A DNA stretch of 64,000 nucleotides from the NCBI GenBank assembly GCA_034100525.1, contig JAXELM010000097.1, positions 27,272-91,271 on the forward strand, read 5' to 3'. Of the stretch, positions 1 to 64,000 are shown one piece after another. Within the stretch, counting starts at the first letter, position 1; each line of letters starts with the position of its first letter. The notes beneath the pieces are model-generated. The model did not search any database. It saw only the letters and a program-made list of their open reading frames with translations, and was not told where the DNA came from. The DNA comes from Agathobacter sp. Its GTDB lineage: Bacteria; Bacillota; Clostridia; Lachnospirales; Lachnospiraceae. The translations under genes were made by a program, and so were the position numbers.

Positions 1-313
1 AAGAATTAGTTCCCAAAATAGCATCAACTTCAGGAATTTCTTTAATAATCTCATCTTTATAACGCTGCGCAAGACAGCCTGTAACTATTAATGATTTACA
101 TGAGCCGGATTTTTTATATTCTGCCATTTCAAGGATTGTGTTAATGCTTTCCTCTTTTGCATCATTAATAAAACAGCAAGTGTTTATAATAATAATATCT
201 GCTTCATTTTCATCATCTGTCAATTGAAGTCCCCCATTATTAAGGGCACCTATCATAAATTCAGAATCTACAAGATTCTTATCACAACCTAAAGATATAA
301 ACAATACTTTCAT
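1..313 (-). CDS. rimO: Ribosomal protein S12 methylthiotransferase RimO (5' part, runs off window edge)
   Basis: Hand translation from ATG at 313: [18 protein letters not shown]...[15 protein letters not shown]...VTGCLAQRY, the N-terminal MTTase domain of RimO type. Confidence 0.9.
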
Positions 314-335
314 AATCATAATTAGTCATAATCCA

Positions 336-368
336 TAAAAAAGGAATGACCAGAAGTAAGTCATTCCT
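336..368 (-). terminator. Intrinsic terminator after rpoZ
   Basis: Stem AGGAATGAC/GTCATTCCT followed on the minus strand by a T6 tract. Confidence 0.7.
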
Positions 369-374
369 CTTATT

Positions 375-614
375 TTACTCTTCGTCGTCAGTTACGATTT
401 TTACATCACCATTATATAATTCTTCTACAGCGATTGATAAAGGCTTGTTGCATTTTGGACGGTCAATAAATGACTCTGCACCATTGATTAACTGACGTGC
501 TCTTTTAGCTGTTGCAAGAACAATTGAATAACGACTGTTAACAACTGGTTCTTCGCCAATTTCAACACCGTCATTTACTACTTTCATTAATTCGACATAA
601 GATGGATGTATCAT
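375..614 (-). CDS. rpoZ: RNA polymerase omega subunit
   Basis: SRYSIVLATAKRARQL and KPLSIAVEEL motifs; directly downstream of gmk. Confidence 0.93.
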   Translation of the reverse strand: MIHPSYVELMKVVNDGVEIGEEPVVNSRYSIVLATAKRARQLINGAESFIDRPKCNKPLSIAVEELYNGDVKIVTDDEE

Positions 615-615
615 A

Positions 616-1275
616 TTATTCTCCTTTCGAAAAGCTAAGAAGCTCTTTTCGCATATTGTTAATAAAATCTATATTTGAAGATATTAGATGTTTGTCAAAA
701 TGGGATTTATTATCCTCTGTGGTGGTAATTATACTGTTAACCAATTCAACACAATCATCTAAATCATCGTTCACAATTAAATAATCATAATTCTCTACGC
801 CCAATGACTCTTCATAAGCGCGGCTGAGACGTGATGCAATAACATCTGCTGTTTCAGTACCTCTTCCTACAAGTCTGTTTCTAAGTTCATCTGCGCTCGG
901 TGCAGTGACAAACATAAGCAATGTGTCAGGAAATTTCTCTTTAATCTTTAATGCGCCCTGAATCTCGATTTCAAGGATTACATTCTTTCCTGCGTTGAGC
1001 TGTTCGTCAACATATTTCTTTGGTGTTCCATAATAATTGTTGACATATTGAGCATATTCAATCAGCTCATCATCTGCAATCATCTGCTTAAATTCATCTA
1101 CACTTAGGAAGAAATATTCTCTTCCATGCTCTTCGCCTGGACGTGGTGCTCTTGTAGTAGCAGAGATGGATAAAGCGTAATTGTCACCATGCCTGCTCAT
1201 AAGCTGTTTCATAATAGTCCCTTTGCCGGCTCCGGAAAAGCCTGAAACAACAACAAGTATTCCTTTAGTATTCAT
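616..1275 (-). CDS. gmk: Guanylate kinase
   Basis: P-loop GFSGAGKGT, SATTRAPRPGEEHGREYFF, YYGT. Confidence 0.97.
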   Translation of the reverse strand: MNTKGILVVVSGFSGAGKGTIMKQLMSRHGDNYALSISATTRAPRPGEEHGREYFFLSVDEFKQMIADDELIEYAQYVNNYYGTPKKYVDEQLNAGKNVILEIEIQGALKIKEKFPDTLLMFVTAPSADELRNRLVGRGTETADVIASRLSRAYEESLGVENYDYLIVNDDLDDCVELVNSIITTTEDNKSHFDKHLISSNIDFINNMRKELLSFSKGE

Positions 1276-1290
1276 CTGTACTCCTTAATA

Positions 1291-2172
1291 TTATTCAATA
1301 TTCTGAATCTGCTCTCTTACCTTTTCAATGTCGGTCTTAAGATTGATTCCTATATCAGAAATTTCTATATCGTTTGCTTTTGATAAAATTGTATTGGCTT
1401 CTCTATTCATCTCCTGTGCAATGAAATCAAGCTTGCGTCCAATACTGCCTCCCTTTGTGAGTGTATCTTTGGTAGATAAAATGTGGCTTCTCAAACGTAC
1501 AGTTTCTTCATCAACACAAATCTTATCTGCAAAAATAACAACTTCCTGAGCAATTCTTGCATCATCAATCTGTTTGTCCGCTAATAATTCACGAACTTTA
1601 ACCTCTAATTTTGACCTGTAATCCTTGATAATCTGAGGATATCGCTCTTCGATGAAGTCAACATATCCTAACATATTATCGAGTTTTGTGCAAAGGTCAT
1701 TTTTGAGATGTTCACCTTCTTTGATTCGTGAATCGACGAACTGGGAACATGCACCACGCAATACTTTTTCCAGGCAATTCCATAATTCCTCTTCGTCTAT
1801 GGACTGCTCTTCCATAACGAAAACTTCAGGATATCTCGATAAATTACTTACTCTGACATCATTATCAATGCCGAATTCTTCAGACATAGCATTCAGATGC
1901 TTAAGATATTCTTCTGCTAATGCAGAATTGTATTTGAGCATGTAATTATCCTCAGTATAGTCTTCGTATGTAATATAAACATCAACCTTACCTCTCTCAA
2001 TATATTCCTTTAAAAGATTTCTGATTGAAGTCTCAAAGAAATTTAACTTCTTAGGCATTTTGATTGATGTATCCAAATACCTATGATTTACAGATTTGAT
2101 TTCGACTGTGATTTTACGCTTTTCGTCAACCGCTTCACAACGACCAAATCCGGTCATACTTTTAATCATCAT
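1291..2172 (-). CDS. yloC: YicC/YloC family endoribonuclease
   Basis: SMTGFGR N-terminus, SVNHRY, GRKLDFIAQEMNREANT, EKVREQIQNIE C-terminus. Confidence 0.93.
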   Translation of the reverse strand: MMIKSMTGFGRCEAVDEKRKITVEIKSVNHRYLDTSIKMPKKLNFFETSIRNLLKEYIERGKVDVYITYEDYTEDNYMLKYNSALAEEYLKHLNAMSEEFGIDNDVRVSNLSRYPEVFVMEEQSIDEEELWNCLEKVLRGACSQFVDSRIKEGEHLKNDLCTKLDNMLGYVDFIEERYPQIIKDYRSKLEVKVRELLADKQIDDARIAQEVVIFADKICVDEETVRLRSHILSTKDTLTKGGSIGRKLDFIAQEMNREANTILSKANDIEISDIGINLKTDIEKVREQIQNIE

Positions 2173-2217
2173 TTACCTTCTTTCAAAATTATTGCATGAG
2201 TATGCATAGATGAATTT

Positions 2218-2246
2218 ATTATATATCTTCATCAATAATTCGTCAA
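2218..2246 (-). promoter_or_regulatory. Sigma-A promoter for the yloC-gmk-rpoZ operon
   Basis: TTGACG-17 bp-TATAAT on the minus strand. Confidence 0.75.
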
Positions 2247-2311
2247 ATATTCATTGGATTTTTTTAATAATTCAATTATAATACTTTATATGTAATTTTG
2301 GAGGAAAAATT

Positions 2312-4054
2312 ATGGCTTTAGATGGAATTGTGATTGCTAATCTTGTATATGAATTAAATAATACTATTTTAAATTCCAGAATCAGTAAGATTGCCCAGCC
2401 TGAAAATGATGAGCTTTTACTTACTTGCAAAGGAAATAATGGAACATATAAATTATCGGTTTCTGCAAATGCTTCTCTTCCTTTTGTATATCTTACAGAA
2501 GAAAATAAAAAGAGTCCATTGCAGGCTCCTACTTTTTGCATGGTGCTGCGTAAGCATATTGCAAACGGAAGGATTGTCAGGATATATCAGCCACATATGG
2601 AGAGAATAATTAATTTTGAGATAGAACACCTTGATGAAATGGGTGATTTATGCCGCAAAACATTAGTTGTTGAGCTTATGGGCAAGCATTCAAATATTAT
2701 TTTCTGTTCTGATACCGGGGTGATAATTGACAGTATCAAACGTGTGCCGGCTTCTGTAAGTTCTGTTCGAGAGGTGTTGCCAGGTAAAGAATATTTCATA
2801 CCTGAGACACAAGGGGGAAAATTCAATCCTCTTAATGTCGATTCAAAACAGTTTATAGATATTATTTCCAATAAACCATATTCAATTATTAAAGCAATTT
2901 ATTTGTCTTTTGTAGGTATAAGTCCTGTAATGGCAAGTGAGATTTGTTACAGGGCTTCTTTAGACGGTGATATGCCTGTTTCGTCACTTGGTTCTGATGA
3001 ATTATTACATTTAGCAAATAATTTCATATGGATTATGGAACAGATTAATGAAAATAATTTTAGCCCGGTAATAATCAGGAAAAATGATGAGCCAATTGAT
3101 TTTGCGGCATTTGAGTTAAAGCAGTTTGAAGATTATTTCAGTTGTTCATATGAGTCAATATCCCAGGTATTATCCAATTTTTACTCAGAGCGAAATATAT
3201 ATTCACGAATACGTCAGAAATCAGTAGAGCTTAGAAAAATTGTTTCAACTTTACTTGAGCGTAATCAAAAGAAGTATTCTATTTTACAGAAGCAGTTGCA
3301 GGATACAAATAAGAAAGATAAATATAAATTGTATGGTGAACTGATTAATGTATATGGATATAATCTGCCGGAAGGTGCAAAAGAATTAGAAGCACCGAAT
3401 TATTATGATGATAATAAGATTATCAAGATTCCACTCGATCCTACAATGTCTGCTTCTGATAATGCCAAGAAGTATTTTGACAGATACGGAAAGCTTAAAC
3501 GTACATCAGAAGCATCCACTTCACTTATTAAGGAGACAAAGGCGCAGATAGATCATTTGGAGTCTATACAGAATTCTTTGGATATTGCAGTTAATGCCGA
3601 TGATTTGATTCAGATTAAAGAGGAATTAGCAGAGTCAGGATATATTAAAAAATCCAAAAATAACAAAAAAATCAAGTCAAAGAGCAAGCCTTTTCATTAT
3701 ATTTCATCCGACGGATATGATATGTATGTAGGGAAAAATAATTTTCAGAATGATGAGCTTACGTTCAAATTTGCTACCGGCAATGATTGGTGGTTTCATG
3801 CGAAAGGGATGCCGGGGTCACATGTTATTGTTAAATCCAATAACGAGGAGCTTCCAGACAGGGTTTTTGAGGAAGCTGGCAAATTAGCTGCTTACTACTC
3901 TAAAGGTCGTGATAACGAGAAGGTGGAAATTGATTATTTGCAGAAGAAAAATGTAAAGAAACCAAACGGAAGTGCTCCGGGCTTTGTAGTTTATTATACA
4001 AACTACTCTCTTACTATAAGCCCGGATATATCGTCGCTTAAATTGATTGATTAG
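2312..4054 (+). CDS. rqcH: Ribosome quality control protein RqcH/Rqc2 (NFACT/FbpA family)
   Basis: MALDGI start, FCMVLRKH, ELMGKHSNII, NFACT-R domain GKNNFQNDELT...WFHAKGMPGSHV; the 3' end overlaps the recG stop by 4 nt. Confidence 0.92.
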   Translation: MALDGIVIANLVYELNNTILNSRISKIAQPENDELLLTCKGNNGTYKLSVSANASLPFVYLTEENKKSPLQAPTFCMVLRKHIANGRIVRIYQPHMERIINFEIEHLDEMGDLCRKTLVVELMGKHSNIIFCSDTGVIIDSIKRVPASVSSVREVLPGKEYFIPETQGGKFNPLNVDSKQFIDIISNKPYSIIKAIYLSFVGISPVMASEICYRASLDGDMPVSSLGSDELLHLANNFIWIMEQINENNFSPVIIRKNDEPIDFAAFELKQFEDYFSCSYESISQVLSNFYSERNIYSRIRQKSVELRKIVSTLLERNQKKYSILQKQLQDTNKKDKYKLYGELINVYGYNLPEGAKELEAPNYYDDNKIIKIPLDPTMSASDNAKKYFDRYGKLKRTSEASTSLIKETKAQIDHLESIQNSLDIAVNADDLIQIKEELAESGYIKKSKNNKKIKSKSKPFHYISSDGYDMYVGKNNFQNDELTFKFATGNDWWFHAKGMPGSHVIVKSNNEELPDRVFEEAGKLAAYYSKGRDNEKVEIDYLQKKNVKKPNGSAPGFVVYYTNYSLTISPDISSLKLID

Positions 4055-6117
4055 AGATTCATCTTTTTTAACTGCTCAGACAGAAAATAATTCATTTGCT
4101 TTTTTAGTATCTTATATTCGTCCGATTCGAGTTCAGGGTCCTTAGAAAGGATTTCCTTGACCGTATCGGACGCTTTTTGTAATACTGCCGCATCCTGATA
4201 TATATCACCTAACTGAAAAGCTAAATCACCGCTTTGGCGAATGCCGAAGAAATCTCCAGGTCCTCTAAGCTTTAAATCTTCACTTGCAATAAAAAATCCA
4301 TCGTTTGAATGATTAAGTATTTCAAGTCTTTTCTTAGAGTTCTTTGATTTAGAAGTGTTAATCATAATGCAATATGATTGTGCGTCTCCTCTTCCAACAC
4401 GACCTCTTAGCTGATGTAGCTGCGCAAGTCCAAATCTGTCTGCATTTTCAATCATCATTACAGTTGCATTTGGCACATTTACACCGACTTCAACAACAGT
4501 AGTCGAAATTAATATCTGGATTTTATTGCTTGAAAATTCTTCCATTACTTCGTTCTTGAGTGCGTTTTTCATTTTTCCGTGTAAGACACCAAGCTTAATA
4601 TCTTCTGGAAGTAATTCGCGAAGCTTTTTGGCATAATCAACTACATTTTCTCCATCCATGTTTTCTGTCTCTTCGACCAGCGGACATATTATGTAGACCT
4701 GATGACCTTTGGAAATCTCGCTTTGAATGAATTCATATGCCTTAGGTCTATATGCCGTATTTACAACACAATTCTTTATCGGAAGTCTTTGTGCAGGAAC
4801 TTCATCAATTACTGAGATATCCATGTCACCATATATTATTATTGCGAGAGTCCTTGGTATTGGTGTAGCACTCATTACCAGTATATGAGGACAATCTCCT
4901 TTTTGAGAAAATGTATCGCGTTGTTTTACTCCAAAACGATGTTGTTCATCTGTGATAACCAGCGCAAGATTATCGTAAATTGCTTTGTCCTGTATCAATG
5001 CATGTGTTCCAATAATTATTGCATCAGGATATAACTGCATTCTCTCATAGGCTTCTCTTTTCTGACGTGCTGTCATTGAGCCTGTAAGTAAAATAGCATG
5101 CATGTTTAAATTAAATCGTTCAATTAGTTGAGTAAAGGCTTCATAATGCTGTGTGGCAAGAACCTCTGTCGGTGCCATAATCGCTGATTGATAACCACTG
5201 TATGAACACCATGCCATTATGAGAAAAGCGATAATGGTTTTACCTGAACCTACATCGCCTTGTATTAAACGCTGCATAGTGTATTCACCGGACATGTCTT
5301 TTTTAATTTCGTTGATTGTCTTAAGCTGTGCACCAGTGAGCTTATAAGGAAGCTGTGCAATTAATTTATCAACAAAATCATCCTGCGAAAAAGAAAAGTT
5401 ATTTGGTGCTTTTATCTGTTTTTCTTTCTGATACTGCATGCCCATTATAAAAAGGAAAAATTCATCAAAAACAAGTCGTTCTCTGGCTTTTATCAGCGAT
5501 TCAATAGAATCAGGAAAATGTATCTGTTTTATGGCATAGTTGTATTCGCAGTAATTATTTTCAATTCTTACTTTGGATGGTATATAGTCACCAAACAAAT
5601 CGCCATAGCTTAAGGCGCTGCGAATTGTTTTTGAAACTAGATTATTGTTTATTCCATTTGTTAAAGAATATACAGGCTGTAGAGTACCCTCAATTGCTTT
5701 ATATTTTTCAACCTCATATATATCAGGCTGTTCCATGACATATTTATTATTTTTGATTGATATTTTCCCATAAAAAATATAGTGTCTGCCAGATAAAATT
5801 GTGTTTTTCAAGTAAGGCATTCTGTACCATACAAGCTGGATTTTGTGTCCGGGCTCTCCAATGTCAAGTATCGAAATCGGCATCTTTCTTGTGTTTTTTA
5901 TTGTAACAGGAGTTCTTATACATGAATGAACTGCATATTTAGCCTCTGTATCAATATCAGAAAGGTCATTTATATCTACTATATCAGGGTATTTTAAATA
6001 GGTTCGGGGAAAACGAAGGAGTATATCACCTACGGTGTATACTCCTATTTTAGCAAAAAGATTTTTAGTTTTTTCCCCAATTCCTTTTAGTTCAGTAATT
6101 GGTGAATCTATATTCAT
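4051..6117 (-). CDS. recG: ATP-dependent DNA helicase RecG
   Basis: QGDVGSGKT, DEQHRFG, SATPIPRT, QLHQLRGRVGRG, DLKLRGPGDFFG. Confidence 0.97.
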   Translation of the reverse strand: MNIDSPITELKGIGEKTKNLFAKIGVYTVGDILLRFPRTYLKYPDIVDINDLSDIDTEAKYAVHSCIRTPVTIKNTRKMPISILDIGEPGHKIQLVWYRMPYLKNTILSGRHYIFYGKISIKNNKYVMEQPDIYEVEKYKAIEGTLQPVYSLTNGINNNLVSKTIRSALSYGDLFGDYIPSKVRIENNYCEYNYAIKQIHFPDSIESLIKARERLVFDEFFLFIMGMQYQKEKQIKAPNNFSFSQDDFVDKLIAQLPYKLTGAQLKTINEIKKDMSGEYTMQRLIQGDVGSGKTIIAFLIMAWCSYSGYQSAIMAPTEVLATQHYEAFTQLIERFNLNMHAILLTGSMTARQKREAYERMQLYPDAIIIGTHALIQDKAIYDNLALVITDEQHRFGVKQRDTFSQKGDCPHILVMSATPIPRTLAIIIYGDMDISVIDEVPAQRLPIKNCVVNTAYRPKAYEFIQSEISKGHQVYIICPLVEETENMDGENVVDYAKKLRELLPEDIKLGVLHGKMKNALKNEVMEEFSSNKIQILISTTVVEVGVNVPNATVMMIENADRFGLAQLHQLRGRVGRGDAQSYCIMINTSKSKNSKKRLEILNHSNDGFFIASEDLKLRGPGDFFGIRQSGDLAFQLGDIYQDAAVLQKASDTVKEILSKDPELESDEYKILKKQMNYFLSEQLKKMNL

Positions 6118-6128
6118 AATGTCTCCTA

Positions 6129-7796
6129 CTATTCTACAGAAATAATATAGTAATAGATTGGCTGTCCACCGTTGTTGATTTCAACTTCAACATCAGGGTA
6201 TTTCTCTTCTATAGCTGAAGCAATCTCTGAAGCATCATCTTCTGTGGCGTCACTACCGAAATAAATGCTTACTATAGCCGAGTCTTCATCGACCATTTCA
6301 TCAACCATTGAAAGAGTTGTCTCTTTTAAATCCTTGCCAACAGCGAGAATAGATTTATCGCCTATGCCCATATAGTCATCCTGCTTGATTGTTTTTCCAT
6401 CAATCTCAGTGTCTCTGACAGCATATGTTACCTGACCAGTTTTGACATTTTCTATTTCGGCCATCATAGTATCCTTGTTTTCTTCAGCAGAATAATCAGG
6501 AATAAAATTCACAAGTGCTGTAATTCCCTGAGGAATTGTCTTAGTAGGAATAACGATAATATCTTTGTCTTCTACTAATGAGGCAGCCTGATTTGCAGCC
6601 ATAACTATATTCTTGTTGTTTGGTAAGATAAATATATGATCAGCATTGACACTGTCAATAGCCTTTAACATATCATCAGTGCTTGGATTCATTGTCTGAC
6701 CACCTTCAATAATGTAGTCAACTCCTAATCCCTTAAATATCTCATTGACACCTTCACCGATTGAGACTGAGATAAATCCCATATCCTTCTTAGGTCCCTT
6801 AGGAACAATTGTCTCTTCCTTTTCAGCGGCAGCTATCTTCTGTGCGTCCTTTATAAGCTTCTCCTGATGTTCTTCACGCATATTATCAATCTTTATCTTA
6901 CTCAAAGAGCCATGTGTCAATGCTTTCTGAATAGCAAGACCTGGGTCGTTGGTATGTACGTGAGTTTTGACAATTTCATCATCAGCTACAACAACGATTG
7001 AATCACCAATTGATTCAAGGTATGATTTGTATTCGTTTTCTTCCTGATTAGATAATGGTCTGTTTAATACAATAATAAACTCTGTACAATATCCAAATTT
7101 GATTTCTTTTTCTGTCTCAGCAGAGATTTTAACTATGCCTGAAGATGAAGGTATATCTTCGATAGAATAGTCAACTTCTCGTCCTAATAATGCATCATTA
7201 ATACCCTTTAAAACCTGCATCAATCCCTGTCCGCCGGAATCAACTACACCTGCCTGTTTTAAAACTGGAAGCATCTCTGGGGTCTGGCTCAATACATAGT
7301 CGCCATGTTTGATGATTTCATCAAGGAAATATACAAAATCATCTGTCTCATCTGCAAGCTCTAATGCTTTATCTGCCATTCCTTTTGCGACTGTAAGGAT
7401 AGTACCTTCCTTTGGCTTCATAACAGCCTTATATGCTGTTTCAACAGCCTTCTGGAATGCTTCACATGTAATATTTACATCTAAATCATCATACTCTTTG
7501 ATTACTTTACAGAATCCTCTGAAAAGCTGGGATAAAATAACACCTGAATTTCCTCGTGCACCGCGAAGCGAACCTGATGATATGGCTTTTGCAACATCTG
7601 CCATTGTAGGATTCTCAAGTGAATTAACTTCCTTTGCTGCTGACATAATTGTCATAGACATATTGGTACCTGTATCTCCATCCGGGACAGGGAATACATT
7701 AAGTTCATTAATCCATTCTTTTTTAGAATCAAGGTTCATCGCACCTGCGAGAAACATCTTAGATATCTGCTCTGCTTTTATATTTGTGATTTCCAC
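6129..7796 (-). CDS. fakA: DAK2-domain fatty acid kinase subunit A (YloV/FakA)
   Basis: LNVFPVPDGDTGTNM, GARGNSGVILSQ, GGQTMNPS, GGQPIYYY; follows an Asp23 gene. Confidence 0.9.
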   Translation of the reverse strand: MEITNIKAEQISKMFLAGAMNLDSKKEWINELNVFPVPDGDTGTNMSMTIMSAAKEVNSLENPTMADVAKAISSGSLRGARGNSGVILSQLFRGFCKVIKEYDDLDVNITCEAFQKAVETAYKAVMKPKEGTILTVAKGMADKALELADETDDFVYFLDEIIKHGDYVLSQTPEMLPVLKQAGVVDSGGQGLMQVLKGINDALLGREVDYSIEDIPSSSGIVKISAETEKEIKFGYCTEFIIVLNRPLSNQEENEYKSYLESIGDSIVVVADDEIVKTHVHTNDPGLAIQKALTHGSLSKIKIDNMREEHQEKLIKDAQKIAAAEKEETIVPKGPKKDMGFISVSIGEGVNEIFKGLGVDYIIEGGQTMNPSTDDMLKAIDSVNADHIFILPNNKNIVMAANQAASLVEDKDIIVIPTKTIPQGITALVNFIPDYSAEENKDTMMAEIENVKTGQVTYAVRDTEIDGKTIKQDDYMGIGDKSILAVGKDLKETTLSMVDEMVDEDSAIVSIYFGSDATEDDASEIASAIEEKYPDVEVEINNGGQPIYYYIISVE

Positions 7797-7810
7797 TGTA
7801 GTAATCCTCC

Positions 7811-8170
7811 TTAATCAATTACACGTACGCCTTCGACGTAAATATTGATTTTCTTTATTTTCATGCCAGTAAAGGACTCTACCTTATACTTAACTGTCTC
7901 AATAAGATTGTCAGATACAGTTCCTATTGCAACACCATATGATACTATTACATGAAAATCAATAATTATTTCATTGTCCTCATCGACAACTACATTAATT
8001 CCATGATTCAAGTAGTCCTTCTTTAATAACTTAACAAGTCCGTCTTTCATATTGACAGCAGCCATTCCAACAATACCGAAACATTCTACTGCTACTGAAC
8101 CGGCGTATGTTGCGATTACATCCGTGTCAATTAAAATTTTTCCATATTGGGTATCCATTTGTCCCTTCAT
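7811..8170 (-). CDS. Asp23/Gls24 family protein (YloU-like)
   Basis: ECFGIVGMA and INIYVEGVRV motifs; conserved yloU-yloV arrangement divergent from rpmB. Confidence 0.9.
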   Translation of the reverse strand: MKGQMDTQYGKILIDTDVIATYAGSVAVECFGIVGMAAVNMKDGLVKLLKKDYLNHGINVVVDEDNEIIIDFHVIVSYGVAIGTVSDNLIETVKYKVESFTGMKIKKINIYVEGVRVID

Positions 8171-8277
8171 ACTTCAAATCCTCCATCAAATTAGTGACGT
8201 AGCTATTGATATTATACCCTTTTTTTTATAAAAAGCAAATAATATAGAGATTTTATTTATTTTTTTAAATTTTGTTC

Positions 8278-8306
8278 TTGCATTATGTATTTTAATCTGA
8301 TAGAAT
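8278..8306 (+). promoter_or_regulatory. Sigma-A promoter of rpmB
   Basis: TTGCAT-17 bp-TAGAAT with extended TG. Confidence 0.7.
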
Positions 8307-8365
8307 ACATCTTGTTATGAGCTCAAATACTACGAGCTTAATGAAATGCAAGGAGGTGCAGTACC

Positions 8366-8551
8366 ATGGCAAAATGTGCAATTTGTGAAAAAGGCGTTCA
8401 TTACGGAAACAACGTAAGCCATTCTCATAGAAGATCAAATCATGTTTGGAAATCAAACATTAAAAAGGTTAGTTGCAAAGTTAACGGAGTACCACAGAAG
8501 TTATATGTATGTACTTCTTGCTTAAAATCCGGCAAAGTAGAGAGAGCTTAA
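8366..8551 (+). CDS. rpmB: 50S ribosomal protein L28 (zinc-ribbon form)
   Basis: MAKCAIC...GNNVSHSHRRS...CTSC; SD AGGAGG. Confidence 0.97.
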   Translation: MAKCAICEKGVHYGNNVSHSHRRSNHVWKSNIKKVSCKVNGVPQKLYVCTSCLKSGKVERA

Positions 8552-8574
8552 TTGTTCGGTATATTTTGAATGAT

Positions 8575-8615
8575 AAAGGAGCTGTGCACTATTTATTAGT
8601 GCACAGCTCCTTTTT
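8575..8615. terminator. Bidirectional intrinsic terminator between rpmB and ytfJ
   Basis: 17-bp stem AAAGGAGCTGTGCACTA/TAGTGCACAGCTCCTTT between convergent genes. Confidence 0.85.
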
Positions 8616-8616
8616 A

Positions 8617-9009
8617 TTATTCGTTTGATTCATCGTTTGAGATGTCGTCCAATGATAATTCATCGTTTTCTTCTGCTTTTCCAGATGTAAAACGATTTAC
8701 TAAATCTGGTACCATATCAAGGATTTTAGTCATACCATCCTGATTTTTAATGTTAACGAGCTTTGTTTTTCCATCCTGAATCACAAGTACTGCGCTAGGC
8801 TGTATCTTACCGCCTAATCCACCGGCACCATTATTCTTCTTTTCCTGCATGAAAGCTCCGGCTGCAACTCCAAAAGACACATCTACAAGAGGTAAGATTA
8901 TTGTATCCCCTATATTAATTGCATCTCCAACTACTGTCTTTGTCGTAATAAAGCTGTCCATTCCTTTAAAAAGTGATTCAACTGTAGAATTAAAATTGTT
9001 TTCTGACAT
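8617..9009 (-). CDS. ytfJ: GerW/YtfJ family sporulation protein
   Basis: TKTVVGDAI, IILPLVDVSFG, GAGGLGGKIQPSAVLVI, ILDMVPDLV. Confidence 0.85.
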   Translation of the reverse strand: MSENNFNSTVESLFKGMDSFITTKTVVGDAINIGDTIILPLVDVSFGVAAGAFMQEKKNNGAGGLGGKIQPSAVLVIQDGKTKLVNIKNQDGMTKILDMVPDLVNRFTSGKAEENDELSLDDISNDESNE

Positions 9010-9019
9010 TTTGCTCCTC

Positions 9020-9853
9020 CTAATTCTTTAAATGTTCATATAATTTGTGACAATTTTTATCTAATAAAATTCTTATGATAATACCAGCAAATTTGAATAA
9101 ATATATTCTTCCTTTAAAACATGCGTCGCCATTTAAATACCATTCGTCTGACTCAAAATCGGGAATAATCTGCCATTTATTTTTGTATCCAACTGGAAAT
9201 AGAGCTATTATTCCTAAAAGCTGTGCAGTTGTATCCGGCGCGCCTGTAGAAAATGTAGCATCTATTTTGGAATGCTTTGGCAGAAGCAGTTTTAATGAAA
9301 ATATCAATTCGTCTTTGATATGCTTTAATGCTTCGACATTCTCATTGTTTTCTATAAAAGCTTTTATTTTTATATATAAATTTTTGATATTAAGGAATAT
9401 TTTTTTTATTCTTGATATTAATTTGTTATTTCTCTTTTTTACAATTTTCTCTTTTACATCTTTTCCTTTATTATGTTCTTTGCAATCAGAACTGGTTATA
9501 TCTGAATCGTTCTGCTCTTGTATCTCAGATACATTCGCTTCTGAATCTGGTAGTTTTGTCTCGCTTATTTCTTTACTATCATCATTTTCTGCGTTATCCT
9601 CATTTTGTTTAACGGTCTTAAACAATATTCTGTATGAGAAATCTAAATCATTATTGCTATACTTTCCAGAAAAGCCCCAAATATACAAAAGCCAATGTCC
9701 TTTAAAGTTTACAGAAATATCACGATGTTTAGAATTTATTTTGATGCTATAAAAAATTGGATCAAATAAAATGAGTAAAACTAAAAAAAGCAGCAAGCCC
9801 AAGCATACAAGTAGTATTATTCCTATTATTTTTAGTATTAATAAAAAAATCAT
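9020..9853 (-). CDS. DUF2953/YtfI-like membrane-anchored protein
   Basis: N-terminal TM segment, FSTGAPDTTAQLLG motif, typical partner upstream of ytfJ. Confidence 0.7.
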   Translation of the reverse strand: MIFLLILKIIGIILLVCLGLLLFLVLLILFDPIFYSIKINSKHRDISVNFKGHWLLYIWGFSGKYSNNDLDFSYRILFKTVKQNEDNAENDDSKEISETKLPDSEANVSEIQEQNDSDITSSDCKEHNKGKDVKEKIVKKRNNKLISRIKKIFLNIKNLYIKIKAFIENNENVEALKHIKDELIFSLKLLLPKHSKIDATFSTGAPDTTAQLLGIIALFPVGYKNKWQIIPDFESDEWYLNGDACFKGRIYLFKFAGIIIRILLDKNCHKLYEHLKN

Positions 9854-9854
9854 T

Positions 9855-10175
9855 CTATTTCTCGCCCTTTAGATTAAGATAATCTCTAATATTAAAAGCA
9901 CCTGTTGCATCGTAGACCTCCTGAATGATTTCCTGAATCAAATTAATGCCCTCTTCATACCCTTTTGCTAAACCTATTATGTGAATATTCTTTTTCGGAT
10001 ATGCTTTTTGCACTAATTCATAAGTTGGAATCATATCCAGTAAATTATCAGGGTTTGATGGCAAAGCGATAACATAAGTGTTAATAGTGCCTGCATTATG
10101 ATTGACTTTCCATTTGATTTTATTGACGTTTTTACCAATTGATTCACTTACATATAAATCACTGTACCATTTCAT
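9855..10175 (-). CDS. Hypothetical protein
   Basis: 106-aa ORF with SD GAGG, abutting the ytfI-like gene; no family recognised. Confidence 0.75.
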   Translation of the reverse strand: MKWYSDLYVSESIGKNVNKIKWKVNHNAGTINTYVIALPSNPDNLLDMIPTYELVQKAYPKKNIHIIGLAKGYEEGINLIQEIIQEVYDATGAFNIRDYLNLKGEK

Positions 10176-10186
10176 AAATTAACCTC

Positions 10187-10212
10187 AAAAAAGCAGTCGC
10201 CCAAACTGCTTT
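10187..10212 (-). terminator. Weak terminator after the NUDIX gene
   Basis: AAAGCAGT/ACTGCTTT stem with a minus-strand T tract. Confidence 0.5.
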
Positions 10213-10663
10213 AATAATATTTATGTGTTCCCCATAAATTACTTTTTTTAAGATCCAGATATTCGTTGTATGCTTTTTCTAAAATCTGCTTTTCATTTGA
10301 AAACTTAAGTAAATGATATGCCTCATGAAATTTATAATAACCTGAGTCTACAAAATACTCTTCTCTTTGTGGCTTACTATAATAACTTTCGCCCATCATC
10401 AAATACCAATGTACATCTTTTTCAACTACATCGTCAGGAATGTTAAAGGAATAATGACTCTTTCCTATATATTGAATTATAGTTGCATTAGCACCGGTTT
10501 CTTCTTTGACTTCCCGTATGGCAGTGTCCTTATATTCCTCTCCAGATTCAACAGTACCCTTTGGAAGTACCCAGCCTTCGTATTTGTTACGATAGTTTTT
10601 GTATAAGAGTAAAATCTTACCACGAAAAATTACCACACCGCCACAGCTTGTTGCTTCGATCAT
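10211..10663 (-). CDS. NUDIX hydrolase (Ap4A-hydrolase-like)
   Basis: Nudix box GTVESGEEYKDTAIREVKEETGA preceded by WVLPKG. Confidence 0.9.
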   Translation of the reverse strand: MIEATSCGGVVIFRGKILLLYKNYRNKYEGWVLPKGTVESGEEYKDTAIREVKEETGANATIIQYIGKSHYSFNIPDDVVEKDVHWYLMMGESYYSKPQREEYFVDSGYYKFHEAYHLLKFSNEKQILEKAYNEYLDLKKSNLWGTHKYY

Positions 10664-10701
10664 TGCAATACCTCCATAGTGTGGTTTGATAAACTAGTTT
10701 T

Positions 10702-10730
10702 AGTATACCCTAAAATAAAAGTATATGCAA
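10702..10730 (-). promoter_or_regulatory. Sigma-A promoter of the NUDIX gene
   Basis: TTGCAT-17 bp-TATACT. Confidence 0.65.
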
Positions 10731-12158
10731 TTAGTTAAAATAAGTATCAAATACACTCTTGGCTATTGGAACAGCATAAGTACTTCCCGCTCCGGAATTT
10801 TCTACAATTACAGCTATTGCAATTTGTCTGTTATCTTTGCGTGCATAGCCTACAAACCATGCATTTGTCTGGTCAGAAGAATCAGAAACCTGCGCTGTAC
10901 CGGTTTTACCATATGCAGAATATGACTGTCCATTCAATTTACTGCCTGTACCCGAGGTTACAACAGCATTCATATACTCCTCAAGAAAAGTGCTTTCTTC
11001 TTCAGACAAAATATCGCCATATTCTTTTGGTGTATTTGATTTTACGGTTATACCTTTATTGTTTTCTGTATGGTCAATAAGGTATGGCGTCATTAGTAGT
11101 CCTTTATTGCAAATTGCACCGGATATCATCGCCATATGCAGCGGTGAAACCATTGTTTTTCCCTGTCCGATACAGGTCTCCATTGTCATAGCGGCAGAAT
11201 CATCTTCTGTGAGAGAAAATCGGCTTTTTGATGATTCAAACGATACCGGAAGACTGGTATTAAATAATAAAGAATCACATAAAGAAGTAAGCTTATCATT
11301 ATTTATTTCAAGTCCTATATTAGCAAATGATGCATTACATGAATTGGCAAAGGAATCCTTTAAAGTTTCTGTACCGTGCTTTTTATTGCCTGCACAATGT
11401 ATGGTTGTGCCATCCTGGGTAAATGCACTATTGCATTCATAAGTATATTCGTCAACCAGTTTTGGCTTTTCGTTGTGATATTCTAAGAGGGTAAAAATTT
11501 TAAAAACTGAACCAGGTGCATATTGTCCCTGAGTAGCTCTATTGTATAATACAGTACTGCCCTCTTTATTTACACTTTCCCAATTCTTGGCAATAGTATT
11601 AGGATCATAATCAGGCTTTGATACCATACAAAGTATTTTTCCAGTGGAAGGTTCTATTGCAATAACTGCTCCGTCATGCTTACCAAGTGCACTGTATGCA
11701 ACACTTTGTAAATCATAATTGATGGTCGTTATTACATTATCTCCGTAGCTTTTTTCGCCCTTAAGGTCATTTAGTATCTGCTCGAGGAAAAACTGATGGG
11801 ATCTTAACAGATTGAAATTTGCCTGACTTTCAAGTCCTGCTTTACCGTTTACAGAATATCCGACAACATGTGCAAAAGTTCTTCCGTAGGGATATTCCCT
11901 AGTTTCATTTCCGTTGCTATCTACCTTAGTCTTGGCGAGAACATATCCATCAGAAGAAATAATCTCACCTCGAATTATATTTTCAGAAAATAAATCTTGT
12001 AAGGAATTGTACGGACTATTAATAAAATCCTCGCTTTTTACCACTTGAAAATATATAAAATATGCCATTAAAGCGATAAAAATAATAAAGAAAAAATATG
12101 CAATTACTGTAAATTCACGATTTCTATTTATTTTCTTTTCCGTTCGCTTTTCTTTCAT
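10731..12158 (-). CDS. Class B penicillin-binding transpeptidase (PbpA-like)
   Basis: SxxK (GSVFK), SxN (SCN) and KTG motifs; N-terminal TM; overlaps a SEDS gene. Confidence 0.92.
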   Translation of the reverse strand: MKEKRTEKKINRNREFTVIAYFFFIIFIALMAYFIYFQVVKSEDFINSPYNSLQDLFSENIIRGEIISSDGYVLAKTKVDSNGNETREYPYGRTFAHVVGYSVNGKAGLESQANFNLLRSHQFFLEQILNDLKGEKSYGDNVITTINYDLQSVAYSALGKHDGAVIAIEPSTGKILCMVSKPDYDPNTIAKNWESVNKEGSTVLYNRATQGQYAPGSVFKIFTLLEYHNEKPKLVDEYTYECNSAFTQDGTTIHCAGNKKHGTETLKDSFANSCNASFANIGLEINNDKLTSLCDSLLFNTSLPVSFESSKSRFSLTEDDSAAMTMETCIGQGKTMVSPLHMAMISGAICNKGLLMTPYLIDHTENNKGITVKSNTPKEYGDILSEEESTFLEEYMNAVVTSGTGSKLNGQSYSAYGKTGTAQVSDSSDQTNAWFVGYARKDNRQIAIAVIVENSGAGSTYAVPIAKSVFDTYFN

Positions 12159-13506
12159 TTACGTCAGTGTCTCCTTTAAGCTTTTTCTTTTTACGTTCTT
12201 CAACTGATTCGCTTTGCATTATATAAAGAGCCTGGATTATTCCGAAGATAATCATTGTTGAGAGTAATGAGCTTCCACCATAACTTATAAGCGGTAAAGT
12301 GACACCGGTAGAAGGAATGAATTTGGTAACACCACCGATTGTCAAAAATACCTGCAATGCATAGAGACTTCCAAGACCCAGTGCAACTAATTTGTAAAAC
12401 TGGTCTTTCATCTGCATTGCAACATTAAAAATCATCAGAAAGCAGCTTATACATATCATTATTATGCAAAGCGCAAATATTCCACCCATTTCTTCTGAAA
12501 TTGCTGAAAAAATAAAATCATTCTCTACAACAGGTATTTTCTTAGGCAGACCTTGTCCGAGACCTAATCCAAACCATCCACCTGTACCGATTGCAAACAG
12601 AGATTGACAAACCTGATAGCCCTCTTTGTCAATTACTGCAAGCGGATCCTGCCATGCCAGTACTCGCGTCTGTACATGTGAAAAGAGCTTAAATCCAATC
12701 AGTGCTCCTACTGCCAGAAAACTTATTCCACCAGCAAAAATATAAAACTTTCTCGTAGCTACATATACCATTACCAGATATGTGAAAAAGAATAATAATG
12801 CTCCACCTAAATCCCTAGAGGCTACAAGAGTTAATACAAAAACAGCTGAAACAATACTTGTCGTAACAAGCTGTTTAAAGTCTGTATTCTTGTACAGCAT
12901 TGAAGCTATATAAAACACAAAAAGAATTTTGACAAACTCTGAAGGCTGTATTGTAATACCTCCAAAACTTATAGTAAGGTAAGCACCATAGCTTTTCTTT
13001 CCGATGACACGGACAAGTACAAGAGCGATTATTCCGACTGATGCATACAGCCATGTAAAGTTTCTAAACATTGATACATGGTTAAGAATAAGAGGAATAA
13101 TAATTGCAATTATAAAACCGATCAGTATAAACATAAATTGTTTGAACGCTTTATCAAATGATAGTCTTGTAAGCTCTATCATTCCAATGCTAAGAAGTAA
13201 GAGCATATTGTTCAGAACAAGGTTTGATGCTTTTTTATAAAAAAGACGATACATAAGCAAAATTGCAAGAAAAAGAATTAATTGCATCAGATAAAAACCA
13301 AGCATCTGTTTGTTTCTATTCTGCAGGAACAATACCAAAAAAGCGTCGAAATGTATAAGAAATATCAGCTTTCTCTGTGTGGCATATATGTGGTTTTGCT
13401 TGTCAGCCTTGTCAGTAAATTTAAAAATATGGAAGCATTCATATGTATATATGAGTATTAGAAATATCATAAAATATTTGGATGCTTCTACGAATAAATG
13501 TGTCAT
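12124..13506 (-). CDS. FtsW/RodA/SpoVE family SEDS glycosyltransferase
   Basis: IQPSEFVK, DLGGA, NDFIFSAISEE, IPSTGVTLPLISYGGSS. Confidence 0.93.
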   Translation of the reverse strand: MTHLFVEASKYFMIFLILIYTYECFHIFKFTDKADKQNHIYATQRKLIFLIHFDAFLVLFLQNRNKQMLGFYLMQLILFLAILLMYRLFYKKASNLVLNNMLLLLSIGMIELTRLSFDKAFKQFMFILIGFIIAIIIPLILNHVSMFRNFTWLYASVGIIALVLVRVIGKKSYGAYLTISFGGITIQPSEFVKILFVFYIASMLYKNTDFKQLVTTSIVSAVFVLTLVASRDLGGALLFFFTYLVMVYVATRKFYIFAGGISFLAVGALIGFKLFSHVQTRVLAWQDPLAVIDKEGYQVCQSLFAIGTGGWFGLGLGQGLPKKIPVVENDFIFSAISEEMGGIFALCIIMICISCFLMIFNVAMQMKDQFYKLVALGLGSLYALQVFLTIGGVTKFIPSTGVTLPLISYGGSSLLSTMIIFGIIQALYIMQSESVEERKKKKLKGDTDVNERKANGKENK

Positions 13507-13509
13507 TAA

Positions 13510-15705
13510 CTATTCCACTCCTCTTTTGAAATGCCCATTTGTATATTCGAAATCGACATTTTCTTTATCAAAATTATTGTATAATTCAAGTACTTTATCT
13601 GCAAAAGATATACTTTCTGTTGTAAAACATATTCTAAAGTCATTTATTCCATAACTTTTTATCTTGTCAATATTTGAAAAAAGCATAGTTGGAACTGAAT
13701 TGTATATAGTATTATAACATTCATTACATTTGTTCTTAACAGCAAATAATTTATTATATCTGTCTTTTAGGTATAGCGTTTGTTTACACTTATCACAGCC
13801 CTTTGTATTCTTGTGAACGCAGCCAGCAGACGTCATAAGTACATAATGTCCATATATAATCATCTCGCTGCCGCTGTTATTTCTGTTTGCAATTTCCTTA
13901 CTGTTTAATTCAATAGGTACTGTGTCGTGTAAAACACCTTCCTGCTCAAATGAGTATTTGGCATAATCATTGTATGTATACATATTATAATCAATTATGA
14001 CATCTATTTCATTTAAATATTTATTAAGATTTTCTTTAATAAACTGAAGTTCTTCATAATTTTTGATGACAAGACCATTTAATTTTGACAAGATATCAAG
14101 TACATCTGACTGTTCGAAAAAACTGGCAGTATCCTTTCTGAAAATGTATGGCATGATAAGATAAATATCCTTATTATGCATCTTAACAAAATCAATATCT
14201 TTAGATAATTCTTTTGCAAAAGAATTTCTGTTATAGGCATCATAGTCGATATATATTTTGTCTATGTAATCTTTGGATACGCATAAGTCTAGTAAGTTCC
14301 TGTCTTCTATGGATACACGAAGACAGATATTATTTAAACTTGGCTGGTCTGAATCTGCTATTTTATAGTCAAGCCCGGCAATGCTACTATCATCTTTTTT
14401 GTAGCCTGATAATAATTTATCATATAATTGATCAATAGCAGCTCTTTTTAATCTGTTGAGCTCTCCATTTGGAACAAACACATTGTCTTCAATTTCAATA
14501 TCCAAAGAAGAAAATTCGAAATCGGTATCTTTAATTTTTGATAATCTAGACTTGATTTGTTCGTAAGTAACAGGTGAATTTTTGGCTTCTTCAACCACAT
14601 TGCCTTCGACAGTTATACAATAATCGTTGTAAAATAAATTTAATACTGCTGGTGAATTTTTGTAAAAATATGCTTGTCCGGTAATTGGTAGTTTGTTATC
14701 AGACGTATATCTGTCTAACACAGACTGATGTAATTTCTCATCAGCCGTTGCATAATTTGGCTTCTTATATGTAACCATATCAGGGGAATTGTGTTTAAAG
14801 TAATAATCGTTTGTAAAACCACATCTGTTTCCTAAATTCGATATTGCCTGTCTGTCATTTTTCGATATATCATTATTGTGTTCTGCAATATATTTATCGA
14901 TGTATTTTCTATAATATGATACAATTCCAGCTGCATAAGAAGTCTGTTTCATGCGGCCTTCGATTTTTAACGAATAAACTCCGGCTTCATGAAGCTCTTT
15001 TAGGCTTTCTATGCCACACATATCCTTTAAGCTAAGAATATAATCATCCGTGGATATTTTGGTCATTTTGGAATCGAATACCTGGTATGGAAGACGGCAA
15101 GGCTGTGCGCAACGTCCTCTGTTACCACTTCTTCCCCCAATCATGCTGCTAAAAAGACATTGTCCTGAATATGAATAGCATAATGCACCGTGTACAAAAG
15201 CTTCTATTTCCATTCCTGTTTCTTTATGTAGATGTTTCATCTCGTCAAGGGATACTTCTCTTGCCATTACAACACGCGTCACACCGAATTTTTGCAAAAA
15301 TCGTACTCCGTATGAGCCTGTTACAGTCATCTGTGTACTTGTATGCAGAGGTAAATCAGGAAAAGTGTCATGTAATACTCTCAAGGTTCCGAAATCCTGA
15401 ACTAACACGGCATCTAAACCATTCAAATAAAATGGTTTAATATATTCAATTAATTTGTTCTTTATCTCATCGTTTTTAAGTAAAGTATTTACTGTTAAAT
15501 ATACTTTGCACCCGCGTAAATGAGCATAATTCATAGCACTTATTAATTCATCTGTAGTAAAATTATTGGCATATGCCCTTGCTCCAAAAAGATTACCGCC
15601 TACATAAACCGCATCTGCACCAGCATTTATTACTGCTTTAAAAGTGTCATAGGAGCCAGCAGGTGCCAGCAACTCAAAAATATCATTTTGATTATTATTT
15701 TCCAT
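13510..15705 (-). CDS. Peptidase U32 family protein, long RlhA-type (probable 23S rRNA hydroxylase)
   Basis: ELLAPAG, GADAVY, FVHGALCYSYSGQC, RSGNRGRCAQPCR, SLKIEGRMK, T-x-GHF-x-RGV tail; start set at ATG 15705 (SD AGGT), alternative 15723. Confidence 0.88.
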   Translation of the reverse strand: MENNNQNDIFELLAPAGSYDTFKAVINAGADAVYVGGNLFGARAYANNFTTDELISAMNYAHLRGCKVYLTVNTLLKNDEIKNKLIEYIKPFYLNGLDAVLVQDFGTLRVLHDTFPDLPLHTSTQMTVTGSYGVRFLQKFGVTRVVMAREVSLDEMKHLHKETGMEIEAFVHGALCYSYSGQCLFSSMIGGRSGNRGRCAQPCRLPYQVFDSKMTKISTDDYILSLKDMCGIESLKELHEAGVYSLKIEGRMKQTSYAAGIVSYYRKYIDKYIAEHNNDISKNDRQAISNLGNRCGFTNDYYFKHNSPDMVTYKKPNYATADEKLHQSVLDRYTSDNKLPITGQAYFYKNSPAVLNLFYNDYCITVEGNVVEEAKNSPVTYEQIKSRLSKIKDTDFEFSSLDIEIEDNVFVPNGELNRLKRAAIDQLYDKLLSGYKKDDSSIAGLDYKIADSDQPSLNNICLRVSIEDRNLLDLCVSKDYIDKIYIDYDAYNRNSFAKELSKDIDFVKMHNKDIYLIMPYIFRKDTASFFEQSDVLDILSKLNGLVIKNYEELQFIKENLNKYLNEIDVIIDYNMYTYNDYAKYSFEQEGVLHDTVPIELNSKEIANRNNSGSEMIIYGHYVLMTSAGCVHKNTKGCDKCKQTLYLKDRYNKLFAVKNKCNECYNTIYNSVPTMLFSNIDKIKSYGINDFRICFTTESISFADKVLELYNNFDKENVDFEYTNGHFKRGVE

Positions 15706-15740
15706 ATAATTTACCTGACTCATACATTTTTTACAATATT

Positions 15741-15766
15741 AAAAATGGGACAGAAAAAACTGTCCC
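15741..15766 (-). terminator. Terminator after zapA
   Basis: GGGACAG/CTGTCCC stem followed by ATTTTT on the minus strand. Confidence 0.6.
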
Positions 15767-15771
15767 TTAAA

Positions 15772-16200
15772 TTACTTTTTTTTAGTTTTACCATCAAGAA
15801 GTGTATCTTCTAATGTTGCTTCTAATCTTGCTTTATTAAGTAACAAGTCTTTGTTTTCTGCTTCAAGCTCTTTAAGTGAGGCCTCAGCTGATTCAGCCTT
15901 AATCTGATTAGAAATCAATTCATGCTTTAAATCATAAATCTCTTTTTCCTTTATTTCCAGGTCTTTTTCAAGCTTCTCAACATGTGATTTGGCCTTGAAA
16001 TAATCGTCTGCTATATTTAGTTGTATGTATGTGCTTTTCATATTAAGTGGAAGATGACGAAAATCCTCTATTGCGTCATATTCCGAAATTTTATTATTGA
16101 TATAAGCAGCTACTTTCTGTAAATACTCTTCACCTTCATAGCCACTAAGTGTATATACTTTTCCGTCTATTACAACTTCCGCACTTGTTTTCGCAGACAT
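15772..16200 (-). CDS. zapA: Cell division protein ZapA with C-terminal coiled coil
   Basis: VVIDGKVYTLSG, EEYLQKVAAYINNK, LNIADDYFK. Confidence 0.88.
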   Translation of the reverse strand: MSAKTSAEVVIDGKVYTLSGYEGEEYLQKVAAYINNKISEYDAIEDFRHLPLNMKSTYIQLNIADDYFKAKSHVEKLEKDLEIKEKEIYDLKHELISNQIKAESAEASLKELEAENKDLLLNKARLEATLEDTLLDGKTKKK

Positions 16201-16234
16201 ATCATTTCCTCCAGTTTGTTAAATACAATATATT

Positions 16235-16260
16235 GTACATTATACAAGTACATTATACAA
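16235..16260. repeat. 13-bp tandem direct repeat (2 copies) in the zapA promoter
   Basis: GTACATTATACAA at 16235-16247 and 16248-16260. Confidence 0.9.
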
Positions 16261-16267
16261 AATGCAA
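16239..16267 (-). promoter_or_regulatory. Sigma-A promoter of zapA
   Basis: TTGCAT-17 bp-TATAAT. Confidence 0.75.
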
Positions 16268-16271
16268 TACC

Positions 16272-17267
16272 CTACTGACGTGTAATCCCAAAATGTTCAT
16301 ATGCAAAATCAGTAGCCACACGTCCTTTGGGAGTTCTGTTTATAAAACCGTTCTTGACAAGGTATGGCTCATATACATCTTCTATTGTTCCGGAATCTTC
16401 TCCAATTGAAGCTGCCAATGTATCAAGCCCCACAGGTCCACCATTAAACTTCTCTATGATAGTCATGATGATAGTTCTATCACTCATATCAAGTCCCATT
16501 TTATCTACTTCAAGCAAATCTAATGCGAAAGATGCCACATCATATGTTATGTTGCCATCATATTTTACTTCTGCAAAATCTCTTACTCTTTTAAGAAGTC
16601 TGTTGGCAAGTCTTGGTGTTCCTCTTGAACGTCTGGCCATCTCATAAGCACCCTTTTCATCAATAGAGACATTTAGAACTTTTGCTGATTGCATTATAAT
16701 AGTTTTTAGTTCCTCGACTGTATAAAATTCCATATGGTTAACTACACCAAATCTGTCTCTAAGCGGTGCAGACAGCATTCCAGCCCTCGTAGTTGCACCT
16801 ACTAAAGTGAATTTGGGCAGATTAAGTCGTATTGAACGCGCGGATTCACCTTTACCTATCATTACATCTATAGCATAATCTTCCATTGCAGGATATAGCA
16901 CTTCTTCAACCTGACGGTTAAGTCTGTGTATTTCATCCACAAAGAGAATATCACCCTCCTGCAGACCATTGAGTATCGCAGCCATCTCTCCTGGTTTTCC
17001 TATTGCAGGACCCGATGTAATTTTGACATGGGTTCCCATCTCATTTGCGATGATTCCGGCAAGTGTTGTTTTTCCAAGTCCTGGAGGACCATAAAATAAT
17101 ACATGGTCTAAGGATTCGCCTCTTTGTTTGGCTGCTTCAATATAAATTTTTAAGTTGTCTTTTATTTTCTCCTGACCAATATAATCGTTTAAAGTCTGAG
17201 GTCTTAAACTGCTTTCAATTTTAATATCCTCTTCCTGTATTTTGGTCGATATAATTTTTTTCTCCAT
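16272..17267 (-). CDS. ruvB: Holliday junction helicase RuvB
   Basis: [39 protein letters not shown]. Confidence 0.98.
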
Positions 17268-17276
17268 AATACCTCG

Positions 17277-17888
17277 TTAAAATAATGACATATGCTTTAA
17301 TGCAGCTTTTAACACATCTTCTACATCCATATCTTCAGTTATTTCTACTTTCGATACAGCCTTTAAGCTTTCAGTAGATGAATATCCTAGTGCATTCAGA
17401 GCAAGAACAGCGTCATTTTTAATCGAATTATTTTCTGGTAATACTTTATTAGTAGTATGTTCAAGTTTCTTTTCGAAGGCTTCTTCCAAAGACATTTTGT
17501 CCTTTAAGTCTATTATAACTCTCTGCGCGGTCTTCGCACCTATTCCGGGAGCCTTTGCAATTGCTTTTGCATCATCGGATAGTACAGCAAACCGAAGGTC
17601 GTCAGTTGACAGAGTAGATAATATTCCAAGTCCACCTTTAGGACCTATGCCGCTTACAGTGATAAGCATTTTGAACATATCAAGGTCATCTCTTGTCAAA
17701 AAACCATATAACATCATGGCATCTTCACGAATATAAAGATATGTATGTATTTTGACCATCTCGCCAATAGATGGAAGATAGTTCAAAGTATTTGTCGGGA
17801 TGTAAATCTGATAACCTATACCATTTACATCTAATACTATGTGGTCTGAATTTATTTCTGCTAATTCTCCACGTATATATGAATACAT
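17277..17888 (-). CDS. ruvA: Holliday junction protein RuvA
   Basis: MYSYIRG, IREDAMMLYGF, VSGIGPK, PGIGAKTAQRVIIDLKDK, ALNALGY. Confidence 0.97.
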   Translation of the reverse strand: MYSYIRGELAEINSDHIVLDVNGIGYQIYIPTNTLNYLPSIGEMVKIHTYLYIREDAMMLYGFLTRDDLDMFKMLITVSGIGPKGGLGILSTLSTDDLRFAVLSDDAKAIAKAPGIGAKTAQRVIIDLKDKMSLEEAFEKKLEHTTNKVLPENNSIKNDAVLALNALGYSSTESLKAVSKVEITEDMDVEDVLKAALKHMSLF

Positions 17889-17896
17889 AAAGCCTC

Positions 17897-18385
17897 CTAA
17901 AACTTAAAACGATTACCGATACGAATAATTAGTTCCTGTGACAGAATTCCAATCACAAGCCCGGTAATCATTCCACTTATAAGTAAAACCGGAATATAAA
18001 ATAAAACATTATAATTGTTTACAATATAGGCAGCTACAATAATCTGCGCAATATTGTGCGAGATTCCACCACAGATGCTGACTGTAAGACATTTAAATTT
18101 GCCGGTTTTTTTGACTATATACATTACCAAAAAGCTTGTAAGCCCGCCGGCAAGGGAATATATGATACTAAACAGGTTTGTAAACATAAAGCCTGCAAGT
18201 AATATTCTAAGAACAGAAACAAAAAAGGCTTCTTTCGTTCCAACAAGATATAACATCCATACAACCACAATATTTGTAAGACCAAGTTTTACACCGGGAA
18301 TACCTATTGAAAAAAAGGATTCTATATAACTGCAGATTAGGGCTAATGCCAAAAAGAGTCCCATATATGCTGTTTTTCTTTTCAT
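17897..18385 (-). CDS. Gx transporter / heptaprenyl diphosphate synthase component I family membrane protein (EetB-like ECF S-component)
   Basis: YIES...PGVKLGLTN, SLAGG, GGISHNIAQI; about 5 TM segments; ATG 18385 with SD AGAGGAG. Confidence 0.85.
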   Translation of the reverse strand: MKRKTAYMGLFLALALICSYIESFFSIGIPGVKLGLTNIVVVWMLYLVGTKEAFFVSVLRILLAGFMFTNLFSIIYSLAGGLTSFLVMYIVKKTGKFKCLTVSICGGISHNIAQIIVAAYIVNNYNVLFYIPVLLISGMITGLVIGILSQELIIRIGNRFKF

Positions 18386-18396
18386 TGACAACTCCT

Positions 18397-18780
18397 CTAG
18401 TTTGAAATTGCATCTAAATCTGAATCTGTGTCAGATTCAATAGTCACCACAACCTTATTGGGCAGGCATACAATTGTCTCTTTTTCCAAAGAAATAGCTT
18501 TGTGTTTCATACAAAGCTTATCCGGGCACGATGCCTCTGACATTGTAGCGGTATTGTTACTGATGGATAGAATATTGGTGATTTGACCTGTTGCATCTGT
18601 TATGTCTATTTCAGTATCTTCGCATAACGGATAGCGGCCATACTCTTTTCCGTCAACAGTTACAACAGCAAAATCACCATTTTGATTATATTTCGAATAA
18701 AATAATATAGTAAATAATGTTATAACGGCAAAAATAAGACTGATAAAAATTAAATCATATTTACCAATTCTTTTTTTCAT
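18397..18780 (-). CDS. NusG domain II-containing extracytoplasmic protein (EetA-like)
   Basis: N-terminal TM, ASCPDKLC...IVCLPNKVVV signature. Confidence 0.88.
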   Translation of the reverse strand: MKKRIGKYDLIFISLIFAVITLFTILFYSKYNQNGDFAVVTVDGKEYGRYPLCEDTEIDITDATGQITNILSISNNTATMSEASCPDKLCMKHKAISLEKETIVCLPNKVVVTIESDTDSDLDAISN

Positions 18781-20183
18781 TATTCAGCAATCACTCCAAT
18801 ATAATAAAAGCCTTTACATTCTTTGAGGGTTACATTGTATATATTCCCTACCATGTCTTTATTGCCCGGAAAATGAACTACAGAATTGTTTTCCAGACGT
18901 CCTGTAATAAGACTTGAATCGTGCTCATTCATTTCCTCTGCCAGTACCGGCAATGTCTGTCCTTCAAGCTTCATTGCTTTCTCTGATGAAATATCCTGAA
19001 CTTCTTTTAAAAGACGGTCAAATCTGTCTTTTATTACATCATCTGGTATCTGTTCGTCCATTTTAGCTGCCGGAGTGCCTGTTCGTTTTGAATAGATAAA
19101 AGTAAATGCACTATCATATCTTACCTGCTTGACAACATCCATTGTCTCTAAGAAGTCCTCTTCTGTTTCACCAGGGAATCCAACAATGATATCTGTTGTA
19201 AGTGCAATGTCAGGGATGGCTTCTCTTAAACGTCTTACTTCATCTAAATACTGCTCTTTATCATAATGTCTGTTCATTACCTTGAGGATTCTTGAACTAC
19301 CTGACTGAAGAGGTAAATGAAGGTGCTTGCATACCTTATCACATTCTTTCATTGCCAAAATAAGTTCATCTGATAAATCCTTTGGATGAGAAGTCATAAA
19401 TCGTATTCTCTTCAACCCTTCAATTTCATTTACAGCTCTAAGTAATTCCGCAAAAGATACAGGATTTTCAAGATTTTTTCCATAGGAATTGACGTTCTGT
19501 CCTAAGAGCATTACTTCGCATACACCATCAGCCACAAGTCCTTCAATTTCGCGAATGATATCCTTTGGTTCACGGCTTCGCTCTCTTCCTCGTACATATG
19601 GAACAATACAGTAGCTGCAGAAATTGTTGCATCCAAACATGATATTGACCCCTGACTTGAAAGAGAATTTTCTCTTCACCGGTAAATCTTCAACTATCTT
19701 GTCAGTATCCTTCCAGATATCGATAATCATTGATTTCGATTCATAACACTGACATAATAATTCTGCAAATTTGAATATGTTATGTGTTCCGAAAACTAAA
19801 TTAACATACTTATAATTTTTACGAATTTTCTCAACGACATCAGGCTCCTGCATCATACATCCGCATAATGCAATCATCATTTCCGGATTTTTCTTCTTTA
19901 ATGTCGACAAATAACCAAGACGCCCATATACTTTGTTGTTGGCGTTTTCTCTTACGGTACATGTATTGTAAATAACAAAATCTGCCTTTTCATCTGGAGC
20001 TTCAATATATCCAATCTCTTCAAGTATTCCTACAAGCTTCTCTGAATCGCGGGCATTCATCTGACATCCGAAAGTAGTAACATGGAAAGTCAGCTTACGA
20101 CCTAATTCTTTTTCTTTGTTTGTAATATATTTTTTTGCCTTATCCATATATGAATACTGCATTTGTGCTTCTAAATCTCTCAT
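18780..20183 (-). CDS. miaB: tRNA methylthiotransferase MiaB
   Basis: TFGCQMNARDSE, NTCTVRENA, radical SAM CNNFCSYC, RFMTSHP, TRAM domain; start at ATG 20183 (SD GAGGA). Confidence 0.96.
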   Translation of the reverse strand: MRDLEAQMQYSYMDKAKKYITNKEKELGRKLTFHVTTFGCQMNARDSEKLVGILEEIGYIEAPDEKADFVIYNTCTVRENANNKVYGRLGYLSTLKKKNPEMMIALCGCMMQEPDVVEKIRKNYKYVNLVFGTHNIFKFAELLCQCYESKSMIIDIWKDTDKIVEDLPVKRKFSFKSGVNIMFGCNNFCSYCIVPYVRGRERSREPKDIIREIEGLVADGVCEVMLLGQNVNSYGKNLENPVSFAELLRAVNEIEGLKRIRFMTSHPKDLSDELILAMKECDKVCKHLHLPLQSGSSRILKVMNRHYDKEQYLDEVRRLREAIPDIALTTDIIVGFPGETEEDFLETMDVVKQVRYDSAFTFIYSKRTGTPAAKMDEQIPDDVIKDRFDRLLKEVQDISSEKAMKLEGQTLPVLAEEMNEHDSSLITGRLENNSVVHFPGNKDMVGNIYNVTLKECKGFYYIGVIAE

Positions 20184-20193
20184 AAAATCCTCA

Positions 20194-21450
20194 TTATTTT
20201 CTGATTTGACCATTGCCATAAATTATATATTTGTAGCTTGTCAGTGCATCAAGACCCATTGGTCCGCGTGCATGCAGTTTCTGTGTGCTAATTCCTATTT
20301 CAGCACCAAAACCAAACTCATTTCCATCTGAGAAACGTGTAGATGCATTGACATATACACAAGCAGAATCTATCTCGTTTAAAAATCTTTGTGCTCTGTC
20401 ATAGTCATTAGTAACAATTGCCTCTGAGTGCGAGGTTGTATATTTGTTAATGTGCTCTACCGCCTCTGACATATCTTTTACAATCTTTACAGACATGATG
20501 TAGTCAAGATATTCTGTTCCCCAGTCTTCTTCTGTTGCTGCTTTGACAAGCTCTGAATCCTTTAAAATCTCCTGCGCTGCTTCATCGCATCTTAACTCTA
20601 CATGATACTCCTTGAGTGCGTTATAAAGGAGTGGTAAAAAGTCTTTTGCAATATGTTTGTGAACAACAATTGATTCACATGCATTGCATACACCTATACG
20701 CTGTGTTTTTGCATTCGTGATTATATTGATAGCCATATCAAAATCAGCATCTGAATCAACGTATATGTGACAATTTCCGGTTCCTGTCTGGATTACAGGA
20801 ATTGTTGCATTATTGACAACTGATTGAATAAGTCCTGCTCCACCACGTGGAATCAATAAATCAACATATTGGTTCATTCTCATAAATTGATTTGTAGTCT
20901 CTCTATCAGTATCTTCGATTAAGAAAAGGACATCTTCTGAAACGCCACATTCTGTTATTGCTTTTTTTAGAACATTTACAATGGCAATATTTGAATTAAT
21001 AGCATCACTTCCACCCTTTAATATCGAGCAGTTACCAGACTTAAAGCATAATCCGAATGCATCAGATGTTACATTTGGACGAGCCTCGAATATTATACCA
21101 ATAACACCAAGAGGTACTCTTCTCTTTCCAATAATTAATCCATTAGGTCTTTTTTTCATGGAAAGGACTTCTCCAATTGGGTCGTCCAATTTGGCAATCT
21201 GTACAAGACCATCTGCCATCTGTTCTATTCTTTCTGATGTCAATGTAAGACGGTCAAGAAGTCCTGCTGGCATAAGATTTTCTTTGCCATGCTGTACATC
21301 AATTTTGTTTGCTTCAATTATAGTGTCCTGATTTGCCACAAGCAATTCAGCTGCTTTAAGTAGTACTTCATTCTTTTTTTCGGTATCAAGCATACCCATT
21401 TTTATTCTTGCATCATATGCACTCTTGCATAAAGCTTCAAGCTTAGTCAT
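20194..21450 (-). CDS. proA: Gamma-glutamyl phosphate reductase
   Basis: [52 protein letters not shown]. Confidence 0.97.
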
Positions 21451-22006
21451 AGATTTTTACCTCCCGCTTTTCTGTAATAATCATATTCATATTTATATCA
21501 AATTCATTTGTAACCCATGACTTTGTTATCTGCCAGTCATAGGCAATACCAATTTTAAAAATACTTTTGTGTTGCGATAAATATTTATCATAAAATCCTT
21601 TTCCAAAACCTATTCTTGCCCCCTGCGTTGAAAATGCAATTCCTGGTACAAGCATAATAGAATTAGTTGAATCCTGGTAAACTGTACCATTTTGAGGTTC
21701 CAGGATGTTATAGCTTCCAATCTGCAATTTATCAGTATTGTTTATTCTGAAAAAATTCATTGAATCCCCTTCTACCCTGGGTAAAAATAAATTTTTATTA
21801 TCAAACAATGCCTGATTAATTATCTGGCTTAAATCAACCTCGTTTTGTATGGTGCTGTATGCTAAAATATTTTGACAATTCTTATAAATATCTGAGTCTA
21901 GGAAATTCTCACATATTTTATCGCTATTTATTTTCACATGCTCACAAGATAATGTTCTTCTTCTTGTTTTAAAATCTCTACGAATTTGTTCCTTTATTAC
22001 TTCCAT
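21443..22006 (-). CDS. 5-formyltetrahydrofolate cyclo-ligase
   Basis: LVPGIAF...[13 protein letters not shown] motif; likely start ATG 22006 (MEVIKEQIR), overlapping the DUF896 gene. Confidence 0.9.
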
Positions 22007-22202
22007 ATTTCTCACCAAGATTTTCGACATTACCATTTTCATCGACAATATCTATGTTATTCAATTGGGCTCTGAGATTTCCTTTTACATTGGCAATAAA
22101 CTCCTGACGGAGTAATGCCTGTTCTTTTTTCTCTTCTTCTGTCAGTCCTTCAGCTTTTGATTTTCTGTATAATTCATTTATTCTATCTATTTTTTCTTTC
22201 AT
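21978..22202 (-). CDS. DUF896/YnzC family protein
   Basis: IDRINELYRKSKAEGLTEEEKKEQALLRQEFI. Confidence 0.9.
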   Translation of the reverse strand: MKEKIDRINELYRKSKAEGLTEEEKKEQALLRQEFIANVKGNLRAQLNNIDIVDENGNVENLGEKYGSNKGTNS

Positions 22203-23032
22203 CCTAATGTCTCCATAATATAATTTGCAAGCTGGAAATTTGGATTTTCCTGTGCGTGGAAGGTTGTTCCTTCATAATCCCGGTCCATAATATCCATAAT
22301 AATATCTACATTATTTCCATTGGCAATAATCATATCTGCTCCAGAATATGTAGCAATTTTGGCTGCTGTAAGCTTTGTTGTCATACCACCTGTTCCAACA
22401 TTGCTTCCAGTTGATTCTTTTGCCATATGATAAAGCTGCTCATTTATTTCATCTACATCTTTGATTAATTGGGCATCGGGATTACTATGAGGGTCATCTG
22501 TATATAACCCATCTATATCCGATAATAGAATAAGTAAATCAGCTCCAACTAAGGATGAAACAAGTGCAGATAATGTATCATTGTCACCAAACTGCATCTC
22601 GTATGTACTTACAGTATCATTTTCATTTACAATAGGCACAATTCCCATATTGAATAATTCATTGAATGTGCTTTTGGCATTGTTTCTTGATACAGGATTT
22701 ACCATTGTATTTTTAGTCATTAAAACCTGTCCTGAAACCTGATTGTATTCACCAAACAGCTTCTGGTATGTCATCATAAGCTTTCCCTGACCAACAGCAG
22801 CACAGGCCTGCTTTGTTGAAATATCCTTTGGACGTTCTTTAAGTCCTATTGCATCTCTTCCTACTGCAATAGCGCCGGAGCTTACGAGACAAATATCTAT
22901 ACCTCGATTACGCAAATCACATATCGCGCGCACAAGATGCTCCATCTTTGATAAATTTAATCGTCCTGTTTCAGGATATGTAAGACTGGACGAACCGATT
23001 TTTATTACTACTCTTTTATATTCTTTTTCCAT
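22199..23032 (-). CDS. proB: Glutamate 5-kinase (no PUA domain)
   Basis: VIKIGSSSLT, VSSGAIAVG, AAVGQ, NENDTV, FGDNDTLSA, GTGGMTTKL. Confidence 0.96.
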   Translation of the reverse strand: MEKEYKRVVIKIGSSSLTYPETGRLNLSKMEHLVRAICDLRNRGIDICLVSSGAIAVGRDAIGLKERPKDISTKQACAAVGQGKLMMTYQKLFGEYNQVSGQVLMTKNTMVNPVSRNNAKSTFNELFNMGIVPIVNENDTVSTYEMQFGDNDTLSALVSSLVGADLLILLSDIDGLYTDDPHSNPDAQLIKDVDEINEQLYHMAKESTGSNVGTGGMTTKLTAAKIATYSGADMIIANGNNVDIIMDIMDRDYEGTTFHAQENPNFQLANYIMETLG

Positions 23033-23190
23033 AATGTATAACTTCCTTAATCTTTTTTCATAATTGCAAAACTCGACTTATATACATTACCATATATTAC
23101 AGAAAAATACAAAATCATTTTATTGTATTGAGTGAATTAATGTGATGTGTTATTGTAAGAAAATAAAAAATAGATAAAAAGAGAACAATT

Positions 23191-24240
23191 ATGTTAAAAA
23201 AAACAAGAAATTATAAAGGCGTATCTGTATTGATATTAGTAACACTACTATTGTCCCTTTGTTCATGTGGTAATCGGGATAAAAAAGTTTCAAAATCCGG
23301 TTTTTATTTTGACACAATTATAACAATTACATTGTATAATTCATCTGATGAAAAGTATATTGACGAGTGCTTTGATATCGCATCCGATTATGAACAAAAA
23401 TTGTCAAATACAATTGATACGAGTGAAATATCGCAAATTAATAAGAACGCAGGGAAGGAATACGTGAAGGTAAGCGAAGAAACAATAGAACTATTAAAAA
23501 CAGGCTTATCATATTGCAGGCAAAGTGATGGTGTTTTCGATATTACTATTGGAAAACTATCTGACTTATGGAATATTTCGAATATCGCAAAAGAATGTCA
23601 GAATGATTCTAATCAGGTAGATGAATCTAATATCCCTGATAGTGAACAAATAGACACTCTAAAGTCTGGTATAGATTACAATAAAGTTTTGATTAAAGGC
23701 GATAAAGTTATGCTATCTGACTCGGACTGTAAAATTGATTTAGGAGCTGTTGCTAAAGGATTTATAGCTGATAAGATGAAAGATTATCTTAATTCAAAAG
23801 GCATTTCTTCGGGGATTATAAATCTAGGTGGCAATATACTTACAATAGGAACCAAGACAGACGGAACAAATTATCATGTGGGAATTCAAAAACCCTTCGC
23901 AGATTCGGGGGAATCGCTTTTGTCTATCGAGGTCTCTGACAAGTCGGTTGTAACCTCTGGTATATATGAGAGATACTTTGAAATAGATGATAAGATATAT
24001 CATCATATCCTTGACATAAATACCGGCTATCCGTGTGAAAACGATTTATATTCTGTTACAATTGTAAGTGATAAATCTGTAGATGGCGATGCGTTAAGTA
24101 CTATATGCTTCTTAAAAGGTGCAGACGATGGCATGAAATACATAGAAGCTTTAGATGGCGTTGAAGCAGTTTTTATTAAAAATGATTATTCTATAGAAGC
24201 ATCGTCAGGAATCAAAGATTCAATCAAAATAAATGAGTAA
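23191..24240 (+). CDS. apbE: FAD:protein FMN transferase ApbE (lipoprotein)
   Basis: Lipobox LCSC, FDITIG, DLGAVAKGF, NLGGN, TSGIYERYF, HHILD, DALST. Confidence 0.94.
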   Translation: MLKKTRNYKGVSVLILVTLLLSLCSCGNRDKKVSKSGFYFDTIITITLYNSSDEKYIDECFDIASDYEQKLSNTIDTSEISQINKNAGKEYVKVSEETIELLKTGLSYCRQSDGVFDITIGKLSDLWNISNIAKECQNDSNQVDESNIPDSEQIDTLKSGIDYNKVLIKGDKVMLSDSDCKIDLGAVAKGFIADKMKDYLNSKGISSGIINLGGNILTIGTKTDGTNYHVGIQKPFADSGESLLSIEVSDKSVVTSGIYERYFEIDDKIYHHILDINTGYPCENDLYSVTIVSDKSVDGDALSTICFLKGADDGMKYIEALDGVEAVFIKNDYSIEASSGIKDSIKINE

Positions 24241-24263
24241 AGGGTTGCAATTTGCAACCCTTT
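24239..24263. terminator. Bidirectional terminator between apbE and rnfB
   Basis: AAAGGGTTGC/GCAACCCTTT inverted repeat between convergent genes. Confidence 0.75.
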
Positions 24264-24273
24264 GTTTATCCGA

Positions 24274-25065
24274 TTATAAAATGATTTTCTTTGGACATTT
24301 CTCTGCACAGATACCACAACCTGTACATTTATCCTGATCAATATATGCAACATTATCTATTACGTGAATTGCATCAGATGGACAATTCTTTTCACAGAGG
24401 TGACAGCCTATGCAGCCAACAGAGCATGCCTGCATAACATCTTTTCCTTTATCCTTAGAACTACACTGAACTAAATGAGAAGAATCATATGGAACAAGCT
24501 CAATTAAGTTCTTTGGACAAGCCTGAACACATTTGCCACATGCTTTACATGCTGCAACATCAACCTGTGCAATACCATCAACTACATGTATGGCATCAAA
24601 TGGACACGCTTTTACACAGCTACCATATCCCAAACATCCATAGCTACAGGCTTTAGGACCGCCTGCTGGAACAAATGCCATTGCAGAACAATCTTCCACA
24701 CCAGTATAATCATAACTCTGATTAGCTTTGTCGCAAGTTCCGGCACACTTAACGAATGCCACTTTTTTGACACCGACACCAGCTTCAATTCCCATAATCT
24801 CGCCAACCTTTGCTGCTACAGGATCACCACCTACAGGACATTGTCCAACAGGAGCCTCGCCTTTTACAATGGCACTTGCAAGGCCGGAACATCCGGCATA
24901 TCCGCATCCGCCACAGTTATTACCAGGTAAAACCTCTAAAATAGCCTCTTCTCGTGGATCCACTTCAACCTTGAATTTTTCACCTGAAATTCCGAGGAAA
25001 AATCCAAGAATAATTCCAACACATCCAACTACGAGTGCTGCTACAATTATTGCAGTAATATTCAT
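24274..25065 (-). CDS. rnfB: Rnf complex subunit B
   Basis: N-terminal TM, LPGNNCGGCGYAGC, several CxxCxxCxxxCP ferredoxin motifs. Confidence 0.95.
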   Translation of the reverse strand: MNITAIIVAALVVGCVGIILGFFLGISGEKFKVEVDPREEAILEVLPGNNCGGCGYAGCSGLASAIVKGEAPVGQCPVGGDPVAAKVGEIMGIEAGVGVKKVAFVKCAGTCDKANQSYDYTGVEDCSAMAFVPAGGPKACSYGCLGYGSCVKACPFDAIHVVDGIAQVDVAACKACGKCVQACPKNLIELVPYDSSHLVQCSSKDKGKDVMQACSVGCIGCHLCEKNCPSDAIHVIDNVAYIDQDKCTGCGICAEKCPKKIIL

Positions 25066-25077
25066 AATTTTTTCCTC

Positions 25078-25701
25078 CTAAATCATTCCTGAAAATCCCA
25101 TAAATGCAATCGACATTAAGCACGCCGTTATAAGTACGATTGCTGTACCCTGAAATGGTTTTGGGATATCATTGTATTCGATTTTCTCTCTGATTCCTGC
25201 CATTAATACAATAGCAATAAAGAAACCAACAGCTGTAAAAATACCATAAACCATGCTGTAAAGTAATCCCATACCGAATGAGTATTCAGCATAGTTTGTA
25301 ACACTGTTAAGTGCAACTCCAAGTACTGCACAGTTTGTTGTAATGAGTGGAAGGAATACACCAAGTGATTCGTATAATGGTGGCATAACCTTCTTTAAGA
25401 ACATTTCAACAAACTGAACTAATGATGCAATTACGAGAATAAATACTATAGTCTGCAAATATGTAAGATCAATACCTGCATTCATTAGTGCTGTATTTGC
25501 AAGAATACCTCTGTAAATAAGCTGAGTTACGAATGTAGCAATTGCAATAACAAAGATAACTGCACCGCCCATACCGGCAGCTGTTTCAGTCTTCTTAGAA
25601 ACACCAAGGAACGGACAAATTCCAAGGAACTGACTTAATACAACATTGTTAACGATAGCTGCACCAATTGCAACTAATGCCAATTCTGTTAATACGCTCA
25701 T
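25078..25701 (-). CDS. rnfA: Rnf complex subunit A
   Basis: NNVVLSQFLGICPFLGVS, FLPLITTNCAVLG. Confidence 0.95.
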   Translation of the reverse strand: MSVLTELALVAIGAAIVNNVVLSQFLGICPFLGVSKKTETAAGMGGAVIFVIAIATFVTQLIYRGILANTALMNAGIDLTYLQTIVFILVIASLVQFVEMFLKKVMPPLYESLGVFLPLITTNCAVLGVALNSVTNYAEYSFGMGLLYSMVYGIFTAVGFFIAIVLMAGIREKIEYNDIPKPFQGTAIVLITACLMSIAFMGFSGMI

Positions 25702-26423
25702 TATTTATCCCCTCCTTCTGAAGCCTCTTTTGTTGCTGTTTTCTGAGCAGATGGACATGCAGCACCACAATGTGCACAATCTCCTGCAAGGCATCCTGCA
25801 GGCTCTGCAAGAGGTGTTCCTTTTGCTTCCATCTTCTTTCTGATTATATTCATTCCGGCAACGAGGAATGCAAGTACAAGGAAAGCTCCCGGTGCCATAA
25901 TAAAAATTGTAATTGGTGTAAATCCAATATTTAATAATACTGGGATATCGAATACTGTTCCAGCACCAAGAATTTCTCTTATCAAACCAATAAGTGTAAG
26001 ACCTATAGTAAATCCAAATCCCATTCCAAGTCCATCAAATATTGATTCAACAGGTGCATTCTTTGAAGCGTAGCTTTCTGCTCTTCCTAAGATGATACAG
26101 TTTACAACGATAAGTGGAATATATACACCTAATGATTTTGATAAACTAGGCAAATATGCCTGCATCATAAACTGAACAACAGTAACCAATGATGCAACAA
26201 TCACTATGAATGCCGGCATTCTGACGCCATTTGGAATAACTTTTCTAAACAATGAAATAAGCAAGTTTGAACAAACCAATACCACTGTTGTAGATAATCC
26301 CATACCAATACCATTTATAGCACTTGATGTAACTGCGAGTGTTGGACACATTCCAAGCATCAGTACAAATGTTGGATTCTCTTTAATAATTCCGTTATAT
26401 AAACGCTCTAAATATTTGTTCAT
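25701..26423 (-). CDS. rnfE: Rnf complex subunit E
   Basis: ENPTFVLMLGMCPTLAV, IPLIVVNCIILGRAE, REILG. Confidence 0.95.
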   Translation of the reverse strand: MNKYLERLYNGIIKENPTFVLMLGMCPTLAVTSSAINGIGMGLSTTVVLVCSNLLISLFRKVIPNGVRMPAFIVIVASLVTVVQFMMQAYLPSLSKSLGVYIPLIVVNCIILGRAESYASKNAPVESIFDGLGMGFGFTIGLTLIGLIREILGAGTVFDIPVLLNIGFTPITIFIMAPGAFLVLAFLVAGMNIIRKKMEAKGTPLAEPAGCLAGDCAHCGAACPSAQKTATKEASEGGDK

Positions 26424-27031
26424 TATTCAGCACCTCCCTGCAGTTTGTTCTGGAAGTAAAGAATAGCTGCATTACATCCATTTGCCATAGCTTTTGATGT
26501 AATTGTCGAACCGGTTATAGCTTCTATCTCATTATCAGCAGAAGGTGCTTGTTTTACTACAGTAAAAGCATCAACAGCCTTATTCTGGAACTGACTGTAG
26601 AACTCTTCATCTTCTGCCTTCATACCAAGACCAGGAGTCTCAGATATATCAGTTATGGAATAGCCATTTACAGTTCCGTCATTTGAAATACCTACAGAAA
26701 AAGTGATACTTACCTGACTTCCGTCTTTTGCTGTAACAGTAATGACATAACCTAATGTCTTTCCACTATCATCTAATGCTGACTGAATGTCATCAATTGT
26801 ATCTTTATATCCACCATCTGCAACTATCTGGTTTGCTTCATCTTTATCGTATTCATATGCTTCAAATGAAACTGCATCCTTAAAAACTTCCTGATAAGCA
26901 GCTCTTGCTGTATCAGCATTTGCTTTATCGATAGGATCTTTGGTTATTCCATATACAATACCGAGAATAAGACCAAGCACAAGCGTAAATGCTGTAAGGA
27001 TCAAAGCGTCATGTACAATCTTTTTATTCAT
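26423..27031 (-). CDS. rnfG: Rnf complex subunit G
   Basis: N-terminal TM, ETPGLG, FMN-attachment region AITGSTITS. Confidence 0.92.
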   Translation of the reverse strand: MNKKIVHDALILTAFTLVLGLILGIVYGITKDPIDKANADTARAAYQEVFKDAVSFEAYEYDKDEANQIVADGGYKDTIDDIQSALDDSGKTLGYVITVTAKDGSQVSITFSVGISNDGTVNGYSITDISETPGLGMKAEDEEFYSQFQNKAVDAFTVVKQAPSADNEIEAITGSTITSKAMANGCNAAILYFQNKLQGGAE

Positions 27032-27986
27032 TCTTCTTTGCCTCCTTTATCATACCAAATGCTCTAGGCACTGTTATTTTTTCGATAATAGGAACTAATA
27101 TATTGCTTAAGATTATTGAAAATGAGACACCCTCTGCATTAGCTCCGAAACAACGGAATATTCCAGTTAATAAGCCACAGCAGATACCAAATAATATCTT
27201 ACCACGTGGTGTTATAGGTGAAGTAACATAGTCTGTAGCCATAAAGAATGCACCAAGCATTAAACCACCACCACAAAGCTGTGCTGTTACATAATTGATA
27301 TCAAATCTCTCAGCTCCAAATATAAACATAAAAATTGCAAAAGTAACAATATAAGAACCTGGAATTTTCAAATCAATTACACCTGCAAGAATTAATATTA
27401 TTGCTCCGATTAAGATGGCAATAACAGAAGTTTCTCCAATTGTTCCGGCAGTAAATCCATATAACATGTCTTTGACATTTACACTTGAAAGTCCTTCACT
27501 TCTTATAAGGGCAAGAGGTGTAGCACCAGAATAGACATCTACTCCATTTCTTGTCACGTTAAAATTAGTCATATCGGCAGCAAATGCAATAAGCAAGAAG
27601 CATCTTGCACCAAGTGCCGGGTTCATGAAGTTCTGACCAAGTCCTCCAAAAAGACATTTGACAATAATAATTGCAAATACACCACCAAGGATAGCTTCCC
27701 AGATTGGTAAACCAGCAGGTAAATTAAGTGCCAATAACAATCCGGTAACAACAGCACTAAAATCTTTTATAGTATTTTCTTTATGTACGATTAAATCAAA
27801 AATAAACTCTGAAACTACACAACTTAAAATTGTTACAACTATAAGCAATGCTGCCCTGATTCCAAAATTGTAAATTCCAAACAATGTAGATGGCATCAGT
27901 GCTGCAACGACCAGCAGCATAATCTTGTCAGTAGATACTTTTGAACGTACATGTGGTGATGATGAAACCTGAAATAAATCACTCAC
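27024..27986 (-). CDS. rnfD: Rnf complex subunit D
   Basis: SSSPH, FGGLGQNFMNPAL, SGATPL flavinylation motif, FMATDY; GTG start. Confidence 0.95.
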   Translation of the reverse strand: MSDLFQVSSSPHVRSKVSTDKIMLLVVAALMPSTLFGIYNFGIRAALLIVVTILSCVVSEFIFDLIVHKENTIKDFSAVVTGLLLALNLPAGLPIWEAILGGVFAIIIVKCLFGGLGQNFMNPALGARCFLLIAFAADMTNFNVTRNGVDVYSGATPLALIRSEGLSSVNVKDMLYGFTAGTIGETSVIAILIGAIILILAGVIDLKIPGSYIVTFAIFMFIFGAERFDINYVTAQLCGGGLMLGAFFMATDYVTSPITPRGKILFGICCGLLTGIFRCFGANAEGVSFSIILSNILVPIIEKITVPRAFGMIKEAKKNE

Positions 27987-28004
27987 AATAATACACCTCT
28001 TTCT

Positions 28005-29333
28005 TTATTTTTGTTTTCTCTTTTCAGCTAGCACAAGCTTCTTCATAGTCTTAACAGATTGTGCCACCTGACGTCTTGATGGGCATACATATGAACAGCT
28101 TCCACATTCTATACACTCAAGTCCATGCCAGTCTTCGAATTCTTTCATCAAGCCTCTTTCACTAAATTTCATTAGGCGACTAGGAATAAGCTGTTCAGGA
28201 CAAGCCTCAACACAACAACCGCAATTAATGCAGGCAATTGGTGCCATAGCAGCTACTTCATCTTTGCTAAAACAAAGGAGTGAAGATGAAGTCTTAGTGG
28301 TTGGAATATCAAGACTAAACATTGAAAATCCCATCATAGGACCACCAGATATAATTTTCTCAGGCTGCTTATCGTCCTTAAATCCGCCAGCGGCTTCAAC
28401 TAATTCCTTATATGATGTACCAATACTGTACAAAAAGTTTGATGGATTAACTATTGCATCACCTGTAATTGTTGATACTCTTTTCATTACAGGAATACCA
28501 TTTTTAACTGCATTATAAACAGCAATAATTGTCTCCACATTGTCAACTATACAGCCGGCATCTGCAGGTAACATCTTTGAATTAATTGCACGTCCAGTTG
28601 TTGCATATATTAACTGTCGCTCACCACCCTGAGGATACTTTGTGAGAAGTTCACATACCTCTAATCTGGGTTCATCTTTTGTTAATTCTTTTAATTTGGC
28701 AATGCAGTCAGGCTTATTATTCTCTACCCCAAAAATTCCCTTTGCATTATCAAATAGCTGAAGTATTATCTTCATACCGGCAATTAATTCTTCCGGATTC
28801 TCGAGCATTCTTCTGTAGTCAGCTGTCAGATAAGGTTCACACTCTGCGCAGTTGGCAATAATGTACTCTATTTTCTCCGGCTCCTTCGGTGATAGCTTTA
28901 CATGTGTCGGGAAACCGGCACCACCCATACCAACTACACCAGCCTCTTTGACTTTGTTAATAATTTCTTCTTTCGAAAGCTTAGAAACATCGTCAACTGT
29001 CTGATACTCAACTTCCTTAAATTCCCCATCGTTATCAATAATGATACAGTTTACCATATCTCCTACAGCTACACGACGCTTTTCAATAGCCTTTACAGTA
29101 CCTGAAACAGATGAGTATATAGGCGATGATACAAAACCACCGGCCTCCGCTATCTTCTGTCCTTTTAAAACGATATCACCTTTTTCTACAATAGGAGTAG
29201 CTGGTGCTCCGATATGCTGAGATACTGGATAAACAAGTTCACCCTTGGGTAAAATTTCTTTAATTGGTGCATCTTTGGCAAGTTCTTTGCCTTCGTAAGG
29301 ATGCACACCACCAACAAATGTTTTTAAACCCAT
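28005..29333 (-). CDS. rnfC: Rnf complex subunit C
   Basis: GGVHP, QHIGAPA, GMGGAGFPTHVK, AECEPYLTAD, GGPMMG, two 4Fe-4S motifs. Confidence 0.96.
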   Translation of the reverse strand: MGLKTFVGGVHPYEGKELAKDAPIKEILPKGELVYPVSQHIGAPATPIVEKGDIVLKGQKIAEAGGFVSSPIYSSVSGTVKAIEKRRVAVGDMVNCIIIDNDGEFKEVEYQTVDDVSKLSKEEIINKVKEAGVVGMGGAGFPTHVKLSPKEPEKIEYIIANCAECEPYLTADYRRMLENPEELIAGMKIILQLFDNAKGIFGVENNKPDCIAKLKELTKDEPRLEVCELLTKYPQGGERQLIYATTGRAINSKMLPADAGCIVDNVETIIAVYNAVKNGIPVMKRVSTITGDAIVNPSNFLYSIGTSYKELVEAAGGFKDDKQPEKIISGGPMMGFSMFSLDIPTTKTSSSLLCFSKDEVAAMAPIACINCGCCVEACPEQLIPSRLMKFSERGLMKEFEDWHGLECIECGSCSYVCPSRRQVAQSVKTMKKLVLAEKRKQK

Positions 29334-29370
29334 GTTTGTGTCCCTCTTTCTTGTATATTTTGCATAATCA

Positions 29371-29388
29371 TTGATATGTATTATACAA
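29371..29388. promoter_or_regulatory. Possible Rex operator in the rnfC leader
   Basis: TTGATAT-GTAT-TATACAA, 10/14 to TTGTTAA-N4-TTAACAA; downstream of an extended -10 TGGTATAAT (minus strand, 29400-29408). Confidence 0.4.
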
Positions 29389-29528
29389 TTTTCTGTTTAA
29401 TTATACCACTTTATGGGTGTAGAAATATACTATATATTGTTTTTTTTTAAATACTTTTTATTTTTAAATACTAAAATAGATGGTATAATGATAGCATAAA
29501 AATATTTTATAAAATTGAGAGTGAATTT

Positions 29529-30626
29529 ATGAAAACAACCCACAGAGAAGAATTATATATTAAACAGGATAATTTAACAGACAAACTATTTGATGAGCGT
29601 TCGATTTTTTTTGACATAGAGACAACCGGATTCTCTCCATCCAGAGCAAGTGTTTACATGATTGGATGTGCGAGGAAACGTGGAAAATATATATGTGTAG
29701 ATCAGTTTTTTGCGGAAAATCCATCTGAAGAGAAAATTGTCATAAATGCTTTTATTGAAATTCTAAAACAATATAATACAATTATTTCTTTTAATGGTAT
29801 TGGTTTTGATATACCGTTTTTGAAAGCCAAATGCGATTTGTATAATATCGAGGAATCCTTTAAGGATTATAGTTATCTGGATATTTTTAAAGCAGTCTCT
29901 GATATTAAGCCGATTTTAAATCTTGAAAATTACAAGCAAAAAACTATAGAGAAATTCCTAAACATTAAACGTAATGACTTATATTCTGGCGGAGAACTTA
30001 TCAATGTATATTATGACTATATTAAATCTAAAGACGATGAGCAGCTTGACATTTTGTTGTTACATAATTTCGAAGATGTTATAGGGATGATGGATTTGCT
30101 GCCTGTATTATCGTATGTAGAGTTACTTCATGGTCAATATTCTGTCAAGGAAACTGCTATCAAACCATATTTATCTGTTGATGGGACTGAAAAATCAGAA
30201 TTATATATTTTTCTTGAAAATGATTTTACTCTTCCTCAAAAAATATCATGTAGACATGACAGTTTTTATATTAATTTTAATCATGATACTACAATTATAA
30301 GAGTTCCTATATTCGAAGGCGAATTAAAATATTTTTATTCAAACTATAAGGAGTATTATTATCTGCCAAACGAAGACATTGCTATACATAAAAGTGTTGC
30401 ACAGTTTGTAGATAAGAATTATAAAGAAAAATGCAGAGCTTATAATTGCTATAATAGAAAAAATGGTAAATTTGTTTTGCAATATTCTTCCATTATGAAT
30501 CCGGAATTCAAAAAAGATTATAAAGACAAGTGTAGTTATTTTGAATTAACAGATGATTTCTGCCAATCAGACGTCATGATTCGAAGATATGTTGATCATA
30601 TTTTAAATCATATATCCAATCATTAA
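29529..30626 (+). CDS. RNase H-like (RNase_H_2/YprB-type) DEDD exonuclease domain protein
   Basis: FFDIETTG, SFNGIGFDIPFL, LLHNFEDV motifs; extended -10 TGGTATAAT at 29481-29489. Confidence 0.85.
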   Translation: MKTTHREELYIKQDNLTDKLFDERSIFFDIETTGFSPSRASVYMIGCARKRGKYICVDQFFAENPSEEKIVINAFIEILKQYNTIISFNGIGFDIPFLKAKCDLYNIEESFKDYSYLDIFKAVSDIKPILNLENYKQKTIEKFLNIKRNDLYSGGELINVYYDYIKSKDDEQLDILLLHNFEDVIGMMDLLPVLSYVELLHGQYSVKETAIKPYLSVDGTEKSELYIFLENDFTLPQKISCRHDSFYINFNHDTTIIRVPIFEGELKYFYSNYKEYYYLPNEDIAIHKSVAQFVDKNYKEKCRAYNCYNRKNGKFVLQYSSIMNPEFKKDYKDKCSYFELTDDFCQSDVMIRRYVDHILNHISNH

Positions 30627-30668
30627 AAAAAGTGGTAAAACTCTAGCATTCTAAAGTTTTACCACTTT
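30625..30668. terminator. Bidirectional terminator between the exonuclease gene and cheR
   Basis: 14-bp stem AAAGTGGTAAAACT/AGTTTTACCACTTT. Confidence 0.8.
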
Positions 30669-30672
30669 AAAA

Positions 30673-31458
30673 TTATTGATTTAAATCTTTTTCAAAATAG
30701 AAACTGCTCATACGTTTAAAACCGATATCTTTATAATTGGTAATCTGTTCAGTACTTCCTATAAACAAAACACCATGATTTTTAAGTGATTTGTAGAAAT
30801 TTCTATAAATCATATCCTTTGCTTCATCTGTAAAGTAAATCACAACATTTCTACAAAGTATGAAATCATAATCGGATGGATATGTATCTTTTAACAGATT
30901 ATGTTCTTTAAAAGTTACACATCGCTTTATTTCATCAGCAATCTGATAAGAATTTCCAATCTTTGTAAAATATTTCTTCTTTAAATCATCCGGAACATTT
31001 GCAATACTTTTTTCAGAATATAATCCTACTTTGGCATGTTCAATGACTTGTTTGTCTATATCTGTAGCCAATATTTTAATATCAGATAACGGAATATGTT
31101 TTGAAAAAGCCATGGCAAGTGAATATGGCTCATCTCCTGTAGAACATGCTGCTGACCAAATTTTGATTGGTTTACGCTGTTCTTTTAAAAGCTTTGGTAT
31201 CATTTGCTCATCCATAAGCTTCCACTGATCGGGATTTCGATAAAATTCTGATACGTTGATAGTCAGAAAATTGACAAACTGCTCAAATCTGTCTTTATCC
31301 TTTTTTAGCATATCAACATACTCATCATATGATTTCGCGCCATTTTTAGTTGCTAATGTATCAATTCTACGACGCATTTGTTTTTCTTTATAAAAGTTTA
31401 AGTCAATTTTAGTTAATTTAAGGACATCTTTTTTAAACTCTTCATACTTATCAAACAT
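30673..31458 (-). CDS. cheR: Chemotaxis methyltransferase CheR
   Basis: TINVSEFYRN, WSAACSTGDEPYSLA, ATDID, CRNVVIYF, GSTE; start at ATG 31458 (SD GGAGG). Confidence 0.95.
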   Translation of the reverse strand: MFDKYEEFKKDVLKLTKIDLNFYKEKQMRRRIDTLATKNGAKSYDEYVDMLKKDKDRFEQFVNFLTINVSEFYRNPDQWKLMDEQMIPKLLKEQRKPIKIWSAACSTGDEPYSLAMAFSKHIPLSDIKILATDIDKQVIEHAKVGLYSEKSIANVPDDLKKKYFTKIGNSYQIADEIKRCVTFKEHNLLKDTYPSDYDFILCRNVVIYFTDEAKDMIYRNFYKSLKNHGVLFIGSTEQITNYKDIGFKRMSSFYFEKDLNQ

Positions 31459-31514
31459 ACATACATCCTCCAAAGTAACATATTAATAGCAAATAAGTAC
31501 TATATGAATTGGTT

Positions 31515-31550
31515 TAAAAATTGGAAGCCATCATTTGACAGCTCCCAATT
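31515..31550 (-). terminator. Terminator after rpsA
   Basis: Minus-strand stem AATTGGGAGCTG/TGGCTTCCAATT (with G-U pairs) plus T tract. Confidence 0.7.
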
Positions 31551-31554
31551 AATT

Positions 31555-32670
31555 TTATTCTTCTGTCACATCAACATCCTCAGAAACCTCTGTATCCTCA
31601 GTAGCTTCTGTTGCTTCTGGCTCAAGTAATTCTTTAATGCTTAAGCTAATTTTCTTCTCATCTTCATTGAAATCAACAATCTTTGCTTCGACTTCCTGAC
31701 CAACCTTTAAAACATCTGCTGGCTTTTCAACATGCTCTCTAGAAATTTGTGAAACATGCAATAAAGCATCTACACCAGGTGCTAACTCAACAAATGCACC
31801 AAAATCAGTCATTCTTGCAACTTTACCTGTTACCACGTTGCCAACTGCGTATTTCTCAGCCGCTTTATTCCAAGGGTTCTCATCATCGAACTTCATGCTA
31901 AGTGCAATCTTTGCATCGCTGATGCTCTTAATAAATACTTTTACTTCCTGTCCTACAGTAAATACTTTCTTAGGATTCTCTACACGTCCCCAGGACATCT
32001 CAGAGATGTGAAGAAGACCATCTACTCCACCTAAATCAACAAATGCACCAAAATCTGTAACATTCTTGATTGTACCATTTATAACGTCGCCTACAGAAAT
32101 CTTATCTAATAATTCTTTCTGAGCTTCTGCTTTCTGAGCAACTAATAATGTCTTTCTGTTTCCGATAATTCTTCTCTTACGAGGATCAAATTCTGTAATA
32201 ACGAATTCGATTTCCTGATCCTTGAATTTGCTTAAATCTTTTTCAAATGAATCTGATACAAGGCTTGCAGGAATAAATACTCTTGTCTCATCAACAATAA
32301 CACATACTCCACCAGCAAGAATCTGAGATACTTTTGCTTTTAATACCTCTTTGTTCTCGAAAGCTTCTTCTAATCTCTTGCTTCCTTTCTCAGCAGCAAG
32401 TCTCTTGTATGAAAGTGAAACTTGTCCTTCACCATCGTTTACTTTGATGACTTTTGCTTCTAATGTATCTCCCACATTAACTACAGTTGTAAGGTCTACG
32501 TTCGGTTCGTTTGTATATTCATTACGTGTAATAATTCCGTCAGATTTATATCCAATGTTTAAGATAATCTCGTCTGGTTTAACATCAATAACGGTACCTT
32601 CAACCACTTCTCCATTTCTTATTGTTTTTTCATATGCATCCAGCATTTGTTCAAAGCTCATTTCTGACAT
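31555..32670 (-). CDS. rpsA: 30S ribosomal protein S1 (4 S1 domains)
   Basis: DFGAFVDLGGVDGLLHISEMSW, DFGAFVELAPGVDALLHVSQI; start ATG 32670 (MSEMSFEQML) with SD GAGGAGG inside ispH. Confidence 0.95.
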   Translation of the reverse strand: MSEMSFEQMLDAYEKTIRNGEVVEGTVIDVKPDEIILNIGYKSDGIITRNEYTNEPNVDLTTVVNVGDTLEAKVIKVNDGEGQVSLSYKRLAAEKGSKRLEEAFENKEVLKAKVSQILAGGVCVIVDETRVFIPASLVSDSFEKDLSKFKDQEIEFVITEFDPRKRRIIGNRKTLLVAQKAEAQKELLDKISVGDVINGTIKNVTDFGAFVDLGGVDGLLHISEMSWGRVENPKKVFTVGQEVKVFIKSISDAKIALSMKFDDENPWNKAAEKYAVGNVVTGKVARMTDFGAFVELAPGVDALLHVSQISREHVEKPADVLKVGQEVEAKIVDFNEDEKKISLSIKELLEPEATEATEDTEVSEDVDVTEE

Positions 32671-33505
32671 TCTTTGAAACCTCCTCAATAATATTATTTG
32701 GCGTTGAAGCCCCTGCGGTAATACCTACGTTATTGACAGATTTGATTTTTTCATAATCCATATCTCTATTCGTTTGTATATAGTAAGTATTTTCACATTC
32801 TTTTTTGCATATTTCAAATAGCTTTTGTGTATTCGAGCTGTTCTTGTCTCCTATCACTATCATTGCATCTGATTCAGATGCAATATCACGTGCTTCTGTC
32901 TGACGTTCTTCAGTCGCATTACAAATTGTATTTAAAACAAGTATATCATAACCTTTTTTCTCAACAATTTCAACTAATTCTTGAAATTTATTGTAGTTAA
33001 ATGTCGTTTGTGAGACAATACATACTTTTTTTTCTAAAGTTATATCTAAATTATCTATATCATCCTGATTTCCGACAACGCAAACATTATTTCCCTGCAC
33101 CCATCCTTTGATTCCCTGCACTTCAGGATGGTCGGCATTGCCGATGATAATAATGTATCTTCCTTCTGTACTATGCTTTTCTACAAGCTTATGAATCTTT
33201 TTTACAAATGGGCATGTGGCATCTTTTATTTCAAAACCGGATTCTTCGATTCTATTATATTCTTCCCTGCTTATACCATGAGAGCGAATAATGATTATTC
33301 CTTTTTCAAGTGATGAAAGTTCATCAAGGTTTTTAATAACAGTTACTCCTTTTTGTTCTAAATCCTTAACCACTTCATCATTATGAATAATCGGTCCATA
33401 TGTATAAATGGGTTTGTCTTCACTTGCTATTTCATCATACACAAGATTTACAGCCCTTTTTACTCCAAAGCAAAAACCTGCACTTTTGGCAATGTTTACA
33501 TTCAT
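32651..33505 (-). CDS. ispH: 4-hydroxy-3-methylbut-2-enyl diphosphate reductase
   Basis: AGFCFGVKRA, IIHN, DATCPFV, HPEV, QTT, TICNATEERQ, SSNT, TAGASTP. Confidence 0.97.
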   Translation of the reverse strand: MNVNIAKSAGFCFGVKRAVNLVYDEIASEDKPIYTYGPIIHNDEVVKDLEQKGVTVIKNLDELSSLEKGIIIIRSHGISREEYNRIEESGFEIKDATCPFVKKIHKLVEKHSTEGRYIIIIGNADHPEVQGIKGWVQGNNVCVVGNQDDIDNLDITLEKKVCIVSQTTFNYNKFQELVEIVEKKGYDILVLNTICNATEERQTEARDIASESDAMIVIGDKNSSNTQKLFEICKKECENTYYIQTNRDMDYEKIKSVNNVGITAGASTPNNIIEEVSKNVRNEL

Positions 33506-33508
33506 ATT

Positions 33509-34171
33509 TTAAGCCTCTCTGATTATTTCTTTCATTTTCTCAATGACTGCATCAATATCCATATCTGATGAATCTAATAAAACTGCATCATCAGCCTGCT
33601 TCAAAGGAGAAGTTTCTCTATGCATATCTCTGTAATCTCTATCAATTATATCTTTCTCGATTTCATCAAACTTACAGCTTATTCCCTTTTCTGTAAGCTC
33701 ATCAAAACGTCTCTGTGCTCTTACTTTTGAACTAGCAGTAAGGTAGATTTTGACGTTGGCATTTGGAAGGACTACAGTTCCAATATCCCTTCCATCCATT
33801 ATGACATTTTCTTTCTGCGCTAATTGTCTCTGCAATTCTACAAGCTTTGTTCTTACGACTGGATATACACTTGTAGCAGATGCCATGTTTCCTACTTCTT
33901 CATTTCTTATTTTGTCACTTATATTCTCACCATTTAATAACACCTGCTGTTCGTTATTCTTATATGCAATTGAAACATTTACATTATCACAGGCTTTTGC
34001 AATTGCCGCCTCATCATCAGAAGATATATTGTTTGTAAGAAAATAGTATGCCATTGCACGATACATAGCTCCTGTATCTACATACACATATCCCAATTCT
34101 TTTGCAAGCTTTTTAGCTATTGTACTTTTTCCTGCTCCGGCAGGTCCGTCGATTGCAATATTATTAATCAT
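33509..34171 (-). CDS. cmk: Cytidylate kinase
   Basis: AIDGPAGAGKSTIAK, DTGAMYRA, MDGRDIGTVVLP. Confidence 0.97.
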   Translation of the reverse strand: MINNIAIDGPAGAGKSTIAKKLAKELGYVYVDTGAMYRAMAYYFLTNNISSDDEAAIAKACDNVNVSIAYKNNEQQVLLNGENISDKIRNEEVGNMASATSVYPVVRTKLVELQRQLAQKENVIMDGRDIGTVVLPNANVKIYLTASSKVRAQRRFDELTEKGISCKFDEIEKDIIDRDYRDMHRETSPLKQADDAVLLDSSDMDIDAVIEKMKEIIREA

Positions 34172-34214
34172 AATGTTCTCCCATCTTATTATTTATCTTA
34201 TATTTTATAAATTT

Positions 34215-35444
34215 TTATCTCACACTGTCTCCTGCCAAATAACCAGTAGACCATGCTATTTGCAAATTGTATCCTCCAGTTAAAGCATCTAAATCTAATA
34301 CTTCACCACAAAAATATAAATTGCTTACTATTTTTGATTCCATAGTTGACGGATTAATATCTTTTACGGATATTCCACCTTTTGTGATTATTGCTTCATT
34401 CCAGCCTCTAAATCCATTAAATGATATCTCTAAATTCTTAAGCAGATATGCGAGCTTTTGCCGTTCTTCCTTGGTTATAGTATTTACCTGTTTATCAGGG
34501 TCAATACCACTTAAATTAATAACTACAGGTACTAATTTTGAAGGAAGAAGCTTGTTAAGCGAATTCTTAAATTGCTTATTTAGTTCTTCTTCAAAATCAC
34601 GAAGAATCCTTTTATTTAATTGCTCCACATCAAGTGCTGGTTTTAAATCAATAATTATCTTTAGGTTTTCATCAAAGTATTTTCTGTTTATCATTGCACT
34701 TGCGGATAAAATCAGAGGTCCACTTACTCCAAAATGTGTAAAAAGCATTTCCCCCAGTTCGTTGTACAGCTTTTTCTTACCATTAATTATACGAACATTG
34801 ACATTTCTAAGTGATAATCCCTGAAGCTCTTTAACCCACTCTTCTTTGATATTCATTGGAACAAGTGAAGGTTCACATTTATTGATTGTATGACCACTAT
34901 CTTTTGCAAATCTGTAACCATCACCTGTTGAACCTGTTGAGGGATAAGATAAACCACCAGTAGCTATTATGACAGAATCACACATAATTTTTTCGCCATT
35001 TTCTAATAAAACGCCACAGGCTTTATCATTTGTAATGATTAAATCCTTTACAGGCGTAAATAATCGTATATCAACCTTATTTTTTCTTAATGCTTTTACT
35101 ATAGTAGATATAACATCTGATGAATGATCTGAAACTGGAAAAACACGATTACCTCTTTCGATTTTTGTTTTCATTCCATTGTTTTCAAAAAAATTTATAA
35201 CATCATCATTTGTAAAACTATATAATGCGCTATAAAGAAATTTGCGATTTGTCATTATATTATTAAAGATTACTTCTAGTTCACCTGCATTAGTCAGGTT
35301 ACATCTTCCCTTACCGGTTATATAAATCTTTTTACCAAGTTTTTCGTTTTTATCAACTAAAATAACTTTATGTCCATTCTCTGAAGCCTGATATGCTGCC
35401 ATCATTCCAGCTGCCCCACCACCGACAACTACTACTTTACTCAT
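34215..35444 (-). CDS. HI0933/BaiN family flavoprotein (YhiN/YtfP-like)
   Basis: GGGAAGMMAA, GKKIYITGKGRCNLTN, ATGGLSYPSTGSTGDG, LFTHFGVSGP, TGGYNLQIAW. Confidence 0.92.
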   Translation of the reverse strand: MSKVVVVGGGAAGMMAAYQASENGHKVILVDKNEKLGKKIYITGKGRCNLTNAGELEVIFNNIMTNRKFLYSALYSFTNDDVINFFENNGMKTKIERGNRVFPVSDHSSDVISTIVKALRKNKVDIRLFTPVKDLIITNDKACGVLLENGEKIMCDSVIIATGGLSYPSTGSTGDGYRFAKDSGHTINKCEPSLVPMNIKEEWVKELQGLSLRNVNVRIINGKKKLYNELGEMLFTHFGVSGPLILSASAMINRKYFDENLKIIIDLKPALDVEQLNKRILRDFEEELNKQFKNSLNKLLPSKLVPVVINLSGIDPDKQVNTITKEERQKLAYLLKNLEISFNGFRGWNEAIITKGGISVKDINPSTMESKIVSNLYFCGEVLDLDALTGGYNLQIAWSTGYLAGDSVR

Positions 35445-36366
35445 TAATTTCATCCTCTAATTTTGCATAATGGATTTTAATGGAATCATCAATATAATCG
35501 ATTTCATCATTTTCATATACCTGATATTCATCCCATATATCTTCAAGCTCTGTCAATGTCTTTGCAACAGTCTTTTGTTTTTTCATACATAATGCAACTA
35601 TAAGTGCATTAATAACACTTAGAGGTGCAACTAGAGAATCTACAATTGAAGCCATGTCGCTATCTGCAATTAAATTACATGAAGAATACAAATTCATAGG
35701 CGAATGAACGCTGTCAGTAAGTGTTATTACTTTCGCATTTCTGTTATTTGCAAACTCAAGTGCTTTTAACGTCCTCATGGAATATCTTGGAAAGCTGATT
35801 CCAATAATGACATCCTTTTCGTTGATTCTAAGCATCTGCTCAAACAATTCACTTGAACTATTAGTTGTGAGCAAATGTACATTATCAAACATTAAATTCA
35901 AATAAAATCCCAGAAAATTTGCCAAAGGTGCACAGCTTCTAATACCCACAATATATATATTCTTAGCTTTGGCAATAGTTGAAACTGCCATCTCAAAAGC
36001 AGAATGATCTATTTTTTCTAATGTTGTCTTGATTTTATCAGCATCTGACTGAAGCACAGTCTGTAAAATCTCAGACTGCGTAATTCTGCCATATGTTACT
36101 TCCATTCTCTGGACGGAATTAAGCTTATTACGAACCAGTTCTTCCAATGCCTCCTGAAATTCAGGATAACCTTTGTAACCTAATGAAGTGGCAAATCTCA
36201 CAACTGTTGATTCACTTACCCCAACAGTCTCTCCCATCTTTGCCGCAGTCAGAAAAACTGCTTTATCATAGTTGTCAGTAATATATGTAGCAATAATTTT
36301 CTGACCTTTACTCATCTTACTGTACTTACTATTTATTCTATTTAACAAGTCGTTTGTGTTAGACAT
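35437..36366 (-). CDS. MurR/RpiR family transcriptional regulator
   Basis: HTH VGVSESTVVRFA..LGYKGYPEFQ plus SIS domain ISFPRYS, LTDS; start ATG 36366 (SD GGAGG). Confidence 0.92.
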   Translation of the reverse strand: MSNTNDLLNRINSKYSKMSKGQKIIATYITDNYDKAVFLTAAKMGETVGVSESTVVRFATSLGYKGYPEFQEALEELVRNKLNSVQRMEVTYGRITQSEILQTVLQSDADKIKTTLEKIDHSAFEMAVSTIAKAKNIYIVGIRSCAPLANFLGFYLNLMFDNVHLLTTNSSSELFEQMLRINEKDVIIGISFPRYSMRTLKALEFANNRNAKVITLTDSVHSPMNLYSSCNLIADSDMASIVDSLVAPLSVINALIVALCMKKQKTVAKTLTELEDIWDEYQVYENDEIDYIDDSIKIHYAKLEDEINE

Positions 36367-36390
36367 ATCAGCCCTCCGATATAACTCAAT

Positions 36391-36415
36391 AAAGAGTTCC
36401 ATACGGAACTCTTTT
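36391..36415 (-). terminator. Hairpin between yoaK and rpiR (terminator or leader stem)
   Basis: AAAGAGTTCC-4 nt-GGAACTCTTT perfect stem. Confidence 0.6.
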
Positions 36416-36439
36416 TACAGTATAATTATAGCAAACATA

Positions 36440-37159
36440 TTAAATTTTACAATCAAATTTTGAATAATTTCCGTCATGCCTACATGCATTTTCACATAAA
36501 TAATTCGCGTCAAAAATAAGAACTACAACATTTAGTACCAACGGAATAAAAGCAAACCAAATAGCCTGTATGCAAAATTTGGTTACACAAAAATATGAAA
36601 TCATTACCCCTAAATGAAAACACAAAATTGTACCAGTAAAAAACGCTAGTTTTTCCAAACTTTTTTGCTTATGCTCAATAAAATATTCTCCAATTGAAAG
36701 CGAAACCTGACGCAAATTATTAGTAGAAAAAATAGTTGAACTAGTATATTCTTTATTTCCCGGAAAAGCATTCCATTGAAATGCCATCGCAAAGAAAATT
36801 GGATACAATGCTAAAACCGGATTGAAATTTTCTGGAATTATTGATAACAATATAATTGCAACTGAACTGATTGCCATAGACCAGTATTTACAATCGATAG
36901 ATGATTTATTTTTTACAAGCACAAAGAAAATAGTTGATATCATGTATAATAGCACACCACCAACTCTTATTAATACTTCCAAAAGATTGTTTCCAAGTAA
37001 TGCCAATACAATATAAATCAGATTTGATGTCTGTGCATTGCCAATGAAATCCATTCTAAGTAAGACGGCGTAGCAAGCCATAAATCCGCCCAAAATGGTC
37101 ATTATATGATGTGTAATAGTATCAATTCGTTTTTTGTAATTATCAGTGTATTCATTCAT
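36440..37159 (-). CDS. YoaK/DUF1275 family membrane protein
   Basis: GGFMACYA, GNAQTSNL, FAMAFQWNAF, STIFSTNNLRQ; about 6 TM segments; start ATG 37159 (SD GAGGT). Confidence 0.8.
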   Translation of the reverse strand: MNEYTDNYKKRIDTITHHIMTILGGFMACYAVLLRMDFIGNAQTSNLIYIVLALLGNNLLEVLIRVGGVLLYMISTIFFVLVKNKSSIDCKYWSMAISSVAIILLSIIPENFNPVLALYPIFFAMAFQWNAFPGNKEYTSSTIFSTNNLRQVSLSIGEYFIEHKQKSLEKLAFFTGTILCFHLGVMISYFCVTKFCIQAIWFAFIPLVLNVVVLIFDANYLCENACRHDGNYSKFDCKI

Positions 37160-37223
37160 ATTAAAAACCTCACTGATTGAAATTTTATCACTTTTTGTAT
37201 TCATTTCAATATTAAAAGAACAC

Positions 37224-37260
37224 AAAAAAATACCACAAACAAAGAATTTGTTTGTGGCAT
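37224..37260 (-). terminator. Terminator of the decarboxylase operon
   Basis: ATGCCACAAACAA/TTGTTTGTGGTAT stem plus T7 on the minus strand. Confidence 0.8.
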
Positions 37261-37271
37261 TTAATTAATTC

Positions 37272-38672
37272 TTAAACAGGATAAGCTCCGTTTTCTGTAT
37301 CTGCAACAGTTGCATCAACACCTGTCTGCTGTGCCTGACGATATTTGAAGAAATCTAAAGCTACCTGTGGGAACAAAGCGTAAGTAAGTACATCTTCATC
37401 TTGCTGTTTCCACTGCTTCATCTCCTCTTCAAATTTAGCCAAACCTGGCTCTAATAAATCTGCCGGTCTGCATGTAATAGCGTTCTTTTTTTCTTCGCCT
37501 AATACCTTATCTACTACTTCTGGATTAAATGGCTTAACTGTCTGTCCGTATTTTCCAAGAAGGATATCTTTTGTCTGTGAAGTAGCAACTTTATATCTCT
37601 CACCCATTAATACGTTAAATACAGCCTGTGTACCTACAATCTGTGATGATGGTGTAACAAGAGGTGGCTCACCAAGGTCTTTACGAACTCTTGGAACCTC
37701 TTTTAATACTTCATCATACTTATCCTCTGCCCCCTGCTCTTTGAGCTGAGAAACAAGGTTAGAAAGCATTCCACCAGGTACCTGATATTTAAGTGTCTGA
37801 ATATTAACTCCTAATACCTTTGGATTGAGTAATCCGCTCTTAAGTGCCTCTTCACGGATTGGAGCAAAATAATCTGAAATCTCAGATAATAAATCAAGAT
37901 CTAAGCCTGTATCGTATTCTGTACCTTCAAAAGCTTTAACCATAACTTCTGTTGCAGGCTGTGATGTACCAAGAGCAAGTGGAGACATTGCTGTATCAAT
38001 GATATCACATCCAGCTTCAACTGCCTTAAGGCATGTCATTGAAGCAACACCTGAAGTATAATGTGTATGAAGCTCAATTGGAAGTGTTGTTGCACTCTTT
38101 AATGCCTGAACTAATTCTGTAGCAGCTGTAGGAACTAATAATCCAGCCATATCTTTGATACAGATAGAATCAGCACCCATATCCTCGATTTTCTTGGCTG
38201 TTTCCATCCAGTAATCGAGTGTATATGCATCACCTAATGTATAAGAAAGCGCAACCTGAGCATGTCCTTTCTCTTTATTACAAGCTTTAACTGCTGTCTG
38301 AAGATTTCTAACATCATTTAAACAGTCAAAAATTCTGATAATATCAATTCCGTTTGCAATTGATTTCTGAACAAAATATTCAACAACATCATCCGGATAC
38401 TGACTATATCCTAAGATGTTCTGTCCACGGAATAACATTTGTAATTTAGTATTTTTAAATCCATCTCTTAATTTACGAAGTCGCTCCCATGGATCTTCTT
38501 TTAAGAATCTAAGTGAAGCATCAAATGTAGCTCCACCCCAGCACTCTACTGCATTATATCCAACTTTGTCCATTTTATCGATGATTGGAAGCATCTGTTC
38601 TGTTGTCATTCTTGTAGCGATTAATGACTGATGCGCATCACGTAAAATGGTTTCTGTAATTTTAACACCCAT
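37272..38672 (-). CDS. oadA: Oxaloacetate decarboxylase alpha / pyruvate carboxyltransferase subunit (no biotinyl domain)
   Basis: LRDAHQSLIATR, WGGATFD, IKDMAG, LHTH, QVPGGM, PLVTPSSQIVG. Confidence 0.92.
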   Translation of the reverse strand: MGVKITETILRDAHQSLIATRMTTEQMLPIIDKMDKVGYNAVECWGGATFDASLRFLKEDPWERLRKLRDGFKNTKLQMLFRGQNILGYSQYPDDVVEYFVQKSIANGIDIIRIFDCLNDVRNLQTAVKACNKEKGHAQVALSYTLGDAYTLDYWMETAKKIEDMGADSICIKDMAGLLVPTAATELVQALKSATTLPIELHTHYTSGVASMTCLKAVEAGCDIIDTAMSPLALGTSQPATEVMVKAFEGTEYDTGLDLDLLSEISDYFAPIREEALKSGLLNPKVLGVNIQTLKYQVPGGMLSNLVSQLKEQGAEDKYDEVLKEVPRVRKDLGEPPLVTPSSQIVGTQAVFNVLMGERYKVATSQTKDILLGKYGQTVKPFNPEVVDKVLGEEKKNAITCRPADLLEPGLAKFEEEMKQWKQQDEDVLTYALFPQVALDFFKYRQAQQTGVDATVADTENGAYPV

Positions 38673-38710
38673 TATTCTTTATTCCTTTCATAATATCTAC
38701 ATATCTGCTT

Positions 38711-39859
38711 TTAGATTCCAAATATCGCCATAAAACATCCGGCTGCAACTGCAGTTCCAATTACACCGGCAACATTCGGTCCCATAGCATGCATTAGAAG
38801 GAAGTTTGTAGGATCTTCTTCTGCACCGACCTTTTGTGATACACGTGCTGCCATTGGTACGGCGGAAACACCGGCAGAACCAATAAGTGGATTAATCTTG
38901 CCTTTAGTAAGTACACATAATAATTTGCCAAATAATACCCCGGCTGCTGTACCAACCATAAATGCAACAAGTCCTAAAACAACAATCTTAATTGTACTTA
39001 AATTTAGGAAAGACTCTGCACTTGTTGTTGCACCAACTGATGTACCAAGTAAAATTACTACAATATACATAAGAGCATTACTTGCTGTCTCCTGCAACTG
39101 GCGAACGACTCCAGATTCACGGAACAGGTTTCCGAGCATCAACATACCAACAAGTGGTGCTGTTGTAGGAAGAAGCAGACAAACAATAATTGTAACAACT
39201 ATAGGGAATAAAATCTTCTCCAATTTACTAACAGGACGTAAGTTTGCCATCTTAATCTTACGCTCTTTTTCAGTTGTAAGTAACTTCATAATTGGCGGCT
39301 GAATAATAGGAACAAGTGCCATATATGAATATGCAGCCACTGCGATAGGACCCATAAGTCCAGTCTGACCAAGCTTACCAGCCAGGAAAATTGATGTAGG
39401 ACCATCAGCTCCTCCGATAATAGAAACTGCAGCAGCAGCTTTGTCATTAAATCCAAGTGCAATCGCAAGGAAATATGCTGAGAAAATACCAAACTGTGCA
39501 GCTGCTCCTAATATGAAGCTTATTGGATTAGCAATCAAAGGTCCAAAGTCTGTCATCGCTCCTACACCAAGGAAAATAAGTGAAGGTAAAATTGACCACT
39601 CATCTAAAGTATAAAAATAATAAAGTAAACCACCTACGCCATTGCTTGTATGCTCAGGACTTGCAATAATATCAGGATAAATATTTACAAGAAGCATACC
39701 AAACGCAATAGGTACAAGAAGCAAAGGCTCAAATCCTTTTTTAATAGCAAGAAAAAGGAAGAAACAAGCCACTAAAATCATTACATAGTTTCCGACTGTA
39801 AGATTAAAAAATGCTGTCTGATGTAGGAGGTTCGATAATGTTTCACCTACGTATTCCAC
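38711..39859 (-). CDS. oadB: Na+-translocating decarboxylase beta subunit
   Basis: [50 protein letters not shown]; GTG start. Confidence 0.96.
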
Positions 39860-39878
39860 AATAAGTTCCTCCTATAAA

Positions 39879-40244
39879 TTAATTTAATGTAGCAAGTAAA
39901 GCACCTGACTCTACAGAATCACCAACAGCTACATTGATGCTTGCAACTGTGCCATCTTCTGGTGCAACTACAGGTGTCTCCATCTTCATAATTTCAAGAA
40001 CTAATACAGTGTCACCCTTCTTTACAGCATCGCCAACTTTTGCTTCAAGCTTAAATACCTTTCCGGCTGCTCCTGCTTCAATTTTGATGCTTCCAGCTCC
40101 TGATGATGCAGCTGGTGTTGCGGCTGGAGCTGCTACCGGTGTTGCCACTCTCTTTGGAGCTGATGCTGTACTTGGTGCTGATCCATTCTCCTCTACAGTA
40201 ACATCATATACGTTTCCATTTACAGTAATTGTATAATTTTTCAT
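39879..40244 (-). CDS. Biotin carboxyl carrier protein
   Basis: Ala/Pro-rich linker, biotinylation motif LEIMKMET. Confidence 0.93.
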   Translation of the reverse strand: MKNYTITVNGNVYDVTVEENGSAPSTASAPKRVATPVAAPAATPAASSGAGSIKIEAGAAGKVFKLEAKVGDAVKKGDTVLVLEIMKMETPVVAPEDGTVASINVAVGDSVESGALLATLN

Positions 40245-40263
40245 GTATTTATATCCTCCTAAA

Positions 40264-41052
40264 TTATCTTCTATTAATAGAACGTACTACAAAATCACTT
40301 GTAGAAGTTCCTTCACTGGCTGCGATAGCTGCAGCAATTACAGCAACAAGCTCAGTATCATCCATTAAATTCTCTTCTGTTGCATTAGTTTCAGCAGGTA
40401 CGTTTTCAATTACAAGATTATCATTACTCTTGTTTGCTTTATTCTTTTTCTTTTCTTCAAGCATAGGGAAGATAACAAATCCCTTAATGATTAAGCTGAT
40501 AAGAATAAGAACTAAGAATACTATTGATAATGAAATAACCGTATTCTGTCCTGCCGAAGTCATCTTTTCACCCAATGTCTGAACAGGATTGATTGAAATA
40601 CTTGTTACAGACATATCATAATAATCATAAACGACTTCAAAAATAACATCTTTCTTACCAAATTTCAAAGTAAGATCACTTGTAAGTGTGTTTCCAGCTT
40701 TGTTTACCTCAAAAATATCTGTTGTATCAATAGATTCGAGTGTAAAATTCTCATCGTCAAACTGAGTACATTCTCCATATTTGCTTTCAACTTCAGTCCA
40801 GTTAGCACATGCATTAATCTGTGCATCAGTATAACCGTAACCATATAATGCTTCCTTGTCTTTATCTGACAATGAACCTGCATCTATATATTGCGACATA
40901 TACGAAACATAATATGCATTTGTGACAGCCTCATTAGATAAATCTGTATAAGATTTACCATTGTAATCCACCTTCTTTGGATCTTCGCCACAAGCACAAA
41001 GCATGCAAATTGAAAGCAAAACAGTAAGCATTAAAGCTAATTTCTTTTTCAT
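40264..41052 (-). CDS. OadG/delta-type decarboxylase subunit with N-terminal lipoprotein domain
   Basis: Lipobox LCAC, TM segment NTVISLSIVFLVLILISLII, C-terminal ELVAVIAAAIAA...FVVRSI. Confidence 0.82.
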   Translation of the reverse strand: MKKKLALMLTVLLSICMLCACGEDPKKVDYNGKSYTDLSNEAVTNAYYVSYMSQYIDAGSLSDKDKEALYGYGYTDAQINACANWTEVESKYGECTQFDDENFTLESIDTTDIFEVNKAGNTLTSDLTLKFGKKDVIFEVVYDYYDMSVTSISINPVQTLGEKMTSAGQNTVISLSIVFLVLILISLIIKGFVIFPMLEEKKKNKANKSNDNLVIENVPAETNATEENLMDDTELVAVIAAAIAASEGTSTSDFVVRSINRR

Positions 41053-41067
41053 ATTGCTTTCACCTTT

Positions 41068-42504
41068 CTATTTTGTTCCATGTTTCTTCTCTGGTGCAAA
41101 TTCACACTTTGAATATAACATTTCAAATGCTGCAACAAGATATTTTCTTGTATCAGCAGGCTCGATAATCAAATCAACATATCCTCTTGCAGCTGCTGAA
41201 GATACACTTGACTGTAATTTGTCATAATCTGCAGCCTTAGCTGAAAGTTCAGCCGAATCAGCATCTGGATACATAATCTTTGCTGCAAGCTCAGAGTTCA
41301 TCATACCAATTTTAGCAGTTGGATATGCGTAAACAAGATCTGCACCAACTGACTTCGAGTTAAATGAAACATAAGCACTTCCAAATGCTTCGCCTGTAAT
41401 AAGATTAACCTTAGGACAAGTAGCATTAGAAAAAGCATATGTCATTCTGGCAAGAGCCTTTGCAAGATTCTTCTCACTGCACATGCATGCTTTGAAACCA
41501 TTTACATTTGTAAGTGATAATACAGGGATTGAATATGCATCACAAAACTGAATAAATTCAGCAGCTTTATTACATCCCTTTGCTGTAAGAGAATTCTTGT
41601 ACTCTTCTGCAAGCTTTCCTTCTGCATCGTACTTCTGTGTACATGTTGCTACGGCACCAACAGTCATACCATTTAATTTAACAAATCCTGTTACCATGTT
41701 AGGTGCAAATGCTGATTTTGTTTCAACGAAAACATGTCCATCAGAAATCTCTGAAAGTAAGTATCTTGGGTCACCAATCATCTCAGCCATGCTGTTGCAA
41801 ATACGATTTAAGTCATCCTCACATGTGTCTGTATATACATCGCCCTCATTGTTTGAAGGAAGCATTGTAACAAGCTGTCTGATTTCCTGCATGATTTCAT
41901 CCTCTGAACCAACCATATCAATGCAGCCATTATTCTCGCTTTGGAATTCGGCACTGCTTGTATCACATTTCTCAATAGTATTACCACAAATAGAATCAGG
42001 AGAATTAACAAACATTTTTCCGTTTGTGCTTTCAATAAATGCAAAATCACAAAGTGCAGGAACTACAGACATTCCACCACCACAATTTCCAAAAACTGCA
42101 CAAATCTGTGGGATAATTCCACTAGCTGCTACTTCTTTTGCATAAATCTGACCAAAACCGTCTAATGCATCAACAGATTCCTGAAGTCTGATTCCACCAC
42201 AATCGATAAAACCAATGACAGGAGCTCCCATTTTCATAGCCATATCATAAACTGATGCAATCTTCTTTGCATGCATCTCGCCTATAGTTCCGTTCAACAC
42301 AGAAGCATCCTGGCTATATACAAACACAAGATTACCATCAATCAGACCATGACCAATAATGACACCATCTGAAGGTGTTTTTGCAGCAGTAAGATTAAAA
42401 TCTGTACTACGTGCTGTTACAAGAGATCCAATTTCCATGAAACTGTTCTCATCCACTAACTTAGCAATTCTTTGCATCGCTAAGCTTGCTTTGTTACTAC
42501 TCAT
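41068..42504 (-). CDS. Acyl-CoA carboxyltransferase family protein (MmdA/PccB/12S-like, divergent)
   Basis: PSDGVIIG, GTIGEMHAKKI, DCGGIRLQE, SGIIPQI, GYVDLIIEPADTR, KKHG end. Confidence 0.85.
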   Translation of the reverse strand: MSSNKASLAMQRIAKLVDENSFMEIGSLVTARSTDFNLTAAKTPSDGVIIGHGLIDGNLVFVYSQDASVLNGTIGEMHAKKIASVYDMAMKMGAPVIGFIDCGGIRLQESVDALDGFGQIYAKEVAASGIIPQICAVFGNCGGGMSVVPALCDFAFIESTNGKMFVNSPDSICGNTIEKCDTSSAEFQSENNGCIDMVGSEDEIMQEIRQLVTMLPSNNEGDVYTDTCEDDLNRICNSMAEMIGDPRYLLSEISDGHVFVETKSAFAPNMVTGFVKLNGMTVGAVATCTQKYDAEGKLAEEYKNSLTAKGCNKAAEFIQFCDAYSIPVLSLTNVNGFKACMCSEKNLAKALARMTYAFSNATCPKVNLITGEAFGSAYVSFNSKSVGADLVYAYPTAKIGMMNSELAAKIMYPDADSAELSAKAADYDKLQSSVSSAAARGYVDLIIEPADTRKYLVAAFEMLYSKCEFAPEKKHGTK

Positions 42505-42549
42505 CTCTAGTCCTCCATCTATAAAAATAAAAATTTTTCGCTATTGTCT

Positions 42550-42578
42550 ATGATATAGTATTTGTTACCATTTTTCAA
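42550..42578 (-). promoter_or_regulatory. Sigma-A promoter of the decarboxylase operon
   Basis: TTGAAA-17 bp-TATCAT. Confidence 0.65.
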
Positions 42579-42583
42579 CTAAT

Positions 42584-42601
42584 TTGTTAAAATTTTCACT
42601 A
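42584..42601. promoter_or_regulatory. Rex operator candidate
   Basis: TTGTTAA-AATT-TTCACTA closely matches the Rex consensus TTGT(G/T)AA-N4-TT(C/A)ACAA; 5 bp upstream of the -35. Confidence 0.65.
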
Positions 42602-42605
42602 TATT

Positions 42606-43826
42606 TTACATACTAATATAATCTGTGATTATTGCCTTAAATAAATTTTTAATATTCCATTTAGTCATGCCCTTTTTTAGAATTATTTTTCTTTCATAAA
42701 AATATTCACCATTAATATTATATACTATATTACCTACCTCTTCGTTTCCCTCATATTCAGCTTTTTTTAATGTTTTAAGGTTAAGTTCTTTTGTTATTTC
42801 TTCATCATTTCTAACTAGCAATTTTCTATTAAAATTAGATAATTCATATTCTATTTCAGGGATACTATTCCATTTTTCTATATCTGGTTTTCCGATGTAA
42901 TACATTTCAGAATTAATATAAATTTCCTCTACATCATTCTCTTTGTACTCTTTATAAAATTCTTCAATATATGATATTATTTTCTTTGAATCAATCCATT
43001 TATAATTCTTGTTATTTGGCCAGCCACAGGCGAGAAGGCAAAAACAAAATCTCACCCCGTCTTTTTCGTACGCACCTACATAACAATAGCCTGCAGCTGC
43101 TGTAAAACCGGTTTTTCCAGAAACTATATTCGAATTTTCCATAAGTAATTTATTGTGATTAGATACTGTTATGGTCTGTTGATTTGGTAAAGTAAAGTTG
43201 TATTCCAATGTCTGTGTTATTTCGCGAAATTCTTTTGACTTCGGAGAATCCCAGGTACAGTATTTCATTATCTTACACAAATCATTTGCACTGGAGTGAT
43301 GCCGGTTTTGTTTATACTCTGCATCAAGACCATTCGGAGTGACAAAATAACTGTTTTTACACCCTATCTCGCTTGCTTTTTCGTTCATTAGTAAGGAAAA
43401 TTTCTCAACATTTTGCGCAGCAGCTTCTGCTAAAACATATGCACAATCATTGTAGGATTCAAGCATCATGGCGTATAGCAGGTCTTTAATTTTGTATTTC
43501 TCCCCTGTTTTTACACCTAATTTTACTTCCTGTTGCATTGCAGCAGCTTCTGATGCAGTTGCATATGAATTAACATCACAATTTTCTAAAATTAGAATAC
43601 ATGTAAGTATTTTAGTTGTACTGGCATTTGAAAGTTCAGTATTACTATCCTTTTCCTCTAATACCCTGCCATTATTTCCATCCATTACGCAATATGACTT
43701 TGAATACATATTAGTCAAACCATTATTCGTTTGAGCTTTTATTTGATTAATAGGTATAAATATGTTAAAAAATATACAGATTAACAATAATATACTAAGT
43801 TTTTTACTTCTAAAAAAAATAATCAT
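42606..43826 (-). CDS. D-alanyl-D-alanine carboxypeptidase (peptidase S11, DacB-like)
   Basis: ASTTK (SxxK), SYN (SxN), PNGL, GKTGFT; signal peptide; start ATG 43826 (SD GAGGTG). Confidence 0.9.
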   Translation of the reverse strand: MIIFFRSKKLSILLLICIFFNIFIPINQIKAQTNNGLTNMYSKSYCVMDGNNGRVLEEKDSNTELSNASTTKILTCILILENCDVNSYATASEAAAMQQEVKLGVKTGEKYKIKDLLYAMMLESYNDCAYVLAEAAAQNVEKFSLLMNEKASEIGCKNSYFVTPNGLDAEYKQNRHHSSANDLCKIMKYCTWDSPKSKEFREITQTLEYNFTLPNQQTITVSNHNKLLMENSNIVSGKTGFTAAAGYCYVGAYEKDGVRFCFCLLACGWPNNKNYKWIDSKKIISYIEEFYKEYKENDVEEIYINSEMYYIGKPDIEKWNSIPEIEYELSNFNRKLLVRNDEEITKELNLKTLKKAEYEGNEEVGNIVYNINGEYFYERKIILKKGMTKWNIKNLFKAIITDYISM

Positions 43827-43845
43827 ATACATCACCTCTAGATAA

Positions 43846-43875
43846 TGTATATGATTATTAGTAATAAGATTATTC
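43846..43875 (-). promoter_or_regulatory. Sporulation sigma (E/G-type) promoter candidate for the dacB-like gene
   Basis: GAATA-17 bp-CATATACA immediately after the scpB stop. Confidence 0.45.
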
Positions 43876-43877
43876 AT

Positions 43878-44447
43878 TTATATATCAAGTTTGACATTCA
43901 TTTCAGCCTCAGCTTCCTGTTTAAATTCTTCTAACTGAACAGGGCTTAAAACTGGTAAATCCTCTATAGAATGTACTCCAAATGACCTCAGGAACTCTTC
44001 CGTAGTGCCGAATAATAATGGTCTTCCGGGAGCATCTAATCTACCCAGCTCGCATACAAGATTATATTCAACAAGTTTATTTACAGCATGGTCACAGGAA
44101 ACTCCTCTTATCTTTTCTATTTCTACTCTGGTGATTGGCTGCTTATAAGCTATTATTGACAAAGTTTCAAGCAATACATCTGTTAAAACACGTTTCTTTG
44201 GTTGTTTTGCAATTTTAATCAGATATTCATACATATCAGTTTTGGTACACATCTGATATGAACCATCTAATTCGATAATTGTTATTCCTCTATCAGAAGT
44301 ATTGTATTCATTCTGTAAATCTTCTAATATTTTTTTCGTTTCTTTGGCATCTAATTCAATTGTATTTGCGATTTTGGTAAGCTCTACAGATTCACCCATT
44401 GTAAATAAGATAGCTTCCACTATTGCTTTATAATTCTTTTTTTCCAT
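43878..44447 (-). CDS. scpB: SMC-Scp complex subunit ScpB
   Basis: IVEAILF, LETLSIIAYKQPITR, GRLDAPGRPLLFGTTEEFL. Confidence 0.96.
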   Translation of the reverse strand: MEKKNYKAIVEAILFTMGESVELTKIANTIELDAKETKKILEDLQNEYNTSDRGITIIELDGSYQMCTKTDMYEYLIKIAKQPKKRVLTDVLLETLSIIAYKQPITRVEIEKIRGVSCDHAVNKLVEYNLVCELGRLDAPGRPLLFGTTEEFLRSFGVHSIEDLPVLSPVQLEEFKQEAEAEMNVKLDI

Positions 44448-44459
44448 ACTACTCCACTA

Positions 44460-45209
44460 CTATGCCGCAATCTTTGAATCTATTTTGATATCATCAAAAA
44501 TTTTCTCCTGCGAAATAAAAATCTTCCCCATTTTCATAAGCTCCAAAATGGCAAGAAATGTCACAATTATATTGACCTTGCTTGACTGCTTCTCCAACAG
44601 ACTTCTAAAGCTAAAATGCTGGTGTACTTTAGCGTATTCTGTAAGATATTCCATCTTATCCTCAAGAGACACCTCTTCTTTTTCGATTTTTCCAAATTTA
44701 GATCTAACAGGATCAATTTTGTCTACCTGTTTTTTCATAATACTTTGAAAGATATCATTAAGCTTTGCCAATGTAATATCAGAAACAAGCTCATCAATAT
44801 CTACAGGCTCTTCATATGCAAGAATCTCGTCTGGAATTGTCGGAACCTTGAACATAGTTTTCTGGGCATCTATTTGTCTGTCTTTAAGTTCATAAGCCAT
44901 GCATTTATACATTTTATACTCTAACAACTGCTGAACAAGCTCTGCTCTTGGATCTTCTTCTTCCTCTGGTGCATCAGGATTAGATGGCAACAGCATCTTT
45001 GATTTTATATCAATCAACGTGGCTGCCATTACAAGGAATTCACTCAGAACATTCAAATCGCGTCTTTTCATTTCAGCAATATATTCCATGTATTGTGCCG
45101 TAATCTCAACAATAGGTATATCGTATATATTTACTTTATTCTTATCAATCAAATGTAGTAATAAATCTAATGGTCCTTCAAATACCTGAAGCTTTACTGT
45201 TAAATCCAT
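44460..45209 (-). CDS. scpA: Segregation/condensation protein ScpA
   Basis: FEGPLDLLLHLI, EFLVMAATL, IKSKMLLP, TFLAILEL; start ATG 45209. Confidence 0.96.
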   Translation of the reverse strand: MDLTVKLQVFEGPLDLLLHLIDKNKVNIYDIPIVEITAQYMEYIAEMKRRDLNVLSEFLVMAATLIDIKSKMLLPSNPDAPEEEEDPRAELVQQLLEYKMYKCMAYELKDRQIDAQKTMFKVPTIPDEILAYEEPVDIDELVSDITLAKLNDIFQSIMKKQVDKIDPVRSKFGKIEKEEVSLEDKMEYLTEYAKVHQHFSFRSLLEKQSSKVNIIVTFLAILELMKMGKIFISQEKIFDDIKIDSKIAA

Positions 45210-45232
45210 ATTTTGTGCCTCTTCTCCTTTAA

Positions 45233-45350
45233 TACCAAGATATTGTAACAAGATATTGATGCTATTTCAAGTATAATTTACAATATTTAGTACAATATTC
45301 TAAAAAATTACACAAAAGATTGCTATATTTAGTATGACTATATATAGTTT
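45233..45350. promoter_or_regulatory. Array of NrdR-box-like palindromes upstream of scpA
   Basis: Six CWATATATWG-like cores at 45236, 45249, 45281, 45313, 45323 and 45338; identity of the binding protein is inferred. Confidence 0.5.
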
Positions 45351-46183
45351 ATAAGCTTGCAGATGTTTAATTTTCCCCAGCAAATTGTATCATCAGGCAT
45401 ATCATCTACAGTATTATACAATGCCAGTTTTAAATCTATAGGTCTTAATTCATTGTTTTTCTCAAGTGCTAATGCCAATGCTGCACATACTATTGGTGTC
45501 GCCATTGAAGTTCCGGTTTTTGATATATATTCATCTTTTTTGTTTTTCAGGCTTGTAATATTCGAACCTGGTGCGAGAATTTCAGGCTTTATTATACAGC
45601 ATTCAGTAGGACCACACCCACTGAAGTTTTCGTTTAAAGCCCCAACTGTAATCACTTTTCGAGAAATTCCGGGGACAGTTATTGTATTGGATTTAGGACC
45701 ATTATTTCCCGCCGCTGTTACAACGGTTATTCCCGCATCCCATATCTTATTTATCAAATCTAAAATCATTTTTCTGTCATAAAGATTTGACCGTCCAATA
45801 AATCCGACCGAAAAGTTGAGCAATTTAATATTGAATTTTTCTTTATTTTCGAGTACCCATTTTAAGGCTCTTATAAAGTCAATGGTTTTGCCGTTTCCAT
45901 TTTTATCAAGGACTTTTAGCATTAGTAAATCTGCTTCTGTTGCAATTCCCATATATTTGTGATTGCATGCCAGACCTGAGCCTGATATTATACCGGCAAT
46001 ATGTGTTCCATGTCCATTTTCATCCGTAGGATTATTAGTATCCGAAATAAAATCTTTATAAAAAATAACACTATTTTCAATATCTCTATGTAGAAATATT
46101 CCTGTATCAAGAATTGCGATGCGTATATTTCTACCAGTTTGTTTAATTTTTTCTAATTCAAAAAACTCTCTTATACGATTCAT
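45338..46183 (-). CDS. Subtilisin-like S8 serine protease (AprX-like catalytic domain only)
   Basis: Triad LDTG, HGTHIAG, GTSMATP; oxyanion AAGN. Confidence 0.92.
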   Translation of the reverse strand: MNRIREFFELEKIKQTGRNIRIAILDTGIFLHRDIENSVIFYKDFISDTNNPTDENGHGTHIAGIISGSGLACNHKYMGIATEADLLMLKVLDKNGNGKTIDFIRALKWVLENKEKFNIKLLNFSVGFIGRSNLYDRKMILDLINKIWDAGITVVTAAGNNGPKSNTITVPGISRKVITVGALNENFSGCGPTECCIIKPEILAPGSNITSLKNKKDEYISKTGTSMATPIVCAALALALEKNNELRPIDLKLALYNTVDDMPDDTICWGKLNICKLINYI

Positions 46184-46191
46184 TTTTGATT

Positions 46192-46217
46192 AATATATGC
46201 AATGAATTTGAATTTGT
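46192..46217 (-). promoter_or_regulatory. Sigma-K-type promoter candidate for the S8 protease
   Basis: AC-16 bp-CATATATT matches the sigma-K consensus AC-N16-CATANNNT. Confidence 0.55.
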
Positions 46218-46233
46218 TCTTTAGAAAAAAGCA

Positions 46234-46263
46234 TAAATAATGACCGCACAAATTGTGCGGTCA
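46234..46263 (-). terminator. Terminator after pnp
   Basis: TGACCGCACA/TGTGCGGTCA stem followed by TTATTT on the minus strand. Confidence 0.75.
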
Positions 46264-46276
46264 CATTTACTGAATA

Positions 46277-48370
46277 TTATTCTTCTGTAGGTACATCTTT
46301 CATAGAAAAACTGATTCTGCCCATCTTATCTTTTCCAAGGCATACAACTTTGACCTTATCACCTAAAGTAAGAACATCTTCTACTCTGTTGATTCTCTCT
46401 TTCGAAATCTTCGAAATATGAACCATTCCTTCTTTTCCTGGTGCAAACTCAATAAATGCACCGAATTCTTTGATGCTGATTACTTTACCAGTAAAAATCT
46501 GTCCCTCTTCGAAATCAGTAGTGATAATTTTAATCATATCAATTGCACTTGCAATCATGGCTTTGTCTGTACCACAAACTGAAACTGCACCTTCATCTGT
46601 AATATCAATCTTCACACCGGTACGAGTAATAATCTCGTTAATTGTTTTTCCTTTCTGTCCGACAACATCACCGATTTTCTGAGGATCAATTGTAATCTGT
46701 TCAATCTTAGGTGCCCATTCATTTACTTCTTTTCTTGGTTCAGCTATTGCTTTGCTCATAACTTCATCCATGATATAGAGTCTTGCTTCTCTGGTTCTTG
46801 CTATAGCCTCTTCAACGATTGGACGTGTAAGACCATGAATCTTAATATCCATCTGAATAGCTGTGATTCCTTCATGTGTTCCTGTAACCTTAAAGTCCAT
46901 ATCACCGAAGAAATCCTCAAGTCCCTGAATGTCTGTAAGTACAACAAAATCATCATCAGTATCGCCTGTAACAAGACCACATGAAATACCAGCTACCATA
47001 GACTTAATTGGTACACCGGCTGCCATAAGTGACATACATGAAGCACATGTCGAAGCCATAGATGTAGATCCGTTTGACTCAAATGTCTCAGATACAGCAC
47101 GGATTGTATATGGGAACTCTTCTTCACTTGGAAGAACAGGTACTAAAGCCTTCTCAGCTAATGCACCATGACCAATCTCACGACGACCTGGTCCTCTTGA
47201 AACCTTTGTCTCACCCACAGAATATGCTGGGAAATTATAATGATGCATGTATCTCTTTGTTGTTACATTATCATCAAGACCATCAATCTTCTGAACTTCA
47301 GATAATGGTGCAAGAGTTACGATATCGCAAATCTGAGTCTGACCTCTTGTAAACATAGCAGAACCATGTACTCTAGGAATTAAATCAACTTCAGCTGCAA
47401 GTGGTCTTATCTGGTTGATTGCTCTTCCATCAGGACGTTTGTGATCTTTTAAAATCATCTTACGAACAGTCTTTTTCTGGTACTGATAAACAGCCTCACC
47501 TAAAACTGCAAGATACTCTTCGTTGTCAGCAAATGCTTCCTCAAATTTCTCTGTAACTGCTTTGATATTTGCTTCACGCTTTTGCTTCTCATCTGTAAAA
47601 ACTGCTTCCTCCATCTCTTCTGGAGTAACAATTTCTCTCATTGCTGCGAACATTTCCTCTGGAATTGCGCAACTTTCATACTCATGCTTTGGCTTACCGA
47701 TTTCGTCACGGATTTTGTCCATAAACTCAATAATTGTCTGGTTGATGTCATGACATTTGTAGATTGCTTCAATCATCTTGTCTTCTGGAACAACATTTGC
47801 ACCAGCTTCAATCATGATAACCTTTTCTTTAGTTGATGCAACTGTAAGCTGTAAATCACCCTCGTCCCAGTCTTTCTGAGATGGATTTACTACAAATTCT
47901 CCATTTACAAGACCCATCTGTGTCATTGCACAAGGACCGTCAAATGGAATATCAGAGATATGAACAGCTAATGCTGTACCAATCATTGACACGATTTCAG
48001 GACGACACTCTGGATCTACGGACATAACCAGATTATTTAATGTAACATCATTTCTATAATCCTTAGGGAATAAAGGTCTCATAGGACGATCAATAACACG
48101 GTCTGTTAAGATAGCGTTCTCTGATGCTTTTCCCTCTCTCTTGTTAAATCCTCCCGGGATTTTACCTACAGCATACATCTTCTCTTCGAATTCTACGCTA
48201 AGTGGGAAGAAATCCACACCATCACGTGGTTTGTCTGCAGCTGTTGCAGTCGATAAAACTGTTGTCTCGCCGTATTTGATAAACACCGCACCATTTGCCT
48301 GTGCAGCAACTCTTCCGATATCTACTGTAAGAGTTCTTCCGGCAAGTTCCATTGAATAACTTTTGTACAT
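46277..48370 (-). CDS. pnp: Polyribonucleotide nucleotidyltransferase
   Basis: DFFPLSV, DRPMRPLFP, GSAMFTRGQTQ, RREIGHG, ESNGSTSMA, GDMDFKV, KH and S1 domains. Confidence 0.98.
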   Translation of the reverse strand: MYKSYSMELAGRTLTVDIGRVAAQANGAVFIKYGETTVLSTATAADKPRDGVDFFPLSVEFEEKMYAVGKIPGGFNKREGKASENAILTDRVIDRPMRPLFPKDYRNDVTLNNLVMSVDPECRPEIVSMIGTALAVHISDIPFDGPCAMTQMGLVNGEFVVNPSQKDWDEGDLQLTVASTKEKVIMIEAGANVVPEDKMIEAIYKCHDINQTIIEFMDKIRDEIGKPKHEYESCAIPEEMFAAMREIVTPEEMEEAVFTDEKQKREANIKAVTEKFEEAFADNEEYLAVLGEAVYQYQKKTVRKMILKDHKRPDGRAINQIRPLAAEVDLIPRVHGSAMFTRGQTQICDIVTLAPLSEVQKIDGLDDNVTTKRYMHHYNFPAYSVGETKVSRGPGRREIGHGALAEKALVPVLPSEEEFPYTIRAVSETFESNGSTSMASTCASCMSLMAAGVPIKSMVAGISCGLVTGDTDDDFVVLTDIQGLEDFFGDMDFKVTGTHEGITAIQMDIKIHGLTRPIVEEAIARTREARLYIMDEVMSKAIAEPRKEVNEWAPKIEQITIDPQKIGDVVGQKGKTINEIITRTGVKIDITDEGAVSVCGTDKAMIASAIDMIKIITTDFEEGQIFTGKVISIKEFGAFIEFAPGKEGMVHISKISKERINRVEDVLTLGDKVKVVCLGKDKMGRISFSMKDVPTEE

Positions 48371-48397
48371 AAATTTTCTCCTTTTAAAATACTTCTT

Positions 48398-48470
48398 GAC
48401 AGAATTCCGAAACTACTGAAAAAAACATATACTATATGTACTTTTCAGTGGTCTCGGTAATATTTCTGTC
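48398..48470 (-). promoter_or_regulatory. Long hairpin in the pnp leader (candidate RNase III site)
   Basis: GACAGAA...CCGAGACCACTGAAAA...ACATAT / ATATGT...TTTTCAGTAGTTTCGG...TTCTGTC pairing. Confidence 0.65.
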
Positions 48471-48489
48471 TGACTTTTCGCAAAACACG

Positions 48490-48522
48490 AAAAAAGAGCG
48501 GAATTAATAACAACTCCGCTCT
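48490..48522 (-). terminator. Terminator after rpsO
   Basis: AGAGCGGAGTT/AATTCCGCTCT stem plus T tract. Confidence 0.8.
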
Positions 48523-48532
48523 AAAATTACAA

Positions 48533-48799
48533 TTATTTTCTGAGTCCTAAACGCTCGATAAGTGAACGATATCTCTCGATATCAATCTCCTTAAGGTATG
48601 ATAATAATCCACGTCTCTGACCGATCATCTTTAACATACCTCTTCTAGAATGGTGATCCTTTGGGTTCTGTTTCAAATGCTCAGTTAACTCCTGGATTCT
48701 TGCTGTAAGAATAGCCACCTGAACTTCTGGTGAACCAGTATCGTTAGGTGTTCTTCCATACTCAGCGATAATTGCCTGTTTCTTTTCCTTTGCGATCAT
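48533..48799 (-). CDS. rpsO: 30S ribosomal protein S15
   Basis: [30 protein letters not shown]. Confidence 0.98.
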
Positions 48800-48825
48800 T
48801 ATTAGATCCTCCTTTATTATTCTTT

Positions 48826-48886
48826 ATGCCCGATGTTACTGATACTCAGCAGAAGGTCGGAGTGTCCATCCACCGAATATGGGCTA
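48826..48886 (-). ncRNA. Candidate S15 autoregulatory leader RNA
   Basis: 5' UTR with closing stem GCCC/GGGC and inner helix TATTCGGTGGA/TCTGCTGAGTA (G-U rich) just upstream of the SD. Confidence 0.6.
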
Positions 48887-48900
48887 AACCATACTTAGAA

Positions 48901-48929
48901 AGTATATCATAGTAAGTATGGCATGTAAA
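48901..48929 (-). promoter_or_regulatory. Sigma-A promoter of rpsO
   Basis: TTTACA-17 bp-TATACT with extended TG; -10 flanked by inverted repeat CCATACTTA/TAAGTATGG. Confidence 0.7.
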
Positions 48930-48942
48930 CATAAAAATAAAA

Positions 48943-50064
48943 TTAATTAAAATAGCTTACTACACAACGTGGTGTACTATAATATGCGTTTGAGATTTTA
49001 ATTCCTGCTCTCGCATTAGCAGCATGAACAATCTGTCCACCACCAATATAAATGCCGACATGTCCAATTCCACCGCTTCCATAGAAGAACAAATCTCCCG
49101 GTCTGGCTTCTGAAGCTTTGATTTTCTTACCATATCCAGGCTGTGATGCAGCATGATGAGGTAATGAAATACCAAAATGTGCATAAACCTGCATAGTAAA
49201 TCCGGAGCAGTCAACACCATTTGTAAGGCTTGTACCACCCCATACATATCTGTTTCCTACGAACTGTAATGCATATTGAACTAATGCAACACGTACATCT
49301 GATACCCCATTTCCGTATTTTACTTCAGTAACAGTCTTCGCTGTAGGAAGTTTCTGCGATGCAGAAGCAAAATCTGTTGAAATGTATCCCTCTTCATCAT
49401 CGTCAGCCTCGACCTTGTACCATCCGTCAAGCTCTTCAACGATAACCATTTCCTCACCTTCGCCTATAAGCTGTAATGTTTTTGCTTTTGTATCAGCCTC
49501 TGCACGAACACGAAGAGTCTGTGTATTTTCTATTGTGGCGATATTCTGTACTTCATCTTTTGCAACCTCAAGTGCAGCGTCGCCAGAAAGAATATATTCA
49601 CTATTTACATATCCTGTTACTTTTCCTGATTTAATCTTGTACCAGCCATCTTTTGTATCAAGAATCTCGCAGGCATTGTGTTTTGTCATTTTACCGACAA
49701 TCTCACCACTCGCTGATGCCTCATCTCGTACATTTAAATTGCCTTCTGTAATATTGGCAATTCCTAAATTCTTATATCCACAAATTGTACCATCATCCTG
49801 TGCTGCTGTTACAATATTTGTATCAGATTCTGTGACAAATGTCTGATTTAATAATTCTGAGGTAACACCTGCTGTAACCTCATGATTATATATAAGTGAC
49901 GAGTTAAATTCTGAAGTCACACCTGCAACCGGCTGCTCAGAAGTGACTGTAATCACATCGACCGAAGAGCTATCCTTATCATGAATATTTACTGTTATTA
50001 CACCTATACCAAGTGTAAATGCAGTGATTACACATAAATGGTTTAATATCTTTTTGTTAATCAT
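48943..50064 (-). CDS. Secreted SH3b-SH3b-NlpC/P60 cell wall endopeptidase
   Basis: Signal/TM segment, two SH3b (LNVR..GWYKI; LRVR..GWYKV), YVWGG, DCSGF, GHVGIY, VHAAN. Confidence 0.92.
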   Translation of the reverse strand: MINKKILNHLCVITAFTLGIGVITVNIHDKDSSSVDVITVTSEQPVAGVTSEFNSSLIYNHEVTAGVTSELLNQTFVTESDTNIVTAAQDDGTICGYKNLGIANITEGNLNVRDEASASGEIVGKMTKHNACEILDTKDGWYKIKSGKVTGYVNSEYILSGDAALEVAKDEVQNIATIENTQTLRVRAEADTKAKTLQLIGEGEEMVIVEELDGWYKVEADDDEEGYISTDFASASQKLPTAKTVTEVKYGNGVSDVRVALVQYALQFVGNRYVWGGTSLTNGVDCSGFTMQVYAHFGISLPHHAASQPGYGKKIKASEARPGDLFFYGSGGIGHVGIYIGGGQIVHAANARAGIKISNAYYSTPRCVVSYFN

Positions 50065-50106
50065 ATATCCTCCATTTCAATTCAATCCTTCGCACTTCGA
50101 TTATTG

Positions 50107-50135
50107 AGTATATCAACACAAATTTAGAATGTCAA
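50107..50135 (-). promoter_or_regulatory. Sigma-A promoter of the NlpC/P60 gene (overlaps the ribF 3' end)
   Basis: TTGACA-17 bp-TATACT with extended TG. Confidence 0.8.
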
Positions 50136-51066
50136 TATTATGTGTAATATTTCTGTAATATTTATAAGTTTTAACTATATCTTTATTCATCTGTTCTTTT
50201 AGTTCATCAATAGACTTAAATTTCATCTCCGGACGTAAATATTTCAGAAACTGAACTGTAACATCTTTGCCATATATATCCTGGCAAAAATCAATCAGAT
50301 ATGTCTCTAATCCCAATGGATTATTATCTCCTACAGTCGGTTTGTTGCCAATATTTGACACACCCATATACCATTTATCTGCAACCTCAACTTTTGTAAT
50401 ATATACGCCCTTTGGTGGTAAAACCTTTTCGTTCGGTATATTCATATTTATAGTCGGTATACCGATAGTCCTTCCGAGCTGCTTTCCGTGAACGACTTTA
50501 CTTTTTATAAAATATTCATATCCTAAAAGCTTATTTACAAGTTCGATATTGCCTTGCTCTATCTCCTCGCGAATGTATGTACTGCTTATATCTCTTCCAT
50601 TGTACTGTTTTTTATCGATTACTTTAACTTCATAATTATATTTATCAGCATTTTCCTGCAATGTATGATAATTTCCAGAACGATTATGTCCAAAACCAAA
50701 ATCAGTTCCGACGACAACATATTTCACATTAAATTTATCAACTATCCATTTAATAAAATCCTCTGGCTCCATACACATTATCTCTTTTATAAACGGACAT
50801 TCAAATAAAATATCTATACCATTTTTTTCAAATACAATTCTTTTTTCTTCGTTTGTAGTAATTACTTTTGTCATAGAACTGTCCATGCCCGGTTTTGGTG
50901 GTATATCAAAAGTAAACACGACTGATTTATAATTATGTAAAGAACATAACTCCTTTTGTTTTTCAATTAGCAACTCATGACCTCTGTGGAGCCCATCAAA
51001 TTTACCTAATGTAATAACAGAAGGAGCACTTTGTCTATAATCTAAATTCTTGCTAATGTATTCCAT
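50113..51066 (-). CDS. ribF: Bifunctional riboflavin kinase/FAD synthetase
   Basis: GKFDGLHRGH, VGTDFGFG, ISSTYIR, GRTIGIPTIN, NIGNKPTV, LRPEMKF. Confidence 0.96.
   Translation of the reverse strand: MEYISKNLDYRQSAPSVITLGKFDGLHRGHELLIEKQKELCSLHNYKSVVFTFDIPPKPGMDSSMTKVITTNEEKRIVFEKNGIDILFECPFIKEIMCMEPEDFIKWIVDKFNVKYVVVGTDFGFGHNRSGNYHTLQENADKYNYEVKVIDKKQYNGRDISSTYIREEIEQGNIELVNKLLGYEYFIKSKVVHGKQLGRTIGIPTINMNIPNEKVLPPKGVYITKVEVADKWYMGVSNIGNKPTVGDNNPLGLETYLIDFCQDIYGKDVTVQFLKYLRPEMKFKSIDELKEQMNKDIVKTYKYYRNITHNIDILNLC
50143..50159. promoter_or_regulatory. WalR-box candidate
   Basis: TGTAAT-ATTTC-TGTAAT equals TGTWAH-N5-TGTWAH, 7 bp upstream of the -35. Confidence 0.6.
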
Positions 51067-51067
51067 A

Positions 51068-51964
51068 TTACTCCATAAATCTTTTTACTGGTTGAAAAAT
51101 ATCATCCGAATCAATGTACTTGTATATTCCAACAAATACTTCATCCCATGTGTATAATCTTACCAAACTATCAAAAGCAGTGTCTTCAAAATTAGATATC
51201 ATAGCTTTATTCAGTTTATTTCCATTTTTGATAAATTTATCAGCTTCTTCTTTTGCAAATACCTTTGGATAAGTATCAAAAACAAAATCTATCGGATATA
51301 TAAATTCATACGAATTATCAGAAACAGCCTTTTCTATTTCTGATAATTTCAAAGCATCATTAACACCAAATACAGACACCTTTGTCCTCAGCAATTCCTT
51401 CATGCACGCATAGCATCCTAATTTCATCCCTATGTCATTACACAAAGTCCTTATATATGTTCCTTTTGAACAATGCACCCTCATTTTAATCTCAGGAATT
51501 TTTATATCAAGAATGTCAATTGAGTATATTTCTATCTCTCTTGCTTTTCTCTCAACTGTAATTCCTTTTCTGGCGAGGTCGCATAATTTTTGACCATTTA
51601 TTTTTAAAGCGGAATACATAGGTGGAACCTGCATTATCTTTCCCACGAATGAATTAATAGTATTTTTAATCTGTATTTCATCAACTTTGACATCTGCACT
51701 ATTAATAATCTGACCTGATATATCCTGCGTATCCGTTTCTACACCTAGCAACATTGTTGTCTCGTATATTTTATCTTTATCAGTAAGCAGCTCACACACT
51801 TTCGTTGCTTTGCCCAGACAAACGGGAAGCACCCCTTCCGCATCTGGATCAAGGGTGCCCGTATGTCCAACTTTCTTTTGATGCATTATTCCACGCATTT
51901 TTGCAACTACATCAAAGCTTGTATATCCTTTTTCTTTATATACATTTACAATTCCGTTTATCAT
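51068..51964 (-). CDS. truB: tRNA pseudouridine(55) synthase
   Basis: KVGHTGTLDPDAEGVL, QVPPMYSALK, CSKGTYIRTL. Confidence 0.97.
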   Translation of the reverse strand: MINGIVNVYKEKGYTSFDVVAKMRGIMHQKKVGHTGTLDPDAEGVLPVCLGKATKVCELLTDKDKIYETTMLLGVETDTQDISGQIINSADVKVDEIQIKNTINSFVGKIMQVPPMYSALKINGQKLCDLARKGITVERKAREIEIYSIDILDIKIPEIKMRVHCSKGTYIRTLCNDIGMKLGCYACMKELLRTKVSVFGVNDALKLSEIEKAVSDNSYEFIYPIDFVFDTYPKVFAKEEADKFIKNGNKLNKAMISNFEDTAFDSLVRLYTWDEVFVGIYKYIDSDDIFQPVKRFME

Positions 51965-51971
51965 CGTATAC

Positions 51972-52925
51972 CTACAATTTTTCTCTTATTACATCTAATA
52001 CCTCATTAATAGTCTCTTCAATTGGACCATCTATTGTAAATCCAGCAGCTTTTACATGACCACCACCGCCAAAGCATGCTGCAATCTCAGCTACATCAAT
52101 ATTGCCATTTACACGAAGACTTCCCTTAAATGTTCCATCCTCATTTTCGTAAATAAAGAGTGCAACTTTAACACCCTTTGTAACTCTAAGCTGATTTACA
52201 ATTCCGTCAAGATGTTTTGGAAGCACATCAAATTTCTGCATATCCTCTCGTGTAATAATGCTTGAAATACATGCTCCACCAAAATGCAACTGGCTCTTAA
52301 GCAATGCCTGTCCTAAAATTTTGTTCTGATTATAAGTCTTTGTATAGAATGTCTCATCTACAATCTTCGGATAATCTATATCCATTTCCATCAGTTGTCC
52401 AGCAATATCCATAGTCTTAGAAGATGTGCATGAATATTGGAACACTCCGGTATCATGAACCATTCCTGTATACAGACATTCAGCAATATCTTTGTTGATA
52501 TTCTCTGCCCCTATCAATTCGAATACAAGCTCACATGTAGAACTTGCATCTGGAAAAATATAATTATCATCTGCAAAAACCTGATTGCTTACATGATGAT
52601 CAATACACATTGTCCTGTCAGCCTTTGAAAAATAAGAAGCTGCCTGTCCTAATCTTCCCAAATCTCCACAATCAAGACATATAAACAAATCAAAATCATA
52701 ATTATCTTCGCAGGTATTTATGATTTTGTCACTATTTTTCATAAATTTAAATATATTAGGAATTGGTTCTAAAAAAATATGAATATTTTTGTCAGGAAAT
52801 GCACTTGCAATATAGTTATATACTGCAAGTGTAGATCCAACACAATCCCCATCCGGTCTAACATGACCAGCAATTCCTATTGAATTGCTATTACCAATTA
52901 TTTTTTTGAAATCATTTGATGTCAT
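51972..52925 (-). CDS. nrnA: DHH family oligoribonuclease/pAp phosphatase NrnA
   Basis: HVRPDGDCVGS, IDHH, DTG, GGGGHVKAAG. Confidence 0.9.
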   Translation of the reverse strand: MTSNDFKKIIGNSNSIGIAGHVRPDGDCVGSTLAVYNYIASAFPDKNIHIFLEPIPNIFKFMKNSDKIINTCEDNYDFDLFICLDCGDLGRLGQAASYFSKADRTMCIDHHVSNQVFADDNYIFPDASSTCELVFELIGAENINKDIAECLYTGMVHDTGVFQYSCTSSKTMDIAGQLMEMDIDYPKIVDETFYTKTYNQNKILGQALLKSQLHFGGACISSIITREDMQKFDVLPKHLDGIVNQLRVTKGVKVALFIYENEDGTFKGSLRVNGNIDVAEIAACFGGGGHVKAAGFTIDGPIEETINEVLDVIREKL

Positions 52926-52929
52926 CCGT

Positions 52930-53286
52930 TTATAAATCCTTTGTCAATTCATCTATTTTTTTTGACATATTTATACCATATTCAATAGATTGATCCAGAA
53001 TAAATTTAATCTCTGGTGTATTTCGAAGATTGATTGATTTTGCAAGTGCTCTTCTAATATATCCTTCGGCAGATTTTAATCCTTTAATTGTATCCTGCTG
53101 TGATTTTTCATCACCTAAAACACTTATATAAGCTTTTGCAGTTTTTAAATCAGGTGCAACTTCAACTGCAACAACACTTGTCATAGGATTAATTCTTGGA
53201 TCTTTAATCTCGCCTCGAATTATATTAGACAGCTCACGCATCACTTCTTCATTAATTCGAATATTTTTAATACTGTTTTTTCTCAA
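52930..53286 (-). CDS. rbfA: Ribosome-binding factor A
   Basis: IKDPRI, DLKTAKAY, LRNTPEIKFILD; TTG start. Confidence 0.95.
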   Translation of the reverse strand: MRKNSIKNIRINEEVMRELSNIIRGEIKDPRINPMTSVVAVEVAPDLKTAKAYISVLGDEKSQQDTIKGLKSAEGYIRRALAKSINLRNTPEIKFILDQSIEYGINMSKKIDELTKDL

Positions 53287-53300
53287 AATATACTCACTTT

Positions 53301-55952
53301 CTATCTAGGTATCTCAACCATTTTATAAGCCTCAACTACATCAAGCTCCTGAATTTCGTTAAATCCGTCAAATACAAGACCACATTCATAGCCGGCTTTA
53401 ACTTCTTTAACATCATCCTTATATCTCTTAAGTGAAGCAAGGTCTCCTTCAAAGAGCTGTTCTCCTTCTCTAGAGATTCGAACACGACAGCCTCTCTCCA
53501 TAAAGCCATCTAATACATATGAACCAGCAATATTTCCAACACCTGATGCTTTGAAAATCTGTCTGATTTCTGCATGACCTATAATTTTCTCTTCGAAAAT
53601 CGGATCAAGCATTCCCTTCATAGCAGCCTCAATATCTTCGATTGCTTTATAGATTACTTTGTAAAGTCGTACATCAACACCTTCTCTGTCAGCTGTTGCT
53701 TTTGCGATAGGGTCTGGTCTGACATTAAATCCAATGATAATTGCATTTGATGCAGATGCAAGTATAACATCGGATTCATTGATTGCTCCAACACCACCAT
53801 GAATAACTTTTACAAGTACTTCTTCGTTTGACAGCTTAACAAGACTTTGTTTAACAGCTTCTACAGAACCCTGAACATCTGCTTTTACGATGATATCAAG
53901 CTCTTTCATATTACCGCTTTGAATCTGTGAGAAAAGTTCATCGAGAGACATTTTGGCTTTTGTCTCTTCAATAAGACGATTCTTCTCTTCTGAAATATAT
54001 GTGTCAGCAAATGCTTTTGCCTCTTTGTCATTATCACACATAACAAAGGTTTCACCAGCAGCCGGAACACTGTTTAAACCTAAAATCTCAACAGGTGTAG
54101 ATGGTCCTGCTTCTTTTACTCTTCTTCCGTTATCATCAATCATGGCACGGACTTTACCATAACTGCTTCCACATGCTATAGAATCACCTACATGCAATGT
54201 ACCCTTTTGTACAAGCATTGTTGCCACTGCACCACGTCCTTTATCAAGCTGTGCTTCGATTACAAGTCCTCTTGCATTTCTATTAGGATTTGCTTTTAAC
54301 TCAAGCACTTCTGCTGTAAGAAGAATCATCTCCAGAAGATTGTCGATTCCCTCTTTAGTATGTGCAGATACCGGACAGAAAATTGTACTTCCACCCCAAT
54401 CTTCAGGGATAAGCTCATATTCAGATAATTCCTGCTTTACTTTATCAAGATTAGCACTCGGTTTATCCATCTTGTTTACAGCTACAATTATTTCAACTCC
54501 GGCAGCTTTAGCATGGTTAATAGCTTCAACGGTCTGAGGCATGACTCCATCATCTGCAGCAACTACAAGGATTGCAATATCTGTTGAATTAGCGCCACGC
54601 ATACGCATAGCTGTAAATGCCTCATGTCCCGGTGTATCAAGGAATGTAATACTCTGACCATTAATTGATACAACTGAAGCACCGATATGCTGAGTGATTC
54701 CACCAGCTTCTCTATCTGTCACCTTTGTTGAACGAATTGCATCGAGAAGCGATGTTTTACCATGATCTACATGACCCATTACGCATACAACAGGTGGTCT
54801 TGATACCATAGTTGCTTCATCTTCCTCATCCTCTTTGAGGAGCTCTGCAATAACATCAACCTTTTCTTCTGCCTCACAGATATAGTTAAACTCAAGAGCA
54901 ATTTCTTCTGCCTCTTCAAAACTAATATCTGAGTTCATTGTAACCATCTGACCCTTAAGGAAAAGCTTCTTAATAATTGCTGATGGCTGCTGTTTCATCT
55001 TATCAGCAAGTTCTTTGATAGTCATTTTCTCTGGAAGAGTTATTGTCTTAATTTCATTTTCATCTTCCTTAGGCTGCTGTGGCTGCTGTTGTGGTTTCTT
55101 CTTACCACCATGCTTTTCAAGATTTACATAGTTCTCCTGCTTCTTTCCAAGTTTATCGTGATCCTGCTGTTTTTTATTATTACGTCTGTCGTTATTATTT
55201 CTTTCGCGACTTTCTTTTGGTCTTACATCATCGGCTACAGGTATAGATGTCTCTCTCTCGAAACGTGGCTTATTATCACGCTTCTTAAAATCATTCTGCT
55301 GACGATCTCCCTGAGGCTTATTATTTTTGTTAAAGCGGTCATTGTTTTTATCTGAACGCTCATTTCTATTATTATTGTTGTTATTATTGTTATTATTACG
55401 CTCTCCCTGAGGTTTTGCGTTTCTCTGCTGGCGTTCACTCTTTTGTGCCTTATCATTTTGAGGCTTATTATTTTTATTTACTACCTCTGTGCTGAAATCA
55501 TCGTTATTTCCAGCTGTTCTTTCACTGATTGGTCTCATTGCACGTTCGCCAATTGGACGTGGACGAATAATACTATGCTGTTCTGGTCTCGAAGGAGTAT
55601 GCTCTCTTCTACTTTTATTTTTGTCATTATTATTGCCATTTCCAGATTTAGCATTACCGCGAGCAGATGAATTATTTGCACCTGGTCTTCTTGCCTGTTT
55701 GCTGTACTGTGCATTAAAAACCGCTGTTATATTTTTCTTTTTCGGTTTTACTGCATCGGTTTTTTCAGCATTTTCTTCTTTAGGCTGTTCAACCTTCTTT
55801 GAAAATTTCTTCCTGACTATTTCCTGTGCAGCATCCTCAATTCCACTTTGAGCACTTTTTACCGCATATTCAGTACTACTTAATGTATCTATTATATCTT
55901 GTGATTTTATTTCTAATTCTTTTGCAAGTTCATGAACTCTCATTTTTGCCAT
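53301..55952 (-). CDS. infB: Translation initiation factor IF-2
   Basis: [57 protein letters not shown]. Confidence 0.98.
55368..55397 (-). repeat. (AAY)10 trinucleotide tract encoding poly-Asn in the IF-2 linker
   Basis: Ten consecutive AAT/AAC codons. Confidence 0.9.
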
Positions 55953-55969
55953 ATATCAAATTTCCTCCG

Positions 55970-56281
55970 TTATTCAGTTTTATTTTGCAGAAGCTTCGTT
56001 TCAACTGCTTTGGCAAGATTTTCGTCTACAATTGCAAGCGAAGCACGAAATTCTTTGCCTATTGCTCTTCCTAATGATTCTTTATCTCCATAAAAATATA
56101 TAGGAACTTCATAAAATGATGTCATATCTGTAAAATGTTTTTTGGTATTTTCCGATGCTTCTTCTGAAACTATAACCAAAAAAGCAGAACCTGTTTTTAC
56201 AGCCTTTTCAGTTGAAAACTCACCGCTTACAACATTGCCTGACTTAGCCGCAATACCTATCATAGATAAAACTCTATCCAT
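55970..56281 (-). CDS. ylxQ: L7Ae family RNA-binding protein (YlxQ)
   Basis: SMIGIAAKSG..VSGE, ASENTKK, LGRAIGK. Confidence 0.9.
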   Translation of the reverse strand: MDRVLSMIGIAAKSGNVVSGEFSTEKAVKTGSAFLVIVSEEASENTKKHFTDMTSFYEVPIYFYGDKESLGRAIGKEFRASLAIVDENLAKAVETKLLQNKTE

Positions 56282-56546
56282 CAATCTGACTCATCTCCCT
56301 ATCAAGATTCTCATATACCTCGTCAGGTATTACAACCTTCAAGGAACGCTCAATACCTTTTGTTTTTCTGGCTTTTTTCAAACATTCAGTATTTGCACAA
56401 ATATAAGCACCTCTGCCATTTTTCTTTCCAGTAGAATCAAGTATTACCTCACCCTCAGGTGTTTTTATAATTCTAATTAATTCCGTCTTATTTTTCATTT
56501 GCGCACAACCGACGCATTGTCTTTGTGGAATCTTTTTATTTCCCAT
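56274..56546 (-). CDS. ylxR: YlxR/DUF448 protein (RnpM)
   Basis: PQRQCVGC, ELIRI, GRGAYIC...C. Confidence 0.92.
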   Translation of the reverse strand: MGNKKIPQRQCVGCAQMKNKTELIRIIKTPEGEVILDSTGKKNGRGAYICANTECLKKARKTKGIERSLKVVIPDEVYENLDREMSQIDG

Positions 56547-56548
56547 TA

Positions 56549-57694
56549 TTATTCCTCATCAACTAAATATTCCTCAGTATTATTGTCATCTTCTGAATAT
56601 TCATCCTCATAATACTCTTCATCTTCGTAATCTTCTTCATAATCGTAGAAGTCGCCAGATTCTCGAGCCTGTGTCTCACTCTTAATATCAATCTTAAATC
56701 CTGTCAGTCTTGCTGCAAGTCTTGCATTCTGACCTTCTTTTCCGATTGCAAGTGATAACTGATAATCAGGCACTACAACCTTCGCTGTCTTCTCATCAGC
56801 ATCTGCAATAACTGAAATGACTTTTGCAGGACTAAGAGCATTCTGGATTAAAATAGCAGGATTCTCATCCCATGTAATTATATCTATTTTCTCACCGCGT
56901 AATTCGTTTACAATAGCATTTACACGTGCACCATTCATACCGACGCATGCACCTACTGGATCAACATCAGGATCATTTGACCAGACAGCTATTTTTGTAC
57001 GGCTTCCTGCTTCTCTTGAAATTGATTTAATCTCAACAATACCTTCTTTTACTTCTGTAACCTCTGATTCAAATAAACGTTTAACAAGCTCAGGATGTGT
57101 TCTTGAAACTAGAATCTTTGGTCCCTTTGAAGTAGATTTTACTTCAAGGATATAAACTTTTATTCTCTCTGTTGGCTGGAATGTTTCACCCTTTATCTGT
57201 TCGCTCTCAGTTAACAGAGCATCTGCTTTACCAAGATTAATACTTACATTTTTACCAACATATCTTTGTACAACACCTGTAACTACATCTTTTTCTTTGC
57301 TATTATATTCGTCAAAAATAACTTTACGCTCTTCTTCACGAATCTTCTGCAAAATAACATTCTTTGCATTTTGTGTTGCAATTCTTCCAAATTCCTTTGA
57401 TTTTACTTCTACTCTTACGATATCGCCAACAGAATACTTTCCATTAATCATCTGAGCATCAATAAGTGAAATCTCTTCAACCGGATCCAAAACCTCTTCA
57501 ACAACAGTTTTTTCCTGGTAACATACAAATTCACAAGTATCTCTGTTTATATCAACTTTTACATTGTCAGACTTACCAAAGTGATTCTTGCAAGCTGTTA
57601 CAAGAGAATTCTCAATTGCTTCAAGTAATGTATCTTTACTGATATTCTTCTCCTGCTCTAATAAATTTAACGCTTCTAATAACTCATTATTCAT
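56549..57694 (-). CDS. nusA: Transcription factor NusA
   Basis: FGRIATQNAK, SRTHP, REAGSRTKIAV, GACVG, LAIGKEGQNARLAA; acidic tail. Confidence 0.98.
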   Translation of the reverse strand: MNNELLEALNLLEQEKNISKDTLLEAIENSLVTACKNHFGKSDNVKVDINRDTCEFVCYQEKTVVEEVLDPVEEISLIDAQMINGKYSVGDIVRVEVKSKEFGRIATQNAKNVILQKIREEERKVIFDEYNSKEKDVVTGVVQRYVGKNVSINLGKADALLTESEQIKGETFQPTERIKVYILEVKSTSKGPKILVSRTHPELVKRLFESEVTEVKEGIVEIKSISREAGSRTKIAVWSNDPDVDPVGACVGMNGARVNAIVNELRGEKIDIITWDENPAILIQNALSPAKVISVIADADEKTAKVVVPDYQLSLAIGKEGQNARLAARLTGFKIDIKSETQARESGDFYDYEEDYEDEEYYEDEYSEDDNNTEEYLVDEE

Positions 57695-57731
57695 TATTTT
57701 TTCCTCCTATTTGTGTTATCGTGCGCTTTTA

Positions 57732-58199
57732 CTAAAAATGTACTGCCTGCCTTATTAAGGCTATCTCATTTTTTTGAAACTTAAGAACCTCTTGCTCTTC
57801 AGTTTGTATGGTAACAGAATCCGCATCATATTCTTTTAAGATTCCGTAAAACTCCTTACATTTGTTTATTGCTCTATATGTTCGTATCTCAACTTCTTTA
57901 TCAAGATTACGTATATAGTCCTTTTCCTTCTTTAATGGACGTCCAAGACCAGGTGAGCTGACTTCAAAAACATATGAATCCGGTATAAAATCTTCAGCAT
58001 CCAATATCTCATTCATCTGACGAGCAACTGCTTCACAATCATTTACAGTAATTCCGCCTTCTTTATCAATATATGCACGCAAATACCAGGTACCGCCTTC
58101 TTTGACATATTCAACATCAACAAGCTCGAAATTCATCTCTTCAATAATTGGCATAATAAGAGCTTCTGTCATGCTCTCATATATACTAGCTTTCGACAT
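57732..58199 (-). CDS. rimP: Ribosome maturation factor RimP
   Basis: ELVDVEY, YIDKEGGI, EVSSPGLGRPL; start ATG 58199 (SD GAGGTG). Confidence 0.95.
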   Translation of the reverse strand: MSKASIYESMTEALIMPIIEEMNFELVDVEYVKEGGTWYLRAYIDKEGGITVNDCEAVARQMNEILDAEDFIPDSYVFEVSSPGLGRPLKKEKDYIRNLDKEVEIRTYRAINKCKEFYGILKEYDADSVTIQTEEQEVLKFQKNEIALIRQAVHF

Positions 58200-58239
58200 T
58201 CGGTTAACACCTCTTTTCAAATTTGCTATTAAACGTGAA

Positions 58240-58267
58240 TTGAGAGAGGGCTTTCGCTCTCTCTCAA
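58240..58267 (-). promoter_or_regulatory. rimP leader hairpin
   Basis: TTGAGAGAGAGC-GAAA-GCCCTCTCTCAA with GNRA loop between promoter and SD. Confidence 0.65.
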
Positions 58268-58291
58268 CTTAGTTAACATGTTTACAAATGA

Positions 58292-58320
58292 ATGATATCA
58301 CTTAAACGCTGTAATTTCAA
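58292..58320 (-). promoter_or_regulatory. Sigma-A promoter of the rimP-nusA-infB operon
   Basis: TTGAAA-17 bp-TATCAT with extended TG. Confidence 0.7.
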
Positions 58321-58381
58321 GGCTTTTATTATATTTTTTTAATAAAACAAATAAAATAATTAATTTTTTTCAAAAAAATAC

Positions 58382-58410
58382 TTGCTTTTTATAAGATACC
58401 ATGATATTAT
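58382..58410 (+). promoter_or_regulatory. Sigma-A promoter of tRNA-Glu
   Basis: TTGCTT-17 bp-TATTAT with extended TG and an A-rich UP region. Confidence 0.7.
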
Positions 58411-58416
58411 AACTTC

Positions 58417-58488
58417 GGTTCGTTGGTCAAGCGGTTAAGACGCCGCCCTCTCACGGCGGAAACACGGGTTCGATTCCCGTACGGACTG
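58417..58488 (+). tRNA. tRNA-Glu (anticodon CTC)
   Basis: Cloverleaf: acceptor GGTTCGT/ACGGACT, D arm GTC-AAGCGGTTAA-GAC, anticodon arm CCGCC-CTCTCAC-GGCGG, T arm ACGGG-TTCGATT-CCCGT; CCA not encoded. Confidence 0.96.
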
Positions 58489-58524
58489 CTAGCTTATTTA
58501 AATTTAAATACAGCCCAACCCACT

Positions 58525-58554
58525 AAAAGCACTGAATAAATTCAGTGCTTTTTT
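58525..58554. terminator. Bidirectional terminator after tRNA-Glu / galE
   Basis: AAAAGCACTGAA-TAAA-TTCAGTGCTTTTTT. Confidence 0.85.
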
Positions 58555-58565
58555 GTATGTGAAAA

Positions 58566-58649
58566 GCAACCGCTTTATACTCCACACTCGCCCATGGATA
58601 GATATGTGTTATCTATCCATGGCAAATCTGTAGATTTCATAGCGGTTGC
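58566..58649. repeat. Nested palindromic element (REP/MITE-like or structured 3' RNA)
   Basis: Outer inverted repeat GCAACCGCT/AGCGGTTGC enclosing CCATGGATAGATA/TATCTATCCATGG and AAATCT/AGATTT. Confidence 0.7.
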
Positions 58650-58659
58650 AAAAAAATAT

Positions 58660-59676
58660 TTAAGCATCATATCCGTTAGGATTGTTCTTCTGCCATCTCC
58701 ATGAATCTGCACACATATCTTTGATGTCATACTGTGCTTTCCATCCCAGCTCTTTTTCTGCCTTACTTGGATCACAATAACATGTTGCAATATCTCCTGG
58801 TCTTCTTTCTTTTATGACATATGGAATCTTGATATCATTTGCAGCCTCGAAATTCTTTACGATATCGAGTACGCTGTATCCATGTCCTGTTCCAAGATTA
58901 TAAATACATAATCCCGCATTCTCTTCAATCTTCTTAAGTGCTTTAACGTGTCCGATTGCAAGGTCTACTACATGAATGTAATCTCGAACTCCGGTTCCGT
59001 CAGGTGTGTCATAATCATCTCCAAATACACCAAGCTGCTCAAGTTTACCTACAGCTACCTGTGTAATATATGGCATGAGATTGTTTGGAATACCATTCGG
59101 ATTTTCACCCATAGTTCCACTCTTATGTGCTCCAATAGGATTGAAATAACGAAGCAGAATCACATTCCATTCCTCATCAGCTTTTTGGATATCCATAAGA
59201 ATCTGTTCAAGCATAGATTTAGTCCATCCATATGGATTAGTACACTGTCCTTTAGGGCACTCTTCAGTTATAGGTATCTGTGCCGGATCTCCATATACTG
59301 TTGCAGATGATGAAAAAATAATATTTTTGCATCCGTTCTGACGCATTACATCTACCAAAGTAAGTGTTCCGGAAATGTTGTTATTATAGTATTCCCAAGG
59401 CTTTGCAACAGACTCACCAACAGCTTTTAGTCCGGCAAAATGAATACAACTGTCAATCTTCTCATTTTTGAATATCTCATTTAAAATATCACGGTCTAAG
59501 ATATCTCCCTTATAAAATTTAACTTCTTTTCCGGTTAAAGCTTTTACTCTGTCAAGTGATTTTTCTGAAGCATTTGACAGATTGTCGAGTACTACCACAT
59601 CATATCCTGCATCTAATAATTCAACACAAGTATGACTTCCTATATATCCTGCGCCACCAGTTACTAATATTGCCAT
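58660..59676 (-). CDS. galE: UDP-glucose 4-epimerase
   Basis: [55 protein letters not shown]. Confidence 0.98.
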
Positions 59677-59814
59677 ATCTCATCTCTCCTTTATAGTTGT
59701 TATTTTGTAATATATGTATATTTTATCCTATTATATTTTTTTTGTATAGCACAAAATGTATAACAAATATGTAAAAATGTTGCACATAGATAAAAATTAA
59801 GTATATAAAAAAAC

Positions 59815-60376
59815 ATGAATAATTATAAGAACTCATATAAAGCAACTGAATAAGAACTTGTATCACTGTGTGTATATAATGTCGGAAATCAAAAATGTGA
59901 CCCATTGTATCAGTGGGGTCCAGGTGTTCGTGACCACTATCTCATACACTATATCATTTCAGGAAAAGGAACATATACTGTAAACAATACCACACATAAT
60001 CTTTGTGCCGGAGACTGTTTTCTTGTATTTCCAAATACTGAGGTTATTTATCGCGCTGATGAATATGAACCATGGGAGTATGTATGGGTAGGTTTTTCAG
60101 GAAGTGATGCCGAAATGATATTAAAAGCAACCGACTTTACTAAGATGCATCCATGCTTAAAAAATTTATCATACGGCGATGAGGTATGTAGACAGATATT
60201 ACATATATATGACGCAAGAGGTAATAAATTCGAACATGCGGTAGAAATGACAGGCAGACTATATACAACATTAGCTATTTTCATGCATGAATCGAATAAA
60301 GATGTTTCGTTCATTTGAGTCAGTAATGAATATTTCACCTAAAGAATACAGGCAAAAAAGGATATCACGATTGTGA
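59815..60376 (+). pseudogene. AraC family regulator (MsmR-like) pseudogene
   Basis: ATG 59815, in-frame TAA at codon 13 (59851), cupin domain GPGVRDHYLIHYIISGKG...PWEYVWVGF, then an out-of-frame HTH tail FRSFESVMNISPKEYR (60305-60376); most of the HTH is missing. Confidence 0.85.
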
Positions 60377-60384
60377 TATCCTTT
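60354..60384. terminator. Bidirectional terminator after rplT
   Basis: AAAGGATATCAC-GATT-GTGATATCCTTT. Confidence 0.85.
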
Positions 60385-60391
60385 AATATTT

Positions 60392-60748
60392 CTAAGCTAT
60401 TTTACTCTTTGCAAGGTCAACTAATTTAGCAAAACCATCTGCATCTGTAACAGCCATATCAGCTAAAACCTTACGGTTAAGATCTACGTTAGCCAATTTT
60501 AATCCATACATAAACTGGCTGTATGAAAGTCCGTTCAAACGAGCTGCAGCGTTAATACGTGCAATCCATAACTGACGGAACTGTCTCTTTCTCTCTTTAC
60601 GTCCAGAATAAGAACTTGTTAAGGCTCTCATAACTGACTGCTTAGCTACTCTATACTGTTTAGATCTAGCGCCTCTGTAACCCTTTGCTAACTTTAATGT
60701 TCTGTTATGTCTTTTTTTAGCGCCTAAACCGCCTTTAACTCTTGCCAT
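60392..60748 (-). CDS. rplT: 50S ribosomal protein L20
   Basis: [39 protein letters not shown]. Confidence 0.98.
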
Positions 60749-60773
60749 TTGTCAAATTCCTCCTTAACTAATC

Positions 60774-60971
60774 TTACATATATGGTAAAATTTTCTTCAT
60801 ATTCTTAACATTTGTCTGATCTGTCATAGCTGCTTTTCTAAGATTTCTCTTAGTCTTAGTAGTCTTCTTTGTTAAGATATGTCTCTTATAAGCTTTATTT
60901 CTCTTTAATTTTCCTGTTCCTGTAAGTTTGAAACGTTTTGCAGCTGCTCTGCTAGTTTTCATTTTTGGCAT
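60774..60971 (-). CDS. rpmI: 50S ribosomal protein L35
   Basis: MPKMKT..AAAKRFK.TGTGK, HILTKK. Confidence 0.98.
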
Positions 60972-60992
60972 TGTGTATTCCTCCTTAAAATG

Positions 60993-61499
60993 TTATCTTT
61001 TTTCTGCCAGCACCATTCCGATGCTTCTTCCTTCGACTTTTGGTGCTTTCTCCACTACTGCAACATCTGAAAGATTTTCGGCAAAATCATCCAAAATATG
61101 CTTACTGCTATTCATATGTGCCATTTCTCTACCACGGAATCTCAAAGTAATCTTCACTTTATTTCCTTTAGCAAGAAATTTCTTCGCAGCATTCATCTTG
61201 GTATTTAAATCGTTCGCTTCGATATTTGGAGACAAACGAATCTCCTTAAGCTCAACAGTTTTCTGCTTCTTCTTTGCATCTTTCTCTTTACGAGCCTGTT
61301 CGTAACGATATTTACCGTAGTCAATCACCTTGCAAACTGGTGGTTTAGCTTTTGGAGCAATCTTTACTAAATCAAGTCCTGCATCGTCAGCAATCTTCTG
61401 TGCTTCTCGTGCAGACATAACTCCAAGCTGCTCCCCATCGGCTCCAACAACTCGAACCTCTTTGTCTCTAATTTGCTCGTTAATCATTAAATCGCTAAT
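60993..61499 (-). CDS. infC: Translation initiation factor IF-3 (ATT start)
   Basis: INEQIR, LDLV, PPVCK, DYGKYRYE, FRGRE; SD GGAGGT lies 8 nt before the in-frame ATT at 61499. Confidence 0.96.
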   Translation of the reverse strand: MSDLMINEQIRDKEVRVVGADGEQLGVMSAREAQKIADDAGLDLVKIAPKAKPPVCKVIDYGKYRYEQARKEKDAKKKQKTVELKEIRLSPNIEANDLNTKMNAAKKFLAKGNKVKITLRFRGREMAHMNSSKHILDDFAENLSDVAVVEKAPKVEGRSIGMVLAEKR

Positions 61500-61513
61500 G
61501 GTCTTGTACCTCC

Positions 61514-61632
61514 AATAAAAAATAGTGGATAGGCAGACTATCCACTATTAATATCTAACATACACAAATGTTTGAAATATTAACACTAAGTCGCCCAATT
61601 GCGCTTAGGTGAGAGTGGATACTCTACTTTGT
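61514..61632 (-). ncRNA. L20 leader (attenuator) upstream of infC-rpmI-rplT
   Basis: Terminator AATAGTGGATAG/CTATCCACTATT plus T tract just before the SD; upstream TATCCACT (61614-61621) can pair with the 5' arm as an antiterminator. Confidence 0.8.
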
Positions 61633-61649
61633 TTTCTAACAACTACTAT

Positions 61650-61678
61650 AAATTATCACACATGATTACTCATGTCAA
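61650..61678 (-). promoter_or_regulatory. Sigma-A promoter of the infC operon
   Basis: TTGACA-17 bp-TAATTT with extended TG. Confidence 0.65.
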
Positions 61679-61695
61679 TAGAAAATTAATAAAAA

Positions 61696-63816
61696 TTACA
61701 TTGGTTCAGCCGGAATAAAAACTCTTCCTCTATCCTCGGCTATTATATCTGGTACAGCTTTCGCTGCCTCCTCGACAAATACTCTCTGGGAATTAACAAG
61801 AGTCTTACCTCTTTTGTCAATTCTCGAATAATTGCCATCTGCTCCAAGAATTCTCGCTTTTACATTATCAGCAAGTTCAACCTCAAGTATATGAATGGCC
61901 TCTTCTTTTAACCTGTCTTCTAATAATGGGAATATTATTTCAACCCTTTTATCCAGATTTCTCGGCATCCAATCAGCACTTCCCATATACACCTCGGCAT
62001 CACCATTATTTTCGAAGTAAAAAATTCTACTGTGTTCAAGATAATTTCCAACAATTGACCGAACTGAAATATTTTCGCTCACACCAGGTATACCTGTTCT
62101 AAGACAACATATACCTCTTACTATTAAATCTATTTTAACACCACATGATGATGCTTCATATAAAGCCTCAATGATTCCCGGGTCACACAGTGAATTCATC
62201 TTTGCAATAATCCTTGCCTCATATCCCTTTTGGGCGTTTTTAGTTTCTCTTTTTATAAGCTTTATAAATTTATCTCTAAGCCAGTATGGAGCCAAAATCA
62301 ATTGATTCCATGACATTGGTTCAGAATATCCTGAGAGCATGTTAAATACCGCAGTAGCATCCTCTCCTATAGACTCTTTACATGTGAAAATTCCGCAGTC
62401 AGTATATAATTTTGCTGTTGAATCATTGTAATTTCCGGTTCCAAGATGTACATATCTTCGGATGCCATCATCCTCCTGCCTTACAACAAGAGCTATTTTA
62501 CTATGTGTTTTAAGACCTACCAGACCATATATTACATGACATCCTGCCTGCTCTAGTTTTTTTGCCCAGACAATATTATTTTCTTCATCAAATCTTGCTT
62601 TAAGCTCAACTAAAACAGTTACCTGTTTTCCATTTTCAGCTGCTTGTGCCAAAGATGCAATAATAGGTGAATTTCCACTTACACGGTACAAAGTCTGTTT
62701 AATTGCAAGAACCTTTGGGTCAACAGATGCCTGTCGGATAAAATCAACAACAGGATCAAAGGTCTGATATGGATGATGCAGAAAAATATCCTCTTTCCTA
62801 ATCGCCTCAAAAATATCTCCGCCGGCAGTAATCTGTGGTACAGGCTGTGGAACCGGCTGCACATATCTAAGATGGTCAAAACCGTCTATTCCAAATACCT
62901 TCATCATGCAGGTTAAATCTATTGGTCCCTGCAATTTGAAAATATCTTCGTCAGCAACCTTCAATTCACTTTTGAGGAATTTCAGTAATCTCTTGTCTAT
63001 ACCATCTTCCACTTCAAGTCTGATTACTTCGCCCCACTGTCTCATTTTTAGCTTATTTTGAATCTCCTTTAATAAATCAGAAGCTTCATCTTCATCAATA
63101 GTCAAATCTGCATTACGCATTATTCTATATGGATAAGCGCAGACAACTTTATAATTTGAAAATAAAATGTCAATATTTTTCTCGATTATTTGTTCTAATA
63201 ATATAAATGTACGATTTTCTTCTGATGGAATCTCGACCACTCTCGGTAGCACACCAGGAACCTGAACAGTAGCAAAAACCATCTCCTTTTTTTCTTTTTT
63301 GCTTGTTAACAATGCAGCAATATTAAGTGTCTTGTTTCTTATTAATGGAAATGGTCTCGAAGCATCAACTGCCATTGGTGTCAGTACCGGATACACTCTT
63401 TCTTTGAAATATCTATCTACAAATTCAATCTGTTTTTCTGATAAATCTTCATATTTGTCATAAATAATAATCCCCTCTTTATTTAAAAGAGGAGTAAGAA
63501 GACGATTGTAAGTACGATATTGCACATCAACTAACTTTCTTGTTGCCTCATTTATAGCAACAAGCTGTTCTGTGGCAGTCATACCTGCTATATCCTTCTT
63601 TTTATAGTTTGCATGAACCATATCTTTAAGAGAAGCAACTCTTACCATAAAAAATTCATCAAGATTTGATGATGTAATACTAAGAAATTTGAGTCTCTCC
63701 AACAAGGGAATATTCTTATCTCTTGCTTCCTCTAGCACACGCTCGTCGAACTTAATCCAGCTTAGCTCTCTATTTTCATATAATTTTGGATTTTTAAAAT
63801 CTATAACCTTGTCCAT
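61696..63816 (-). CDS. ppk1: Polyphosphate kinase 1
   Basis: NRELSWIKFDERVL, NLDEFFMVRVA, LHHPY, KQTLYR, ELKARFDEENNI, KTHSK, GTGNYN, GSADWMPRNL. Confidence 0.97.
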   Translation of the reverse strand: MDKVIDFKNPKLYENRELSWIKFDERVLEEARDKNIPLLERLKFLSITSSNLDEFFMVRVASLKDMVHANYKKKDIAGMTATEQLVAINEATRKLVDVQYRTYNRLLTPLLNKEGIIIYDKYEDLSEKQIEFVDRYFKERVYPVLTPMAVDASRPFPLIRNKTLNIAALLTSKKEKKEMVFATVQVPGVLPRVVEIPSEENRTFILLEQIIEKNIDILFSNYKVVCAYPYRIMRNADLTIDEDEASDLLKEIQNKLKMRQWGEVIRLEVEDGIDKRLLKFLKSELKVADEDIFKLQGPIDLTCMMKVFGIDGFDHLRYVQPVPQPVPQITAGGDIFEAIRKEDIFLHHPYQTFDPVVDFIRQASVDPKVLAIKQTLYRVSGNSPIIASLAQAAENGKQVTVLVELKARFDEENNIVWAKKLEQAGCHVIYGLVGLKTHSKIALVVRQEDDGIRRYVHLGTGNYNDSTAKLYTDCGIFTCKESIGEDATAVFNMLSGYSEPMSWNQLILAPYWLRDKFIKLIKRETKNAQKGYEARIIAKMNSLCDPGIIEALYEASSCGVKIDLIVRGICCLRTGIPGVSENISVRSIVGNYLEHSRIFYFENNGDAEVYMGSADWMPRNLDKRVEIIFPLLEDRLKEEAIHILEVELADNVKARILGADGNYSRIDKRGKTLVNSQRVFVEEAAKAVPDIIAEDRGRVFIPAEPM

Positions 63817-63832
63817 ATTATTCTCCCCATTA

Positions 63833-64000
63833 CTAATATATACGCTTTTCTTTTAATATTGGCTTAATACTAAATATCTTCTCAAAATAAGCAGTTTTCT
63901 GCTCAAATAATATCTGTTCAAGTGAAATATCTTCAAGTGATTCTACAGTAAAAATTAATTCTCTACCTTTAATAGATACTCTTATATTTTGAAATTTCTG
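63833..64000 (-). CDS. C-terminal fragment of probable exopolyphosphatase Ppx/GppA
   Basis: Hand translation QKFQNIRVSIKGRELIFTVESLEDISLEQILFEQKTAYFEKIFSIKPILKEKRIY*; resembles a Ppx C-terminus and precedes ppk1. Confidence 0.7.
   Translation of the reverse strand, partial: QKFQNIRVSIKGRELIFTVESLEDISLEQILFEQKTAYFEKIFSIKPILKEKRIY

Follow-up and report, generated by a model that had tools for sequence, protein, structure and literature searches.

How far does the regulon of NrdR, a repressor known from ribonucleotide reductase (RNR) genes, extend into chromosome segregation? The question is raised by the region upstream of scpA and scpB in Agathobacter sp., genes for two components of the SMC ring by which chromosomes are organised and separated. 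The original prediction, made on a stretch of 64,000 nucleotides (hereafter the window), described six related palindromic cores at this site and proposed that NrdR, or a protein of similar specificity, binds cooperatively over the scpAB promoter. The locus comprises the following genes, predicted promoter elements and boxes, with scores from the matrix described below:

43878..44447, minus strand: scpB (TIGR00281 above cut-off), 12 bp 3' of scpA
44460..45209, minus strand: scpA, kleisin subunit of SMC-ScpAB (Pfam SMC_ScpA above cut-off)
45203..45218: start-codon box, core 45206-45215, over the scpA ATG and 43 bp from box D; score 9.0; not conserved
45218..45229, minus strand: ribosome-binding site of scpA, read off the sequence
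45233..45248: accessory +25 box, core 45236-45245, covering the -10 hexamer and the probable transcription start; score 9.8
45242..45247, minus strand: predicted -10 hexamer TACAAT, with a 17-bp spacer to the -35 hexamer
45246..45261: box D, between -35 and -10 at +12 relative to the -35 hexamer, core 45249-45258; score 9.2
45265..45270, minus strand: predicted -35 hexamer TTGAAA of a sigma-70-type scpAB promoter
45278..45293: box A, the NrdR-type anchor, core 45281-45290, offset -20 from the -35 hexamer; score 11.4
45310..45325: box U, 32 bp from A on its upstream side (offset -52), core 45313-45322; score 3.6, weak
45320..45335: accessory 42-bp box, at a distance of four helical turns (42 bp) from A, core 45323-45332; score 7.6
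45335..45350: perfect palindrome, overlapping the 3' end of the subtilase coding sequence, stop codon included; core 45338-45347
45338..46183, minus strand: subtilase (S8) gene, 5' neighbour of scpA

The scpA gene starts at the ATG at 45209, and its relatives begin at the equivalent methionine; a longer TTG start (45251) falls within the predicted promoter and is probably unused. We take scpB to share an operon with scpA, transcription of which would start near 45235. By itself, the promoter scan of the Agathobacter sp. scpA region is at chance level; a promoter, mostly this same one, is predicted in 91 of 97 orthologous upstream regions. Relative to the -35 hexamer, the seven boxes lie at offsets of -77, -62, -52, -20, +12, +25 and +55.

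All six cores of the original prediction are present, and their spacings are as described, with 32 bp separating 45249 from 45281 and 45281 from 45313, and 42 bp separating 45281 from 45323. Five of them (45236, 45249, 45281, 45323 and 45338) match CWATATATWG with at most one mismatch, and the core at 45313 has two mismatches. The seventh box, which the original prediction did not contain, has its core (45206) over the scpA start codon and passes the published rules for NrdR boxes. All seven in fact satisfy these rules as set out in PMC13584703 (C4, A6, T11, G13 and an AT content of at least 63% between C4 and G13), which are loose in AT-rich DNA. The expectation that five cores matching at nine or more positions would exceed chance is borne out: dinucleotide shuffling of the 143-bp intergenic stretch (78% AT), repeated 20,000 times, never yields more than three matches. 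Among the 660 core matches with at most one mismatch in the Agathobacter sp. assembly (2.52 Mb), the scpA array is the sole cluster of at least three cores within 130 bp. Single cores occur in the window at the chance level (20 found versus 19.6 expected), with further perfect ones at 10465 and, inside coding sequence, at 40884.

The AT-richness of the region and this background of single cores speak for a reading in which AT-rich promoter structure (an UP element and -10 flanks), passed on from a common ancestor, has produced the boxes as a by-product, together with local duplications. The -10 hexamer falls within the +25 box, two cores at a distance of 13 bp have identical sequences, and box A lies where a distal UP element would be expected. 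Such a reading does fit the perfect palindrome, an orphan in terms of phasing, and the rnfC site described below. Two other motifs were considered and set aside: WalR repeats, for which the period here is 12 and not conserved, and DnaA boxes, for which only some of the relatives have a DnaA-like nonamer overlying box D.

The original prediction stood or fell with the presence of nrdR in the genome. The gene is found in Agathobacter sp., above the family cut-off, and encodes an intact protein with Zn ribbon, ATP cone, D15, R17 and RRRR motif. These last residues are those described as reading the box in the S. coelicolor NrdR structure, and the same paper reports that NrdR kinks DNA by approximately 90 degrees per box (PMC9110341). 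NrdR carrying ATP only is reported not to bind DNA, while slowed DNA synthesis raises dATP, upon which an NrdR tetramer with ATP and dATP binds and represses (PMC13584703, PMC9110341). In vitro, two boxes are described as required (PMC13584703, PMC12051234). Since nrdR is present in 151 of 151 family genomes, the family offers no nrdR-less genome for a co-loss contrast.

The nrdD gene serves as a positive control. It is the only RNR gene found in the Agathobacter sp. assembly, in which, at 88% completeness, neither a class I nor a class II RNR was found, and its promoter carries a 32-bp box pair flanking TTGACA. Of 26 nrdD loci, 22 have a start that could be located; 17 of these 22 carry a pair in the adjoining 250 bp, and three more upstream regions carry a pair farther upstream. 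One relative has two nrdD copies with a box pair at each (L038/L057, G009), and a class I nrdA in another relative likewise carries a pair (L202, G003).

The original prediction had called for a matrix built from nrd boxes. Our 16-bp matrix was derived from 32 boxes found upstream of nrdD in relatives, with Agathobacter sp. excluded from training, and we defined a pair as two boxes spaced by 31-33 bp with a summed matrix score of at least 13. For scpA, 102 upstream regions were collected and five identical ones dropped, leaving 97 with Agathobacter sp. included; the closest relatives are mostly labelled Agathobacter, Roseburia, Lachnobacterium or Lachnospiraceae. When scpA upstream regions are compared, as had also been proposed, the paired cores and their phasing prove conserved in about half, with a pair at 50 of the 97 scpA promoters of these close relatives, although kin are non-independent samples in this and the related counts. 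Within the last 150 bp before scpA, a pair occurs in 46 of 97 regions versus 1 of 1940 shuffles, far above the shuffled background. The spacing of the boxes peaks sharply at 31-32 bp (51 box pairs), and other spacing windows yield 2, 6, 0, 1 and 7 of the 97 regions, the last of these being 41-43 bp. The background rate of pairs is 10 in 900 Agathobacter sp. promoters, with nrdD, scpA and flgB among these 10, and none in 287 non-focal promoters of relatives. Beyond the close relatives, 5 of 29 and 4 of 40 genomes of other Lachnospiraceae genera carry a pair (9/69); these 69 are part of 149 genomes with an scpA match, and one of the five positives seemingly duplicates L118.

When aligned on the predicted -35 hexamer, scpA boxes fall at -20/-19 in 46 of 91 promoters, at +12/+13 in 23 and at -51/-52 in 21. 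Boxes at nrdD show the same register (-20/-19 in 14/17 and +12 in 14/17), and the 251 predicted Agathobacter sp. promoters show no general box peak at these offsets. The predicted A+D pair thus straddles the predicted -35 hexamer at -20/+12, as in nrdD, and would overlap the polymerase site. The 91 scpA promoters divide into those with U+A (20), A+D (17), U+A+D (6), A alone (5), U alone (2) and none of the three (41). In other words, the partner switches from one side of A to the other with the three-turn spacing retained and with diverged spacers, a pattern that matches a tetramer needing two phased boxes as described in PMC12051234. In Agathobacter sp., box U scores poorly and has retained C4, A6, T11 and G13; relatives use its position as the alternative partner. 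What these alignments show to be conserved is the anchor together with a second box at 31-32 bp, in some promoters with one on either side, and boxes A and D, 32 bp apart, are the predicted main operator pair in Agathobacter sp.

The sharp spacing peak, the partners on either side of A with diverged spacers, and the lack of both a general box peak and non-focal pairs run counter to a by-product of AT-rich promoter structure. We regard that reading as largely refuted for the A, D and U positions, and as a very improbable explanation of the locus as a whole.

A further reading is that the operator serves a neighbouring gene or is the relic of a former RNR gene or promoter. The register shared with the nrdD promoter is in keeping with a relic, and in many relatives a divergent carboxypeptidase-like gene shares the intergenic region. 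Against this, the pair remains anchored on the scpA -35 hexamer under five upstream contexts among 75 loci (cls 14, subtilase 3, metallophosphoesterase 5, divergent 13, other 4). Because the upstream neighbour differs among relatives, the subtilase gene in particular is an unlikely target. The 3' neighbour of scpB in these 75 loci is usually carboxypeptidase-like, a name given by family scan only in Agathobacter sp., and we recognised no nucleotide-metabolism gene 3' of scpB in the loci examined. Likewise, no nrd gene was recognised adjoining scpA in the loci listed, where neighbours were named by sequence motif and only in part by family scan, and a relic would not retain its spacing through the site turnover described above. 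We therefore give this reading only a very slim chance.

The pair is far from universal. On a quick ScpA tree it is scattered, with at least 19 gains or losses, and it is absent from 47 of the 97 close relatives and from 60 of the 69 other-genus genomes, with nrdR in all 151 family genomes; the link between scpAB and NrdR would therefore be dispensable. In Agathobacter sp., boxes A and D also score below the median nrdD box (13.7). In a set of relatives including L015, L017 and L019-L021, a divergent carboxypeptidase-like gene lies close to scpA and NrdR boxes are absent; the place of box A is taken there by a conserved motif that resembles a sporulation sigma promoter. Three records titled Bacteroidaceae, Senegalimassilia and Muribaculaceae (L060, L061 and L070) contain an ScpA that is 86-89% identical to that of Agathobacter sp., along with the same promoter, and are probably mislabelled or mis-binned assemblies.

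Taken together, a conserved NrdR-type pair flanks the predicted -35 hexamer of scpAB, and we consider it likely, judging from the sequences and from published NrdR behaviour, that NrdR represses scpAB upon dATP build-up. The proposed steps of binding and repression follow the published mechanism of NrdR. An NrdR tetramer with ATP and dATP would bind A and D, or A and the upstream partner, and by kinking the DNA at each box would block RNA polymerase at scpAB. As replication uses up dNTPs, ATP-only NrdR would release the operator, and scpAB would be expressed together with nrdD; a pile-up of precursors would shut scpAB again.

What, then, of the additional boxes? The original prediction holds insofar as a predicted NrdR-type operator lies on the scpAB promoter of a genome with nrdR, whereas its proposal of cooperative binding over all six cores is unsupported in that form. 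Two sets of boxes overlap (45236 with 45249, and 45313 with 45323), so that some cannot be bound simultaneously, and these overlaps, along with the partnerless box at 45338, lead us to reject cooperative use of all boxes as the core mechanism. The perfect palindrome, counted in the original prediction as part of the array, is an orphan that has no partner in phase and a position occupied by a box in 1 of 91 promoters, that of Agathobacter sp. alone. The box 42 bp from A (offset -62/-63) recurs in 5 of 91 scpA promoters, including that of the closest relative, L059, where box D has lost C4 and the 42-bp pair remains. The +25 box recurs in 8 of 91; it lies 45 bp from A with no partner at 31-33 or 41-43 bp, and the start-codon box is 30 bp away. 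On this comparison, the dense array appears to be a lineage-specific, local elaboration of a conserved pair or triple. Its extra boxes would provide alternative in-phase pairs (32, 42 and 43 bp) and may tighten repression.

The original prediction further suggested an extended regulon on the basis of perfect cores at 16226 and 29430. Both cores exist, and as single cores they are at the chance level:

16223..16238: single strong box immediately 3' of the zapA -10 hexamer; score 14.8
29427..29442: single core in the rnfC/exonuclease intergenic region

At zapA, 9 of 21 relatives have a strong single box, mostly just past the -10 hexamer, against a background of 35 in 900, while two boxes in phase occur in only 1 of the 21; from this, zapA is a possible, weak member of the regulon. 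In the rnfC/exonuclease region, none of 23 relatives has a pair and three have a strong single box at differing positions, and the core in Agathobacter sp. is probably due to chance. The notion of a wider regulon thus stands insofar as pairs extend beyond RNR genes, with zapA represented by a single box only and the rnfC/exonuclease site unsupported.

This wider distribution is seen in a blind scan for the paired-box pattern in 25 genomes of the genus, for which we read the surroundings of 37 matched loci. Matches occur in all 25 genomes, several-fold above a reversed-pattern control, and an nrdA promoter is among those recovered. Follow-up of genes from the scan in 24 relatives, with regions shorter than 200 bp dropped, finds a pair at parA in 8 of 17, at rny in 6 of 19, at flgB in 12 of 23 and at a coiled-coil gene after dnaJ in 8 of 21, rates that are biased upward because the scan chose the genes. 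On these occurrences, NrdR probably also acts at parAB/parS, flgB, rny and the gene after dnaJ in this clade. The pairs at flgB, rny and parA lie mostly upstream of the core promoter, such that simple occlusion is not to be assumed there. In this way, NrdR would make part of the programme for segregation and motility depend on replication activity.

Other candidates fared less well. For ftsK, no pair is found in 22 relatives and a strong single box in one of them, with a strong box in Agathobacter sp. itself. For smc, no pair lies within 1.5 kb upstream in five of five genomes, and the operon promoter may be farther up. We rejected pflB, which yields scan pairs in three genomes, no pair in nine relatives tested directly and none in Agathobacter sp., and which would be lineage-specific at best.

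Several individual sites are worth recording. In Agathobacter sp., a 32-bp pair surrounds TTGACA in the flgB region (L345:1251-1298, G000:C221), and in relatives (L353-L376) flgB pairs occur at two different positions. The gene after dnaJ (L346:1577-2023, G000:C53; L405-L425) has a weak C-terminal DnaJ-like match, below cut-off, and a box just ahead of a -10-like hexamer. In the recX-rny interval (L259-L277), a 31-bp pair lies upstream of the RNase Y promoter, and Agathobacter sp. has a single box there (C7:14771). One relative has a pair-pattern match upstream of dnaA (L211, G020:C19) and strong boxes upstream of rpoB (L181, G020:C2), as does Agathobacter sp. at rpoB (G000:C158:12451). Agathobacter sp. 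additionally has several strong boxes near a SipL/LysM spore-coat gene (L343:1274-1682, G000:C98), a 31-bp pair ahead of a TPR protein gene (L342:1007-1053, G000:C63), and two strong boxes 98 bp apart (L344:1252-1365, G000:C233) 3' of a gene that we take to encode a pyruvate:ferredoxin oxidoreductase. Finally, pair-pattern matches lie beside mobile-element-like genes at L204 (G008:C120), L212 (G020:C20) and L188 (G012:C1), presumably a plasmid-type replication initiator, a phage portal and an integrase, respectively, which suggests that mobile elements carry NrdR sites.

The set of genes so obtained (scpAB, parAB, flgB, rny and zapA) resembles a cell-cycle regulon, and sites are patchy in a family where nrdR is universal. 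Both features would suit a different regulator that recognises the same C-N8-G palindrome with three-turn spacing, such as a clade-specific cell-cycle factor. We consider such a regulator improbable, as the matrix that finds the sites derives from nrdD promoters alone, both published spacings (31-32 and about 42 bp) are present, and C4, A6, T11 and G13 are invariant in the selected scpA boxes, although this invariance is partly circular because the boxes were selected by score.

The pairs at parA have a layout of their own. The ParB-parS centromere upstream of parAB (soj-spo0J) loads SMC-ScpAB, as established in Bacillus subtilis. As in B. subtilis, perfect parS palindromes are present upstream of parA in the relatives. 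Unlike known ParB-parS systems, these relatives carry an NrdR-type pair between two parS sites at a fixed offset: in 8 of 8 parA cases, the pair sits between two parS palindromes separated by 106-110 bp. Its proximal box is 28-29 bp from the parS closest to parA, and its spacer has diverged. In a ninth genome, the pair lies 28 bp from a parS located approximately 600 bp upstream of parA, and in other genera one of five genomes shows the parS-pair-parS layout. A scan of metagenomes for the composite, run with no control scan, returned 16 stretches, 13 of them with a parA homologue at 71-100% identity. The loci carrying the module are L242, L244-L246, L251, L252, L256, L258, L430 and L435-L450, several of which show additional strong boxes beyond the two parS sites. 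The occurrence of pairs at scpA and parA was compared in 15 genomes, in which kin are non-independent: five have both, two have the scpA pair only, one has the parA pair only and seven have neither. We did not find parAB, parS or dnaA in the Agathobacter sp. assembly (88% complete), and five more assemblies of the genus contain no exact parS match, indicating that the parAB/parS region is often unassembled. In the literature searched, we found no report of an NrdR-type pair between parS sites.

The position of the parA pair outside the core promoter, together with the kinking of DNA by NrdR, raises the speculative idea that NrdR may act on ParB-parS rather than on polymerase. A broader scheme would make NrdR a dNTP-sensing checkpoint at both ends of the condensin pathway, repressing ScpAB and, via the parS-flanked kink, influencing ParB loading or spreading and hence SMC loading, while also tuning flagellar, division and RNA-decay genes. 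We hold this scheme to be possible and rather doubtful. Were it true, the dATP/ATP ratio would directly switch segregation capacity, a link for which we found no precedent in the literature searched.

The same parS-flanked pairs, lying away from the parA core promoter, can be taken to mean that NrdR binds and that its role is mainly structural or that of a buffer (bending of the origin region or titration of NrdR), or else that its effect on scpAB is small or activating. One relative carries a 22-box NrdR-type array, mostly of 30-31 bp period and far from any RNR gene, that would suit such a role, and topA of P. aeruginosa is reportedly activated via a single box (PMC4409342). PMC12051234 questions the topA result, RNA-seq in 10.1101/2025.03.28.645925 did not reproduce it, and the scpA pair, in the register of the nrdD operator across the -35 hexamer, has the geometry of repression. 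We accordingly view a mainly structural, weak or activating role at scpAB as unlikely and favour repression. The 22-box array itself (L198:7170-8086; G008:C147:75169-76085) has all boxes in a single orientation, with 14 of 21 intervals at 30-31 bp and with boxes conserved and spacers diverged. It precedes the S10 ribosomal operon, with an ABC permease-like gene on one side and a methyltransferase on the other, in a genome without the scpA pair, and could be an NrdR sink or a bent-DNA structure.

When compared to the NrdR operators described at RNR promoters, namely E. coli nrdAB, nrdHIEF and nrdDG, S. coelicolor nrdRJ, and those of Listeria and Streptococcus (PMC9110341, PMC12051234, PMC13584703), the scpA sites share the 16-bp boxes with C4, A6, A8, T9, T11 and G13. 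They also share the 31-32 bp pair, the 42-bp alternative, the predicted overlap with the core promoter and the nrdD register. The core at 45313 has a middle AG like that of E. coli nrdAB box 2. One difference is the operon itself, which consists of the genes for the SMC partners ScpA and ScpB, with no RNR or nucleotide enzyme in it and no RNR gene recognised beside it. Also unlike the RNR operators, there are up to seven boxes in Agathobacter sp., and the operator is found in only about half of close relatives.

Precedents outside the RNR genes are few. Rodionov and Gelfand (2005) are cited as having predicted topA in Pseudomonas and dnaA in Shewanella as NrdR targets (PMC4409342, 10.1101/2025.03.28.645925). 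As with those predictions, an NrdR-type site at scpA lies ahead of a chromosome-maintenance gene, whereas scpA has a correctly spaced pair across many species in place of disputed single boxes. Partitioning and ligase genes are also said to have been listed by Rodionov and Gelfand in a few genomes, and an earlier computational listing for Clostridia is possible. According to a 2025 preprint (10.1101/2025.03.28.645925), the non-RNR targets dnaA and topA have single boxes, paired boxes in E. coli and P. aeruginosa coincide with an nrdR-dependent change at RNR operons only, and repression through paired boxes is proposed to be limited to RNR genes. NrdR is described as a conserved, small regulon in Proteobacteria (PMC5343134). 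Among the matches listed in a full-text literature search, outside which most subscription papers fall, there was no paper linking NrdR to scpAB or parS, and in the literature searched we found none on transcriptional control of scpAB.

Most likely, then, as far as promoter sequences can tell, a known repressor has in scpAB a target of a new kind. If true, it would be a genuine exception to RNR-only repression through paired boxes. An operator on SMC-ScpAB, together with the parS-operator-parS module, would show that abundant gut bacteria wire chromosome organisation to the dNTP pool, which bears on how bacteria match segregation and division to replication activity.
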